64,000 nucleotides of DNA from Gemmatimonadota bacterium. Its GTDB lineage: Bacteria; Gemmatimonadota; Gemmatimonadetes; Palauibacterales; Palauibacteraceae. Below, piece by piece: positions 1 through 64,000 of the stretch (position 1 is its first letter; every line of letters starts with the position of its first letter). The stretch is from contig OY762926.1 of the NCBI GenBank assembly GCA_963666735.1, positions 2,720,001-2,784,000 on the forward strand. The letters are read 5' to 3'. The notes beneath the pieces were generated by a model. The model saw nothing but the letters and a program-made list of their open reading frames with translations. It did no database searches and had not been told where the DNA came from. The position numbers and the translations under genes are program-made.

Positions 1-64
1 GGTGCTCAACCTCCTCCTCCTCGTGGCGGCGGCCATCTTCATCCCGATCTTCTGGCCCAGTTAG
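1..64 (+). CDS. 3' end of a membrane permease, probably SLC13/DASS family (partial)
   Basis: Frame 2 reads VLNLLLLVAAAIFIPIFWPS*, resembling the ...IPxFWP C-terminus of SLC13 permeases; only 20 codons are visible. Confidence 0.4.
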   Translation, partial: VLNLLLLVAAAIFIPIFWPS

Positions 65-93
65 GGCGGAGTACAACCAGGGCGGAGTACAAC

Positions 94-2118
94 ATGCTGG
101 AACATCTGCTCGAGACCGAGGTGGCGAAGCGCCCGCCGACCGTGCGCCTCAAGGGCCGGATCCTCTTTCTTACCGAAGATCCGGACCTCATCCGCCGCCA
201 ACTCGCCGGGGAGGACCTCGACTGGGATCCGTCGATCCCTCTGCGCGACGACATCTCGACCGATGAGATCACGCCCGGCTGGGTCTGCTACCACTTCGAC
301 GAGAAGTTGGGGGAATACCCGTATGTGGGCCTCCTGTGCAGCGACGAGCGTCCGATCGGCCGCAACGACATCCGGAAGGGCGGCTTCGTGTGTTCCGTGT
401 CCGGGAAGAGGCGCGGGAAAGGGTCGAGTCGGGAGGCTTCGCCGTATGCCGAGCGCGCCGCGGGCCTGCGCGTCGTCATCGGAGAGAACATCGAGCGCAT
501 CTACGGGGAGAATTGCGCGAACATCGGCCTCCTCGCATCGACGGACTTCTCCCTGATCGAGAAGATCCGGCGCGGGGAGGAAATCCCGCTCGACGCGTTC
601 ATCGGAGACGCGGGGCGCATTCAGCGCGACATCATCGAATACGGCGGGTTGCTCGACTACGCCGTGGCGAGGCTGAAGGGACTCGTCGCGCTCCCGGACA
701 TCGCGACCCCCGCGGACCGCCCGCAGACGATTGCGGAAAAGATCGTGGCGCGGCACTGGGTCACCGACGCGGCCTCCGGCAGGCTGGGCGTTCCGGCCGT
801 GCAGCCGGGCGACACGGGCTTCCTCCGGGCCGATCTCCGCTTCTCCCACGAGTACGTGACCCCGATGGCGTCGACGTTCTGGGAGGATTTTGCGGGCGAT
901 GCGGGACTGAATCACACCGAGTCCATCGTATTCTTCCGCGACCACCTCGCGTTCCTCGACGAGGTCATTACGGAGGAGAGGAAGGCGGCCGGCCTGCTCG
1001 ACGCGGCCCATGCCCTGCACGACCGCCAGCGTGAGTTCGCCGCCGCCAAGGGCGTGCGCCTGCACGGCGAACTGCCCGACCGCACGGGGAGCGAGGGGAT
1101 CTGCCATATCGTGGTGCAGGACCGCTACGCGCTCCCCGGCCAGGTCATCATCGGCAGCGATTCGCACACTCCGCATTCGGGTGCGCTCGGATGCGTGGCC
1201 TTCGGCGTGGGGACGTCCGCGATCGTCAACGCCTGGGCGACACGCGACGTTCGGCTGGAGGTGCCGGAATCGATCCGCGTGAACATCACGGGCCAGCCGC
1301 CGCCCGGAGTCGTGGCGAAAGATGTCATCCTCGAACTGCTGCGTCACCCGACCGTCAGGAGCGGCGAGGCGATCGGACGGATCATCGAGTTCACGGGGGA
1401 GGCCGTGGAGGCGCTGTCCATCGACGAAAGGGCGACGCTGACGAACATGGCGGCCGAGGTCGGGGGATTCACCGGCATCATCGCCCCGGATGCGAAGGCG
1501 GTGGCCTGGATCGCCGGGCGGCGGGGAGTGGCGGTCGAAGAGATCCGGGCGTTGTGCGATGGACTCTACAGCGACGCGGGGGCGGACTATGCGGCGACGA
1601 TCGAGATGGACGCGAACGGCATCGAACCGATGGTCGCGACCCCCGGCGATCCCGGGAACGGGGTGCCGGTCGCGGCGCTCCGCGGGGACGTGCGTGTGGA
1701 CACCGTGTTCGTCGGGGCCTGCACGGGGGCGAAGCGGGCGGACTTCGAGATGTACGGGACGGTAGCGCGCGAGGCGGTCGCGGCGGGGAAGCGCGTGCCC
1801 TCGGCCGTCCGCGCCTATGCCCAGTACGGTTCCATCGATGTCGAGGCGTGGAGCCGCGAGCAGGGCCACGACCGGGCCCTCAGGGATGCGGGATTCGACG
1901 TCCTCGCTCCCGGCTGCGGTGCCTGCATCAACGCCGGGCCCGGGGTGTCGACGGCGGCGGAGCAGGTCACGATCAGCTCGATCAATCGGAACTTCCCCGG
2001 CCGCAGCGGTCCGGGGCAGGTGTACCTGGCGAGTCCGCTGACGTGCGTGGCCTCGGCGATCGAGGGACGGATCGTGGCGTACGGCGAGCAGGCGTGGAAC
2101 CGCGAGTCGGCCGGCTAG
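94..2118 (+). CDS. Aconitase-family [4Fe-4S] hydro-lyase, LeuD-like swivel domain fused N-terminal to a LeuC-like domain
   Basis: DDISTDEI and GKGSSRE (swivel), then DH, GICH, DSHT, GACTG, GCGACI, NRNFPGR, YLASP. Confidence 0.85.
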   Translation: MLEHLLETEVAKRPPTVRLKGRILFLTEDPDLIRRQLAGEDLDWDPSIPLRDDISTDEITPGWVCYHFDEKLGEYPYVGLLCSDERPIGRNDIRKGGFVCSVSGKRRGKGSSREASPYAERAAGLRVVIGENIERIYGENCANIGLLASTDFSLIEKIRRGEEIPLDAFIGDAGRIQRDIIEYGGLLDYAVARLKGLVALPDIATPADRPQTIAEKIVARHWVTDAASGRLGVPAVQPGDTGFLRADLRFSHEYVTPMASTFWEDFAGDAGLNHTESIVFFRDHLAFLDEVITEERKAAGLLDAAHALHDRQREFAAAKGVRLHGELPDRTGSEGICHIVVQDRYALPGQVIIGSDSHTPHSGALGCVAFGVGTSAIVNAWATRDVRLEVPESIRVNITGQPPPGVVAKDVILELLRHPTVRSGEAIGRIIEFTGEAVEALSIDERATLTNMAAEVGGFTGIIAPDAKAVAWIAGRRGVAVEEIRALCDGLYSDAGADYAATIEMDANGIEPMVATPGDPGNGVPVAALRGDVRVDTVFVGACTGAKRADFEMYGTVAREAVAAGKRVPSAVRAYAQYGSIDVEAWSREQGHDRALRDAGFDVLAPGCGACINAGPGVSTAAEQVTISSINRNFPGRSGPGQVYLASPLTCVASAIEGRIVAYGEQAWNRESAG

Positions 2119-4838
2119 GCGGGTTCGACCCTCACGGGGCACACCTTCAGTTCCGCCGTGTGCGTGACCGGATCGTAGCCGCCTCCGGTGAGGAAGTTCA
2201 CCGGCACGTCGTTGAAGCTGAATGAGGCGAAGACGGTGCCGGGTGGGGATCGGTCGTTGGCCTCGACCTTGATCCGTACCTGGCCGCGCGGGCTCGACAT
2301 CGTCGCCCAGCCGCCGTCCACGAGACCCCACTTCGACACATCCGCCGGGTGCATCTCGAGGCGCTCCTCCGACAACAGGTACTCGATGCCGGCCGACCGC
2401 CCCGTCTGCGTCCTCGTGTGATAGGCCGGCAGCCGGCGCCCGGTCGTGAGCCAGATCGGATACTCGTCCGAGATCGTCTCGGCCGGATCCCGGTATCGGA
2501 TCAACTGGAAGATCCCGCGCCCGTTCTCGAACTCGCCTTCGTGAAGGATGGGAGTGCCGGGGTGACCGCGCTCCGGCACCGGCCAGTGGTACTCGCCGTG
2601 TTCGATGAGGTCCCAGTCCAGGCCGGCGTAGATCGGTGAGAGCGAGCAGAGTTCGTTGAACACCTGTTTTGCCGACTCGAACTCGAAGCCCTCCAGCCCC
2701 ATGCGCTGCGCGATCCGGGACACGCACCACCAGTCGGGTTTCGCCTCGCCCGGGGGATCCACCGCCTTCCGCAGGCGCTGGACGCGCCGCTCCGTGTTCG
2801 AACACACGCCGTCCGTCTCCGCCCAGGCAGTGGCCGGCAGCACGACATCGGCCAGTTGCGCCGTCTCGGTGGGGAAGATGTCGATCACGACGAGGTGGTC
2901 GAGGCTCCTGAGCGCGTGCTCGCAATGCTTCCGGTCGGGGTCGGTGACGACCGTGTTCTCGCCGTTGATGATCATGGCGCGGATCCGGTCGCCGCACATG
3001 TCGAGCGCCGTGACCTTGGTGGGCCCCAGTTCGAGGTCCGTCTCCCGGCCGTAGGCGGCGGCGAACTTCGCCTGAGACGCCGGGTCGAGCACATCCTGGA
3101 AACCGGGGTAGTTGTTCGGCAGCGCCCCGCAGTCTCCCGCGCCCTGGATGTTGTTCTGGCCGCGCATCGGATTGATCCCGGTTCCCTCGCGGCCGACGTT
3201 GCCCGTCATGAGGGCCAGATTGCAGAGGCTCTGCACGTTGTCCACGCCGCAGATGTGCTCCGTGATCCCGAGCGTGTAGTAGATCGCTCCGCGTTCGGCC
3301 TTCGCATACCAGCGCGCCGCCTCCGCGATCAACTTCGCGTCCACCCCGCTGATGGATTCGGCCCATTCCGGCGGGTACTCCAGGACGTGCTCCATGAAGT
3401 CGCGGCCTTCCGTCGTGCGGTCGGCCACGAAGCCCTCGTCCATCAGCCCCTCGCGCACGATCACGTGGGCCATGCCGAGCAGGAGCGCGACGTCCGACCC
3501 GACGCGGAGCGGCAGGTAGATGTCGGCCATCTCGGCCAGCGGAATCCGTCTCGGATCGGCGACGATGAGCTTGGCGCCCCGGGCCACCGCGCGCTTGATG
3601 CGGGTGGCCGCGACGGGGTGGCACTCGGTCATGTTGGTCCCGATGCAGAAGATCACATCGGGCTTTTCCATGTCCGCGAGCGGATTCGACATCGCGCCCC
3701 GTCCGATAGAGGCCGCCAGACCGGCGACCGTGGGGGCGTGTCAGGCACGGCTGCAGTTGTCGATCTGGTTCGTACCGAACGCGCCCCGGATGAACCGCTG
3801 CATCATGTAGGCCGCTTCGTGCGGCGCCCGTCCGGAGGCGACGCCGTACACGGAGTGTCTGCCGTGGTTCTCGACCGCCGCCGTGAACCCCGCCGCCGCG
3901 CGGTCGAGCGCCGTGTCCCAGTCGGTCTCGTGGAGTTCGCCGTCGTCGCCGCGCACCATCGGATAGGCAAGCCGGTCCGGGTGCTGCACGAAGTCGAACG
4001 CGAACTGCCCCTTGACGCAGAGCGCGCCCTCGTTGGCGGGCCCATCCATCGCCGGCTGGACGCCGATCAGCTTGTCATCCCGCGACATGAGGTCGACGGA
4101 ACAACCGACGCCGCAGTAGGGACAGACGGTCCGCGTCTTCTTCGTCTCACCCGGGACGGCGGCGTTCGCGAGCGCCTTGATGTCCGCGAGGGCCCCGGTC
4201 GGGCAGGTCTGCACGCACTGGCCGCAGAACGTGCAGGCGGAGTCCCCGAGCAGGCCTTCGAATTCCGTCGTGATCCGCGTCTCGAACCCGCGGTTCATGA
4301 TCGAGATCGCGTAGTCGCCCTCCTGCTCCGCGCAGACCCGCACGCAGCGATAGCAGGAGATGCAGTTGTCGTAGTCGCGAAGGATGAAGGGGTTGTCGTC
4401 GTCCGGCCGGCTGCGGCCGGAGGTGACCCCGGCGAAGCGGCCCGTCCGGGCCTCGTAGCGGTCGAGCAGCACCGCCATCTCCTGCGAGGCGTATCCGGAG
4501 AGCGGGTCGACGTCCGTGTCGCGGTTCTCGGAGGCGACCATCTCCATGAGCACCCGGCGGTGCATGTCGAGCCGCGCCGAGCGGGTCGTGATCCGCATCC
4601 CGGGCTCCGCGCGCATCGTGCAGGAGGCGACCGGATTGCGGGCGCCCTCGAGTTCCACGATGCAGAGGCGACAGGCGCCGAAGGCCTCCAGGCGCGGGTC
4701 GTAGCACAGCGTCGGGATCTCCTTGCGGTGCCGCTCGGAGACCTCGTACAGGCTCTCGCCGCGACGGACGCCGACCCTCTCGCCGTCGAGCGCGATCTCG
4801 AAATCGAAGCCCGTGCTGTTGCCGGAATTGTCGCTCAA
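2115..4838 (-). CDS. fdhF: Formate dehydrogenase alpha subunit, selenocysteine-containing (UGA at 3741-3743); about 907 aa
   Basis: ORFs 3741..5174 and 2115..3692 are one frame: DNCSRA-UGA-HAPTVAGL...MSNP; 2Fe-2S and 2x4Fe-4S motifs, CPYCGVGC, RGQNNIQG; TTG start at 4838 with GGAGG RBS. Confidence 0.92.
3711..3729 (-). promoter_or_regulatory. Bacterial SECIS hairpin of fdhF
   Basis: GGUCGCC-GGUCU-GGCGGCC begins 11 nt after the UGA; spacing and GGUCU apex match the E. coli fdhF SECIS. Confidence 0.85.
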
Positions 4839-4954
4839 ACCCACCTCCGGAGGCGCGAGAACCCCGCACCGCTGGAAACTGCCGGGCCCACTAACATGAC
4901 GCGCCGCGGCCGCCGCGACAAATCCGGGCGGCGTCCAGGTCCGGCCTCGTGCGC

Positions 4955-6619
4955 CTAGGCGGACCCGGTGACGTGGCTCGACACGCGATCCGGGAAGTAG
5001 CGGATCAGGCTCTCCGTGATGAGGGGGGCCGCCTGCCCGAGGCCGCAGGCGCTCGTCTGCATCATCGTGTCGCCCAGATCGTGCATCTCGTCGATCCAGG
5101 CGCCGATGTCGGGCGGGCCATCGCCGTGCAGGCGCTCCGTCAGGCGCTGTGTGCCGATGCGGCAGGGGAAACACTTGCCGCAGGACTCCTCGGCGAAGAA
5201 CTCCATGGCGGAACGCGCCACCTCGATCATGTCCCGCGAGTCGTCGAAGACCATGATCCCGCCCGCACCCAGGAACGACCCCTTCGCGCGGATGCCGGGC
5301 TCGTCGAGCGTGACATCGAGATCATCCCCCGCCAGGAAGCCGCCCGAGAGCCCCGCCATCGTCACCGCCCGGATCCTGCGACCGCCCGGGACGCCGCCGG
5401 CCCAGTCGTCGATCAGGGTCAGCAGAGGGAAGCCCATGGGTACTTCGTAGTTGCCGGGGCGAGCGATGTCCCCGGAGAGCGAGATCACCTTCGTGCCCGC
5501 GTGGTCGCCGAGCCCGAGATCCCGATACCAGTCGGCGCCGTGTACGAGGATATGGGGGACGGAAGCCAGCGTCTCGACGTTGTTCACGACGGTGGGAAGG
5601 TCCTCGTACCCGTGCGTCACCGGAAACGGCGGCCGGTTCCGGGGGAACGGGTGCTTGCCCTCGAGGCTGTTGAGAAGAGACGTCTCCTCGCCGCAGATGT
5701 AGGCGCCCGCGCCGCGGCGTACCCAGAGGTCGAACGGTCGTCCGGGCCCGAAGGCCTCCGGTCCCAGCAGCCCGTCGCCGCGGGCTTCCTCCAGGGCCGT
5801 CTCCAGGATGCGGAACGTGTCCGGATACTCGTAGCGGAGGTAGATGAACCCGCGCGTGGCCCCCGTCGCGAAGCCGGCGGCGATCATCCCCTCGATCACC
5901 GCGTGCGGGTCGTAGTCCATCAGCGCCCGGTCCTTGAAACAGCCCGGCTCCCCTTCGTCCGCGTTGCAGACGATGGTTTTGGGCTCCCCCGCGGCCTCCG
6001 ACACGGCCCGCCACTTCCGCCCCGTCGGGAAGCCGGCGCCGCCCCGCCCCGCCAGGCCGCTCGCGTCGATGGCATCGAGAAGCGCTTCGGGCCGCCCGCG
6101 AAGGGCGTTCTCGAGCCCGGAATAGCCGCCCGTCGCCCGATAGCCCGCCAGCGTGGCGCGTCCCGGAGTCCGGATGTGCGCGAATACACATTCCTCGATG
6201 TCCGGGTGTGGAGCGGGCGGGAGCGGAGAGGGTCGGGAGTGGAGCGCCCCGACCGTCGTTCCACAGAGCACCCGGTCACGATCCAGGACGGGAATCGGCT
6301 CATCGCACCGGCCCGGGCACGGCATCGCCTTCGCCTTCGGCAGCCCGGACAGAAGTCCGTCCGCCCCCAGCAGGGCGCAGATGGGTCCCGTACATACACG
6401 CGCGCGAGCGTAGCCCTCCGGGTCTCGCGAAAAGTGATGATAGAAGGTCACCGTGCCGAACAGGTCCGCGATGGGAATCCGAAGATCATCGGAGACGGCC
6501 CGCAGCGCTGCCTCGGAGAGGAACCCGTCCCTCTCGTGGAACTCGTGCAGCAGGGGAAGCAGGGGCGCCGGCTCGTCCCGCCATCTCGCGAGGAGCTCTG
6601 CGTCCGAAGGCGTGTTCAT
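4955..6619 (-). CDS. NAD(H)-binding flavoprotein subunit of FDH, NuoE-NuoF-like fusion
   Basis: N-terminal CTGPIC/CPGRC 2Fe-2S ligands; GRGGAGFPTG, NADEGEPG, YICGEET, ESCGKCFPC; start chosen at MNTPSD. Confidence 0.9.
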   Translation of the reverse strand: MNTPSDAELLARWRDEPAPLLPLLHEFHERDGFLSEAALRAVSDDLRIPIADLFGTVTFYHHFSRDPEGYARARVCTGPICALLGADGLLSGLPKAKAMPCPGRCDEPIPVLDRDRVLCGTTVGALHSRPSPLPPAPHPDIEECVFAHIRTPGRATLAGYRATGGYSGLENALRGRPEALLDAIDASGLAGRGGAGFPTGRKWRAVSEAAGEPKTIVCNADEGEPGCFKDRALMDYDPHAVIEGMIAAGFATGATRGFIYLRYEYPDTFRILETALEEARGDGLLGPEAFGPGRPFDLWVRRGAGAYICGEETSLLNSLEGKHPFPRNRPPFPVTHGYEDLPTVVNNVETLASVPHILVHGADWYRDLGLGDHAGTKVISLSGDIARPGNYEVPMGFPLLTLIDDWAGGVPGGRRIRAVTMAGLSGGFLAGDDLDVTLDEPGIRAKGSFLGAGGIMVFDDSRDMIEVARSAMEFFAEESCGKCFPCRIGTQRLTERLHGDGPPDIGAWIDEMHDLGDTMMQTSACGLGQAAPLITESLIRYFPDRVSSHVTGSA

Positions 6620-6744
6620 GCCGTCATAGTTACCCGACAAGCCCCAAGGCGGCAAACGACTTGAACCCGCGCGGCGTGACCATCCGGGGAACCCGGGGAA
6701 CCGTTGCGCCGACGCCGTCAGCGTCGACACCGTACCTTCGCCCT

Positions 6745-7578
6745 ATGATCACACCGCGCAGGAACACGGCCCGCGTCGAGATCGATCGCGTCTCCGAGGC
6801 ATCGCGCCGAAGAAGGCGGGATGCCGTGGCGGTCGAGGAGCCGCTCGAGATCCGGATCGCGACCGTTGAAGGCGAGGAACACCAGGTGGCCGTGACGATG
6901 CGCACGCCGGGGGACGATTTCGATCTCACGGCAGGGTTCCTCTTCTCGGAGGGGCTGCTGTCACACCGCTCGGATGTGGCCGACCTGCGATACTGCGTCG
7001 ATGTCGAGACGCAGGAATACAACATCATGACGGTGTACCTGAGCGAAGCGGCCCGCTTCGATCCGGCGGAGCTGACCCGGAACTTCTACGCCACCTCCAG
7101 TTGTGGCGTCTGCGGCAAGGCGTCTCTCGAGGCGATAGAGATCCGGGGTTGCGCCCCGATCCCGGCGGGAGCGACGGTATCCGCAGACGTCGTGCGATCG
7201 CTCCCGGACGCCCTGCGTCGCCGGCAGCCGGTGTTCGAGCGAACCGGGGGACTCCACGCGGCCGGCCTGTTCGACCCGACGGGCGAACTGCAACTCCTCC
7301 GTGAGGATGTCGGTCGCCACAACGCGCTCGACAAGGTGATCGGCGAGCGGTTCCTGGGCGGGGCACTCCCCCTGGGCGAGTCCGTGCTCGCGGTGAGCGG
7401 GCGCGCCTCGTTCGAGATCATGCAGAAGGCGCTCGCCGCCGGAATCCCTATCGTCGTCGCCGTCGGCGCGCCGTCCAGCCTCGCGGTGGATGTGGCGAAG
7501 GAGTTCGGGATGACGCTCATCGGTTTCGCGAAGCCGACGGGGTTCAACGTCTACACGGGCCGCCACCGCATCGACTGA
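6745..7578 (+). CDS. fdhD: Formate dehydrogenase accessory sulfurtransferase
   Basis: EEPLEI, TMRTPG, SSCGVCGK, TGGLHAA, EDVGRHNALDK. Confidence 0.93.
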   Translation: MITPRRNTARVEIDRVSEASRRRRRDAVAVEEPLEIRIATVEGEEHQVAVTMRTPGDDFDLTAGFLFSEGLLSHRSDVADLRYCVDVETQEYNIMTVYLSEAARFDPAELTRNFYATSSCGVCGKASLEAIEIRGCAPIPAGATVSADVVRSLPDALRRRQPVFERTGGLHAAGLFDPTGELQLLREDVGRHNALDKVIGERFLGGALPLGESVLAVSGRASFEIMQKALAAGIPIVVAVGAPSSLAVDVAKEFGMTLIGFAKPTGFNVYTGRHRID

Positions 7579-7588
7579 AGCACCGGGT

Positions 7589-9058
7589 TCACGGCGGCAG
7601 CGTTCTCCCCACCTTCAGCGCCAGATCGACGGCGGACTTCCTCCAGCCCGTCAGCGTCGATCTGCGGTAGGCGTCAGCGGTACGCTTCACCCCCTCGCTC
7701 ATCGTCGGATAGGGGTGAACCAGCGACCCGAGCGTCCCCAGCTTCACCCCCGCCTTCATGGCGAGCGAGATCTCCGCGATCATCGTCCCCGCGCCCGGGG
7801 CGAGGATATGTCCGCCCAGGATCCGGCCTCCCTTCCCGACGACGATCTTGACTCGGCCCATTGCGGCGCGCTCGGCGATGGCGCGGTCCAGGTTCCCGAT
7901 GTCGTAGGCGTGCGCGGACACCGCGGACCCGTGGCGATCCACGGCCTCGGCTTCAGTGAGCCCGACATGCGCGAGTTCGGGCTCCGTGTACGTGCACCAC
8001 GGGATCACGCCGTAATCGATGTTCGCGCGCACGGGGAAGAGCGCGTTCTGCACGACGGTGCGCGCTTCGTGGTCGGCGACGTGCGTGAACAGGAAGCCGC
8101 CGATGACATCGCCGGCGGCGAAGATGTGTTTCCGGGAGGTGCGCAGCTTCGAATCGACGGTGACCCAGCCTTTCGCGGTCTCCACGCCCGCCGCGTCGAG
8201 TCCCATGTCCTCCGTGTTCGGCGCGCGCCCCGCGGCGACCAGCACCTCGTCGACCTCGAACGTCTCGGGCGCGGCCGCCGGATGGTCGCCGACTGCGTCC
8301 CCGGCGGCGGCGATCGTCACGCGCCGCCGATCTCCCGCCCGGTCGACCCGCGTCACGACATGGCCGGTCCGGATCTCGATGCCCTCCCCGCGAAGCCTGC
8401 TCGTCAGCAACTCCGCAAGTTCGGGCTCTTCGCGCACCATGAGCCGGTCGAGCAACTCCACGACCGTGACCTCCGAGCCGAGGCGGCGGAAGGCCTGGGC
8501 GAGTTCGACGCCGATCGGCCCGCCCCCGACCACGGCGAGCGAGGCGGGAATCGTGTCGCGGTCGAAAGCCTCGGCGTGAGTGAGGTAACCCGCCTCCTCG
8601 AGCCCCGGGATCGGCGGCACCGCGGCCCGGGAGCCGGTGGCGACGACGAAACGGCGTGCACGGATGCGGCGGCCGTCCACCTCGACTTCGTGGGGCGAGA
8701 CGAAGCGCGCCGCTCCCTCGACCACATCGACGCCCATGGCGCGAAAACGCTCCGGATCGTCGTGCGGCTCGATCTCGGCCCGAGCGGCGCGGACGCTGGC
8801 GAGAACGTCCGGTCCCTCGATCGTCGGCTGGACGGGGCGCAGCCCGTGCGCGGCGGCGGCACGAAAATGATGCGCCACCCGGGCCGAGCTGATCAGGGCC
8901 TTGGAGGGCACGCATCCGGTCCAGAGGCAGTCGCCGCCCAGGCGGTCGCGCTCGATCAAGGCCACGCTCGCACCCAGCCCCGCGCTCCCCGCAGCCGTTA
9001 CGAGACCGGCGGTGCCCCCGCCGATGGCGACGATGTCCAACATCTGGTCTCGAGCCAC
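7589..9058 (-). CDS. Class I pyridine nucleotide-disulfide oxidoreductase (MerA/LpdA-like)
   Basis: GGGTAG, GGDCLWTGCVPSK, GGGPIG, HPYPT; lacks the MerA C-terminal CC pair and HMA domain. Confidence 0.85.
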   Translation of the reverse strand: MARDQMLDIVAIGGGTAGLVTAAGSAGLGASVALIERDRLGGDCLWTGCVPSKALISSARVAHHFRAAAAHGLRPVQPTIEGPDVLASVRAARAEIEPHDDPERFRAMGVDVVEGAARFVSPHEVEVDGRRIRARRFVVATGSRAAVPPIPGLEEAGYLTHAEAFDRDTIPASLAVVGGGPIGVELAQAFRRLGSEVTVVELLDRLMVREEPELAELLTSRLRGEGIEIRTGHVVTRVDRAGDRRRVTIAAAGDAVGDHPAAAPETFEVDEVLVAAGRAPNTEDMGLDAAGVETAKGWVTVDSKLRTSRKHIFAAGDVIGGFLFTHVADHEARTVVQNALFPVRANIDYGVIPWCTYTEPELAHVGLTEAEAVDRHGSAVSAHAYDIGNLDRAIAERAAMGRVKIVVGKGGRILGGHILAPGAGTMIAEISLAMKAGVKLGTLGSLVHPYPTMSEGVKRTADAYRRSTLTGWRKSAVDLALKVGRTLPP

Positions 9059-9239
9059 GTTGCTACTCCCCGTAGAGGTTTCTCCGCGAACTCTCCCTCA
9101 CTGTACACCCGCTGTACACCCGCCGTGGCGAAACCGTGCCGAGCGTGGCCGATTTTCCTTGCCGGGCGTCCCGATTCACGCTTAGCTTCGCTTCGTGCAG
9201 AATCCTACACCCCAAGCTGCGGTGTCACGGTCGGGCTCA

Positions 9240-10442
9240 ATGAAAAGCCGCGTCCAGCCGCCTCCGATCCTTGACAAGTGTCGTGAACTAGCGACCGTGA
9301 ACGGTCTCCGCGAGGCCGGCCTCTATCCGTACTTCATGCCCATAGAGGCCTCGCACGACACCTGGGTCGTCATCGACGGCGCGCGCAAGATCATGGTGGG
9401 CTCCAACAACTACATGGGGCTCACGCACGATCCGCGCGTCCTCGAGGCGGCCCGTGACGCCCTCAACAAGTTCGGAAGCGGCAACACGGGCAGCCGGTTC
9501 CTCAACGGCAACCTCAATCTGCATGAGCAACTCGAGGCCGAACTCGCCGACTTCACCTGCATGGAGGCCGCGCTCGTATTCTCCACCGGCTACCAGACGA
9601 ATCTGGGTACGCTGGGCGCGTTGATCGGCCGCGCGGACACGGTCTACATCGACAAGCTGGACCATGCCAGCCTCCAGGACGGTGCACGCATGGGGCTCGG
9701 CCGCACCCGGCGCTTCAATCACAACGACTTCGCGACCCTGCGGCGCATGCTCGAGGCCGAGACGCCCTCGCGCGGCAAGCTCATCGCGGTGGACGGCGTG
9801 TACAGCATGGAAGGCGACATCGCCGATCTGCCCACCCTGGTCGAACTGAGGCGGGAGTACGGCGCGGCCATCCTGGTGGATGACGCGCACGCCGTGGGGG
9901 TGCTGGGCGAGACCGGGGCCGGGACCGCCGAGCACTGGGGACTCACCGGCCAGGTGGACCTGATCCTCGGCACCTTCTCCAAGTCCTTCGCCTCGATCGG
10001 TGGCTTCGTGGCGGGTCGCGCAGACGTCATCGACTACCTCCAGCACAACGCCCGCGCCCTCATGTTCAGCGCGAGCATGCCTCCCGCCTCCGCCGCCACC
10101 GTGCTGAAGGCGCTGGAGATCATCCGCGATGAGCCGGAGCGCCGGGAGCAGCTCTGGAAGAACACCTACAGGATGATGGAGGGCTTCAAGTCGATCGGGT
10201 TCGATATCGGGCCGACCGAGACCCCGATCATCCCCATCCTCATCGGACCCATGGAGAAGACCTTCGTGTTCTGGCGCGCGCTGTTCGAAGCCGGCGTCTT
10301 CACGAACCCGGTGGTTCCGCCCGCGGTTCCGGAAGGGAGTTGTCGCCTGCGGACGAGCTACATGGCGACGCACTCGGATGACGACCTCGATTTCGTGCTC
10401 GACCAGGTAGAGCGCGTGGGGAAGAAGCTCGGCGTCGTCTGA
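9240..10442 (+). CDS. spt: Alpha-oxoamine synthase, probable serine palmitoyltransferase
   Basis: YPYF, GSNNYMGL, GSRFLNG, HAS, DDAH, GTFSKS (PLP lysine); operon context. Confidence 0.75.
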   Translation: MKSRVQPPPILDKCRELATVNGLREAGLYPYFMPIEASHDTWVVIDGARKIMVGSNNYMGLTHDPRVLEAARDALNKFGSGNTGSRFLNGNLNLHEQLEAELADFTCMEAALVFSTGYQTNLGTLGALIGRADTVYIDKLDHASLQDGARMGLGRTRRFNHNDFATLRRMLEAETPSRGKLIAVDGVYSMEGDIADLPTLVELRREYGAAILVDDAHAVGVLGETGAGTAEHWGLTGQVDLILGTFSKSFASIGGFVAGRADVIDYLQHNARALMFSASMPPASAATVLKALEIIRDEPERREQLWKNTYRMMEGFKSIGFDIGPTETPIIPILIGPMEKTFVFWRALFEAGVFTNPVVPPAVPEGSCRLRTSYMATHSDDDLDFVLDQVERVGKKLGVV

Positions 10443-10458
10443 ACCGGCGCCTCCCCCC

Positions 10459-11589
10459 ATGACGAGCCTCGCCTCCTCCGTGCGCGTCGTCCCCGTCGAA
10501 AGCCGCGCCGACCTCAAGCGCTTCATCGACCTGCCGTGGTCGATCTATCGGGGCGATCCCGACTGGGTGCCCCCGCTGAAGAGAGATGTACGGGCGGCCT
10601 TCGATCCCGCGAAACACCCGTTCCACCTGCACTCGGAGGTCCAGCCCTACCTCGCAGTGCGCGACGGCCGGGCAGTGGGCCGAATCTGCGCGATCCGGAA
10701 CCGGAATCATGAACGGATACACGACGAAGCCGTAGGGTTCTTCGGCTGGTTCGAGTGCATCGACGACCCGGAAGTGGCCGTGGCGCTGCTCGACGTGGTT
10801 CGGGTTTGGCTCCGCGCGCGCGGCCTCACCGCGATGCGCGGCCCCACGAGCTTCTCGACCAACGAGACCTGTGGCCTGCTCATCGACGGAGATCCCGGGC
10901 CGCCGGTCGTCCTGATGGCCTACAACCCGCCGTACTATCCGGGGCTGATGGAGGCTGCCGGACTGCGGAAGGTCAAGGATCTCTTCGCCTGGCTCATGAA
11001 GAAGGGCGATTGGCCGCCGCACCTGTTCCGCGCCGAGAAGGTCGTGACGCGCAGGTACGGCATCCGGATCAAGACGCTGGACATGTCGCGATTCGACGAA
11101 GAACTCGGCCGCGTCCAGCGCCTGTACAACGCGGCCTGGGAGAAGAACTGGGGTTTCGTCCCCATGACCGAGGCCGAGATGGATCACATGGCGGCGGAAC
11201 TCAAGCCCATACTCGACCCCGAACTCGCGCTCTTCGCGGAGACGCCGGAGGGCGAAACCGCCGGCTTCGCGCTCGCCCTCCCGGACTTCAACCAGGTGCT
11301 GCGCCGGATGAACGGCAGGCTCTTCCCCTTCGGAATCCTGAAGGCGCTCATCTACCGGCGCAGAATCACGTGCATGCGCGTCATCATCCTGGGGCTCGCC
11401 GAGGAATGGCGCGGCAAGGCCGTCGATGTCCTCCTCTACCTGTGGCTGTTCAGGAAGGGAATCGCCGCCGGAATGACGTCCGCCGAGCAGTCGTGGATCC
11501 TCGAGGACAACCAGAAGATGAACCAGGCCATCGAGCGGCTCGGCGGCAGGGTCTACCGCACCTACCGGCTGTACGAAGCGGCCCTGTAG
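10459..11589 (+). CDS. Tandem-GNAT N-acyltransferase, bacterial ceramide synthase (bCerS)-like
   Basis: DPxWVPPL, GFFGWFE, YNPPYY, NWGFVPMT, LPDFN, SWILEDN motifs; 16 bp after spt. Confidence 0.75.
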   Translation: MTSLASSVRVVPVESRADLKRFIDLPWSIYRGDPDWVPPLKRDVRAAFDPAKHPFHLHSEVQPYLAVRDGRAVGRICAIRNRNHERIHDEAVGFFGWFECIDDPEVAVALLDVVRVWLRARGLTAMRGPTSFSTNETCGLLIDGDPGPPVVLMAYNPPYYPGLMEAAGLRKVKDLFAWLMKKGDWPPHLFRAEKVVTRRYGIRIKTLDMSRFDEELGRVQRLYNAAWEKNWGFVPMTEAEMDHMAAELKPILDPELALFAETPEGETAGFALALPDFNQVLRRMNGRLFPFGILKALIYRRRITCMRVIILGLAEEWRGKAVDVLLYLWLFRKGIAAGMTSAEQSWILEDNQKMNQAIERLGGRVYRTYRLYEAAL

Positions 11590-12542
11590 TGGGATCGGTC
11601 TTCCTGACGGGGGGGAGCGGGTTCCTCGGCAGCCATCTCGCCGCCGCACTCGTCGCCGCCGGACATCAGGTCACCGCGAGCGTGCGGCGAACGAGCGACA
11701 CGCGTCGTCTCGATCGCCTCGAACTGACGAAGGTCGAACTCGATCTCGGGCTGAGGGACGACGCGGCAGCGGCAGCGGCACTCGCGGATTGCGCCGCCAT
11801 CGTGCACTGCGGGGCGCTCACGCGGGCGCGCAACGCGTCGGAGTTCATGGCCGTGAACGCGGTCGGCACCCTGAGGCTCGCCAGGGCGGCGGCGGATGCG
11901 GGAGTCCCGCGGTTCGTGTTCATCAGCAGCCTCGCCGCCCGGGGCCCGGACGGAGCGGACGGACCCGTGAGCCCGTACGGCCGGTCGAAAGCCGAGGCCG
12001 AGGCCGCGCTCGCGTCCATCCGCGGGCCGATGAAGGTGACCGTGCTCCGGCCGGGGGGCGTGTACGGCCCGCGCGACTCCGACCTGCTGCCGCTCTTTCG
12101 GCTGGCGGCGCGGGGGTGGACCGCGATTCCGCGCAGCCGCGCGCCGCTGCAGCCGGTATATGTCGCCGATGTCGTCTCGGCCGTCCTGGCCGCCCTCGAG
12201 GCGGCGCCGTCTCCGTCTCCGCTTCCCATCGCCGCGGCGGAACGGCATTCCTGGCGCGCGCTGGCGGGAGCGCTGATGGCTGCCGTGAACCGCACCGGTC
12301 GCGTCCTGCGGCTACCGTCCGCCCTCTTTCTCACCGCGGGGGCGCTGTCGGAACTCGCGGGCCGCCTGACGGGAACCGCCCCCGCCTTCGACCGGAGACG
12401 GGCGCGGGATCTGTCCGCGTACGCCTGGACCTGCGACATCGAGGCGAGCCGAAGACATCTCGACTCGTGGCATCCGCGGGTCGGCATCGAAGAGGGGCTC
12501 GCGCGCACCGCCGAGTCGTATCGCCGCATGGGCTGGCTGTGA
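11589..12542 (+). CDS. Extended SDR NAD(P)-dependent reductase/epimerase, candidate ceramide (3-keto) reductase
   Basis: TGGSGFLG, SS, YGRSK; GTG start overlaps the upstream TAG. Confidence 0.7.
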   Translation: MGSVFLTGGSGFLGSHLAAALVAAGHQVTASVRRTSDTRRLDRLELTKVELDLGLRDDAAAAAALADCAAIVHCGALTRARNASEFMAVNAVGTLRLARAAADAGVPRFVFISSLAARGPDGADGPVSPYGRSKAEAEAALASIRGPMKVTVLRPGGVYGPRDSDLLPLFRLAARGWTAIPRSRAPLQPVYVADVVSAVLAALEAAPSPSPLPIAAAERHSWRALAGALMAAVNRTGRVLRLPSALFLTAGALSELAGRLTGTAPAFDRRRARDLSAYAWTCDIEASRRHLDSWHPRVGIEEGLARTAESYRRMGWL

Positions 12543-13426
12543 GCGACGGCGGCAGCGGACGACTCCTGCCCGTCGATCGCCTTGCCATCGGCTACTTCGG
12601 TGGCACGGGCCTCGTTTCCCTCGCGTTCGGCGGCCTGCCCGGGGCGGGAATCGCAGCGGCCCACGCGATCGCCATCTTCGGGATCACGCGACTTGCGGCC
12701 TGGCGCCCCCGCGCAGGCCTCGCAGTCATCGCGCGGGCGGCGTACGCCGTGTGCCTCACACCCCTGCTGTATGCGGAGCTCGCCGTCATCAACCGCTTCT
12801 TCACGCAACGGTACTTCGACGCCACGGTGCAGGCGTGGGACGCCGCCGTGTTCGGCGGACAGCCCAGCATCGGCCTCAGCGCGCTGTTCCCCTGGCTCTC
12901 CTTCTCCGAGGTGTTGCACCTGGGCTACTTCGCCTACTACGCCATCATCCCCGCCGCCATCCTGGGCGTGTTCGCGACACGCGGCGCCGAGGCCCTGCAG
13001 CGCACCGCCCTCGCCGTGGCCGCCGCCTTCTTCGTCTCCTATCTCATCTTCATGTTCTTCCCGGTCGCCGGCCCCCGGTACGAGTTTGCCCAGATCGGCG
13101 GCGGGATCGGCGAGGGCACGCTGTTCGGGATCGTGCACGGGATCCTGGAGGCCGGCTCGTCGAAGGGCACGGCCTTCCCCAGCTCCCACATCGCCGCCTC
13201 CCTGGCGGCGGTCGTGAGCGCCGGACGCGAGGATCGGCGCTGGTTCTGGCTCCTCATCATCCCGGAACTCGCGTTGACCGCCGGGACGGTGTACGGTCGC
13301 TTCCATTACGCGACCGACGCCCTCGCGGGCATCCTGCTCGGACTGCTGGTCTGCGCCGTACTGCATGCGTCCGGATCCGGGGCCGGGGGCGCCCGGGAAG
13401 CCGAGGGCGGGCAACCCGCGGCCTGA
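12539..13426 (+). CDS. PAP2-superfamily membrane protein, Aur1/IPC-synthase-like
   Basis: Multiple TM helices; YFAYY, PVAGPRY, AFPSSH, HYATD; GTGA overlap with the SDR gene. Confidence 0.75.
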   Translation: MSDGGSGRLLPVDRLAIGYFGGTGLVSLAFGGLPGAGIAAAHAIAIFGITRLAAWRPRAGLAVIARAAYAVCLTPLLYAELAVINRFFTQRYFDATVQAWDAAVFGGQPSIGLSALFPWLSFSEVLHLGYFAYYAIIPAAILGVFATRGAEALQRTALAVAAAFFVSYLIFMFFPVAGPRYEFAQIGGGIGEGTLFGIVHGILEAGSSKGTAFPSSHIAASLAAVVSAGREDRRWFWLLIIPELALTAGTVYGRFHYATDALAGILLGLLVCAVLHASGSGAGGAREAEGGQPAA

Positions 13427-13475
13427 GCCGCGCATCAAAGCGGTGGATTCGGAAGGTGACCTTCAGAGGGATGAC

Positions 13476-14033
13476 GTGGACGAACGCGACCTGATCGCCT
13501 GCGCCAAAGCGGGAGAGCGATCCGCGATGGGGGAGTTGTACGAACTCCACGCGCGGCGCGTCTACACCGTGATCCGCCGCCTCGTGGGCGACGATCACCT
13601 CGCAGAGGATCTGTCCCAGGAAGCCTGGATCCGTGCGTTCGAGAAGCTCCACCTTTTTCGCGGGGACGCGGCCTTCGGCACGTGGCTCTACCGGTTGGCG
13701 ACGAACGTGGCGCTCAACCGGCTTCGCAGGTCGTCGAAGCGACGGCCCGTGGAGTCCGCCGCCGAGCTTCCCCGCGTGACGCGGGCGCACGACGACGTGA
13801 TCGTGACCCGGCGGGTCCTGACCAAGGCGCTGGACCAGCTGCCGCCGGGGTACCGGAAGGTCCTCGTGCTGCACGACGTGGAAGGCTGGACGCACAACGA
13901 CATCGCCGAGTTTCTGGGTTGTTCGCCCGGCACGTCGAAGTCGCAGTTGCACAAGGCGCGGGCGCGCATGCGGAAGCTCATCGCTCCGGAAGATTCCGGG
14001 AACGGCGGTGCGCGGGGCGAAGCGCGCCTGTGA
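13476..14033 (+). CDS. ECF RNA polymerase sigma factor
   Basis: AEDLSQEAWIRAF, FGTWLYRLATN, region 4 IAEFLGCSPGTSKSQLHKAR; start approximate. Confidence 0.9.
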   Translation: MDERDLIACAKAGERSAMGELYELHARRVYTVIRRLVGDDHLAEDLSQEAWIRAFEKLHLFRGDAAFGTWLYRLATNVALNRLRRSSKRRPVESAAELPRVTRAHDDVIVTRRVLTKALDQLPPGYRKVLVLHDVEGWTHNDIAEFLGCSPGTSKSQLHKARARMRKLIAPEDSGNGGARGEARL

Positions 14034-14067
14034 GAGGGATGGAAGAGGGATAGAAGGGATAGAAGAA

Positions 14068-14763
14068 ATGGCGAACCACATGGATGCCGAGCGAATCTCG
14101 GCACTGCTCGACGAGCCGTGGGCCGACCAGGACTGCCGGGCCCACCTCGATGCGTGCGGGGATTGCCACGCGGAGTTCGAGAGATTGAGCCGGCTGCGCA
14201 TGGCGTTGTCCGCACTCCCGGATGAGAAGGCGCCGAGCGGGCAGTGGGCCGGGATCGAGGCCGCGCTCGATGCGGGTGAGACGCGGGCCGGCACCGGCTG
14301 GATCGGCCGAGGCGTCGCCGGCCGTCTCTTCGTCCCGGGACCGCTCCAGGCCGCCGCCGCCCTCGTGTTGTTTGCCGGCGGCGTGATCGCCGGCCTGCAG
14401 TTCACCGGCGGCGGCGTCGCGAACTCGCCGGATCCGGCCTCGGATCCTCCAGCCGTCGTTTCCACCGATGATGGTCGCACCCTCGTGGACGGTCTCAGCC
14501 GGATGGAATCGCTGCGGTCGCCGCTCAGACAGGTGGGAGAGGGGGGGACGGGTCCCGCGTCGGAAGGCGGGTTGGGGGAGAGAGATCCCCTGGCGGCGGC
14601 ACAGAGATTGGCGAGGCTGGAGGGATCGATCCGGGCACTGCGGGACCGCCTCGAGACGAATCCCGACGATCTGCTCGCCAGCGCCTACTTGCTGGAATTC
14701 GTGGAGACGCGCGATCGACTCGCGGAGGAACTCGGCCGCGCAAGCGGGACGCGGACCTGGTGA
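14068..14763 (+). CDS. Zinc-finger (HxxxCxxC) membrane anti-sigma factor
   Basis: HLDACGDC, one TM helix, follows the ECF sigma. Confidence 0.8.
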   Translation: MANHMDAERISALLDEPWADQDCRAHLDACGDCHAEFERLSRLRMALSALPDEKAPSGQWAGIEAALDAGETRAGTGWIGRGVAGRLFVPGPLQAAAALVLFAGGVIAGLQFTGGGVANSPDPASDPPAVVSTDDGRTLVDGLSRMESLRSPLRQVGEGGTGPASEGGLGERDPLAAAQRLARLEGSIRALRDRLETNPDDLLASAYLLEFVETRDRLAEELGRASGTRTW

Positions 14764-15881
14764 CCATGCCTCTCTCGCGGTCCCCGCGCCCGCTCGCCGC
14801 GGCTCTCGCCGCGGGCGTCCTGTCGCTCACGCCCCTTTCCGGTGCGGCACAGGAGACCCCGGCGGCCGCCGCTCCCGGCTGGATCGGGGTGCGGGTCGAC
14901 GAGCGCTACAACTGCGGCTGGGAGACACCGGAAGATTGGAAGAACTGCACGCTCGTCGTCCAGGTTCGTGAGATTCAGGAAGACGGGCCGGCGGCGCGTG
15001 CGGGGCTCCTCGTCGGCGACCGACTGGCGGCGATGAACGGCGTGGGCATCTCCCTCGCCAACCTTTCCGAGCTGCTTGCATCGATCCGCCCGAGCGTCCC
15101 GGTACGATTGCAGGTCACACGAGACGGGGCTGACCGCACGCTGGAAGTCATTCCCGACACCCGGCCCCCGGATGCGGACGACGTACCGATGGAGGGCCGT
15201 CGGACGATCGTGACCACGACCGGGAACCGGCGGCGCGGCACGTTCGTCTTGTGGCTGACGGCCTCCGCCGGGCGCGACTCCACCGAGCGCGGCCGCGCCG
15301 GCGTCGCCCTCGCCTTCCGCGATACGGATGACACCGGCGTCGCCGTCGAGCCCTCCGCCGTGCGGGTCGTGGACGGCCGACTCAACGTGCTGCCCGTTCG
15401 CGACCGACCGGTCTCGGAGTTGCCGGCGGTCCGTGTGGAAATACTCCGTGATCTGCAGCGCGAGTCGGAATCGGCCTACCGGGACTTCACGCTGGCGCTC
15501 CAGCACGTCGGGGCTGTGCGGGCGCGCCTCTCGGCGACGGAGTTCCGGCGCCGCGTGGCGCGTGCCGCTCAGGTGGCGCGGCCGGAGCCCGGTCTCGCCG
15601 CCCGCCTCCACCGTACGTTCGCGGGGGCCGAGTTCGAGCCCGTGCGCAACTTTTCCGACCGTGTCGGTATGGATGGTCTCCTCGTGCTCAGGGTCGCGCG
15701 GGGGACGGTCACCGCCCGGCTCGGGATCAGGCCGGGAGATCTCCTCGTGAGAGCCGCCGACCGTCCGACACGGGACCTGGAGGAACTCGTCACCGCGCTC
15801 GATTCGGAACCCGGATCGGGCCCGAGCGTGGTGTGGGTCCGGGGAGGTCGCGAGATGAGCGCAGTCTGGCCCCGACGCTGA
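14760..15881 (+). CDS. Secreted PDZ-domain protein (two PDZ-like domains)
   Basis: Signal peptide; GWIGV...GPAARAGLLVGD and ARLGIRPGDLLV. Confidence 0.75.
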   Translation: MTMPLSRSPRPLAAALAAGVLSLTPLSGAAQETPAAAAPGWIGVRVDERYNCGWETPEDWKNCTLVVQVREIQEDGPAARAGLLVGDRLAAMNGVGISLANLSELLASIRPSVPVRLQVTRDGADRTLEVIPDTRPPDADDVPMEGRRTIVTTTGNRRRGTFVLWLTASAGRDSTERGRAGVALAFRDTDDTGVAVEPSAVRVVDGRLNVLPVRDRPVSELPAVRVEILRDLQRESESAYRDFTLALQHVGAVRARLSATEFRRRVARAAQVARPEPGLAARLHRTFAGAEFEPVRNFSDRVGMDGLLVLRVARGTVTARLGIRPGDLLVRAADRPTRDLEELVTALDSEPGSGPSVVWVRGGREMSAVWPRR

Positions 15882-15967
15882 CAGCGTTGGCGTGCTGGTC
15901 ATTGGCGCCTGGCCACGGATGGCTTTCTGCATGGCTCGAACGCGTCCGCGAGAGTCGACGGGGATTA

Positions 15968-16716
15968 TGCGAAAAGGGCCAGTGCGCCTCCGACTCGACG
16001 CGCTGGCCGTCATCGGGGCCTTCCTCATCGGAATCGGGCCGGGCACGGCCGTTCAGCCCTGTCCGAAGCATCGGGCGGCGCACGGCGACGAGCCGGAGCC
16101 CCGGACTGCCACACTCCATGAGACGCATGCGGAGGCCGCCCCCGCACACAGCCCGCGCGGGGCACGCCCACGCCGATGGCGCCAGCGAGAACCCGCATCC
16201 GCACTCGGGCGGACCGTGTGACTGTCTCGGCACCTGCCTGACCTGCTGTGGTCCGGCGCTCGTGGCCTCCTCCCCGCGCGCCGCCCAGATCACCTCTGCA
16301 GGCTACGCATCGCGCGGGACGCGGCCCTACCTCCGGCCCGCCCCGGACCCGGCTGCCTACCTCAGACCGTTCGGCCAACAGTGCCATGGACCACATCACG
16401 CGCGCGGGCGGGTCGTTCACGACCGAGTCAGCCGGCATGGGTGACGGCCGGGGTTCGGCTGGTCGCCACCCGGACCGGTAACATCGACGGGAGAGATGCC
16501 GCGCCCAGCGTGAACCCGCAACTGGTGCCCACGGCCCGCACCGGCCTCCGCGCCGGCACCGTGGTCGAAGGAGGGCTGAGCCTCAACCTCTACATCCCCC
16601 GGGCCAAGGCCTTTAGGGTCGCCGGCGAGGTGCTCCTGCCCCTCGTGCGCGACCTCGACGGTCCCAACTCGAGACCGATCCGACCTTCGTGCTCGGCCTG
16701 CGGGTCGTACCAGTAA
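15968..16716 (+). pseudogene. Decayed locus: frameshifted His/Cys-rich DUF2946-like protein fused to a 3' remnant of an outer-membrane protein
   Basis: Signal-like N-terminus and CPKH in one frame, PCDCLGTCLTCC...YLRPF in another (shift near 16155); then the fragment VPTA...LNLYIP...PLVRDLDGP. Confidence 0.45.
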
Positions 16717-16816
16717 GCCATTAGATGTCAACGCGTTATGTACGGGAGTCGCTCCGTTGCGGCCCCCGTGGCGCCCTGCCCTGAGAATCTACTTGAAGTC
16801 CCGGCCACGAGCGATT

Positions 16817-16851
16817 CGTATACGTAACATGTTACCGTATACACCGTATAT
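16817..16851. promoter_or_regulatory. Palindromic operator-like site upstream of icd
   Basis: Perfect palindrome GTAACATGTTAC (16824-16835) flanked by CGTATAC, CGTATAC and CGTATAT in an AT-rich patch. Confidence 0.5.
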
Positions 16852-16950
16852 CGTTTGTCAGCGGCGAGGGCCGGTCGTACTCTCCCCACCTGCCGCCACC
16901 GATCCCGGTGAGCGAAGAAGGATCCCCGGAACCATTCGAGAGAACCCCCC

Positions 16951-18204
16951 ATGTCCGACGCGCCTCCCGCATACGACACCCTGTCCACCCCAGCGGGCGG
17001 GGAAAACATCCGCATGGCGGGCAGCCGCCTCGACGTGCCCGACCGTCCGATCATTCCCTTCATCGAAGGCGACGGGATCGGTCCCGACATCTGGCACGCC
17101 GCGAGCGCGGTCTTCGAGGCGGCCGTCGAGAAGGCATACGGCGGCGCCCGCAGGATCGTGTGGTTCGAGGTGCTCGCCGGCCAGAAGGCGTTCGACCGCA
17201 CCGGGGACTGGCTCCCCGCGGACACGCTGCGTGCGATTCGGCATCACCTCGTCGCGATCAAGGGACCCCTCACGACGCCCGTGGGTGGAGGGATCCGATC
17301 GCTCAACGTGGCGCTGCGCCAGAAACTCGACCTGTTCGCGTGCGTCCGCCCCGTGCGCTGGTTCGAGGGTGTGCCGTCTCCGGTCCGGCAGCCGGACCTC
17401 GTCGACATGACGATCTTCCGCGAGAACACCGAGGACATCTACGCCGGCATCGAGTGGGAGGCCGGGAGCGAGGAGGCCCGCCGTCTGCGTGCCTTCCTGT
17501 GCGACGAGATGGGCGTCTCGACGATCCGTTTCCCCGACACCAGTTCCTTCGGTGTGAAGCCGATCTCGAGGGAAGGAACGCGGCGGCTCGTCCGCGCCGC
17601 GATCCGGTACGCCCGCGCCCGGGGATCCGGCAGCGTCACGCTGGTCCACAAGGGGAACATCATGAAGTTCACCGAGGGCGGCTTCCGCGACTGGGGCTAC
17701 GACCTCGCGAAGGACGAATTCGGGGCGGAGGAGTTCGGCGGCGGCCCCTGGTGCCGGACCCCGGACGGGATCGTCGTCAAGGACGTGATCGCGGACGCCT
17801 TCCTGCAGCAGATCCTCACGCGGCCCGCGGAGTATGACGTGATCGCGACCATGAACCTGAACGGCGATTACATCTCGGACGCGCTGGCCGCGCAGGTGGG
17901 CGGGATCGGCATCGCGCCCGGAGCGAACATCAATTACGAGAGCGGCCACGCGATCTTCGAGGCGACGCACGGCACCGCGCCGAAGTACGCCGGACAGGAC
18001 AAGGTGAACCCCGGTTCCGTCATCCTTTCCGGCGAGATGATGTTGAGGCACCTTGGCTGGAACAAGGCCGCCGACCTCATTGTATCTTCTTTGGGCGCAA
18101 CGATAAGCGAGAAGCGCGTGACGTACGACTTCGAGCGCCTGATGGAAGGCGCCACCCTCGTCAGGTGCAGCGAGTTCGGTCAGGCCATGATCGACCACAT
18201 GTGA
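16951..18204 (+). CDS. icd: NADP-dependent isocitrate dehydrogenase
   Basis: [53 protein letters not shown]. Confidence 0.97.
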
Positions 18205-18234
18205 CGGACCCGGCACAATCCGATGGAGAAAGAG

Positions 18235-20988
18235 ATGAGCAAGACAGGCAGGTTTGCGACGGTCGCTGGACTGGTGTCCGCGCTGGCGGTACCGGTCGCG
18301 GTCGAGGCCCAGCTTCCCGCGGGCATCACCGAGGTCGCGGGCGTCGAGGGCATCACGGAGTACCAGCTTGAGAACGGACTCCGCTTTCTGCTCTTCCCCG
18401 ACCAGAGCAAACAGCAGATCACGGTGAACATCACCTACCTCGTGGGTTCGAGGCACGAGGGCTACGGCGAGACCGGCATGGCCCACCTCCTCGAGCACCT
18501 CGTGTTCAAGGGCACGCCGGACCACCCGGACATCCCGAAGGAGCTCGACGAGCACGGCGCCTTCCCCAACGGCACCACCTGGTTCGACCGCACGAACTAC
18601 TTCGAGACGTTCCCGGCTACGGACGAGAACCTCGACTGGGCGCTCGATCTCGAGGCGGACCGGATGGTGAACTCGTTCATCGCGGCGGAGGATCTCGAAT
18701 CCGAGATGACGGTGGTCCGCAATGAATGGGAAGCAGGGGAGAACAGCCCCCAGGGCGTGCTCCAGAAGCGGGTGATGTCGGCCGCGTACGACTGGCACAA
18801 CTACGGCAACTCCACCATCGGGGCCCGCGCGGACCTTGAGAATGTGCCCATCGACCGGTTGCAGGCCTTCTACCGGAAGTACTACCAGCCGGACAACGCG
18901 ATCCTCGTCGTGGCCGGACGCTTCGAACCTGCGCGCGCGCTGGAGCTGGTCGCCGAGAAGTTCGGCGGCATCCCGCGGCCCGACCGCACCGGAGCCAATC
19001 AACTCTTCCACACCTACACGGCCGAACCCGCGCAGGACGGCGAGCGGACGGTGACGCTACGGCGCGTCGGCGACGTGCAACTCGTGATGGCGGCGTACCA
19101 CATGCCGCCGGGATCGCACGAGCAGTTCGCGGCCGTCGACGTGATGACGCACGTGCTGGCCGCCCGTCCGGCCGGACGTCTCTACCAAGCCCTCGTCGAA
19201 CCGGGACTCGCGGCCGGCGCCTTCGCCTTCAACTACCAGCTTAACGAGCCCGGCATGCTCCTCACCGCCGCCGAGGTGCGCGAGGAGGATTCCCTCGAGA
19301 CCGCCGCCGAGACGTTGCTGGAGACGGTCCAGGCGCTGGTCGACGAACCCCCGACCGAGGAGGAGGTCGAGCGCGCGAAGACCGACTATCTCTCCGGCAT
19401 CGAACTCGCGTTCAACAACCCGCAGGGGATTGCGCTGCAGCTGAGCGAGTGGGCCTCGATGGGAGACTGGCGCCTCTTCTTCCTGCACCGGGATCGCCTC
19501 GAGCGCGTGACCCCGGAGGCGGTACACCAGGTCGCGCAGGCCTACCTGAAGCCCTCCAATCGGACCATCGGTTACTTCTATCCGGCCGAAGAGACGCCGG
19601 CCCGGGCCGAGATCCCGCCGCCGCCGGACGTCGGGGCGCTGGTTGCCTCGTACACCGGACGCGAAGCGGTGGCGGAGGGTGAGGCGTTCGATCCGACGAT
19701 CGAAAACATCGAGGCTCGGACGGAGCGGTTCGAACTGCCCAGCGGCCTCAAGGTTGCGTTTCTCCAGAAAGAAAACCGCGGCGACGCCGTGAGCCTCCGC
19801 TTCACGCTCCGGCACGGCACGGAGAGCGCCCTCATGGGGAAGGCCACCGCCGCCTCCATGGCCGGATCCATGTTGATGCGGGGGACGACGATCCGATCCC
19901 GCCAGGACATCTCCGACGAGCTCGACCGGCTGAAGGCGCAGGGCTTCATCAACGGAAGCGCCCTCACGGCGGGCGGGTCGTTCACCACCGTGCGCGAGAA
20001 CCTCCCGGCTGTCCTGCGCCTCGGCGCCGAGATACTCCAGCAGCCGGCCTTCGACGCGGAGGAGTTCGAGTTGCTGCGCGAGGAACGCCTGGCTGGTATC
20101 GAGTCACAGATGTCGGAACCGCAGGCCCTCGTGATCCAGGCCTTCTCGCGCCACTTCAGTGATTACCCGGCCGATCATCCCCGCTACTCGGCGACTTACG
20201 AAGAGCAGATAGAGCGCCTGGAGGCCGCCACGGTGGACGAGGCGCGTGCCTTCTGGGAGGGCTTCTATGGAGCCGGGAGCGGTACAATGTCCGTGGTCGG
20301 CGACTTCGACGCCGCAGCGACCCGCGCGCTGATCGAAGAGCTCTTCGGGGACTGGACCGCGAGTGAACCCTACGCCCGCGTGCCGATACAGTACCGCGAC
20401 GTCGAAGCGCTGAGCCTGGACATCCAGACCCCGGACAAGGCGAACGCCATGATGTACGCGGGCATCCCGATTCAGATGCGCGACGATCACCCCGACTATC
20501 CGGCTCTGCTCCTTGGGAACCACATTCTGGGCGGTGGCATGAACTCGCGCCTCTTCAGCCGCATTCGGGGCGAAGAGGGCCTGTCGTACGGCGTAGGTTC
20601 CGGGTTCAACGCCCCGCCGATCGACGACAACGCGCAGTTCATCGGTTTCGCCATCTTTGCGCCGGAGAACGCGGACAAGGTCGTCGCGTCGTTCCGTGAC
20701 ATACTCGACACCACACTCGCCGACGGTTTTTCGGAGGATGAGTTCGAGTCCGCCAAGCGCGGATACCTGGACCAGCAGCAGAACGGTCGCACGAACGACG
20801 CCGCGGTCGCGATCATGCTGGCGAACGCCATGTTCGTGGGCCGTCCACTCTCGTTCACTGCGGACCAGGAAGCCGCGATCCAGGCGCTGACGGCCGAGGA
20901 AGTCGCGGCCGCGTTGCGGCGCCACATCGATTTGGCGAAGCTGACCATCATCCGGGGCGGCGACTTCGCCAACAAGCTCGTCCCCTGA
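18235..20988 (+). CDS. Secreted M16 (pitrilysin/PqqL-like) zinc peptidase
   Basis: Signal peptide, HLLEH inverted zinc motif, C-terminal R...GLSY. Confidence 0.92.
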   Translation: MSKTGRFATVAGLVSALAVPVAVEAQLPAGITEVAGVEGITEYQLENGLRFLLFPDQSKQQITVNITYLVGSRHEGYGETGMAHLLEHLVFKGTPDHPDIPKELDEHGAFPNGTTWFDRTNYFETFPATDENLDWALDLEADRMVNSFIAAEDLESEMTVVRNEWEAGENSPQGVLQKRVMSAAYDWHNYGNSTIGARADLENVPIDRLQAFYRKYYQPDNAILVVAGRFEPARALELVAEKFGGIPRPDRTGANQLFHTYTAEPAQDGERTVTLRRVGDVQLVMAAYHMPPGSHEQFAAVDVMTHVLAARPAGRLYQALVEPGLAAGAFAFNYQLNEPGMLLTAAEVREEDSLETAAETLLETVQALVDEPPTEEEVERAKTDYLSGIELAFNNPQGIALQLSEWASMGDWRLFFLHRDRLERVTPEAVHQVAQAYLKPSNRTIGYFYPAEETPARAEIPPPPDVGALVASYTGREAVAEGEAFDPTIENIEARTERFELPSGLKVAFLQKENRGDAVSLRFTLRHGTESALMGKATAASMAGSMLMRGTTIRSRQDISDELDRLKAQGFINGSALTAGGSFTTVRENLPAVLRLGAEILQQPAFDAEEFELLREERLAGIESQMSEPQALVIQAFSRHFSDYPADHPRYSATYEEQIERLEAATVDEARAFWEGFYGAGSGTMSVVGDFDAAATRALIEELFGDWTASEPYARVPIQYRDVEALSLDIQTPDKANAMMYAGIPIQMRDDHPDYPALLLGNHILGGGMNSRLFSRIRGEEGLSYGVGSGFNAPPIDDNAQFIGFAIFAPENADKVVASFRDILDTTLADGFSEDEFESAKRGYLDQQQNGRTNDAAVAIMLANAMFVGRPLSFTADQEAAIQALTAEEVAAALRRHIDLAKLTIIRGGDFANKLVP

Positions 20989-21030
20989 CGGGGTTCCCGG
21001 GCCCGCCGACAGGGGCGGCGGGCGGCCGGA

Positions 21031-23589
21031 TCAGCGGCCGCCCGTCTGCTCCCGCTCCACGTTCAACTGCGTAATGTCCACGGTCCAGCGCGTGTCGCCC
21101 AGCAGGTGCTTCACGAAGTACTCCGCGCGCAGCCAGAACCAGTAGTCGCTCATGTCCCCGTAGCCGTGCCGCTGGCCGGGGAAGACGAAGTAGTCGAAGC
21201 GCTTGTTGGCCCGGATCAGCGCCTCCGCCATGCGGTGCGTGCCGGCATGGTGGACGTTGTTGTCGATGTCCCCGGTCGTGAGCAGCAGGTGCCCCTTGAG
21301 GTTCGCGGCCAGGTCCGAGTTGCGCTCGATCTCGTACTCGAACGTCACGTTCCCGCTGTCGTCGACGACCTCGCGCACCCCGTGGTGCTTCTCCGACCAG
21401 TTCTGGTTGTACACATCGTTGTTGTGGTTTCCGGACGAGGAGACCGCGACCTTGAAGAAGTCCGGGTAGACGAGCATCGCCGCCGTCGACATGAAGCCGC
21501 CCCCGGAGTGCCCGTAGATGCCCACGCGGTCGATGTCGATGAAGTCGTGCCGGTCGACCAGTTGCTCGATCGCGGTCTTCTTGTCCGCCAGCCCGTAGTC
21601 GCGGAGGTTCCCGTACCCGTAGTTGTGGTACCACTTCGAGCGCGCCGGGTGGCCGCCCCGGTTCCCCACCGTAATCACGATCATCCCGAACTGGGCCAGC
21701 GCCGTCTCGTAGCGCGCGGTCGAGAACGACTTCGCGACCGCCTCCGTCTGCGGCCCCGGGTAGACGTAGGCCACGACCGGGTACGTCTTTGACGGGTCGA
21801 AGTCGAACGGCTTGTACATGACGCCGTACAGGTCCGTGACCCCATCGTCCGCCTTCACCGTGTAGGGCTCGGGGAATCCATACCCCGCCTCGTGCAGCTT
21901 CGAGAAGTCGGCGGTCTCGAGGTCGATGATCCGTCGTCCGTTGGCCGCATGGAGCGCCGCCGCCGGGGTCGTGTTGACGCGCGAATAGTTGCTGACGAAG
22001 AAGCGGTTCGACTCCCCCATCTCGACCCGGTGATCGAAGTCGCCGGGGTTCAGCAGCGTCAGCCCGGAGCCGTCCAGGTTCACCCGGTACACGTGCTGGT
22101 AATACGGATCCTCGCCCTCCTCGCGCGCGTTGGCCTGGAAGTAGACGACGCCGGCCGACTCATCGATCCCGACCACCTGGCGCACCGACCACGGACCCTC
22201 CGTGAGGCGGTTCCGAAGCGCGCCGTCCGGCCCGAACCGGTACAGGTGCGCCCAGCCGTCCCGCTCCGACCACCACAGCATGTCGCCCGACTCGAGGAGT
22301 TCGAGCCGCTGGAACTCCACGTAGGTGTTGAGCCGCTCCTCGAACAGCACGCGCGCCTCGCCCGTCGCGGCGTCCGCCACCATCACGTCGACGCGGTGCT
22401 GGTCGCGGCTCTGCCTCACGAAGTGGAGCTCGTCCGAGTTCTCCGCGAGCCACAGCGAGCGGAACGGCTCCTCGCTGTCCGGATAGCGAAACTGGCGCGC
22501 GGAGGTCGTGAACAGCCGGTGGTCCTTCCACTCCTCCGGCATCGCGACCTCGACCATGCCGCGTTCCTGGAGGTCGTAGATCAGGAGCTCGGGCTGGCTC
22601 ACGGTCTCCTCGCCCGGCATGTCGTATTTGTAGGACTCGAGTTCGGGCCGCTTGTTGCCGACCATGTGGATGACCCAGAGATCTCCCGTCTCCCGCCGGT
22701 CGCGGCGGATCAGGGAGAAGCGGCGTGAGTCATGCGACCACGAGATCGACACCCGCTTGCGCTCGTCCGCGTTCTCCTCCCGCTCGATGTCCGTGTCCCC
22801 GCGATCGAACACCGCGTAGCTGTAGTGCTCCTCGCCGTCCGTCGTGAGCTGGGTCTCCGCGACCTCGATCCCCTCCTCCGCCTCGTCCCCGCTCTTGCCG
22901 CGCCGCGCCTCGAGGAACTGCTGGTAGTCGTCGCCGCTCATCATGTACAGGTTGTGATGGCGGGCGAAGATCACCGTCTGCCCGTCGGGTGACACGCTGG
23001 CCCACGAGGGGTGGTTGTCCGGCGCCTCCCAGTCCTCGAGTTCGCGCAGCACGCGGGTGTTCACGTCGTACTCGAAGTGGAACACCTTCTTCCGGGCGCG
23101 CTGGCGCTGCTGTTCTCCCTCTTCCTCCTCCTCGTCAAGCTCCTCCATCTCCGATTCCGTCTCCTCCTCCTCTTCGTCCCGCGAGGACTCGACCTCGAAC
23201 TGGAGCGTGTTGGCGTCGATGAACTTGATCGAGCGGATCGGGAGGTGCCGGCCGTCCCAGGGATCGCGCGTGATGCGGGTGAGTTCGGCCGCGATCCGGT
23301 CGTTGTCGAAGATCTGGCGCTTCGTCCCCGCCACCGGATCCACGATGTAATAGAACGAGCCGTCCGAACTCTCCCATTCATACCAGAAGGACTCCGATTC
23401 CTCGATCCAGCGCGGATTGACGGAGGTGGAGTAGACGAGGTCCTGGATCTTGTAGGGCGCGAAGCGTGCCGCGAGACGGTAGTTCGCCGGGCCCTCGGCG
23501 GCCTCCTGAGAGGCGAGCGGCGTCGCGAGCAGGATCGCGGCGGCGAACGGGAGGAAAGGGCGGAGGCCGGCACGGTAGGCGGATTTCAT
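21031..23589 (-). CDS. Secreted S9B dipeptidyl-peptidase IV-like peptidase
   Basis: Signal peptide, propeller domain, GHSGGG nucleophile, DNNVH, H in QRHGY. Confidence 0.92.
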   Translation of the reverse strand: MKSAYRAGLRPFLPFAAAILLATPLASQEAAEGPANYRLAARFAPYKIQDLVYSTSVNPRWIEESESFWYEWESSDGSFYYIVDPVAGTKRQIFDNDRIAAELTRITRDPWDGRHLPIRSIKFIDANTLQFEVESSRDEEEEETESEMEELDEEEEEGEQQRQRARKKVFHFEYDVNTRVLRELEDWEAPDNHPSWASVSPDGQTVIFARHHNLYMMSGDDYQQFLEARRGKSGDEAEEGIEVAETQLTTDGEEHYSYAVFDRGDTDIEREENADERKRVSISWSHDSRRFSLIRRDRRETGDLWVIHMVGNKRPELESYKYDMPGEETVSQPELLIYDLQERGMVEVAMPEEWKDHRLFTTSARQFRYPDSEEPFRSLWLAENSDELHFVRQSRDQHRVDVMVADAATGEARVLFEERLNTYVEFQRLELLESGDMLWWSERDGWAHLYRFGPDGALRNRLTEGPWSVRQVVGIDESAGVVYFQANAREEGEDPYYQHVYRVNLDGSGLTLLNPGDFDHRVEMGESNRFFVSNYSRVNTTPAAALHAANGRRIIDLETADFSKLHEAGYGFPEPYTVKADDGVTDLYGVMYKPFDFDPSKTYPVVAYVYPGPQTEAVAKSFSTARYETALAQFGMIVITVGNRGGHPARSKWYHNYGYGNLRDYGLADKKTAIEQLVDRHDFIDIDRVGIYGHSGGGFMSTAAMLVYPDFFKVAVSSSGNHNNDVYNQNWSEKHHGVREVVDDSGNVTFEYEIERNSDLAANLKGHLLLTTGDIDNNVHHAGTHRMAEALIRANKRFDYFVFPGQRHGYGDMSDYWFWLRAEYFVKHLLGDTRWTVDITQLNVEREQTGGR

Positions 23590-23772
23590 GGCAAGACTCG
23601 CGGTTGTCGGGTAGAGAACGGGCGACGAGATCACGCCGGAGAACGTGGAGGAAGTGACGTCGGCCTGTCCAGATGGCCGCGACCGGCAGGGGCCCGGGCG
23701 CACCCTGCCGGCAGGAGCCGGTCAGGGCGACCGGCCCCGCACCGACAGGGGCTGAAGGGGATTCGCCGGCGG

Positions 23773-24180
23773 CTAGTCGCCGCGTCCGAGCATGATGCCG
23801 ACCGCGGCGCCGGCCGCGCCCCAAAGGACGGCCGTGACGACAACATCAACGACGGTCCAGGTGAGCGTCGAGATGTTCATCGTGCCCAGCATCACGAAAC
23901 CGAAGGCGATGGCGATGAGGGCGCCGACCTTGGCGCCCGCCTTGGCTCCGCCCGCGGCGTCCGTCGCGCCCGCCCAGCCGAGGACCGTGGCGAGCACGCC
24001 GCCCGAGGCGAGCTGGCCTACCGCGATCCAGAGGAAACTGGGAGACTCCTTCATGACGCCGGTGGCGGACCCCATGTTGGCTTCCATGAATCCCCCGAGC
24101 ACAAGCTCGTACAGCACGTAACCCCCCACGAAGAGGACGACGGCTCCGGCGACCGATGCGACGAGGCACTTCATGTTCAT
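23773..24180 (-). CDS. Small 4-TM membrane protein (DUF1761-like)
   Basis: Four hydrophobic segments; GGAGG RBS. Confidence 0.7.
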   Translation of the reverse strand: MNMKCLVASVAGAVVLFVGGYVLYELVLGGFMEANMGSATGVMKESPSFLWIAVGQLASGGVLATVLGWAGATDAAGGAKAGAKVGALIAIAFGFVMLGTMNISTLTWTVVDVVVTAVLWGAAGAAVGIMLGRGD

Positions 24181-24381
24181 GGCGTTACCTCCGCCTGAAA
24201 GTGCGTGGCCCCCCCTGACACGTCCCGTCCCCGATCCGGCGCAGGCTTGAGACCGAGCCTGCCGGATTGAGCATAGGAATCGCTAAAGGCAGCCGGCAAG
24301 AGAGGTTGACCGCAGGCGGTGAGGCTCGGAGTCGGGTATCCGTGCCGGCGGGTAGCCAACGCCGTTGGACAAGACGCAGAC

Positions 24382-24411
24382 TTGCGGTACTGTTGTGGGG
24401 GGGGGTAGAAT
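24382..24411 (+). promoter_or_regulatory. Sigma70-like promoter with a G9 tract in the spacer
   Basis: TTGCGG (24382-24387), 18 nt spacer including G9 (24397-24405), TAGAAT (24406-24411). Confidence 0.55.
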
Positions 24412-24497
24412 CGGTTAACCCCACTGTGAAACAGCTCTTGGCTCAACTCCGTGGCGTGGGCCGAACGGTGGTCACACCGAGGCGGAAGGTTGACTCA

Positions 24498-24722
24498 ATG
24501 CCCAGCTTGCGCACGACTCTTCGGACTCTCCTGCTCGCCGTCATGATTGCGGTAACCGGCGTCGCAAACACTGCGGTGGCGGCGAGTAGCGGATCCTGCG
24601 ACGAGGATTGTCCCTGGGACGGGTCAGGAACTCTGGTCGCCTGCAATGACGACGATATCGGTGGGGTCTGGTGCGAATACTCGGATCCGCACTACTACTT
24701 CAGTTTTGGCGGTAGCTGCTGA
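24498..24722 (+). CDS. Small secreted Cys-rich acidic peptide (74 aa)
   Basis: GGAAGG RBS; signal peptide ending AVA/A; mature SSGSCDEDCPWDGSGTLVACNDDDIGGVWCEYSDPHYYFSFGGSC. Confidence 0.7.
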   Translation: MPSLRTTLRTLLLAVMIAVTGVANTAVAASSGSCDEDCPWDGSGTLVACNDDDIGGVWCEYSDPHYYFSFGGSC

Positions 24723-24725
24723 GCC

Positions 24726-25778
24726 ATGGCTCGGCGATCGAACAATGTGATTTCCGTTCTGGCGTTTCGCCTTACCGTCCTCGGAAACGTCTGTCTGGCC
24801 GCTTCCGCCTGTGGCGACCAAGGGTCGGGGTCGCTTTATCGCGCGGTCACGCTTGAGCGCGTACGCACGGTAGTGCGTCAGGACGCGACTCCCGAGACTT
24901 CTTGGCTCAGCCGACCCTCGAATCTGATCCACGATTCAACCGAAGATCGGCTCCTTACCTTGGATCGAGACCGGCAGAGGGTGCTCGAGTTCACGACCTC
25001 TGGGGAGTTCGTCAGGGAATATGGACGACGGGGCGAGGGGCCGGGTGAAATGCGCAACGTCAAGACGGCGGCGGCTGTAGCTGGCCGCGTAGTCGTACTC
25101 GACCAGGGCAATAGGAAGATTGTCGTCTTTGATCGCGCCACTGCCCAGTTGGCACTGGAAATCCCTCTGCGGAATCAGATCCCGCAGAGCATGGCGGTGA
25201 TCGGCGACAGTCTCCTTGCCGTCGTTCCCGGCCCCGATGGGGCCCTGTTCGAACTGGTCTCTCCAGAAGGGGATCGTCGGGGCCAGTTCGGCGATGGTGG
25301 CTTTCTCGCAGGTGGTTATCCGGGCCATCTGGTCGCGCACATCGGTGACGAACGCCTCGTCGTGGTAAAGCCCTCACTTCCCGAGGGCAGGATCTATCGA
25401 CTTGACGGATCGCCGGTCGACATCTTCGTGTTCTCGGAACTGAGTCACGTGTTGTCCGAGTGGAGGGACCAGTTTACCGAGAAGGTGCGTCGGCGCATGG
25501 GCAGCCTCGGCACACGAGATCGTGGACGGATTGTCGCCGGACGGCTCTATTTCACCAGCATCGGCCCCACCGGAGATGGATCTTTCTTCCTGGTGGCCCC
25601 ACCGGAGAACCTCGATGTCGAACCGTGGGAGGTCTGGATTCTCGACCATCGAGGGCAAATCCGGCGGCGCTACGCGTTCGATCAACCGTGGATTGGCCGT
25701 TCGACTGCCTCCTTTCCGAGGATCTACGCGACCGGTCAGGGTGATCAGTACGGGATCTTTGAGTACCGGATCCCCTGA
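24726..25778 (+). CDS. 6-bladed beta-propeller (NHL/TolB-like) lipoprotein
   Basis: Lipobox-like ASAC; GEFVREYGRRGEGPGE motif; 3 bp after the peptide gene. Confidence 0.75.
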   Translation: MARRSNNVISVLAFRLTVLGNVCLAASACGDQGSGSLYRAVTLERVRTVVRQDATPETSWLSRPSNLIHDSTEDRLLTLDRDRQRVLEFTTSGEFVREYGRRGEGPGEMRNVKTAAAVAGRVVVLDQGNRKIVVFDRATAQLALEIPLRNQIPQSMAVIGDSLLAVVPGPDGALFELVSPEGDRRGQFGDGGFLAGGYPGHLVAHIGDERLVVVKPSLPEGRIYRLDGSPVDIFVFSELSHVLSEWRDQFTEKVRRRMGSLGTRDRGRIVAGRLYFTSIGPTGDGSFFLVAPPENLDVEPWEVWILDHRGQIRRRYAFDQPWIGRSTASFPRIYATGQGDQYGIFEYRIP

Positions 25779-25859
25779 CTTCATCCTCCACGTCCTGCTT
25801 TTGGCTTCGTTCGCTCTGGGTTTGCCCAGCAGCAAAGCTAAGCGAGCGCCGGAGCAGAA

Positions 25860-27350
25860 CTAAGGGATCGGAGGCTTCTGGTCGGCGGGGATGGGAGATC
25901 TCCAAGGCCGGCCCGCGGTGGACTCCCGGTGCGCGGCCTGCGCGGCGGCGAGCAGGTCCGGGTCGGTGAGGAGGTCCATTCCCGTCATCGCCATGACTCG
26001 CGCGGCGACATCCGCGGCGGCCGCCGCCCACTCGGTCCCGTGCGAGGCGCTCGTGGCCCACGAGTGCCACGGGACGCCCTTCGGAGCGGACGTCACTTCA
26101 AGCTGGACGGTCGGCGTGATCCAGCTCACCTCCGCCACATCGGTGGATCCTCCCTGCGCCGGGGTCGCGCGGGCCGCGAGCGGCTGTACGTCGACGTCGA
26201 GTCCCGCCTGCTCGATGTCGAGGCCGGCCTGCATGTCGCGGCCCCAGGCCTGGAAGGCGTCCGGGAATTGCGGCCCCCCGACGGCTTCCAGGTTGGCCTG
26301 CATCGCCTCCTGAAGCGGACGGTTCAGCAGCAGCGCATGGACGCCGGTGATGAGCGAGACTTCGTGCTCGGTGCGGGTCGCCTGTGCGGCGGCGGCGGCG
26401 ATGTCGAGCAGCCACTCGTAGTACTCATCGACGTGCGCGCGCAGCGTGTCCCGCACGTAGTACCACGCCTTCGCGTACTCGGGGACGACGTTCGGCGCCT
26501 CCCCCGCGTTCGGCATCACGTAGTGGATGCGGGTGGAGGGCTGCACGTGCTCGCGCATCAGGTTCGCGCCGTAGTTCATCATCTCCACCGCGTCGAGCGC
26601 GCTGCGCCCGTTCCACGGATCCGCCGCCGAGTGCGCCGCCTGTCCCCGGAACTCCACCGTGAAGTTGTTCATCGCCTGCGTCGAGGCGTTCGTGACCCGG
26701 GTCTCCGTCATGGGGTGCCAGACGAGCGTCGCGTCGACGTCGTCGAAAACCCCCGCGTTGGCCATGTAGACCTTGCCGACGACCGTCTCCTCGGCCGGCG
26801 TGCCGAACAGCCGCACTTCACCCGGGATGTCCCGGTCCGCCATGGCGCGCTTGATCGCGATCGCGGCGCCGACCGACCCCGCCCCGAACAGGTTGTGGCC
26901 GCAGCCCTGGCCGCTCGTCACGCCGTCCGCCCGGGCCTCCCGATGCGGCACCGGTGCGTTCCCGACGCCCGGCAGCGCGTCGTATTCGGCCAGGACGCCG
27001 AGCACGGGCCCCCCGCTCCCGTGGCGGAAGGTCGCGACGAACGCGGTGGGCATGCCGGCGACGCCCGTCTCGACCTCGAACCCCTCCGCCTCCAGCAGGC
27101 CCGCCAGGTATTCGGCCGAACGGTGCTCGAGGAGGGCGATCTCCGAGTACTCCCACAGCGTCATCGACATGTCCCTGATCTCGTCCGCCAGGTCGTCGAG
27201 CGCTTCCAGCGCCGCCATCTTCCCGGGCGACACGTCCCGCATGAGGGTCGTCGGAACCTGCGACGTCAGGGGAGCGGCGATGAGAAAGAGAACCAACGCC
27301 GCCACCCCTGCCGTGAACGACGTGTGCCTCGGGAGGGAGATCCTGAGCAT
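25860..27350 (-). CDS. Secreted M20 amidohydrolase, AbgB-like
   Basis: EYDALPG, GCGHNLFG, PAEE, WHP, GSTDV. Confidence 0.88.
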   Translation of the reverse strand: MLRISLPRHTSFTAGVAALVLFLIAAPLTSQVPTTLMRDVSPGKMAALEALDDLADEIRDMSMTLWEYSEIALLEHRSAEYLAGLLEAEGFEVETGVAGMPTAFVATFRHGSGGPVLGVLAEYDALPGVGNAPVPHREARADGVTSGQGCGHNLFGAGSVGAAIAIKRAMADRDIPGEVRLFGTPAEETVVGKVYMANAGVFDDVDATLVWHPMTETRVTNASTQAMNNFTVEFRGQAAHSAADPWNGRSALDAVEMMNYGANLMREHVQPSTRIHYVMPNAGEAPNVVPEYAKAWYYVRDTLRAHVDEYYEWLLDIAAAAAQATRTEHEVSLITGVHALLLNRPLQEAMQANLEAVGGPQFPDAFQAWGRDMQAGLDIEQAGLDVDVQPLAARATPAQGGSTDVAEVSWITPTVQLEVTSAPKGVPWHSWATSASHGTEWAAAAADVAARVMAMTGMDLLTDPDLLAAAQAAHRESTAGRPWRSPIPADQKPPIP

Positions 27351-27426
27351 TTCGATGTCCTTGTGCCTTGGGGTCACCGGGCGGCCGGGACGGACCCGCG
27401 CGGCACGGGACCACCCGCGATCCCGA

Positions 27427-28788
27427 CTAGAACCTGTCCAGCCGGGGGTTGACCACGTTGGAGTAGATCGACCCGAAGGTGTAGGAGAAGCCCACCGACA
27501 CGCCATACTCGAATCCGCTCTGCAGGACGCGCTGCCGGAGCAGCACCTCCTCCGTCGTGGCGTCGCCGGCGGGCACGTTGAGCTGGTCGCGGATGCGCGA
27601 GTAGTTCGCGTTCAGCCGGAGCGACAGGCCCCGGAAGATCCGGAAATCGGCCCCCGCGAAGGCTGTGAAGCGGTTCTTCGACGGATCGTGGAGGTACTGG
27701 GAGAAGGTCAGGAACCCGTACGATTCGCCCCACGGCTGTCGGACGCTGAGGCGGACGCTGAACCGGTGGTGGGGGAGGGTCTCCTCGTCCTTCAGGAAGA
27801 CGGTCTGCTCGATGTAGTCGTGGTACCGGAGGCCGATCGTGTAGAGGAAGTTGAACTGCCTGCGGGTCGACTCGGAGTAGGGGAAGATGTTGTACTCCAG
27901 CGCCGGCCCCACCTGGAGCTGCAGGTCTTCGTTGGCGAAGCTGGAGTATCCCAGCTCGTACGCCGCGCCCGCCGACCAGTGATCCGACAGGCTCCACACG
28001 CTGAGTCCCTCGGCATCGTAGCTCTCGCGGATGCTCGTCACGGACGTCGTGTCCGAGGTCTCGAAGAGTCGCCGGTTGTAGCTTCCGCCGATGGAGAACT
28101 CGAGCTTCAGGGCATCCGTGACGCGGTCGGCGGAGAACCCGCTCTCGAATTCGTACTCTTCAGTGCGCTCGTCCACCTCGAGGTCGGCTTCCGCGCGCAG
28201 CCGAAAGGTCCAGAAGTTCCAGGGGTCGTCCTCCGGCTTGGCGGCGATCTCGCCGTGTTCCGCTCCGTCGTAGTGGATATCGATGCTGGGAGCCTGACCG
28301 GTGCGCGCGATGTAGCGCAACAGCCCCAGTTCGAGCGTGTGCGCCACCTCGGTCAGCCGCTGTTCCACGGCGAGATTTGCGCGGGTCACGACTTCGAGGC
28401 GGTCCGTGACCTCGATGAACTCCTCGCGTCCGATGAAATCGAGCGTGAAGCGCTGGCCTCCGCTGCCCGTGCCCTCCGAGGTCATGAGCACGTGGACCTG
28501 CGCATCCTCGCGGTCGCGCGTGTAGTTCACGTACGGGATCTCGCGCCGGTAGAAGTCGAAGTCGCACATCCCGCGGCCGCCGTCGCAGTCGAAGAAGACG
28601 CGAAGCGCGCCGTTCCCGTTGGCGGCGGGCGGCTCCTCCTGGGCTTCGAGGGGGACGGCGGCCAGGCAGGCCGTGGCGAGGAGGCCGGCCGCCACCGCAA
28701 CCGCGCGCGTCCGGGGCAGGGCGGGGGCCGATGACGTTCCCGCGGGAACGCGGAGTGCGCGCCGCGTCGCGTTCGGAGAGGTGTTCAA
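27427..28788 (-). CDS. Putative outer-membrane beta-barrel protein
   Basis: Signal peptide, alternating beta strands, C-terminal YTFGSIYSNVVNPR..F; start uncertain. Confidence 0.7.
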   Translation of the reverse strand: MNTSPNATRRALRVPAGTSSAPALPRTRAVAVAAGLLATACLAAVPLEAQEEPPAANGNGALRVFFDCDGGRGMCDFDFYRREIPYVNYTRDREDAQVHVLMTSEGTGSGGQRFTLDFIGREEFIEVTDRLEVVTRANLAVEQRLTEVAHTLELGLLRYIARTGQAPSIDIHYDGAEHGEIAAKPEDDPWNFWTFRLRAEADLEVDERTEEYEFESGFSADRVTDALKLEFSIGGSYNRRLFETSDTTSVTSIRESYDAEGLSVWSLSDHWSAGAAYELGYSSFANEDLQLQVGPALEYNIFPYSESTRRQFNFLYTIGLRYHDYIEQTVFLKDEETLPHHRFSVRLSVRQPWGESYGFLTFSQYLHDPSKNRFTAFAGADFRIFRGLSLRLNANYSRIRDQLNVPAGDATTEEVLLRQRVLQSGFEYGVSVGFSYTFGSIYSNVVNPRLDRF

Positions 28789-28811
28789 TTGAGGATTCCC
28801 TGGCAGATGGC

Positions 28812-29186
<375 letters not shown>

Positions 29187-29211
29187 GGAATCGCTCCGGG
29201 TTGAGGCCGCA

Positions 29212-30351
29212 ATGAGCGCGCTCCGCCTTTCGCTCCGCTCACCGCAGCTGCGGCGCGGGGCCGCGGAAGGGGTCCTCGACCCATCCGCGGCGGCGGCGGC
29301 TCGGGACGTGATCCGGGGCTGGCACGGGTACGACGCGACGCCGATGGTAACACTGCCGGACCTCGCCGCGTTGCTCGGAGTCGAAACCGTGTGGGTGAAG
29401 GACGAGTCGCCACGCTTCGGGCTCGGCTCTTTCAAGGCGCTCGGCGGGGCGTTCGCCGTCCTGCGTGCGCTGCAGGACGAGATCGAGCGCCGGAGCGGTA
29501 TCCGGCCGACGACGGCGGAACTGCGGGCCGGGCATCCGCTGGCGGCCGACATCACGGTCACGACCGCCTCGGCGGGGAACCACGGCCGGTCCGTGGCGTG
29601 GGGAAGCGCCGAGTTCGGCTGCCGCTGCGTGATCTTCCTCCCGGAAGGCGCGATCCCGGCGCGCGCCCGCGCGATCGAGGGGCACGGAGCGAAGGTGGTC
29701 CGCGTGCCCGGCGAGTACGACGGCGTTGTCGGGCACACCGACCGAGAGGCCGCGCGGAATGGCTGGATCGTCGTATCCGACACGGCGTACGAGGGCTATG
29801 AGGAGACGCCCCGCCGCATCATGGCGGGCTACACGCTTCTCGCCGCCGAGATGTTGGAAGACCTTGCCGATGCCGGCTCGGCGCCGCTCACGCACCTCTT
29901 CGTGCAAGCGGGCGTCGGCGGCCTCGCGACCGGAGTGTGCGGCCATTTCGCGCAGGCGTGCGGCGAGGGACGGCCGCGCTTCATCGCCCTCGAGCCGTGG
30001 CGGGCCGACTGCTTCGGCCGGAGTCTGCGACGCGGCCGGGCGAGCATCGCGGAACCGCCGTTCCACACCGCGATGGGCGGTCTCGCCGCCGGCGTCGCGT
30101 CGACGATCGCCTGGGACTGTCTGGCGCCCCTGCTCGACGCGGCGGTCGCGCTTCCCGAGCCGGTATGGAGCGCCGGCGCCGAGGCGCTCGAGTCCGGTCG
30201 GCTGGGCGCCCGCATCATCGCGGGCCCGTCCGGCGCCGCCGGCGTAGGGGCGCTCCTCGCCCTGGCCCGCCTCCCCGGCCTACGCCGGCTCCTCGGCCTC
30301 GATCGATCCGCCCGCGTCGGCGCGATCGTGACCGAGCAGCGCTTCGACTGA
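29212..30351 (+). CDS. dpaL: Diaminopropionate ammonia-lyase-like PLP enzyme
   Basis: [37 protein letters not shown]. Confidence 0.8.
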
Positions 30352-30465
30352 CCCCCGGCCGCTTGCGCGGTCATCGCGACCGCTGGTTGATACCTCGTTG
30401 CGAACCGACCCTAGCATTAGGGCAGGCGATCCACGAGGATAAGAGGTGACGGAAGATGCAGGGAG

Positions 30466-31374
30466 GTGGAGGTGCCGCTGATCCAGACCGCGCTTGAGCT
30501 TTCCGCTCCCACCTACGCGTACGGCAAGTCTCGACTCCATACGGGCGACTGCCTGGACTGGTTGTCGGTCCAACCCGAAAACAGCGTTCACGGCGTCGTC
30601 ACGGACCCGCCTTATGGGCTCGTCGAATACAGCGAAACGCACAAGCGAAAGCTACGAAACGGTCGAGGTGGCGTTTGGCGTATCCCTCCGTCCTTTGACG
30701 GGAACCGACGTTCGCCGCTTCCGCGTTTCACCACGCTGACCAACGATCAACTCAACGAGTTGAACAGGTTCTTTCGGCGTTGGGCTGCAGCCCTCATGCC
30801 AATCTTGGTGCCGGGGGCTCATGTGCTCGTGGCTTCCCAACCACTTATCTCGTTTCGTGTGTCCGGTGCTTTGGCGGAGGCTGGCCTGGAGCGTCGCGGT
30901 GAGATCATACGCCTCGTGATGACGATGCGCGGCGGCGACCGACCCAAGAACGCGCACGAAGAGTTTCGAGAGGTCAGTGTCATGCCGCGCTCCAAGTGGG
31001 AGCCATGGCTCTTGTTCCGGAAACCGTTGGAAGGGCGTGTCCAGGACAATCTCCGCCGCTGGAGCACGGGCGGGTTGAGACGCCCCGCCGACAGCAAGCC
31101 CTTCTGCGACGTCATCAAGTCCAATCCGACGCAGAAGGCGGAGAAGAGCATCGCGCCTCACCCTTCTCTGAAACCCCAGGCGTTCCTGCGTCAGGTGGTC
31201 CGGGCAATCCTGCCGCTCGGCCAAGGAGTTGTACTCGATCCGTTCGCGGGTTCGGGCTCGACGCTCGCCGCTGCTGAATCGCTCGGCTACGCGAGTATAG
31301 GGGTCGAAATGGATCCGGAGTTCGTCAGAATTGCCGAGGAGGCCATCCCGAAGCTTGCCCGGCTAACGATCTAG
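30466..31374 (+). CDS. Beta-class N4-C/N6-A DNA methyltransferase
   Basis: DPPY (motif IV) precedes HPSLKP and DPFAGSGST (motif I). Confidence 0.92.
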   Translation: MEVPLIQTALELSAPTYAYGKSRLHTGDCLDWLSVQPENSVHGVVTDPPYGLVEYSETHKRKLRNGRGGVWRIPPSFDGNRRSPLPRFTTLTNDQLNELNRFFRRWAAALMPILVPGAHVLVASQPLISFRVSGALAEAGLERRGEIIRLVMTMRGGDRPKNAHEEFREVSVMPRSKWEPWLLFRKPLEGRVQDNLRRWSTGGLRRPADSKPFCDVIKSNPTQKAEKSIAPHPSLKPQAFLRQVVRAILPLGQGVVLDPFAGSGSTLAAAESLGYASIGVEMDPEFVRIAEEAIPKLARLTI

Positions 31375-31968
31375 ATACACCCAATTCTCCCGCATCCCCG
31401 AAAGTCCCTCGCGGTCGAGCGTTGCCGTCCGGGTCCCAAGTTCACCCCGAGGGTTCTTGCGGAAGTCCGTCGGCACAACGTGCGTCAGGTAGATTTCGCG
31501 GAAGGTCGTCGGCACCCGATCTACAGCCGGCTCCGTATCCTTATCGACCTCATACACAAGAACCCAGAGCCATTGTTCACGCGCGCCATGCATGTCCACG
31601 GCGCCGCCCCGTTTCTTCGTCGTCTTCACCTCAACCCCCTTCTCGCCCGCGCTCACGGAGTTGTTCGGATAGACTCCGTTGACAATGAGATCAGGGTGGC
31701 CGTTGAAGTATTGGTTCACGACAAGCGTCCGGGAATGGGTGGCGAGGCTTGAGGTGAGCATATCCGAAAGTACGCCGGACATGATTGCTGGGCGGAGCAT
31801 GTCGTCGAGTCTTTCCAGCCCCTTCGAAACGAGGAGGTTGTTTACGTCATGGAAGAAGTCGTAGACATCCTGCATCGCGATCTCGAAATCGCGAAGGCGG
31901 AGTTGATACGGCAACTCAAGGTCCGCGTTGAAGAGTGCAGGATCTGGGTGGTTGCGTTCGATAGCCAT
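31363..31968 (-). CDS. Putative PD-(D/E)xK restriction endonuclease
   Basis: HPDL...VEVKT; convergent with and overlapping the MTase in a lower-GC segment. Confidence 0.65.
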   Translation of the reverse strand: MAIERNHPDPALFNADLELPYQLRLRDFEIAMQDVYDFFHDVNNLLVSKGLERLDDMLRPAIMSGVLSDMLTSSLATHSRTLVVNQYFNGHPDLIVNGVYPNNSVSAGEKGVEVKTTKKRGGAVDMHGAREQWLWVLVYEVDKDTEPAVDRVPTTFREIYLTHVVPTDFRKNPRGELGTRTATLDREGLSGMRENWVYLDR

Positions 31969-32065
31969 CGCGGGCGTTGATCCTTCGAGGTTTGAATGCT
32001 CGGAGACGCCAAGCCACGCGAAGCTGTTCGGCGTGAACGGGAACCGCAACATCGGATTTCAACAC

Positions 32066-33439
32066 ATGTTCGATTTCGCTGCCTACATCGACCGCGAACT
32101 CACGCGGTTCCACGAAGAACTGGAAGCCTTTCTCCGCATTCCCAGCATCAGCACCGATCCCGGGCATGCGGGCGACGTCCGCGCCTGCGCGGACTGGGTC
32201 GCGGAGCACGTCCTCGCGGCGGGGCTGCACGAGGCCGAGGTCATCGACACCGGGGGACATCCCATCGTCGTCGGCGAGCGGATCCACTCCGAAGAGGCCC
32301 CCACGGTGCTCGTGTACGGGCACTACGACGTGCAGCCCTCGGAGCCCGACGAGTTGTGGACGAGCCCGCCGTTCGAGCCGGAGGTTCGCGACGGCCGCCT
32401 GTATGCGCGCGGATCGATCGACGACAAGGGGCAGGTCCACATGCACATCAAGGCGCTCGAGGCGCGGCTGGCGTCCGGGGCGGATGTGCCCGTGAATCTC
32501 AAGCTCGTCATCGAGGGCGAGGAGGAGGTGGGAAGCCGCCACCTGGCGGCGTTCCTCCATGAGCACGCCGAGCGGCTCGCCTGCGATGCGATCCTCGTCA
32601 GCGACACCGGGATGTTCTCCCCCGAGTTGCCGTGCATCACGACGGGGCTGCGGGGCATCGTCTACACCGAGATCAACGTCCACGGCCCCCGGTCGGACCT
32701 GCACTCCGGCACCTACGGCGGGGCGGTCGTGAACCCCGCCAACGCCCTGGCCGCCATCCTCGCCGGCCTCCGGGACGAACAGGGCCGGGCCACCGTGCCG
32801 GGATACTACGATACGGTCCGGCCCATCAGCGCTCGCGAACGGGCGGATCTCGAACGCCTCCCCATGGATGAAGAGACGCTCCGGATGGGCGTCGGAGCGT
32901 CGGCGCTCGGCGGGGAAGCCGGCTTCTCGGCGCTGGAGCGGCTGTGGTATCGCCCGACGCTCGACGTGAACGGACTCCTCAGCGGCTTCACCGGCGAAGG
33001 TTCGAAGACCGTCCTCCCCTCGCATGCGATGGCGAAGGTGTCGATGCGGCTGGTTCCGGATCAGGATCCGGCGCAGGTGATCGAGGCCTTCGAGGCCCGC
33101 GTGCGCGAACTCGCGCCGGACGGAGTGACTGTCGAGATCAAGCGCTCGCACGGCGGCGCGCCATGGGTGGCCGACACCGAACATCCCATCTTCGACGCCG
33201 CCTCCGCCGCGCTCGAATCGGGTTTCGGGGCCCCGCCCGCGTACATCCGCGAGGGCGGCTCGATCCCCATCGTGCAGGAATTCGAGGACACGTTCGGCGC
33301 TCCCGCGCTCCTCATCGGATTCGCGCTTCCCGGATGCAACATGCACGCGCCGGACGAGTGGATCGATCTCGGGGTGTACCGAAAGGGGATCGCGGCCCTC
33401 GCCGACCTCTACGGCCGTCTCGGCGACCACCTGGCCTGA
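32066..33439 (+). CDS. M20 dipeptidase (ArgE/DapE family)
   Basis: YGHYDVQP, RGSIDDKG, EGEEEVGS, DLHSG, GGSIP, HAPDE. Confidence 0.92.
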   Translation: MFDFAAYIDRELTRFHEELEAFLRIPSISTDPGHAGDVRACADWVAEHVLAAGLHEAEVIDTGGHPIVVGERIHSEEAPTVLVYGHYDVQPSEPDELWTSPPFEPEVRDGRLYARGSIDDKGQVHMHIKALEARLASGADVPVNLKLVIEGEEEVGSRHLAAFLHEHAERLACDAILVSDTGMFSPELPCITTGLRGIVYTEINVHGPRSDLHSGTYGGAVVNPANALAAILAGLRDEQGRATVPGYYDTVRPISARERADLERLPMDEETLRMGVGASALGGEAGFSALERLWYRPTLDVNGLLSGFTGEGSKTVLPSHAMAKVSMRLVPDQDPAQVIEAFEARVRELAPDGVTVEIKRSHGGAPWVADTEHPIFDAASAALESGFGAPPAYIREGGSIPIVQEFEDTFGAPALLIGFALPGCNMHAPDEWIDLGVYRKGIAALADLYGRLGDHLA

Positions 33440-33477
33440 ACCGCCTCAGCCACCCTCTGGGCTGAGCCGCCGCGAGT

Positions 33478-33945
33478 TCAGGCCACGGGTACGACGTCGA
33501 GTTCCGTCGTGATCTCTATGCAGCCGGAAAGCGTTCGGTAGACCGGACACTTCGGCGGATGGGCTTCGAACGCGCGCCGAATCGCATCGGCGTGCGTCTC
33601 ATCCGCCTGGAGACGATACCGGGTCCGGATCCGCCGGATCACGAGCACGCCCTCGTCCGTCTCGATCTCGCCCTCCACGTTCGCCACCAACCGTCCCTCG
33701 TCCGCCTTGACGCCACGCGCTTCCAGCGCGCCCCCGAAGGTTCCGGCCAGTCAGCCGCCGGTCGCGGCAATGACGTAGTCGAGCGTGGTGGCGATGTCGC
33801 GCTGGCCGCTGACTCCGTAGTACGCGGCGATCGCGGAGTGGACGCCGAACTCGACCGGCGCGTCCGTGGCGGGGATCTCCGCCGTGCGGTATGGCCCCTT
33901 CTGTCGCACGATCTTCACGTGCGAGCGGTATACGACGTCACTCAT
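33478..33945 (-). CDS. OsmC/Ohr-like selenoprotein (UGA at 33751-33753, codon 65; 155 aa)
   Basis: MSDVVY...DYVIAATGG-UGA-LAGTFGGALEARG continues in frame into ORF 33478..33690 containing KCPVY; UGA sits at the first OsmC catalytic Cys position. Confidence 0.82.
33715..33731 (-). promoter_or_regulatory. Candidate SECIS hairpin of the OsmC-like gene
   Basis: GCGCGCU-GGA-AGCGCGU stem begins 19 nt after the UGA, with a G-led apical loop. Confidence 0.55.
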
Positions 33946-34568
33946 TGGCTGGTTCTCTCCGTGATGATGTCGAGGAAGTTCATGACGACCCGGTGGGTGA
34001 GCCCCCAAATGGCGTCGCCCTCGAACAAGATGCAGGGCCACACGTGTTCGCGGCCACCATCCGGGTAACGGACCTCGGAGCGCAGAGCCGGGTCGCGCAG
34101 CGCGCGGAGCGGCGCCCAGACGTGATATTGCACCTCCGCGTTCGTCGAGACCCGGGTGTCCTCCCCGTGCCAGGCGACGAAGGGAGAGATGAGGATCGAA
34201 GGGATCCGGCGCGTCACCGGGTGCAGATCGTCGAGCCGGCCCAGGTACCCGCTGCGCGGAAGATCGAGCCCCACTTCCTCCCGCAACTCGCGGCGCGCCG
34301 TCTCCAGGAGATCCGCATCCGCCGTGTCCCGGTGCCCGCCGGGAAGCGCCATGTGGCCGGACCACGGGTCGCCCGGGACCTCCGCCCGCCGGACGAACAG
34401 CACCTCGAGGTCATGGTCCCGCGGACGGACCACGAGCGTCACGGCGGCGTGGCGCTCCGCCGCGCCGGGGTCGACGACCGCGTGACCCTCCGCCGCCAGC
34501 CGACGGGCGACCCCCGCCGTGCTCCAGCCTTCGCTCGCCGATCCTTCGCTCACCGGCCCTTCGCTCAA
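33942..34568 (-). CDS. Nudix hydrolase, CoA pyrophosphatase-like
   Basis: DPWSGHMALPGG...ARRELREEVG, IWGLT; TTGA overlap with rsgA. Confidence 0.85.
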   Translation of the reverse strand: MSEGPVSEGSASEGWSTAGVARRLAAEGHAVVDPGAAERHAAVTLVVRPRDHDLEVLFVRRAEVPGDPWSGHMALPGGHRDTADADLLETARRELREEVGLDLPRSGYLGRLDDLHPVTRRIPSILISPFVAWHGEDTRVSTNAEVQYHVWAPLRALRDPALRSEVRYPDGGREHVWPCILFEGDAIWGLTHRVVMNFLDIITERTSQ

Positions 34569-35536
34569 CGCCCCTTCTCCGCCTCGCCGAGGAGGCGCAG
34601 GTAGCTCTCCAGCCGCCGCCGCTCGATCTTCCCATCCTCCACGGCCGTCCGAACCGCGCAATCCGGCTCCACCCGATGGCGACAGTCCGCGAACCGGCAG
34701 CGCTCGCCCGCCGCGGCGATCTCGACGAAGCCGTCGGCGAGTTCCGCGGGATCCAGCCCCCACAGCGCGAGGTACTGCAGGCCTGGCGTGTCGGCTACGT
34801 AGCCGCCCGCCGGGTATCGATAGAGCGCCGACGCCACCGTCGTGTGCCGCCCGCGCCCCCGCCGCTGGCTGATCTCCCCCACGCGCAGGTCGAGTTCCGG
34901 CACGAGCGCGTTCAACAGGCTCGACTTCCCCACCCCCGACTGGCCGCTGAGCACCGTGATCCGTCCTGCGAGGCGTCCGGCGAGCGCCTTCAGCCCCGCC
35001 CTCGATTCCACGCTCGTCCGCAGCGTTTCCACGCCGAGCGCCGCGTACTGTTCGAGGCCGTCTCCGGTTGCGGACTCCCCGAGGGCAGCGCCGGGGCTCG
35101 CCGAGTTCGATGCACGCTCCGCCGGCCCCGTCAGCTCCGACAGATCCGTCTTGTTCACGACGAGGAAGGCGTCGATGCCGCTCAGCGCCGCAAGCGCGAG
35201 CAGGCGGTCCACCATGAGGAAATCGGGATCGGGCGCCGTTACCGAAACGACGACCGCGACCTGGTCCACGTTCGCGACGATCACCTGCTCGCGCCGCTTG
35301 GAGACACCGTGCCGGGACAGCGCGCCGCCTCGCGCACGGAGCCGAACGATCCGCATTTCGTCGCCGACCCGTTCGAGTTCGACGAGATCGCCGACCGAGA
35401 CGATGCGTGAGTCCGTCCGCTTCAGGCGTCCACGCAGCGACGCCTGCACGACAGTCGTGGAATCGTCCACGTGATAGACCCCACCCGCGATCCGCAGCAC
35501 GCGGCCGACGGTAGCGGAGGGACCGCCGGAGGTCAC
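34565..35536 (-). CDS. rsgA: Ribosome small subunit-dependent GTPase A
   Basis: NKTD, GQSGVGKSS, GRHTT, DTPG, CRFADCRHRVEPDC. Confidence 0.95.
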   Translation of the reverse strand: MTSGGPSATVGRVLRIAGGVYHVDDSTTVVQASLRGRLKRTDSRIVSVGDLVELERVGDEMRIVRLRARGGALSRHGVSKRREQVIVANVDQVAVVVSVTAPDPDFLMVDRLLALAALSGIDAFLVVNKTDLSELTGPAERASNSASPGAALGESATGDGLEQYAALGVETLRTSVESRAGLKALAGRLAGRITVLSGQSGVGKSSLLNALVPELDLRVGEISQRRGRGRHTTVASALYRYPAGGYVADTPGLQYLALWGLDPAELADGFVEIAAAGERCRFADCRHRVEPDCAVRTAVEDGKIERRRLESYLRLLGEAEKGR

Positions 35537-35570
35537 GCCGAGCCGCAGCTTCCGTCCGCAGTCGCCGGGC

Positions 35571-36068
35571 TCACGCGGAGGCGCCGTCGGCGTCCGTCCC
35601 GCCGCCCAGTTCCTCGAGACAGTTCCACGCCAGCAGCGCGCACTTAATGCGGACCGGAAACTTCGAGACCCCCGCCAGCGTGCGCAGATCGCCGAGGTCG
35701 TCGTCCGACAGCATCGTTCCGTCTCCGTGCAGGAGGTGGGTGAACTTACCGGAGAGTTCCAGCGCCTGCTCGAGCGACTTTCCCAGCACGCGTCCCGTGA
35801 GCATCGACGCCGACGCCTGGCTGATCGAGCATCCGCGGCCCAGGAAGCGCACCTCCGCGATGCTCCCCCCCTCCACGCGCAGCATGAGTTCGATCACGTC
35901 GCCGCAAAGGGGGTTGTTCATCGTGATCACATGCGTGGCTTCGTCCAGGTGTCCCTTGTTCCGGGGTTTCCGGTAGTGATCGAGGATGACTTCCTGGTAC
36001 AGCTGGTTGAGCGACGAAGGGATCTCCCGGTCGATGGTCCCGGGCGTCCTCGAGCGGGGTTCGATCAT
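35571..36068 (-). CDS. sufU: SufU (NifU-like) sulfur-transfer protein
   Basis: LYQEVILDHY, NPLCGD, GCSISQAS, RIKCA. Confidence 0.9.
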   Translation of the reverse strand: MIEPRSRTPGTIDREIPSSLNQLYQEVILDHYRKPRNKGHLDEATHVITMNNPLCGDVIELMLRVEGGSIAEVRFLGRGCSISQASASMLTGRVLGKSLEQALELSGKFTHLLHGDGTMLSDDDLGDLRTLAGVSKFPVRIKCALLAWNCLEELGGGTDADGASA

Positions 36069-36072
36069 GGAT

Positions 36073-37431
36073 TCAGGCGATGCCGCCGAAGACTTCGGCG
36101 GCCATGGCCAGGCCATCGCACAGCACGTCGATCTCCTCCGGCGAATTGTAGAAGTAGAAGCTCGCCCGGGCCGTGGCGCTGATCCCGAAGTGGTCCATCA
36201 GCGGCTGGTTGCAATGGTGTCCGGCCCGGATCGCGATTCCCCGCTGGTCGAGGATCGTGGAGAGGTCGTGCGGATGCACGTCGCCGTACGTGAAGGAGAA
36301 GACCGCGGTTCGCTCTTCGCGCGGGCCGTACAGGCGAAGTCCCTCGATCCCGTCGAGTCGCTCGAGAGCGGCGCGCTTCAAGGCGTCTTCATGCGAAGCG
36401 ATCGCCTCCGGCCCGAGGTCCGCGAGGAAGCGGGCGGCTTCGCCGAAGCCCACGACGCCCGAAATGTTGGGCGTTCCGGCCTCGAACTTGTGCGGGACCT
36501 GCGCCCAGGACGATCCCTCGAGCTTCACCTCCGAGATCATCTCGCCCCCGCCCTGGTACGGAGGCATCTCGTCCAGGAGTTCGCGTCTGGCCCACAGCGC
36601 CCCGACGCCGGTGGGACCGCACATCTTGTGGCTGCTGAACGCGTAGAAGTCGCACCCGAGCTTCGCCACATCGGTCAGCATGTGGGGCGCGGCCTGCGCT
36701 CCGTCGATGAGCGTCAACGCGCCGGCGGCGTGCGCCCGGTCCACGATCTCCCGGACCGGATTGACGGTCCCCAGGCTGTTGGAGACGTGTGTACAGGCGA
36801 CGAGCCGGGGTCGCGTTGCGAGGAGCCGGTCGAGGTCGTCCAGGTCGAGCGTGCCCTCGGGCGTGACGTCGACGAAGCGGAGATCGCACCCCGTGCGGCC
36901 CGCGAGCAGTTGCCACGGCACGAGGTTCGAGTGGTGCTCCATCTTCGTGAGCACGATCTCGTCGCCCGCGCCGATGAACGCGTCCCCCCAACTCGACGCG
37001 ACGAGGTTCACCGCCTCCGTCGTGCCGCGCGTGAAGACGATCTCCGCCGGGTCCCCCGTACCCGCATGCGCCGCCACCGCGCGGCGCGCGCCCTCGTAGG
37101 CCTCCGTCGCCTCCGCGCTGAGTTGATGCACGCCGCGGTGCACATTGGCGTGCTCCTCGCGCAGGTAGCGCTCGACCCGGTTCAACACGCGGAGCGGTTG
37201 CTGTGAACTCGCCGCGTTGTCCAGATAGGCCAGGGGGTGGCCGTTGACTTCCCGCGAGAGAATGGGGAACCGCGCCCGGATCGCCCCGAGATCCCAGCCG
37301 CCATCCTCCGAAGCCTCACCCGCATCGCCGCGGTCGGCGGCCGCGGAGGGACTCCCGGCCGCAAGCACGCCCGTCGCGTGCCTCGGTTCCATCATCGCCG
37401 CCGCCGCCGCCGTCTTCGCCGTCTTCGCCAT
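36073..37431 (-). CDS. sufS: Cysteine desulfurase
   Basis: YLDNAAS, HANVHRG, SSHKM, RAGHHC; start may be 37395. Confidence 0.93.
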   Translation of the reverse strand: MAKTAKTAAAAAMMEPRHATGVLAAGSPSAAADRGDAGEASEDGGWDLGAIRARFPILSREVNGHPLAYLDNAASSQQPLRVLNRVERYLREEHANVHRGVHQLSAEATEAYEGARRAVAAHAGTGDPAEIVFTRGTTEAVNLVASSWGDAFIGAGDEIVLTKMEHHSNLVPWQLLAGRTGCDLRFVDVTPEGTLDLDDLDRLLATRPRLVACTHVSNSLGTVNPVREIVDRAHAAGALTLIDGAQAAPHMLTDVAKLGCDFYAFSSHKMCGPTGVGALWARRELLDEMPPYQGGGEMISEVKLEGSSWAQVPHKFEAGTPNISGVVGFGEAARFLADLGPEAIASHEDALKRAALERLDGIEGLRLYGPREERTAVFSFTYGDVHPHDLSTILDQRGIAIRAGHHCNQPLMDHFGISATARASFYFYNSPEEIDVLCDGLAMAAEVFGGIA

Positions 37432-37460
37432 CGGGGCCCCGGTCCTCGGCTGGGTTCCGC

Positions 37461-37772
37461 TCAGCCGAGGTCGACCTGAATGTCGTCCCCGTCGATCCGC
37501 ACATCAAAGCGCCGGACCGGCATGACCGCCGGGAGCGCCCTCGGCGCGCCGGTCGCAAGGTCGAAGCGCGCCCCGTGGAGGAGGCAGGTGATCTCGCCCG
37601 CCTCGACCTCGCCGTCCGAGAGCGGGAATTCCTCGTGGGAGCAGCAGTCCTCGAGCGCGTAGATTTCGCCCCCGCTCCGGATGAGGGCGATCGCCAGGTC
37701 CTCGGCCATCACGCCGCACGTTCCGTTCTCCGGCACGTCGTCCACCCTGGCCACCGTGACGAACCGGCTCAT
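37461..37772 (-). CDS. Rieske-type ferredoxin
   Basis: CSH...CLLHGARFD; ATGA overlap with sufD. Confidence 0.9.
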   Translation of the reverse strand: MSRFVTVARVDDVPENGTCGVMAEDLAIALIRSGGEIYALEDCCSHEEFPLSDGEVEAGEITCLLHGARFDLATGAPRALPAVMPVRRFDVRIDGDDIQVDLG

Positions 37773-39100
37773 AGCCCGATCTTCTCCTCGATCGCTTCGC
37801 GCACGCGCGCTCGCACCCCCTCCATCGGAAGGCGCCCCAGCACCTCGTCGAAGAACCCGAACACGAGCAGGCGCTCGGCCTGGCGCCGCGTGAGGCCGCG
37901 GCTCATCAAGTAGAAGAGCTGTCCATCCTCCACCTGCCCGATCGTCGCCCCGTGCGAGCAGCGGACATCGTCGGCCTCGATCTCCAGGTTGGGAAGCGCG
38001 GAGGCACGAGAGCGCTCGCTCAGCAGCAGGTTGCGGTTCGTCTGGTAGGCGTCCGTGAGCTGGGCTCCCTTGTCGACCCGGATCAGCCCGCGAAAGACGC
38101 TCGACCCCGCGTCCGTCAGGGCCCCCTTGAACAGCAGGTCGCTGTGCGCGTGCGGCGCCGCGTGATGCTGCAGCGTGTGGTGGTCGAAGTGCTGGTCGGA
38201 GTCGCCGAACCAGAGGGCGAGCATCTCGCTGTCGCTCCCGGGGCCGTCGAGACGGCTCGTCACGTCCGCCCGCGACAGGTCGCCGCCCAGCGCCACATTG
38301 AAGGTGACGACCCGCGAGTCGCGGCCCGCGACGACGTGCTGCGTCGAGAACCGCTTCACGCCCCGGCCGAAGCGCTGGAGCGCGACGTAGTCGATGCCCG
38401 CGCCCCCCTCCCCCGTGATCGTCGCCCCGTGAAGCGAGACCGTCTCCGCATCGAGGTCGTCGGAGAAGAACTCGTCGATGACCGCGGCCCGGGCGCCCGA
38501 CTCCCCGTACACGAACGAATGAGTCGAGGAGAGCGTCCCCGCCCGTTCGACGATGTGGAACGCGTGGATCGGCGCCGGCATCTCCACCCCGCGCGGCACG
38601 TAGAGGAAGTAGCCTCCGCCCAGGAGTGCGAGGTGCAGCGCCCAGAGCTTCTCCTCCGCGGGGCCCGGTTGCGCCTCGAGCAGCGCGCGCCTCAGCACCT
38701 CCGGATGCCGGTCCGCCGCGTCCCGGATCGACGACAGGACCACGCCGCTCCGCGCCACCTCGGGTTCGAGTTCGAGATGCGCGACCCGCCCCTCCCGCAG
38801 CACGACCACGCCCGCGCGCTCGCCGGAGCGTCCGAGCACCTCGCGCACGTCCGCCGACAGCGTTTCCGCCGTTGCGGGCGCCGGGACCACCGGCGTGAGC
38901 GCTTCGAAGCCGACCTTCGTGAGGTCCGTGTACCGCCATTCCTCCGACTTCTTCGTCGGCCAGGGAAGGGAGGTGAACCGCGCCCATGCGGCGGCCCGCG
39001 CCGCCGCGATCACGTCCGGCTCCGTCAGCCCGCCGGCAAGCGTATCGAAATCCGCCGCGGCCAGCGTCGACTCCGCAGGCCCGGCCGTCATCGTGCTCAT
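37769..39100 (-). CDS. sufD: Fe-S assembly protein SufD
   Basis: EEWRYT, PNLEIEADDVRCSHGAT, FYLMSRG. Confidence 0.93.
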   Translation of the reverse strand: MSTMTAGPAESTLAAADFDTLAGGLTEPDVIAAARAAAWARFTSLPWPTKKSEEWRYTDLTKVGFEALTPVVPAPATAETLSADVREVLGRSGERAGVVVLREGRVAHLELEPEVARSGVVLSSIRDAADRHPEVLRRALLEAQPGPAEEKLWALHLALLGGGYFLYVPRGVEMPAPIHAFHIVERAGTLSSTHSFVYGESGARAAVIDEFFSDDLDAETVSLHGATITGEGGAGIDYVALQRFGRGVKRFSTQHVVAGRDSRVVTFNVALGGDLSRADVTSRLDGPGSDSEMLALWFGDSDQHFDHHTLQHHAAPHAHSDLLFKGALTDAGSSVFRGLIRVDKGAQLTDAYQTNRNLLLSERSRASALPNLEIEADDVRCSHGATIGQVEDGQLFYLMSRGLTRRQAERLLVFGFFDEVLGRLPMEGVRARVREAIEEKIGL

Positions 39101-39149
39101 ATCCTGAGAACCCCTCGTCGTCTGTGTCAGGGAGTGGGAGTCCGGGTCG

Positions 39150-40565
39150 CTATCCGACCGACCCTTCCATCTCCAGCTCGATCAGCCGGTTCAGCTCGAT
39201 CGCGTACTCGAGCGGCAACTCCTTGGCCACCGGCTCGATGAAGCCGCGTACGATCATCGCCATCGCCTCCGCCTCGTCGAGCCCCCGACTCATCAGATAG
39301 AAGAGCTGCTCGTCGCCGACCTTCGAGACCGTGGCCTCGTGTCCGATCGACGCCGTGTTCTCATCGATCTCGATGTAGGGGTAGGTGTCCGTCCGCGACC
39401 GTTCGTCGAGCAGCAGGGCGTCGCACTCGACGTTGGACTTCGCGCCCACGGCGCCGTCATACACCTTGCACAGTCCGCGGTAGGAGGAGCGCCCAAGCCC
39501 CTTCGAGATCGACTTCGAGGTGATCTGGGATGTCGTGTTGGGGGCGGCGTGGATCACCTTGCCGCCCGTGTCCTGGTGCTGGCCGTCCCCCGCGTACGCG
39601 ATGGAGAGGATCTCGCCGTGCGCCCGCTCTCCGACCAGGTAGCACGACGGATACTTCATCGTGAGCTTCGAGCCCAGGTTCCCGTCGAGCCACTCCATCT
39701 TCGCTTCCTCGTGCACGAGCGCCCGCTGCGTGACGAGGTTGTACATGTTGTTCGACCAGTTCTGGATCGTGGTGTACCGGAAGCGCGCGCCCTTCTTGAC
39801 CACGATCTCGATGACCCCGGAGTGGAACGAGTCCGTCGAGTAGACCGGTGCCGTACAGCCCTCGATGTAGTGGGCTTCCGCCCCCTCCTCGCAGATGATG
39901 AGGGTGCGCTCGAACTGGCCCATGCGCTCGGCGTTGACCCGGAAGTAGGCCTGGAGCGGGATCTCCACCTTCACCCCCTTCGGGATGTAGACGAACGACC
40001 CGCCCGACCACACGGCCGAGTTGAGCGCGGCGAACTTGTTGTCATGCGTGGGGACGACGGTCGAGAAGTACTGCCGAAACAGATCCGGGTGCCTGGCGAG
40101 CCCATCCTCGATCGACTCGAAGATCACGCCCTGCTCCTCCCACTGCTCCTTCAGCGAGTGGTAGACCATCTCGGATTCGTACTGGGCCCCGACCCCGGCG
40201 AGCGCCTTCCGCTCCGCCTCGGGAATCCCGAGCTTCTCGAACGTGTCCTTGATCTCCTGCGGGACATCGTCCCAGGACCGCTCCATCTGGTCCTGCGGCT
40301 TGAGATAGAAATAGATCTCGTCGAGCGTGTCCTCGAGCCTCGAGAGGTCGCCGCCCCACTTCGGCATCGGTTTCGAGTAATAGACCTCGAGCGCCTTGAG
40401 TCGGAACTCGAGCATCCACTCCGGCTCTTCCTTGTGATGCGAGATCTGTCGGACGATGTCGCTGGAGAGGCCGGGGACGGCCTTGAAGACGGGCTTGTCC
40501 TCCGTGACGAATCCGTACTTGTACTCGTCGAGTCCGAGTCCGCTGATCGTCTCGTTCCGGGGCAT
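39150..40565 (-). CDS. sufB: Fe-S assembly protein SufB
   Basis: [29 protein letters not shown]. Confidence 0.96.
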
Positions 40566-40596
40566 GTCAATTCCTTCCTTTATGGCCTTTACGGCC

Positions 40597-41370
<774 letters not shown>

Positions 41371-41438
41371 TCGTGTCCTCTTGTGTTGCAAAAGGCCGGT
41401 CACCCAGGGGCGCCGGCCTGGAACCACAGCGATCAATT

Positions 41439-41472
41439 CAAGATGAACCGATAACCAAGATGAACCAATAAC
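41439..41472. repeat. 17-bp tandem repeat upstream of sufC
   Basis: CAAGATGAACCGATAAC / CAAGATGAACCAATAAC. Confidence 0.85.
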
Positions 41473-41521
41473 GATTATCGACCGGACAACGTACGCGGCG
41501 CGCGGCCCCTTATCAAGCCTT

Positions 41522-41540
41522 GTTGAGACCCGTTCTCAAC
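41522..41540. promoter_or_regulatory. 19-bp Fur-family-like inverted repeat
   Basis: GTTGAGA-CCCGT-TCTCAAC between sufC and the divergent dehydrogenase. Confidence 0.6.
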
Positions 41541-41620
41541 TGTTGCGGTCGTGTCTCCGCCCACTTCGGAGGGGTCGGCGGCCCCTGCACGGGCCGCGGC
41601 GCGACCGTAGGTTGGCGGCC

Positions 41621-42655
41621 ATGAAAGCGGCCTACTTCGAACGACACGGGGGGCCCGACGTCATCCGCGTCGGAGACCTGCGCGAGCCGACGACCGGCCC
41701 CGGCGAAGTGCTGATCCGCGTGCGCGCGGCGGGGCTCAACCACCTCGACCTCTGGACGCGGCGCGGCCTGCCCGGACTCACGCTGAAGATGCCGCATATC
41801 GGCGGGTCGGATGTGGCGGGCGAGATCACGGCGGTCGGGGATGGCGTGGAGGACTGGGTCCCCGGCGACCGGGTCGCGGTGAACCCCGGCCTCTGGTGCG
41901 CCCGCGCCGACTGCGAGTGGTGCGTCCGTGGCGAGCATCCCCTCTGCGCTTCGTACCGCATCCTCGGCGAACACGTACCCGGCGGCTTCGCCGAGCAGGT
42001 TGCGGTCCCGGCGCGCAACCTGGTCCGGCTCCCCGACGGCTTCCCGTTCGCGACCGCGGCCGTCGCCCCGCTCGTATACCAGACGGCATGGCGCGGACTC
42101 CTCTCGCGAGGGCGGCTGGCGCCGGGAGAGACGGTCCTCGTCACCGGAGCGTCGGGCGGCGTCTCGACCGCCGCGATCCAGATCGCGAAGCACCACGGGG
42201 CGCGCGTGTTCGCGGTCACGAGCGGACCCGCGAACGTGCGGCGCGTGGAGGCGCTGGGAGCGGACCTCGCCATCGACCGTCTCGAGGAGGATTTCTCGCG
42301 GCGCGTCTGGGCGGAGACGAAGAAGCGCGGCGTCGATCTCGTCCTCGACAGCGTGGGCGCGGCGACGTGGGAGGGCTGCGTTCGCACGCTGGCGCGCGCG
42401 GGCAGGATGGTCGTCTACGGCGCGACGACGGGACCGCGGGGCACGCTCAACATCGCACGCCTGTTCTGGAGTCAGACATCGATCATGGGGACGACGATGG
42501 CGACGCGCGCCGAGTTCGAAGCCGTGATCGGGCTCGTGCTGGACGGGACTCTCACGCCGGTGGTCGACGACGTGTGGCCGCTGGACCGGGCGCGGGAGGC
42601 CCACGAGCGGCTGGAGGCCGGGGGAGTCTTCGGGAAGCTCGTTCTCGAGCCGTGA
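41621..42655 (+). CDS. Zinc-binding MDR alcohol dehydrogenase/quinone oxidoreductase family
   Basis: NHLD, PHIGGSD, structural-Zn Cys cluster, GASGGV. Confidence 0.88.
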   Translation: MKAAYFERHGGPDVIRVGDLREPTTGPGEVLIRVRAAGLNHLDLWTRRGLPGLTLKMPHIGGSDVAGEITAVGDGVEDWVPGDRVAVNPGLWCARADCEWCVRGEHPLCASYRILGEHVPGGFAEQVAVPARNLVRLPDGFPFATAAVAPLVYQTAWRGLLSRGRLAPGETVLVTGASGGVSTAAIQIAKHHGARVFAVTSGPANVRRVEALGADLAIDRLEEDFSRRVWAETKKRGVDLVLDSVGAATWEGCVRTLARAGRMVVYGATTGPRGTLNIARLFWSQTSIMGTTMATRAEFEAVIGLVLDGTLTPVVDDVWPLDRAREAHERLEAGGVFGKLVLEP

Positions 42656-43528
42656 CCCCGGCGGCGGCTCCGGGCCGCGCCGAGCGGTTCCGGGACCTCG
42701 CGGAGACCGCCTTCGACATCCTCGTCATCGGCGGCGGCGTTTCCGGCGCGGCCATCGCGTGACGCGGCCCGCCGCGGTTTTCGCACCGCTCTCGTCGAAG
42801 CCGCGGATTTCGCGTGGGGCACGAGCAGCCGTTCCTCCCGCCTCGTGCACGGCGGCCTGCGCTACCTGGAGCACTTCGAATTCGACCTCGTGTTCGAGGC
42901 GAGCCAGGAGCGGCGGACCCTGCTTCGCATCGCGACCCACCTCGTTTGGCCGCTGGAGTTCCACTTTCCGATCTTCCGGGACGGTCGCATCGGCCGAAGG
43001 AAGCTGGACGCGGGGATGTGGCTCTACGACGCGCTCTCGCTGTTCCGGAACAGCGAACGCCATCAGACGACGCCGAGGCCATGCTCGCCTGCGAACCGGG
43101 GCTGCGTGCCGAGGGGCTTCTGGGCGGCGCGCGCTACTTCGGTGCCCAAGTCGACGATGGACCGCCTGCAGGCGTTCCTTGCGCCGGCTGGCGTGAAGGC
43201 GCTTCGGAAGGTGGACGCGGACAAGGTTCCGCTCCCCGGCGAGAGGGTCGTCGCGGAGAGGCCGCACCTTCTGGCCGAAGCGGTGTATGCGGTGCGGAGC
43301 GAGATGGCCCTTCACGTCGAAGACATTCTCTTTCGGCGGATGCGGGTCGGCCTCGAGACGCGCTCCGGGACGCCGGAGGCGGCGCGCCGCGTCGCCGAAG
43401 TCGTGGTGCCGGAGCTGGACTGGACAGGCGAACGGAAGGCGGAGGAAGTGAAACGGGCGCTGACATTCAGGGCAGTGGACGACGGCGCGATCCGCGAACC
43501 GGCCGCCCGCGCGCAGGGGGTCCGCTGA
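42652..43528 (+). pseudogene. glpD: Glycerol-3-phosphate dehydrogenase pseudogene
   Basis: DILVIGGGVSG / GTSSRSSRLVHGGLRYLEH / GARYFGAQVDD lie in different frames (shifts near 42758 and 43070); most of the central domain is missing before the C-terminal EAVYAVRSEMA..EDILFRR. Confidence 0.85.
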
Positions 43529-44232
43529 ACGGGCGGCCTTTCCGGTCGGGCCGCACTCTCTCTCCGCTTGTGTGGCTCGCGGCGGCCTGCGCCCCGGCCG
43601 ACGACACCTCCGATTCGTCCGCTGTCCCGCCCGACTCCGTGCCGCCTGACGAGGCCGCAGCGGCCACCTCGCTCCCGGGCGAGGGTCCAACCCGCGAATA
43701 CCGGATTCTCCTGGTCAATCCGCTCGAAACCGATGCGTACGTCTCCGCCGCCGCCGGCGCCGGGAGCGTGGTGCTCGATACCGTGCCCCGCCGCGATTCG
43801 GTCCGTGTGAACGTTCGGGTGCGAGCCGACCTCGTTCGGCTCGAGGCGCGTGACGCGGGAGGCCTGCTGCTGGCGGAGGTCGACCTCGCGCTGGCACGGG
43901 ACATCCTCAACCGCTGGGTCATCGACGGCGACGCCTCCGCCGGACCTGTCACCATCGGGCCGGAGAGTTCGTTAATCGGCAGGGAGGCCTTATATTGTGG
44001 GAGCGATCTGTGTCGGGATTCGGCGTTAGATGCGGCGTTGGGTGCAGGGACGATGGGGGAGGGGGGACGCCATGAAGAAGTTCAGGATCGCGCTGGCGCT
44101 CGTCGCGAGTATCGCGATGATCGTCGTCGGGCAGCGTCAGGTGGGCCAGAAGGAAGTGCGGACGCAGAAGGCCGACATCCAGGGAGTCGATTCCGAGAAC
44201 GAGGCCTTGTTCATCTAGCTGCTGGCCGATGA
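43525..44232 (+). CDS. Hypothetical lipoprotein (both ends uncertain)
   Basis: LVWLAAAC lipobox, low-complexity linker, beta-rich domain; only a CTG start; 3' part overlaps the next small ORF. Confidence 0.4.
   Translation: MNGRPFRSGRTLSPLVWLAAACAPADDTSDSSAVPPDSVPPDEAAAATSLPGEGPTREYRILLVNPLETDAYVSAAAGAGSVVLDTVPRRDSVRVNVRVRADLVRLEARDAGGLLLAEVDLALARDILNRWVIDGDASAGPVTIGPESSLIGREALYCGSDLCRDSALDAALGAGTMGEGGRHEEVQDRAGARREYRDDRRRAASGGPEGSADAEGRHPGSRFRERGLVHLAAGR
44072..44218 (+). CDS. Small 48-aa protein with signal/TM N-terminus
   Basis: GGAGG RBS, MKKFRIALALVASIAMIVVG..., followed by a hairpin. Confidence 0.6.
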   Translation: MKKFRIALALVASIAMIVVGQRQVGQKEVRTQKADIQGVDSENEALFI

Positions 44233-44255
44233 CCGGCGGCCTCGCCGGTCCTTCC
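44231..44255 (+). terminator. Possible terminator hairpin
   Basis: GACCGGCG-GCCT-CGCCGGTC with a weak pyrimidine tail. Confidence 0.35.
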
Positions 44256-44300
44256 GTCTGAAGAGCCGTCGGGCACTCTCGCGTCGGACGGTGACGGAGC

Positions 44301-45578
44301 ATGACAGGTGCGAGGCACCGGATGAGTCCAGCCAAGTGTAGCGTCGCCCGCCGGATCGGTTTGCGTGGTCGCGTGCTCCGAATCGCCATGCTGCTGCCGG
44401 CGGTGGGGCTCGCCGCATGCTCCGGAGAGAGCTTCGGACCGCTGACGGGGTTCTCGAACTGCTCGCTTCCGCTCACGAACTTCACGGACGCCGGCGTCGA
44501 GCGCTCGAGTATTCCGGCGCTCACGAACCCGGAGGTCGCCACCAGGCTCATCGCGCCCCACGTCGGCTACGTCAATCGCAGCGATCTGGTGATCGGCCTC
44601 GAGTTCAACGGCCAGCCCCTCGCCATACCCCTGAAACTCCTCTGGTATCACGAAGTTCTGAACCTGCAGGCCGACGTCGACTCGACCGTTGCGGGTGCGG
44701 CGGGAGAACGGCTCACGGTCACCTATTCGCCCCTTACGGGGTCGGTCAGCGTCTTCGATCCCGAGCCGAGCGGCACGCCCGACTTCGCCGTGTCCAGCTA
44801 CGTGCTCGACAACAACCTCGTGATGGATGATGGTTCCGGGACGCTCTACCCTCAGTTGACGCGCTCCGCCACCTGCGGCCCGCAGGACGGCATCAGCCTG
44901 AAGCGCGTTCCGTACGAGTTGATGGTGTACGGGGCCTGGCTCCAGGTCTTCCAGGACACCTGGATCGCAACGCGCGTGACGGGGCACGACTTCCTATACA
45001 CCCTCTACCCGTACGGGAACTATCGGGATCCGGACAACGCATCGCTCTTCTATCCGACGTCCGCCCCGATCGACTTGCGACGAAGGCCCAAGGAGCGCGT
45101 GGTCGGAATCCCGTCGGGGACCGGCGGCTACGCGTTCGCCATCTCGGACCTGAGAGAGGTGGCGGCGCGGGACCAGGAAGGGCAGAACTTCACTGTCTGG
45201 GCCGCGAGTGCCAGGGTCGGCGGCGAACCCGTGGTTGCCTTCTGGAACTCCATCGCGCAGAGCGCGCGGATCTACCATGCCCGTGTCAACGGGCGGTCTC
45301 TCACGTTTGAAGTCATCGACGGTCGCCGACAGGACGTGGAAACGGGGAGCGTGTGGAACTTCGGCGGCGAGGCCGTGGCGGGCCCGCTCGACGGAGAAAG
45401 GCTCGAGCCTCATCCCGAGGCGTACCACGCATTCTGGTTCGCCTGGGCGGCGTTCCAGCCGGACACGGAGGTGTGGGTCCCTCCGATTCCTCTCACCGGC
45501 TCCGCGGATTTCGTGCCGGCGGACGACGCGACGCTGCTGCCGCCGGATCCGGATCTGATGAGACGGCGGCCGCGCTGA
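44301..45578 (+). CDS. DUF3179-family lipoprotein
   Basis: LAAC lipobox; IPALTNP, HEVLN, TYSPLTGS, NNLVM, KERVVG, FWFAWAAFQPDT; start uncertain. Confidence 0.75.
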   Translation: MTGARHRMSPAKCSVARRIGLRGRVLRIAMLLPAVGLAACSGESFGPLTGFSNCSLPLTNFTDAGVERSSIPALTNPEVATRLIAPHVGYVNRSDLVIGLEFNGQPLAIPLKLLWYHEVLNLQADVDSTVAGAAGERLTVTYSPLTGSVSVFDPEPSGTPDFAVSSYVLDNNLVMDDGSGTLYPQLTRSATCGPQDGISLKRVPYELMVYGAWLQVFQDTWIATRVTGHDFLYTLYPYGNYRDPDNASLFYPTSAPIDLRRRPKERVVGIPSGTGGYAFAISDLREVAARDQEGQNFTVWAASARVGGEPVVAFWNSIAQSARIYHARVNGRSLTFEVIDGRRQDVETGSVWNFGGEAVAGPLDGERLEPHPEAYHAFWFAWAAFQPDTEVWVPPIPLTGSADFVPADDATLLPPDPDLMRRRPR

Positions 45579-45627
45579 GTCGCGGCGCCTCCGCTGTTCG
45601 AGGCCGGGTCGGTAGGGTCCGGCGGCG

Positions 45628-46824
45628 TCAGCGCGTCCCGGGCAACGTGGGCATCGGATATTTCTCGAGCCAGGCGAAATCGAATTCGTCGCTTCGCACC
45701 AGGTAGGCGCTTGCCGCGCCGAAGGTGACGAGGCGCCGGTCCTCGGGCAGTTCCACCCGGGCGACTCGCTGCCCGCCCGCGTCGAACACATCGTACAGGT
45801 GCGGCTCGCCCGCGGGCACATGACGCCGAACCCACGCCCGGCCTTCCCCATCGACCGCGACCGCCCCGGCCGGGATCACCGGCTTCACGTCGGGCCACTC
45901 GAAGTCGGAGGGATCCGCGGCGCTCGAGCCTGAAGGCGCACGGCTCATGGACATCCGCATCCCGCCGCCGTCGTCCGTGGCCTCGACGCGCAAGCCTCCT
46001 CCGAGGCCCTCGATCCACTCATCCTGGTCCGCCCGGCGCACGCGTACCGGTTCGTAGGCGATCTCGGGCCCCCGCGTGACCCCGCCCGCCGGATCCACCC
46101 ACTCGAGCCGGTAGCCGTCCGCGCGGGCGATCGCCACCCGGCCGTCCCAGGCCACGTTCCACGCATCCTGGTTGGAGAACGGCACGGGCCGGATGTTCAC
46201 GCTGCGGTTGTTGGCGTCACCCGACTCCACCCGCGTCTGTTCCGCCAGCCGGACCCGGCCGGCCTCGGAAATCTCGCCGGAGGCCGGATCGAAGCGCGCC
46301 ACGACCGCCGAATCCGACGTGCCCGCCATCCCGTCTAGTCGCCGCTGGAAGTAGATCCCGCCGTCGCGGTCGGTCCCCACCGGAATCATCATCGTCATCC
46401 CGGTATTCGGGGCTCCGTGCGCGATGGGCCACGTCTCGCCGAAGCTGAGGTCCGCCTCGATGCGGGTGAGCCGGGCGTTGCCGAGGTCGACGAGGAGCGT
46501 CCCGCCGTCCGGAAGGGGGAAGAGACCGTCCGGCGTCCGGTATTCCTCCGGACCCTGACCCGTGTTGGTCAGCGTGTCCGCGCCGCTCCCGGGCATCCAC
46601 ACGATGACGGCGGCGCCGAAGCCGTCCGCTATGAGTACGCGCCCGTCTTCGAGTTCGCGCACGCCACGCATGGAGCCGAGCCCGTCCTCGAAGGTTGCGG
46701 TCGCCGTCCCGAACGAAACCTGCGGCGCCTCCTGTGCCGCGGCCACGCCAGCCGCCCCCACGCCGGCCGCCGCCGCCGCCAGCCCGACGCGGATCATACC
46801 GGTGTTCGCTGCCGTCCTTGTCAT
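45628..46824 (-). CDS. Secreted beta-propeller-type hypothetical protein
   Basis: Signal peptide; VRELEDGRVLIAD, GQGPEEY, YDVFDAGG. Confidence 0.7.
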   Translation of the reverse strand: MTRTAANTGMIRVGLAAAAAGVGAAGVAAAQEAPQVSFGTATATFEDGLGSMRGVRELEDGRVLIADGFGAAVIVWMPGSGADTLTNTGQGPEEYRTPDGLFPLPDGGTLLVDLGNARLTRIEADLSFGETWPIAHGAPNTGMTMMIPVGTDRDGGIYFQRRLDGMAGTSDSAVVARFDPASGEISEAGRVRLAEQTRVESGDANNRSVNIRPVPFSNQDAWNVAWDGRVAIARADGYRLEWVDPAGGVTRGPEIAYEPVRVRRADQDEWIEGLGGGLRVEATDDGGGMRMSMSRAPSGSSAADPSDFEWPDVKPVIPAGAVAVDGEGRAWVRRHVPAGEPHLYDVFDAGGQRVARVELPEDRRLVTFGAASAYLVRSDEFDFAWLEKYPMPTLPGTR

Positions 46825-46852
46825 CGTATTTCCTGCGGGTCTGCGGGTCCTC

Positions 46853-47089
46853 TTACCAGTTCTCTTCGGGCTCGTCCCATGTCTGGGCCCAGAATTCGTC
46901 CTCCTCGGCCCTGACCGCCTCGAGATCCACCGGTTCAACGTCCTCCGCGTCCACGCGGCCCACCGTCTCGATGCGCTGCACGATTTCGTCCGTCACGCCG
47001 CTCCGGGTCTCGCGGCGCAGTCGGCTGCGAAGCCTCCAGCCGGTCACCGCCACCAGCACCGCAAGCGCCATGAAAATGTAACCGGTCAC
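46853..47089 (-). CDS. Small membrane-anchored acidic protein
   Basis: N-terminal TM helix, acidic tail EEDEFWAQTWDEPEENW. Confidence 0.6.
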   Translation of the reverse strand: MTGYIFMALAVLVAVTGWRLRSRLRRETRSGVTDEIVQRIETVGRVDAEDVEPVDLEAVRAEEDEFWAQTWDEPEENW

Positions 47090-47185
47090 CGTTTCTCACC
47101 GCCCTCGACTGCCGGCCGACGGGTGTGGGGCCGCGGTAGTACCTCGGCTACCCGGGCGCCGATGCCTTCCTGCGCCGCGGCACCG

Positions 47186-49893
47186 CTAGAGCCCCAGCCA
47201 GTGTTCGAACTTGACCAGGAAGATATTGGTGGAGGGAATCCGCGCGAGGTCGGTCAGGTCGTCGCCGAAGCGGAACGAGCCATCGTTGACGAACGACTGC
47301 TGGTCGCGGCTCCAGACCAGGAACACGGTCGAGCCGGGCCGATACTGCCAGCGCAGGACCAGGTTGGAGCGGAACGACTTCACGTTGAAGTCGGGATCGG
47401 CAAAGCCGAAGTCCGCTCTTCCGTCCCGGTCGGAGTCGACCTCGTAGAGCCCGCGGCCGTTCGCCTCCACCCGCCGGATCTCGTTCTCGCCGTACGTCCG
47501 GAAGCGATCGGAAAAGGCGGAAGCCCGCGGATCATCGACCTCCATGAAGCGGTCGTAGCTCCCCGCGCTCACGAAGGGCTGGGCGTAGAACTGAAGGGAG
47601 AGGTCCGGGCTGAACGTGTAGTTCAGGCGGGTCGTGATCGAGACCGTCTGCTGGCTCAGACGCGCGAACACGTAGCGCGTCCCGTCCGACGCGCCGGGCC
47701 GCGAGACGAACTGCCACGCCCGATCGTTCCACTGCAGACTCGGGCCGAAGTTGAGCTGGAGACGGCTCGACGGCTGGAGCATCACGTTCGGCGACAGGCC
47801 CAGGCGGCGGGTCGCGGTGCTGTACTCTCCTCCCGCGTTGAATACGGCTCCGAGCCGCACGGGCTTGCGGGAGTCGGTGAACACGCCGCCCCAGCTGCTC
47901 CACTGGCTGGGCTGGTAGAGGGAAGGCCCTCCGCGCAGTGCCGTGGTGGCGATTCCCGCCCACTCCTGGTTGAACCCGGCGAAGCCGCGCCAGAAATTCT
48001 TGAGCTGAAAATTCCCGTTCACGTTGCCGCCCGTGAACTGCCGTTCGCCGGCGAACGTCCAGCCGGACCACGTCGCCGCGTTCACGCCCCAGTTCCGGAA
48101 CGGCCCCTGCGGCCGGAACTGCTCGTAGTTCACCCAGGCCGCCCCGACCCGGTAGTCCGAGTTCTGCTGGAAGCCGAGGTCGTTGGACTCGAAGCCGGGC
48201 GACCGGTTCTCGCCGAACAGTCCGTAGCGCCAGTTCCCGCCTCCGACCCTTGAGAAGCTGATCGTCGACGTGCTGCCCGAGAGACGCGTGCGGGTGGGGT
48301 CCAGTCCGTGCCTCGAGTCCGGGCTCTGGAAGTAGTGGACGGAGGAGCGCTGGATGCGCTCGATCGCCTCCGGACTCCCGCTCACCGTGCTCCCGATCAG
48401 GTGACCGTCGATCTGATAGTTCCCGTTCCCGAACCGGTGGCGGAAGTCGATCCCTCCCGTGTACGCGGCGTCCGTCAGGAAGACGAGCGGCCCTCCGGCG
48501 TCCAGGTGCCGGTTCGTGGCGGTGCCGATGACGCCGATCGCGCTCTCTCCGTCGCGGAAGTCCTTGATGACCCGCGCCACGGCGTAGTGGTCATCGGCTC
48601 CACGAGCTGGTCGCCGGAGGCGCCTCCCGGCGAAATGAAGCGGGCGTTCTCACTCGAGGTGAGGGCATCGAGGAACCCGATCGACCAGCCGTCCGCCGTC
48701 TTCCCGGACAGTTTCGCGGCTCCGAGAATGCTCGTCGCCTTCGGCACGTCGCGGTAGGCCGCCGGGCTCGTCACGGACCCCTGGGGCGTCCGCCCGACCC
48801 GGCGGCTGTAGAAAAGCGACTCGTTGTTATCATCGCCCGCCCCGAAGGAAAAACCGAAGATGTCCGATCCCTCCTGGAAGAACGGCCGCTTCTCGGGAAA
48901 GAACGTTTCGAACGCCGTGAGGTTCACGACGGACGGATCCGCTTCGACCTGCCCGAAGTCGGGGTTGACCGTCACATCGAGCGTGAGGTTCTCCGTGATC
49001 CCGTACTTCAGGTCTCCCCCCACCGTCTGGCGCAGGGCCGTGGCCGCGTAGAACGGATCGTCAGCCGAGCCCGGCGTCCGCGTGGCCGAGGAGAGGACGT
49101 AGGGCCGCACTTCCAGATTGCGGCGCGGCTGGAGACCCCGCAGGTCGCGCAGCGTGCCGAACGCGGACACGACCCGCGAGCGGTCCTCCGGCAGGGGAGA
49201 CCACGCGCTCGACTCCTCCAGGCGGGCGATCTCGCGCAGGAAGTTGATGCCCCACGTACTTCCGGCGCCGTCGGAGGATCCGGCGAACCGGAGCTGCGAG
49301 AGGGGGATCCGCAGTTCCGCAGTCCAGCCCGTTTCGTCCGAGCGCGTCGCGCTTTCCCACACCGCGTTCCAATCGCCGTCCTCCTCGGTGTCGGAGAACA
49401 TCAGCGCGTCGCTCTGGACGCCCGCCACGCTGACGGAGAAGCGGAACGCCGTGCGGTGATCGAAGTAGCTGTCGAGCGCGACGTGAAAGGCGTCCGTCGT
49501 CACCTGCTCGTCGCGGCGCGCGAGCCGGCGAATAATCCCGTCGGGATCGCGGTCGTGCATCCGCGCGCCGATGTAGACGGCGTCGTCCGTATAGAGGACC
49601 CGGACCTCGGTGCGCTCGCTCGCCGGCGCGCCCGGGTCGGGCTGGACCTGAACGAAGTCGGTGGCAATCGACGCCCCGTTCCACGCGGGTTCGTCCAGCC
49701 GCCCGTCGATCTGCGGCGGCTCCGTCGCCCGGACGGCTTGGAGCGCCGGGGCCGCGGCGGCCCGCGCGTGTGTTTCGCCGCCGATCGCGGAATCCTGTGC
49801 CGCGAGCGGCGCGGCCAGGCCCATCAACAGCACGAAAGCCGCCAGCCGGCGCAGCGGGGCGGCGGAATCTATCAAGAACGAGGAGAACCCCAA
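47186..49893 (-). pseudogene. CBM9-like/DUF5916 outer-membrane protein with a 1-nt frameshift near 48588
   Basis: IDGRLDE, WTAELRIP, NPDFGQVEAD, FPEKRPFF, YSRRVG in ORF 48475..50361; the barrel half is in ORF 47186..48580; junction ATG ACC AC TAC GCC GTG lacks one base. Confidence 0.75.
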
Positions 49894-50018
49894 GGTGACC
49901 TTCCTTAAGCAGCCCGAACCCTGAAACCTGCGAATTAGGACGCGTCGAGCCGTCGAAAGGTTGCGGTCCGCCGCGTTCCTGACGGGAACGATGCCGGTGA
50001 GGAAAAAGTTGCAGGGGG

Positions 50019-50996
50019 TCAGCCGCCCGCGTCGGCCTCCAGGCGGGCGATCTCCGCCTCCGACGCGATGTAGCCGAACCCGGCCCACCCGGAACCCTCG
50101 AGAATGCGGCGGTACATCTCCACCGCCCGCGCCTCGCGGCCGTTGTAGAGGTGCCAGGTCGCGACGCCGTAGGCGACCGCCACGCCCGCCGGATCTCCGC
50201 TCGCGGGATCCCACAGTTCGTCGGCAGCGAGTTCCCCCTTGTACATGAGGAGGAGCCGGTGATAGCTGGTGTTCTCGATGACGTCGAGGTCCGCCGTCAC
50301 GGGTTCGAGGACCTCCGCCGCCTCCGCGTCGCGGCCCAGACGGCGGAGCGCCATGTACCACCAGTGCGAGATCGCCACGAGCTGGTCGGGGTTCGTCGTC
50401 ACCGCCCCGTAGTTCTCGTAGGACGGCAGCGCCCCCTCGAAGTCGCCCTGGAGGTAGCGGGCCAGCGCCAGGTGGTAGTGGATGTTCGACTGCAGCGTGC
50501 TCGTCGGTATGCCGCGTGCGTTGGGCTGGCCGTCCGGCTCGACCTCGTCCTCCTCGCCCCGGACCAGGCCGGCGGCGTACGAAAGGTCCTCGATCGCCCG
50601 GTCGAACTCGCGCACGCTGATCCAGCGGTGCCCGCGATGACGGTACATCCTCGCGTCGTCCGGGTGCTTCTCGATCCCCTCCGAGAAGATCTCGATCGCG
50701 TCGCGAAAGGCCCCCGTGTACCCGACGCGCCGGCCGAGCCAGATGATCGCGTCGGCGTCATCCGGATCCGCGTCGTAGTCCGCGCGCGCGGCTTCGACGT
50801 CGCGCGCCTGCTGCGCCGCGACCTCCGCCGCGGCGGGGGACGGATGGAGCGGTTCGCCCAGGAGCGAGATCGCCTCCGCCCCCTCCGGGAGTCCGTCCCC
50901 GCCGCCGGATGTTCCGGCGTCGTCCGCCGGCTCGTCGCAGGCCGCGAAGCCGAGCCCGAGCGCGAGAGCGCCGAGTTCCGTTCGATAGCGTTTCAT
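50019..50996 (-). CDS. TPR-containing lipoprotein
   Basis: FAAC lipobox, TPR-like helices (YRHRGHRW, YHLALARY). Confidence 0.8.
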   Translation of the reverse strand: MKRYRTELGALALGLGFAACDEPADDAGTSGGGDGLPEGAEAISLLGEPLHPSPAAAEVAAQQARDVEAARADYDADPDDADAIIWLGRRVGYTGAFRDAIEIFSEGIEKHPDDARMYRHRGHRWISVREFDRAIEDLSYAAGLVRGEEDEVEPDGQPNARGIPTSTLQSNIHYHLALARYLQGDFEGALPSYENYGAVTTNPDQLVAISHWWYMALRRLGRDAEAAEVLEPVTADLDVIENTSYHRLLLMYKGELAADELWDPASGDPAGVAVAYGVATWHLYNGREARAVEMYRRILEGSGWAGFGYIASEAEIARLEADAGG

Positions 50997-51150
50997 CGTT
51001 ATTCCTCGTTATCCCCTCGTTACGCTTGGGAAGCGGGTTTCCGCGCGGCTCGCAAAACCCGGACCGGATGACGAGCGTACGGCGCACTGCCAAGATCCAA
51101 CATCAAGCCAGACTCGCGGGCGCGCCGCAAGAGCCGCAAGAGAGGTGGAC

Positions 51151-51432
51151 ATGACCGAGGAACACAGGGTGCCGGGTGAGAACCTCGTCCGGAAGATCAA
51201 GGAGATCATCCGGGAGGGGAACGTACGCCGCATCTCGATCCGGAACGAAGACGGAAAGGAGCTCATCGAGGTTCCGCTCTCCATCGGTGTCGTGGGGACG
51301 TTGATGCTGCCCGCCTGGGCGGCGATCGGCGCCATCGCCGCGCTCGTCACGAACTGCTCGATCGTCGTGGAACGCGAAGAACCCGAGGCGGAGGGAGCTG
51401 GCGAGCCGAGCGAGGTGCCTACCAGCGAATGA
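51151..51432 (+). CDS. DUF4342-family protein
   Basis: KIKEIIREGNVRRI...IEVPL..GVVG...AAIGAIAAL. Confidence 0.8.
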   Translation: MTEEHRVPGENLVRKIKEIIREGNVRRISIRNEDGKELIEVPLSIGVVGTLMLPAWAAIGAIAALVTNCSIVVEREEPEAEGAGEPSEVPTSE

Positions 51433-51481
51433 GGCGTAGGGCTAATCAAAAAAAAGAGATTCGGAGCTGCTATAGCGCACC

Positions 51482-52010
51482 TGGAGCTGTCCCGCTTTCA
51501 CGGACGGTTGATTTCTGTGGTTGATCACCTCGGGTTCTGCTCCCTTCGGTCTCTCTCGGACGCGGGAGAGAGGCTCCGGGTGCGCGCCCGCGGTGCGCCT
51601 CATGCCGCATGGTTCCTCTCGTAGCTGGCCGGCGACTCGTAGCCGAGGGCCGAGTGCAGCCTGCGCGTGTTGTAGAAGCCCTCGATGAAGCCGAACACCT
51701 CTCGCCGGGCCTCCGACGCCGTGCGGAGCGAGAGCGCCATCGCCAGAGCGGCCTCGACGAGCTCGGTCCGCATGTGGGTCGCCATGGCCCAGCCGACGAC
51801 GCGGCGGATCCAGACGTCGAGCACGACGGCCGGATACAGCCAGCCCGCCCACGTGGGCACGTACGTGATGTCGGCCACCCACAGCTGGTCGGGCCCCGAG
51901 GCCGTGAAGTCGCGCATCACTTCATCAGCCGCCCCACGGGCTTCCGGCCCACCCGCTCGCCCTCGGCCCTCAGCGCCGCGTGGATCCGCGGACGACCGTA
52001 CGTCTCGCCG
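51482..52010 (-). mobile_element. IS3-family remnant (internally deleted integrase-core transposase plus right end)
   Basis: PDQLWVADITY...VVGWAM and FIEGFYNTRRLHSALGYESP; end sequence TGGAGCTGTCCCGCTTTCACGGACGG at 51482. Confidence 0.8.
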
Positions 52011-52650
52011 CTGAGCCTCTCGACGGGCGGGAGCGCCATGGTGCTGGACGCGGTCATCGAGCGCGGGAACCCAGCCGACAGCTAACGCCTGATCCAGATG
52101 CTCGAGCGGCACGCGGAGTGTACGGGGTGGCGCCGGCGCCGGCGGCGCGCGACGGGCCTACGCGAGCAGGGCGAACCTGCGCGATGCGAAGCGCCGGGCA
52201 TCGTCGACATGATGTTCCACAAGAGGCAAAGGGGCCGGCCCCGGTGGAGGTGGCGTCCTCGGCGGGCGTCTACGGGCGGCTCAAGCGGTTCCGGGCCGGG
52301 ATGGAGGCGGCGATCGCGTGCCTGAAGCGCAGCTTCGGGCTTTAGCGGTGCAACTGGCGGAGCCTGAGCACTTCCGGCCCTACGCGTGGTCGGCCACCGT
52401 CACGCACAATCTCGTTGTCCTTGCTCAAAGCCGGCTGAAACTCCAGCCGGCGTAGCGCCGGCCCCCTTCGATGAACCGCAAGGCTGACTCGCAAGAGTTG
52501 GGCGCTTCCGCGCTTCGCGGGTCAAGCAGACGCGCCTGAGGTGCGCGAAACCACCCCAGCCGACCGTTCGGAGTACCGAGACGGGCAGAATCGAGGGGTG
52601 AGAGCCTCGCGGGACATCCCGGGAATCCGTATTTATTGAACGGGAACTAG
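52010..52650 (+). mobile_element. Degenerate ISNCY/IS5-like transposase 3' remnant
   Basis: Fragments VLDAVIERGNPADS, YASRANL, RFRAGMEAAIACLKRSFGL, HNL broken by stops and shifts; end-like TTTATTGAACGGGAACTAG. Confidence 0.65.
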
Positions 52651-52750
52651 TACAAGGGAAACAAATGTCGCGCCGCTCGGTGTCGGATGCTTGACGCGAC
52701 GGCGGCGGAGCGACTGATCCCGGCCCCATCTTGAACAGACTGGAGGAGCC

Positions 52751-53218
52751 ATGAATAAGCGTTTGCTCACACTCTGTGTGCCGGTTGTCGTCGCCACGCT
52801 TGTCGCGGGTTGCGGCGGCGACGACCCCATGGACACGGAGCCGCCCGCGGACGCGGGTCCGCCCAACCTCTCGGGCACATACAATCTCGTGTCCCTGTCC
52901 GGCGCCATCACCGGGGGGATTACCTTTGCGCCACCCGTTGCCGTGGGGACGTTTACGCTGTCGCAGGACGCGACTTTCGAGGGCAGCGCGACAGGGACCC
53001 TCACGCTGAGCATCACGGTGACGAACCCGCTGGATGGCTCGGTGATTCAAACCATCGAGGACCAGGGAACGTTCACGGTGCGCACGGACGGGAGCTGGGA
53101 GCAGACGGGAGAGACGGCGCAGAACATCGGGACCTACTCGCTGGCGGGGAACGTCCTCACCGTCACGGTGACGGAGCCCGCGCCCAACGTCTCGACGACC
53201 GTTTGGCAGCGGCAGTAA
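52751..53218 (+). CDS. Lipocalin-like lipoprotein
   Basis: GGAGGAG RBS, LVAGC lipobox, LSGTYNL, GTYSLAGNVLT. Confidence 0.75.
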   Translation: MNKRLLTLCVPVVVATLVAGCGGDDPMDTEPPADAGPPNLSGTYNLVSLSGAITGGITFAPPVAVGTFTLSQDATFEGSATGTLTLSITVTNPLDGSVIQTIEDQGTFTVRTDGSWEQTGETAQNIGTYSLAGNVLTVTVTEPAPNVSTTVWQRQ

Positions 53219-55368
53219 CAGTCGGTGCCCGCCGATGTCTCGCGGCAAGCACGGCGCTCGCCGCCTTCCTGGCGAGCGGCCGGCTTGCCGCCCAGGCCCA
53301 GGATGTCGTACGCGGCCGCGTTCTGGACGCGGAGACGGGCGCGCCCCTGGCCGGGGCCACCGTCCTCATCCGCGACACCCCGTTACGCGCGACGACGCGG
53401 GCCGATGGCGGGTTCGCGATCCCCTCCCCGTCCGATGGCGCCTTTACGCTGATCGTGGTCGCGGAGGGCTTCCGCGCCTCCGAACGCCGGATCGAGCCTG
53501 ATACGCCCGTAGAACTCAGCATCCTGCTCGAGCGCCGAATGCTCGACGTTCCCGAGTTGACCGTAACCGCGAGCCGCTCCGCCGCCCGGTCCGGAGAGGC
53601 CCCGGTAAGTGTCGCCGTCATGAGCGGCGACGAGCTCGGCAACCGCGACATCGTGACGCTCGACGAAGCGCTTCCGTTCGCGCAGGGCGTGATCTTCAAT
53701 TCCGGCCAGATGGACATCCGCGGCGCCACCGGTCTGGCGCGGGGCGTCGGCAGCCGCGTTCTCATGCTCCTCGATGGCCACCGCGTGCTCTCCGGGGTGG
53801 GCGCTTCCATCGATTTCAGCGGTCTCCCCGTGCTGGACGTGGACCGGATCGAGATCGTGAAAGGTCCACATTCCACCCTGTGGGGGACGAATGCGCTGGG
53901 CGGCGTCGTGAACGTGATCACGAAGCGGCCCTCCGCCGAGCCCGAGACCATCGTGCGCGGGTACGTCGGCCTCTTCGACACGCCGGCCCGGCATTCGTTC
54001 ACGGAGGAGAGGCTGAGCAGGGAAGGGATCGCGCTCCAACACTCCCGCCGCCTGGGCGATGCCGGCGCCACCCTGTTCCTCGCGCGCGAGGCATCGGACG
54101 GGTTCCGGCAGAACGGCGCGCTGGAACGCTGGCGGGTGCGGCTCAAGACCGTCTTCCCGGCGGAATCCTCCAATCCATGGGAGATCTTCGTCAACTGGAA
54201 GCGGAAGGACGAGGAGGAGTTCTTCACCTGGCTGTCGGCAGATCGTCCGCTGGAGGTCGACCCGGCCGAACTCGGAGACTGGATTCGCACGGACGATGTC
54301 GTCCTCGGCGTGACAGCCAATCCGATCGTCACGCCGAAACACCGCGTGCAGGTGCGGCCGCACGTCTACCACGCGAGATCCCGGAACCATTTTCACAACA
54401 ACGAGGATTTCCACCGCTCCACGAGAGTCGGCGCCGACATTCAGTGGTCCCTCTTCCCCAGCGGGTCGCATTCTCTGACGATCGGGGGCGAGGGCGCGCG
54501 GACGGACGTCGAGTCCAATTTCCTCGACCCCGCGCCCGAGGTGACGGACCTGGCCGTGTTCGCACAGGACGAGATCGCTTTCTCCGACCGGGTTCGCGGC
54601 TCTGTGGGCCTGAGGCTGGACTACCACGAGGCCACGGCGGCGATGAGGGATGTCGTGCTCAACCCGAAGCTCGGCCTCGTCTATCAGGCGAGCGAGCGGG
54701 TGAGCCTCCGAGGGTCCTTCAGCCGCGGCTACCGGTCACCGAGCGTGTCCGAGCAGTTCACGTCGACGACCCAGTTCGGCTTTCGCGTCATCCCCAATCT
54801 CGAGTTGCGGGGAGAATCGGCTTGGGCCCGGGAGGTCGGAGCGACCGTGACCCTCACCGATCGCGTCTGGCTCGATGCGGGATTGTTCTGGAGCGACTAT
54901 ACCGACCTCATCGAACCCTCGCCCGCGCCGAACAACGTGTTTGTGTTCCAGTTCCGCAACGTCGCCGAAGCCATGGTGCGAGGCGTCGACGCGGGCCTGC
55001 GGATCGGGGTGATACCGGATCGTCTGGATCTCCGCACGAACTACACGTTCCTCGACACGGAAGACCATCGGAGCGGGCGCGCGCTCCCCTACCGTTCGCG
55101 TCACAACTTCACCGCGACCGCCACCGGCTGGAGGGGCGCCGTCGCGGTCGACTTCCGCCACCGGAGCCGAGTGGAGCAGGTGCTTGCCTTCCCGCTCGAT
55201 GAGCGCAACGCGATCACCCTTGTCGACCTTCGTGTGGGCACCCGGATCCTGGGGACCCGCGTACAGGCGAAGATCGAGAACCTGTTCCAGACCATTTACG
55301 TGGATGTGCAGGAACGGAGTCCCGGACAGAGCCGGAGCTTTCGCCTCACCGTAACCCCCCGCTTCTAG
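53215..55368 (+). CDS. TonB-dependent receptor (start codon unclear)
   Basis: Carboxypeptidase-regulatory-like N domain, VTASR, RIEIVKGP.S.LWG.NALGGVVNVIT plug, terminal F. Confidence 0.88.
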   Translation, partial: VTVGARRCLAASTALAAFLASGRLAAQAQDVVRGRVLDAETGAPLAGATVLIRDTPLRATTRADGGFAIPSPSDGAFTLIVVAEGFRASERRIEPDTPVELSILLERRMLDVPELTVTASRSAARSGEAPVSVAVMSGDELGNRDIVTLDEALPFAQGVIFNSGQMDIRGATGLARGVGSRVLMLLDGHRVLSGVGASIDFSGLPVLDVDRIEIVKGPHSTLWGTNALGGVVNVITKRPSAEPETIVRGYVGLFDTPARHSFTEERLSREGIALQHSRRLGDAGATLFLAREASDGFRQNGALERWRVRLKTVFPAESSNPWEIFVNWKRKDEEEFFTWLSADRPLEVDPAELGDWIRTDDVVLGVTANPIVTPKHRVQVRPHVYHARSRNHFHNNEDFHRSTRVGADIQWSLFPSGSHSLTIGGEGARTDVESNFLDPAPEVTDLAVFAQDEIAFSDRVRGSVGLRLDYHEATAAMRDVVLNPKLGLVYQASERVSLRGSFSRGYRSPSVSEQFTSTTQFGFRVIPNLELRGESAWAREVGATVTLTDRVWLDAGLFWSDYTDLIEPSPAPNNVFVFQFRNVAEAMVRGVDAGLRIGVIPDRLDLRTNYTFLDTEDHRSGRALPYRSRHNFTATATGWRGAVAVDFRHRSRVEQVLAFPLDERNAITLVDLRVGTRILGTRVQAKIENLFQTIYVDVQERSPGQSRSFRLTVTPRF

Positions 55369-55371
55369 CTT

Positions 55372-57609
55372 TTGATTCGGCTGATTCGGCTGATTCGGCG
55401 CAAACCGGGCGCCCGGCTGTCGGCCGGCGCACTGCTCACCGTCTGCGCACTGTCGGCGTGCGAACCGCCGCTCACCGGGAACGCCGGGAGCGGAGCCGGC
55501 CGTGTCACGCGGGATCGACTGCTGGCGACCGACACCGTCCCCGCGGAGTGGATGACGTCGGGCCGCGACTTCGGTGAAACCCGCTACTCTCCGCTCGGGC
55601 GCATTCACGTCATGAACGCGGTTGCCGTCGGTCTCGCCTGGGAGTACGAGTGGCGATCCCATGTCGGGTCCGTGCACTGGGGGCTCGAGGCCACGCCCGT
55701 CGTCGTCGACGGCGTGATGTATTCGCCTGGCCCCTGGGGAAGCGTCGCGGCGCTCGACGCGGCGACGGGAGAACTCGTGTGGCGCCACGACCCCGACGTC
55801 GACCCGAGCTACACGCGCAAGGGTTGCTGCGGCCCCGTCAACCGCGGACTCGAGGTGTGGGAGGGCCGCGTCTACACTGGCACCTTCGACGGCTGGCTGG
55901 TGGCGCTCGACGCCGCGACGGGCGAGGAGGTGTGGCGCGCCGACACCTTCATCGACCGGTCGCTCTCCTACACGAGCACCGGCTCGCCGCAGATCGCCGG
56001 CGATGTCGTCGTCCTCGGCAACGCCGGCGGCGACTTCGGTGTGCGCGGGTACATCACGGCCTACGATCTGGAGACCGGCGAGGAGGCGTGGCGCTTCTTC
56101 ACGGTTCCCGGCGATCCGGCCGATGGCTTCGAGCACCCGGAGATGGAGGTGGCGGCCGCCACGTGGGACCCGGATTCGGCCTGGGAGGGCGGACTCGGGG
56201 GCACTGTGTGGGGCGAGATGGCCTACGACCCCGTGCTCGACCTCCTCTACGTGGGGACGGGGAACTCCTACCCGTACCCGATCTGGCACCGCAGCCCATC
56301 GGGGGGCGACAACCTCTACCTCGTCTCCATCCTCGCCATCGACCCGAAGACCGGTCGTCTCGTCTGGCACTACCAGACGGTGCCGGGCGAGATCTGGGAC
56401 TACACCGCGACGCAGAACATCATCCTGAGCACGGTCACGATCGACGGCCGGCCGCGCGAGGTTCTGCTCCAGGCTCCGAAGAACGGCTTCTTCTACGTGC
56501 TCGACCGCGCCACGGGCGAACTGCTGCAGGCGGAGAACTTCGTGACCGTCACCTGGGCGCAGGGGATCGATCTCGATACGGGCCGGCCGGTCCCGAACCC
56601 CGCCGCGGACTATCGCGACGAGCCGCGCGTCGTCTTCCCCTCCTCCGCGGGCGGGCACAACTGGCAGCCGATGTCCTTCGATCCCGAGACGGGCATCGCC
56701 TACATCCCCGCCCGCGAGCAGGCCATGCTGTGGCGGTCGCTGGACGAGTTCGACCATCGCCCCGAGGTCGCGTACGAAGGCTTCACGGCCTCCTGGCCTC
56801 CGTTCCCGGAGGAGTTCGCGCACCTCGCGGAGGGTCTCCCGGATATCGGTCCGAACGAGTTTCTCCTCGCGTGGGATCCGGTCGCGGGGCACGAGTTGTG
56901 GCGGGTTCCGCGCGGGAGCATGTGGAACGGAGGCACCCTCGTGACGGGCGGGAACCTCGTCATCCAGGGGACGGCGGCGGGCACGCTGGACTTCCACCAG
57001 GCCGACACCGGCGAACGCATCCACAGCATCCATCTCGGCAGCGGCGTGATGGCGGGGCCCATGACGTACGAGGTCGACGGCGTGCAGTACATCGCGGTCA
57101 TGGCGGGCTACGGCGGGCCGAGGGGATCCGCCTATCCGCCCGGTTCGGCGGCGTACGACTACGAGAGCACGGGACGGCTGCTCGTGTTCAGGCTCGACGG
57201 CGGGGCGGTGCCGCTACCGCCCGCGCAGGTCGTGCCGACGACGCCGGAACCGCCGGATCTGGCGCTCGACGCGGCCAGGGTCCGGCGCGGGGCGGAACTC
57301 TTCGGGGTCCACTGCAGCATTTGCCACCGGGCCTCGGACGAACATCTCTCCGCCTATCCGGATCTGCGCCGCATGGACGGCGGCGCGTGGGAGAGTTTCG
57401 ACGCCGTGGTGCTTGGCGGCGCGCTCGCCGTGAACGGCATGGCGGGGTTCGGCGACCTGCTCTCGATAGAGGACGCGACCGCGATCCGGCACTACCTCAC
57501 GAGCGAGCAGCGGCGCCTGTGGGAGGCGGAGTTCAGTCGGGGGGCGGCCCGGCGGGTCCCTCCGCCTTCGCCACGTCGAGTTCGACCGTCCGCTTCAGGT
57601 CCTGGTTGA
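55372..57609 (+). CDS. PQQ-dependent quinohemoprotein alcohol dehydrogenase (type II), lipoprotein
   Basis: LSAC lipobox, EATP, vicinal CC, WDYTA, KNGFFY, GGHNW, C-terminal CSICH heme motif. Confidence 0.92.
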   Translation: MIRLIRLIRRKPGARLSAGALLTVCALSACEPPLTGNAGSGAGRVTRDRLLATDTVPAEWMTSGRDFGETRYSPLGRIHVMNAVAVGLAWEYEWRSHVGSVHWGLEATPVVVDGVMYSPGPWGSVAALDAATGELVWRHDPDVDPSYTRKGCCGPVNRGLEVWEGRVYTGTFDGWLVALDAATGEEVWRADTFIDRSLSYTSTGSPQIAGDVVVLGNAGGDFGVRGYITAYDLETGEEAWRFFTVPGDPADGFEHPEMEVAAATWDPDSAWEGGLGGTVWGEMAYDPVLDLLYVGTGNSYPYPIWHRSPSGGDNLYLVSILAIDPKTGRLVWHYQTVPGEIWDYTATQNIILSTVTIDGRPREVLLQAPKNGFFYVLDRATGELLQAENFVTVTWAQGIDLDTGRPVPNPAADYRDEPRVVFPSSAGGHNWQPMSFDPETGIAYIPAREQAMLWRSLDEFDHRPEVAYEGFTASWPPFPEEFAHLAEGLPDIGPNEFLLAWDPVAGHELWRVPRGSMWNGGTLVTGGNLVIQGTAAGTLDFHQADTGERIHSIHLGSGVMAGPMTYEVDGVQYIAVMAGYGGPRGSAYPPGSAAYDYESTGRLLVFRLDGGAVPLPPAQVVPTTPEPPDLALDAARVRRGAELFGVHCSICHRASDEHLSAYPDLRRMDGGAWESFDAVVLGGALAVNGMAGFGDLLSIEDATAIRHYLTSEQRRLWEAEFSRGAARRVPPPSPRRVRPSASGPG

Positions 57610-57949
57610 TGAAGATCGGAAACGTGTACCCGCCGTATTTCTGGAACGTCAGGTGGTTGATGCCCACGACGTGATTGAAGGTGGCCGCCTTCCCCGGCGG
57701 GGCCTGGACGGAGAAGCCGCCCGTCACCTTGAAGAGTTCCTGTCCGTCTTCGTCCATGCACCGGATTTCCAGCGCGTGCTGCCGGTCGGTCTCGGAGGGC
57801 TCGGCCCGGATCCTCAGGACCAGTTGCATGGACGGGTGGGTCACCGGCATCGCCCCGGCGTAGAGCGTGTCGAAGAGGCCCATCAGATTGAGCTTGCCAT
57901 CGCTCGAGGTATTGGCGGCATCGGCCAGTGTGGCCAGCACGATTTCCAT
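57533..57949 (-). CDS. DUF6941-like hypothetical protein
   Basis: LADAAN..DGKLNLMGLFD...F...G.Y.F. Confidence 0.7.
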   Translation of the reverse strand: MEIVLATLADAANTSSDGKLNLMGLFDTLYAGAMPVTHPSMQLVLRIRAEPSETDRQHALEIRCMDEDGQELFKVTGGFSVQAPPGKAATFNHVVGINHLTFQKYGGYTFPIFINQDLKRTVELDVAKAEGPAGPPPD

Positions 57950-58040
57950 TCGGCGGTTCTCCAGGGGGCGTATGGGTGCAAGGAGTTCGGCGGACCGGAA
58001 GTGTAACGGTTGGGGCGTCTCGGCGAATCCGGGGCGGGTG

Positions 58041-58715
58041 TCAGCCGAAGATGCCTCCCACGATTTCGAGGATCGCCTCGAACACGCTCCCCGCCGCCTC
58101 TCCCACGGCCTCGAGCGCGGCGGGCGCCGCTTCCGCCGCCGCCGCCACGGCGTGGCCGGCGACGTGCGCGCCCACGAAGACGAGATCCGGTGCCCAGAAG
58201 AGCGTCTCGAACAGGACATCCGCGCCGGTGTCCGCGGTGCGCGCGACCGCGCCGTCGCGCCCCCGCCGCGCGACGAGCCGGTCCCTCTCCATCTCCCAGA
58301 TCGCCTCGAGCTCATGGTGGTCGAACCACACGCCCTTGCACCGCTTGCACACATCGAGCGTGAGCGAGGACGGGCTCACCTGCAGCATTCGCGTGTCGCA
58401 GGCCGGACAGTTCAGCCGCGTCTTCGCCCCGCACGCGGGGCATTTCGGCGCGTCACGGTCCACGAAGGCGCGACACGTGTGGCACTGGGCCCGGTGCCGC
58501 TCCTCCCGCGCCGGAATCCGCGCCCACAGCGACTCGGGCCGTTCGGAACGGAGGCGCTGCACCTCCCCCAACTCGAACCACATGCCGCCGCAACGGGCGC
58601 AATGGTCGAGCGTCAGCGGACCCGACGCGTCTCCGGCCCCGGTCCCCAGAGACGTCTTCTCCATCTTGACCCCGAGACAGACGGGGCACGGCCAGCGCGT
58701 CTCGCTCACGACCAC
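58041..58715 (-). CDS. Multi zinc-ribbon (zf-TFIIB-like) protein
   Basis: Six CxxC pairs; two D.C..C.G.WF...E repeats. Confidence 0.8.
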   Translation of the reverse strand: MVVSETRWPCPVCLGVKMEKTSLGTGAGDASGPLTLDHCARCGGMWFELGEVQRLRSERPESLWARIPAREERHRAQCHTCRAFVDRDAPKCPACGAKTRLNCPACDTRMLQVSPSSLTLDVCKRCKGVWFDHHELEAIWEMERDRLVARRGRDGAVARTADTGADVLFETLFWAPDLVFVGAHVAGHAVAAAAEAAPAALEAVGEAAGSVFEAILEIVGGIFG

Positions 58716-58725
58716 GGCCCTCCCG

Positions 58726-59178
58726 TCACGGCTCCAGGAGGCCGCGGGCGGTTTCCTTCTCCGACAGGTGCCGCACGTCGTGGAAGGTGTACACGAGCAG
58801 ACCCGAATCGGTGATCTCGATGTCGGCCATTTCCCGCGCCATCAGTTCGTTCAGAAGCTCCTCGGCCAGCGTCGCCGGCACCGCCAGTTCCCCGGCGACC
58901 TCGACCGCCGTCAACCGCCCGCCGTGGCGCCCCGCCATCGTCAGGATCTCGGCCTCGAGGGTGTCGCGGCGGAGTTCTTCCCGCCGGCCTTCGATGCGGC
59001 GTCCGACCCCGAAGTGGCGCGCAAGGAGAAAGCCGCCGCCGGCCGCGGGCAGTCCGGCCGCGATGAAGAGCGCGAACAGCGTCCTCAGGGCGAACGGATC
59101 GGCGCCCGAGCGCAGGAACCCCACGACCATGAACAACGCGAGCGCCAGGAGAGCGACGCCTCCCACGAGTCTCCCCAC
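58726..59178 (-). CDS. Membrane protein with C-terminal wHTH-like domain
   Basis: Two TM helices then GGRLTAVEVA...GLLVYTF. Confidence 0.65.
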   Translation of the reverse strand: MGRLVGGVALLALALFMVVGFLRSGADPFALRTLFALFIAAGLPAAGGGFLLARHFGVGRRIEGRREELRRDTLEAEILTMAGRHGGRLTAVEVAGELAVPATLAEELLNELMAREMADIEITDSGLLVYTFHDVRHLSEKETARGLLEP

Positions 59179-59199
59179 CGCGTCAACCCCCGGCCGCGC

Positions 59200-60693
59200 T
59201 CACGCGGGGTCGCCCTCGTACACGAAGCGTTCGACCGCGCCGTGGATCCGCGACACGGTCACGTCGCTCGGCGGGAGCGTGAACCGGCTCACGACCCACG
59301 TCACGGCGAAGTTCACCAGCAGTCCCCACACGCCGCCGTGCAGCCCCAGCGGGTGGGGCACGAGGATGAGGGTGACGCACAGCGTCGCGAGGCCCGCCCC
59401 GATGCCCGCGATGACCCCGGCCTTCGTCGTCAGACGGCGGCTCGGGAAGCAGACGCCGAGGATCGCCGGCATCAGTTGCAGCGCCCCCGAGCCCGAGAGC
59501 GCCACGAGTTCCACGAGGAAATCGAACGTGCTCACGGAGAGGAAGTACCCCACGGCCAGGAGGGCCACGACGATGAGCCGGCCGATGAGGATGTAGTGGT
59601 CCTGGCTCGCGCCGGTGCGGATGTAGCGCTGGTACACATCGCGCGTCAGCACCGTCATGTTCGCGTGCAGCATCGAGTCGAGCGTGGACATCGCCGCCGC
59701 CGTCGCGCCCGCCAGAATCGCACCCGTGAGCCAGGGCGGGGCATACGCGAAGAGCATCTCCGGGAAGATCCGGTCCGGGATCGCGATGTCCGGCATCACG
59801 AGCGCGCCGCCCAGGCCGACGAGCGCCGCCGGGATGTAGAGCGTCATGAGGTAGATCGGCGTCGTGGCGCCCAGCAGCTTGATCGTGCGGGCCGAAACCG
59901 CCGTGTAGTACCGGATGAGGAGGTGCGGCTGGAAGATGATCCCGAACGAGAGCACGACGATCATCCCGAACCACATCCCCGGCGTGAAGAAGCCCTCCGG
60001 CCCCGGCAGCGTGAGGAGGTCGGGGCGCTGTACCGCGACCTGCCGCCACAGCTCGAACGGTCCGCCGAAGAGCTTGAAGGCGAGGACCAGAGCGCCCGCC
60101 CACACGGCGATGTACATCCACACGCCCTGGATCACATCCGTCCAGTAGACCGCCCGCAGACCCCCCGCGATGAGGTAGCCGGCGGCGACCACGAGCAGGA
60201 TCAGCGTCCCCAATTCGAACGAGATCCGATCGCCGGACGCGACCGACAGGATGTAGCCCAGCCCCACCGCCTGGACCTGGATGTAGAGGATGGTGAACAG
60301 GACCGACACGATGGCGGTCACCACCCGCACCGCATCCGACTCGTAGAAGTCCGCCAGCAGATCCGCCGGCGTGATGTAGCCGAACGTCTTCCCCAGCGCC
60401 CAGATCCGGCTCCCGAGCACGTAGGTGATCGCGCCGACGAGCACCGTCCACGCGCCCGCCGCCCAGAACCCGATCCCGTGCGTGTAGAAGAAGCCGCCCG
60501 AACCGAGGAAGGCGAACGCGGAATGGTAGGTGGCGACGACCGTGAGATAGAGGACGATGAACCCGGCCTTGCGTCCGTAGAGGAGGAAGTCCTCCAGGTC
60601 CACGGACATGCGCCGGTTCGCGATCGCCCCCAGCACGATGGTTGCGAGGAGGTAGACGAAGATGAGACCGGTCGCGACGACCCAGGCCTCCAT
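59200..60693 (-). CDS. Sodium:solute symporter family protein
   Basis: About 13 TM helices; SAFAFLG, GGLRAVYWTDVIQ, AAAMSTLDS. Confidence 0.92.
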   Translation of the reverse strand: MEAWVVATGLIFVYLLATIVLGAIANRRMSVDLEDFLLYGRKAGFIVLYLTVVATYHSAFAFLGSGGFFYTHGIGFWAAGAWTVLVGAITYVLGSRIWALGKTFGYITPADLLADFYESDAVRVVTAIVSVLFTILYIQVQAVGLGYILSVASGDRISFELGTLILLVVAAGYLIAGGLRAVYWTDVIQGVWMYIAVWAGALVLAFKLFGGPFELWRQVAVQRPDLLTLPGPEGFFTPGMWFGMIVVLSFGIIFQPHLLIRYYTAVSARTIKLLGATTPIYLMTLYIPAALVGLGGALVMPDIAIPDRIFPEMLFAYAPPWLTGAILAGATAAAMSTLDSMLHANMTVLTRDVYQRYIRTGASQDHYILIGRLIVVALLAVGYFLSVSTFDFLVELVALSGSGALQLMPAILGVCFPSRRLTTKAGVIAGIGAGLATLCVTLILVPHPLGLHGGVWGLLVNFAVTWVVSRFTLPPSDVTVSRIHGAVERFVYEGDPA

Positions 60694-60917
60694 TAGAGCC
60701 CCCGCCTCTGCACCCGGATCAGAACGCCGATGAGAAGGACGTAGAAGACGAGCAGGTACACGTAGAGGAAGGGCATGCCCCCGATCCACGGCTCGACGCG
60801 GTTGCCGATCCAGTACACGAGCGGTGGCTGCGTGAACGCGAACAGCACCAGAAAGAGGGCGACGAGCCGGCGGCCCGTCGGCGTTCGCGGCAGGAAGTGC
60901 GACCGGAAGCGTGTCAT
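60693..60917 (-). CDS. Small 2-TM symporter accessory protein (DUF3311-like)
   Basis: NRVEPWIGGMPF; stop overlaps the symporter ATG. Confidence 0.75.
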   Translation of the reverse strand: MTRFRSHFLPRTPTGRRLVALFLVLFAFTQPPLVYWIGNRVEPWIGGMPFLYVYLLVFYVLLIGVLIRVQRRGL

Positions 60918-61005
60918 GACCGCCAACCTAGCAGCCCGCCGCTGGGTCTTGCCACGGGCTGCCGGCCGCTGGGTCGCGCCAACGGACAGCCGTCCGGGGC
61001 CGTCG

Positions 61006-62160
61006 TCAGCGGCCGGCGTCCTCGCCCACGATCGTCACATCGAAACGGTCGAGCACGAGGTCGATCGGGTTCGCGATCGTGAGCCGGCCGTCGCCGGCGA
61101 AGAGCAGCGCGACCGGCTTGCGGTCGTCCGGGCCCGCGTTCCCGTCGCGATCCAGGTCGCGCGCCACGATCAGCGAGCCCGAATCGCCGCCCTTGCTGAA
61201 GTTGCAGCAGACCATGATCTGACCGACAAAGCGGGCCACCTGCGAACCGGCCGACCCGTAGGTCACGTTGATCGACGCGTTGACCGCCTCCACTTCCCCG
61301 ACCGTGAGGCGCGTCGTCCGCCCGTACTTCTGGACCTGCAGCCCCGGCTTCGCCGCCATCGTCGTGCTGCGCGGCGACCCGTAGCCCCCCACCGGCGTCT
61401 CCGGCAGCACCTCGTCCGTGCGCGCGATCGCCGCATCGATCCGGTTGGACGCGAACGGCGACAGAGACACCGGCTCGAATGCCGCCAGCGTGGCGATCGC
61501 GTCTCCGGGATCCGCGCCGCCGTCCACGGGGCCCGGTTGCAGGAGATTGTCGCCCACCTGTCCCTCGCCGCCCGGCACGAACACGTGCCAGTTGCTGAGC
61601 GCGTACCGGCGCTCGCCATCCGTCACGACGGCACCGATCGTGCCCGCCGTGGAGCGTGTGTGCCCCGTGGACACGCCCATGGGCACCGGTCGATCGAAGC
61701 GTCCCGTGGGTACCGGTCCTTCGTCTCCTTCGTCCGCCGCCGCCGGAGCGGCGGGTTCCGGCGGCAGAACGCGGAACGGGCCCGCCGGCGCGACGGTGAC
61801 GGGAAAGAGACCGAGCGTCTCCGGGATGCCCTGGAGGCCACGGGATGCCGGGGACGCACCGGGGTCGACGAAGACCTTGATCGTCGGCATCCCGGCGTCG
61901 GTGAAACCGATCCCCACGCCGACCACGCCCGGCAAGGCGAAGAGCGTCGATTCGTAGTCGCTCTGAAGCTGCATGGCGGCGGCGAGCAACTCCTGAGCGG
62001 AGGTGCCCGGGGGACGCAGCGGCGGACGGGTTGGCAGCCGCGGCGGCGGCAGCGTCGGGGGCCGCGGCGGCCAGGACGCCAGCGTCCAGTGGATGCCGAC
62101 CCCCACGCACGTGACGACCGCGATCGTGATCGCAAGAACGAGGTTTCGACGCGGCGTCAT
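61006..62160 (-). CDS. Membrane-anchored trypsin-like (Nal1-type) serine protease with prodomain
   Basis: TM helix, Pro-rich linker, VVGVGIG prodomain; triad SNWHV, IDAA, GDSGS; KYGRTT. Confidence 0.82.
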   Translation of the reverse strand: MTPRRNLVLAITIAVVTCVGVGIHWTLASWPPRPPTLPPPRLPTRPPLRPPGTSAQELLAAAMQLQSDYESTLFALPGVVGVGIGFTDAGMPTIKVFVDPGASPASRGLQGIPETLGLFPVTVAPAGPFRVLPPEPAAPAAADEGDEGPVPTGRFDRPVPMGVSTGHTRSTAGTIGAVVTDGERRYALSNWHVFVPGGEGQVGDNLLQPGPVDGGADPGDAIATLAAFEPVSLSPFASNRIDAAIARTDEVLPETPVGGYGSPRSTTMAAKPGLQVQKYGRTTRLTVGEVEAVNASINVTYGSAGSQVARFVGQIMVCCNFSKGGDSGSLIVARDLDRDGNAGPDDRKPVALLFAGDGRLTIANPIDLVLDRFDVTIVGEDAGR

Positions 62161-62179
62161 CGCCTGTTCTCTCCGCCCG

Positions 62180-62425
62180 TCACGCGCTGCCGGCCAATGG
62201 GCCCGGCGGCCCGTTCCCCTGCGCCCGGAACGGGCCCCCGCCGACCACCCGCACCGGGTGTCCATCGTAGCGGTCGGGAATCGATTTCCGGGAGGAGGAC
62301 CCGGACAGGTAGACCTTCAGGCACGGGTCTCCGTTGTCGGCCCCGATGCCCACGGCGGACACGTCACTGCGCGAGAGCAGCTTCTCGGCGAGTCGCTGCT
62401 GCGCATCTTCGATCGAGCGTTTCAT
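62180..62425 (-). CDS. 81-aa stand-alone homologue of the protease prodomain
   Basis: AAGGAGG RBS; VSAVGIG...LKVYL...IPDRYDGHPVRVVGGGPFR. Confidence 0.75.
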   Translation of the reverse strand: MKRSIEDAQQRLAEKLLSRSDVSAVGIGADNGDPCLKVYLSGSSSRKSIPDRYDGHPVRVVGGGPFRAQGNGPPGPLAGSA

Positions 62426-62504
62426 GCGCCTCCTTACGAGAGCCTGGCTCCCGGAGTGTCGCTGTGACCGCGAATCGTCGCGCCGGCGGCGAAGGATCGC
62501 CGTT

Positions 62505-63827
62505 TCACGGAGTCCCCGCGAGCGGTCGGTGCCGGTAGACGATCCCGCCGCGCATGACGAGCACCACATGCTCGAGGGCGCCGATGTCGGCCGTCGGATC
62601 GCCCGCCACCGCGATCACGTCGGCCTCGAACCCCGGCGCGAGCGTGCCCACGGTCTCCTCGAGCTCCAGCGAAGCCGCCGCCAGGCTTGTGGCCGAGACG
62701 ATCGCCTCCATCGGGTTCTGCCCGCCCTCACTCACCCGGTACACCAGTTCCGTCCAGTTGCGCCCGTGCGCTCCGGCTACGGCGTCGGTCCCGAACACGA
62801 TGTCGAGCCCCTCGACGTCGAGGGCCTCGCGGAAGGCGCCGAGCGCCGTCGGCACCGCCTCGCGCATCTGGCGGAATCCGTCTTCCGTGTAGTTTCCGAT
62901 GCCGAGGTAGCGGTCCTGGTTCGCGAAGTAGTTCTCGAAGATCAGGTGCGTGTGTGGGTCGTAGTAGAGATCGTGTTCGGCCAGGAGTTCGAGCGTCTCG
63001 CGGTCGAGCAGGGCGCCGTGCTCGATCTGCCGGCAGCCGGCGAGGGCCGAGCGCTGCGCGCTCTCGGGACCGTGGGCGTGGACCACGGCGCGCAGTCCGT
63101 GCTCGCGCGCCTGGCCGCAGGCGGCGTCGAGCTGCTCCTGGCTCAGCGTGGGCGCGCCGCCGACCCTGATGCTGGCGGACCCGAAGATCTTGATCACGTC
63201 CGCGCCCGCCTCCGCCAGTGCGTCCACGCGGGCCCGGATCTCCTCCGGTCCGCCGCTCCCGGACGTGATGGGCTGGATCGAGGTCAGGACCCGCGGTCCC
63301 GGCAGCGATCCGCGCGCGATCGCTGCCCGGACCGGGACGTCCTCCGGTCCGCCCAGACTCTGCACCGTCGTGACGCCGCTCGCGAGCATGTTCCAGGCGT
63401 TTTCGGCCGCGTAAAGCACGCGATCCTCCGCCGTGTCCGTCGACTCCGCGCTATGCAGCCGTCCCGTCTCCGCGTCGAAGTGCCAGCCGAGATGGACGTG
63501 CGTGTCGATGAGCCCCGGCAGCACGGTCGCCCCCGGGAGTTCGTACACCACGGCGCCTTCCGTGGCCCCCTCGTCGGCGATGGCCTCGATCCGCCCCCCG
63601 CGCACCACGAGCTCCCGGCCCGTGAGCACGGTGCCGCGTCCGTCGAGGATCCGGTCCGCCCGGATCACCACCGCGTCGTCCGGACCCGCCGGCCGGAGAC
63701 CCGAGGCGTCCTCTCCCGCGTCCGTCGCGCATCCGCTCGCGCCCGGGATCGCGAGGACCGCGACGGCGGCCGCCCGGGCCATCAGAGCCCTGTGGCTTCG
63801 CGTCGAATCAGCGGCGCATGGGGGCAT
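62505..63827 (-). CDS. Metal-dependent amidohydrolase (Xaa-Pro dipeptidase-like), probably exported
   Basis: PGLIDTHVH, IKIF, HAH, IEHG, FGTD, ADVIAV. Confidence 0.88.
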   Translation of the reverse strand: MPPCAADSTRSHRALMARAAAVAVLAIPGASGCATDAGEDASGLRPAGPDDAVVIRADRILDGRGTVLTGRELVVRGGRIEAIADEGATEGAVVYELPGATVLPGLIDTHVHLGWHFDAETGRLHSAESTDTAEDRVLYAAENAWNMLASGVTTVQSLGGPEDVPVRAAIARGSLPGPRVLTSIQPITSGSGGPEEIRARVDALAEAGADVIKIFGSASIRVGGAPTLSQEQLDAACGQAREHGLRAVVHAHGPESAQRSALAGCRQIEHGALLDRETLELLAEHDLYYDPHTHLIFENYFANQDRYLGIGNYTEDGFRQMREAVPTALGAFREALDVEGLDIVFGTDAVAGAHGRNWTELVYRVSEGGQNPMEAIVSATSLAAASLELEETVGTLAPGFEADVIAVAGDPTADIGALEHVVLVMRGGIVYRHRPLAGTP

Positions 63828-63964
63828 GACATCCTCCGGAGCGGGAACAGGGCCCGGGATTCGAAGTCCCGGCGCGGGAGCCTTCAGAACACTAGTTGCT
63901 CGCGGGCGGCGCAGGTAGGATCACGCGACACCCACAGCCCCAGCCGTCCGACCCCGAGGAACCC

Positions 63965-64000
63965 ATGATGAACCTGATGAACAACGCCGGTCTCCGGTCG
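63965..64000 (+). CDS. Possible 5' end of a gene (partial)
   Basis: GAGGA RBS then ATG ATG AAC CTG..., open to the window edge. Confidence 0.35.
   Translation, partial: MMNLMNNAGLRS

Follow-up and report, generated by a model that had tools for sequence, protein, structure and literature searches.

A four-gene operon of a Gemmatimonadota genome was found to end in a gene that encodes a real, conserved and probably synthetic Aur1-like enzyme, and we give a probability of roughly 0.7 to its product being a periplasm-facing transferase of phospho-head groups to ceramide. The operon was analyzed within a window of 64,000 nucleotides, the term denoting the whole stretch of DNA studied here (Table 1). 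Motifs, fold, loss of phosphatase residues, conservation of the operon and co-occurrence with ceramide genes support the transferase reading, in which the activity itself is predicted from sequence and a structural model. In the proposed pathway, based on what is known of the families, Spt would form 3-ketosphinganine, bCerS would N-acylate it, CerR would carry out the reduction and the PAP2 protein would perform the last step in the inner membrane. If the mechanism follows that of Aur1, H256, activated by D260, would attack the phosphodiester of a glycerophospholipid at the periplasmic face with release of diacylglycerol, and H217 would activate the 1-OH of ceramide, the acceptor of the phospho-head group.

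Table 1. Positions of the predicted operon genes, of the motifs of the fourth gene product (window coordinates) and of the related Bacteroidota gene pairs (locus coordinates)
Feature	Position	Strand	Basis or remark
Gene 1, serine palmitoyltransferase (spt)-like alpha-oxoamine synthase	9195..10442	+	NCBIfam NF047600, PDB match
Gene 2, bCerS-like GNAT N-acyltransferase	10459..11589	+	Weak GNAT match, PF13480, E 0.0013
Gene 3, CerR-like extended SDR reductase	11589..12542	+	PF01370, E 2.6e-30; CerR name from position
Gene 4, Aur1-like PAP2_3 membrane enzyme	12539..13426	+	GTG start, 295 aa; PF14378, fold, profile
PVAGP, residues 175-179	13061..13075	+	Aligned to Aur1 PAAPP; site of the C1 motif Kx6RP in phosphatases
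AFPSSH, residues 212-217	13172..13189	+	H217 = Aur1 H255, S215 = Aur1 S253 (alignment)
T250-VYGRF-H256-YAT-D260	13286..13318	+	Thr in place of the C3 Arg of PgpB/LpxE; H256 = Aur1 H294, D260 = Aur1 D298
cerR-like + PAP2 pair, three Bacteroidota	L261:4799-6762, L262:2690-4750, L263:1512-2818		

The AFPSSH, HYxxD and PVAGP motifs, which the sequence-only reading had named, were all present in the translation of the fourth gene, HYATD occupying residues 256-260. The product matched Pfam PAP2_3 with 46.1 bits against a cut-off of 27 (E 6.5e-12), and PAP2 (PF01569) stayed below its cut-off. Residues S215, H217, H256, D260 and P179 were invariant across 120 relatives, the most divergent of which were about 25% identical, which places the motifs beyond chance. 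The AlphaFold model, built from 87 homologs (mean pLDDT 90.6), was nearly all helix and compatible with eight membrane segments, in agreement with the polytopic membrane protein proposed earlier; not all of these segments could be resolved by a simple hydropathy scan on its own. The short loops L2, L4 and L6 were rich in Lys/Arg, which would leave the catalytic loops outside. The loop charges thus suggest a periplasmic active site, and such a location fits the CerR of Caulobacter, which is periplasmic according to the accessible part of PMC11087976.

Translational coupling to the ceramide genes, also proposed earlier, was borne out by the GTG start of the PAP2 gene, which overlaps the TGA stop of the reductase gene (GTGA). 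The GTG start of the reductase gene in turn shares 1 base with the bCerS stop, and 16 bases separate spt from bCerS. No promoter-like site was found at the operon, and the terminator-like matches were uninformative. The three upstream genes belong to the same families as the Spt-bCerS-CerR pathway of Caulobacter, which differs in that an anionic head group is added there via a ceramide kinase (accessible part of PMC10331486). The Spt assignment appears well supported, though below the NCBIfam cut-off: NF047600 (SPT) was the best NCBIfam model with 519 bits against a cut-off of 640, the BioF/Kbl models reached 369-392 bits, and the best PDB match was an SPT with 435 bits, followed by AONS/KBL with 293. 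The putative bCerS and CerR were named by family and gene order. The bCerS-like protein had no NCBIfam match, and its relatives on plasmids were annotated as GNAT or "dATP pyrophosphohydrolase", a label also given to Caulobacter bCerS. Among the matches listed, the closest named homologs were those of Ca. Palauibacter (Gemmatimonadota). The subthreshold SPT score and the naming of bCerS and CerR by family and order would fit an operon making a non-ceramide aminolipid, e.g., one with a sulfonolipid-like backbone modified by the fourth gene product, but SPT was clearly the top match, with 435 bits against 236 for cysteate acyltransferase, and the 1-OH acceptor is missing from a sulfonate backbone, so we regard such a product as very improbable.

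Structural and profile comparisons pointed to Aur1 of Saccharomyces cerevisiae, the catalytic subunit of IPC synthase (PDB 9ivc, 9vj3/9vj4). In Foldseek at E<=0.001, the model matched only Aur1 (9ivc, E 1.1e-4; 9vj4, E 4.0e-4), which was also the top VIA match (Z 18.0, 263 residues aligned, rmsd 4.1), ahead of LpxE (Z 14.7, 162 aligned), PgpB (Z 13.4, 172) and SMSr (Z 11.7, 204); a Z of 18 is a moderate margin for an all-helix protein. A profile of 120 sequences aligned to Aur1 over positions 9-279 (E 3.2e-7) and to phosphatases over the C-terminal core only, at about 210-287, the total bits of LpxE being nearly equal to those of Aur1 (31.9 vs. 33.1). Searches of the PDB with the single sequence and with a first profile gave nothing useful; Aur1 was reached only by the broader profile, and identity to it was only 15-17%. 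All clusters obtained from the ESM Atlas were unnamed PAP2_3 clusters, and the cluster look-ups gave no informative names. SMSr (sphingomyelin synthase-related protein, PDB 8ijq) shares the H-H-D transfer to ceramide but is a poorer structural match than Aur1 and was absent from the sequence-profile matches.

The spacing of the triad, 39/4, is the same in H217/H256/D260 and in Aur1 H255/H294/D298, each of the latter being essential by mutagenesis according to the accessible parts of PMC13133130 and PMC12122681. The two proteins also differ: no Kei1-like partner is encoded in the operon, Aur1 H293 is Phe here, and the loop before the first catalytic His, tied to the choice of head group in the Aur1 work (accessible part of PMC12122681), is shorter. 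As in Aur1, Thr replaces the C3 Arg and P-x-x-[GP]-P replaces C1.

The canonical motifs of PAP2 lipid phosphate phosphatases are C1, Kx6RP, and C3, Rx5Hx3D, whose C1 and C3-Arg residues hold the phosphomonoester. In the two alignments of the PAP2 family described here, C1 was found in 1/87 and 0/120 rows and C3 in 0/87 and 1/120; the alignment placed Thr at the position of the C3 Arg in this family and in Aur1, and Arg in LpxE and PgpB. PgpB, LpxE and SepP share the core fold and the C2 and C3 His/Asp residues but match only the C-terminal core and keep the C3 Arg that the family lacks. Hence, the earlier description of the protein as Aur1-like is supported, and a phosphatase-like nature is not, by both the near full-length fold and profile match to Aur1 and the missing phosphatase residues. 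Were the protein nevertheless a lipid phosphomonoesterase kept with the ceramide genes (acting on ceramide-1-P or sphingoid-1-P, PGP/PIP, or undecaprenyl-PP), the common fold and H-H-D triad, the weak matches to the SepP, LpxE and PgpB models in 26, 7 and 2 of the 87 members, the presence of one DAGK_cat kinase in the genome and the relatives in genomes without bCerS would be accommodated. No PgpA was found in the host genome, which leaves a PGP/PIP phosphatase unaccounted for and counts against the transferase. We consider such a phosphatase unlikely, given that C1 and the C3 Arg are missing in essentially all members, that the full-length match is to Aur1 only and that a second PAP2 protein of the genome (C1:3507918-3508232) retains RP, SGH and R-x5-H-x3-D.

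The sequence-only reading had named a lack of conserved linkage to spt as one outcome that would refute it and had asked for a survey of spt-bCerS-PAP2 synteny, in which the linkage proved conserved. All three of spt, bCerS and cerR lay upstream in 62 of the 68 genome loci with at least 3.6 kb of upstream sequence (from the best 80 of 577), the exceptions being five Poribacteria and one Acidobacteriota, and spt or bCerS was found in 21 of the 24 metagenome loci with enough flank (from the best 80 of 581), both sets being biased towards close relatives. Within Gemmatimonadota the PAP2 gene was present in 114 of 201 genomes. Every one of the 114 carriers had bCerS, none of the 68 bCerS-negative genomes had the PAP2 gene, and 19 of the 133 genomes with bCerS were without it; these counts cover kin genomes and so are not independent. 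Two of the 19 (G095 and G186) carry a GT4 glycosyltransferase and an LPG_synthase_TM gene after spt-bCerS (L100:6503-8687, L102:6584-8850), a pair predicted to make a glycosphingolipid. On plasmid 1 of Rubrobacter radiotolerans (L260:5704-11296), spt-cerS-cerR, 48-50% identical to the operon, are followed by an LTA-synthase-family gene; in this cultured Gram-positive, the gene may encode a transferase of a different fold that moves phosphoglycerol or phosphoethanolamine to ceramide. Since other head-group enzymes appear to fill the same slot in these three cases, the slot would tend to hold a head-group enzyme. Contigs of a sponge metatranscriptome covered 28 of 30 bins, mostly at <95% identity, and one spanned the cerR-PAP2 junction; two RNA runs held small shares (0.11, 0.08). 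These contigs do not show transcription and were left out of the evidence.

The cerR-PAP2 pair recurs in Acidobacteriota and Bacteroidota. Among 241 Acidobacteriota genomes, bCerS was found in 22 of the 33 strong carriers (E<=1e-50) and in 42 of 94 at E<=1e-15; Fisher tests on these counts take no account of kinship and were given no weight. Relatives in Poribacteria were about 40% identical with the same GSSKGTAFPSSH/GRFHY signature; bCerS was found in 0/6 of these carrier genomes, with one query and in assemblies that may be incomplete, and MIPS in 0/4. The wider family therefore does not need ceramide genes. The Poribacteria members without bCerS or MIPS would be explained by a phospholipase C-like or reverse-direction enzyme, which would use water or diacylglycerol as the acceptor in the same phosphodiester chemistry and turn over phospholipids or phosphosphingolipids, including those of the host in sponge symbionts. 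Against such a role, which we judge quite unlikely, stand the translational coupling of the gene with synthesis genes in both free-living and host-associated lineages and the filling of the slot by synthetic head-group enzymes elsewhere. In two Poribacteria loci (L075, L078) the PAP2 homolog lay upstream of genes for a DegT aminotransferase, an LMF1 protein and an inositol monophosphatase-family protein, with no ceramide genes.

With the transferase preferred, its relation to known bacterial enzymes was considered. The sequence-only reading had held that bacterial head-group routes use other enzyme families and that a one-step route was possibly undescribed. Neither statement survived: similarity to Aur1 had led to BT_1522 of Bacteroides thetaiotaomicron, a gene whose deletion mutant lacks inositol phosphoceramide and regains it upon complementation, so that, from the accessible parts of PMC9246714 and PMC8791184, an Aur1-like IPC synthase and with it the Aur1-like route in bacteria had already been described genetically. 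What stood of the head-group transferase proposal were the Aur1 likeness and the linkage to spt-bCerS. BT_1522 is a PI-dihydroceramide synthase (NCBIfam NF052609), bacterial, Aur1-like and of the same reaction type. Ceramide phosphoinositol is also made by Myxococcus xanthus. The PAP2 protein is, as judged by family models, not an ortholog of BT_1522 but a member of a separate Aur1-like family: NF052609 gave it 13.9 bits against a cut-off of 480 (the SepP phosphatase model gave 14.3) and was above its cut-off in none of the 201 phylum genomes, the control B. thetaiotaomicron passing. Another model tried for BT_1522, NF052560, turned out to represent an unrelated family. Gene order differs too, BT_1522 adjoining MIPS/PIPS and the PAP2 family adjoining ceramide genes, with no MIPS/PIPS found in the 160 PAP2 loci (best 80 of 577 from genomes and best 80 of 581 from metagenomes). 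The chemistry is thus not new; the link of Bacteroidota members of this PAP2 family to a cerR-like gene is.

As to the head-group donor, PI and PG come out about equal, each a tentative choice, and a relaxed specificity or another donor (cardiolipin, PIP) seems unlikely; these gradings divide among them the probability given to the transferase. Psd was present in 182 of the 201 phylum genomes and in 0/12 of the host's own family, 11 of which carry the PAP2 gene, so that PE is an unlikely donor here and the membrane of this family is probably PE-free, as far as gene content tells. The host genome encodes three CDP-alcohol phosphotransferases, two of them PgsA/Cls-like and one PIP-synthase-like (PIPS-like), the last directly upstream of MIPS (L088:7311-9331; about 965300-967330 of contig C1) and 1.77 Mb from the operon. 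Both PIPS-like and MIPS genes were found in about 185-190 of the 201 phylum genomes (MIPS in 190), a spread that predicts inositol lipids across Gemmatimonadota. Among the PAP2 carriers 112/114 had MIPS. The other two (G027, G161) reflect assembly gaps, and an operon without PI genes was rejected for them: a contig ends within the PIPS-like gene and tmk is missing as well, and MIPS is split over two contigs. In G041 the PIPS-MIPS genes are cleanly lost and spt-bCerS kept without cerR or the PAP2 gene; G095 likewise is without both PIPS-MIPS and the PAP2 gene. Such joint losses point to PI but comprise two genomes only. Against PI counts that MIPS is near-universal in the phylum and absent from the PAP2 loci. 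Five Acidobacteriota genomes, one of them a single 4.5 Mb contig, have the four genes in identical order and gave no match for MIPS; in a midpoint-rooted FastTree of 164 rows, from which near-identical Palauibacter rows and short rows were left out, these five belonged to a distant clade in which the loop differs. The recurring neighbours at the PAP2 loci gave no donor clue. For Gaopeijia maritima, the accessible part of PMC11651109 gives PE, PG, DPG and an aminolipid as major lipids, PI not being among those reported there. The MIPS and Psd tallies over the 201 genomes include the unpublished G155 and the Acidobacteriota tallies the unpublished G228; the conclusions are independent of both.

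The pairing of the PAP2 gene with cerR in Bacteroidota was seen in three matches from 72,556 records of a plasmid collection, which look like pieces of chromosomes. In all three records (Bacteroides finegoldii, Prevotella sp. oral taxon 299 and Phocaeicola massiliensis), a cerR-like gene directly precedes or runs into the homolog; the product of this cerR-like gene is 26-31% identical to the CerR-like protein of the operon, and the PAP2 homologs scored 185-205 bits with the family profile at 27-32% identity. They differ from the Palauibacter enzyme in the signatures ERPTAAFPSSH and TVYIQAHY. Neither spt nor bCerS was found within the fetched 4-6 kb flanks of two of the records. The B. finegoldii protein (WP_237923849.1), annotated as "phosphatase PAP2 family protein", had no NCBIfam match and hence is not BT_1522. 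It had 5504 relatives at E<=1e-20; the best 120 of them had a median of 195 bits, FPSSH and HYxxD present and no C3 Arg, and the named ones among these were called only PAP2 phosphatase. In the accessible part of their work, Sartorio et al. did not find an EPC synthase by BLAST and reported residual IPC in the BT1522 mutant, and the accessible part of a 2023 review (PMC10191378) describes PE-DHC as a product of every Bacteroides tested without giving a synthase for it. For these reasons, the Bacteroidota member is a plausible candidate, resting on three records, for the PE-dihydroceramide synthase. A broader view, to which we give somewhat less than even odds, is that the cerR-coupled Aur1-like family constitutes the widespread default bacterial phosphosphingolipid synthase, distinct from BT_1522 and with a donor varying by clade, its Bacteroidota member being the PE-dihydroceramide (EPC) synthase of gut Bacteroides, possibly also the redundant weak IPC synthase inferred by Sartorio et al., and the Palauibacter enzyme using PG or PI.

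The weight of the finding lies mainly in the testable prediction for Bacteroides and in the donor question. Bacteroides sphingolipids reach and affect the host, and for PE-dihydroceramide, whose synthase was unassigned in the accessible papers of 2022-2023, a single-gene candidate is now offered in a genetically tractable genus. Phosphosphingolipids are predicted in much of Gemmatimonadota (114 of the 201 genomes sampled). No report of sphingolipids in this phylum was found in the literature searched, which excluded most subscription papers; the main text of PMC11334938, in its accessible part, does not mention Gemmatimonadota, and the accessible parts of PMC11271474 and PMC8779627 hold no passages on lipids.

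Several observations concern the surroundings of these genes. A lone bCerS, 73% identical to that of the operon, was present in four genomes of another family, with spt, cerR and the PAP2 gene absent nearby in both loci fetched (L092:5338-6465, L093:7512-8639); horizontal transfer among co-occurring symbionts is its likely origin. In G075 (L111:11-4546) a fused AMP-binding/acyl-CoA dehydrogenase/carrier/alpha-oxoamine synthase gene lies near bCerS, an MBOAT gene and the PAP2 gene. Unannotated genes of 258-287 aa without a Pfam match were noticed between cerR or the PAP2 gene and an ECF sigma factor gene (L105:4737-5510, L107:8167-8952, L153:3817-4677). In the window, the operon is followed on the plus strand (13470-15881) by genes for an ECF sigma factor, which probably starts at GTG 13476, for a likely anti-sigma factor (14068-14763) and for a PDZ protein (14760-15881). 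Such a sigma-factor cluster lay no more than 2.5 kb away in 65 of the 150 loci examined, and it is possible that the sigma/anti-sigma/PDZ genes form an envelope-stress unit tied to sphingolipid synthesis.
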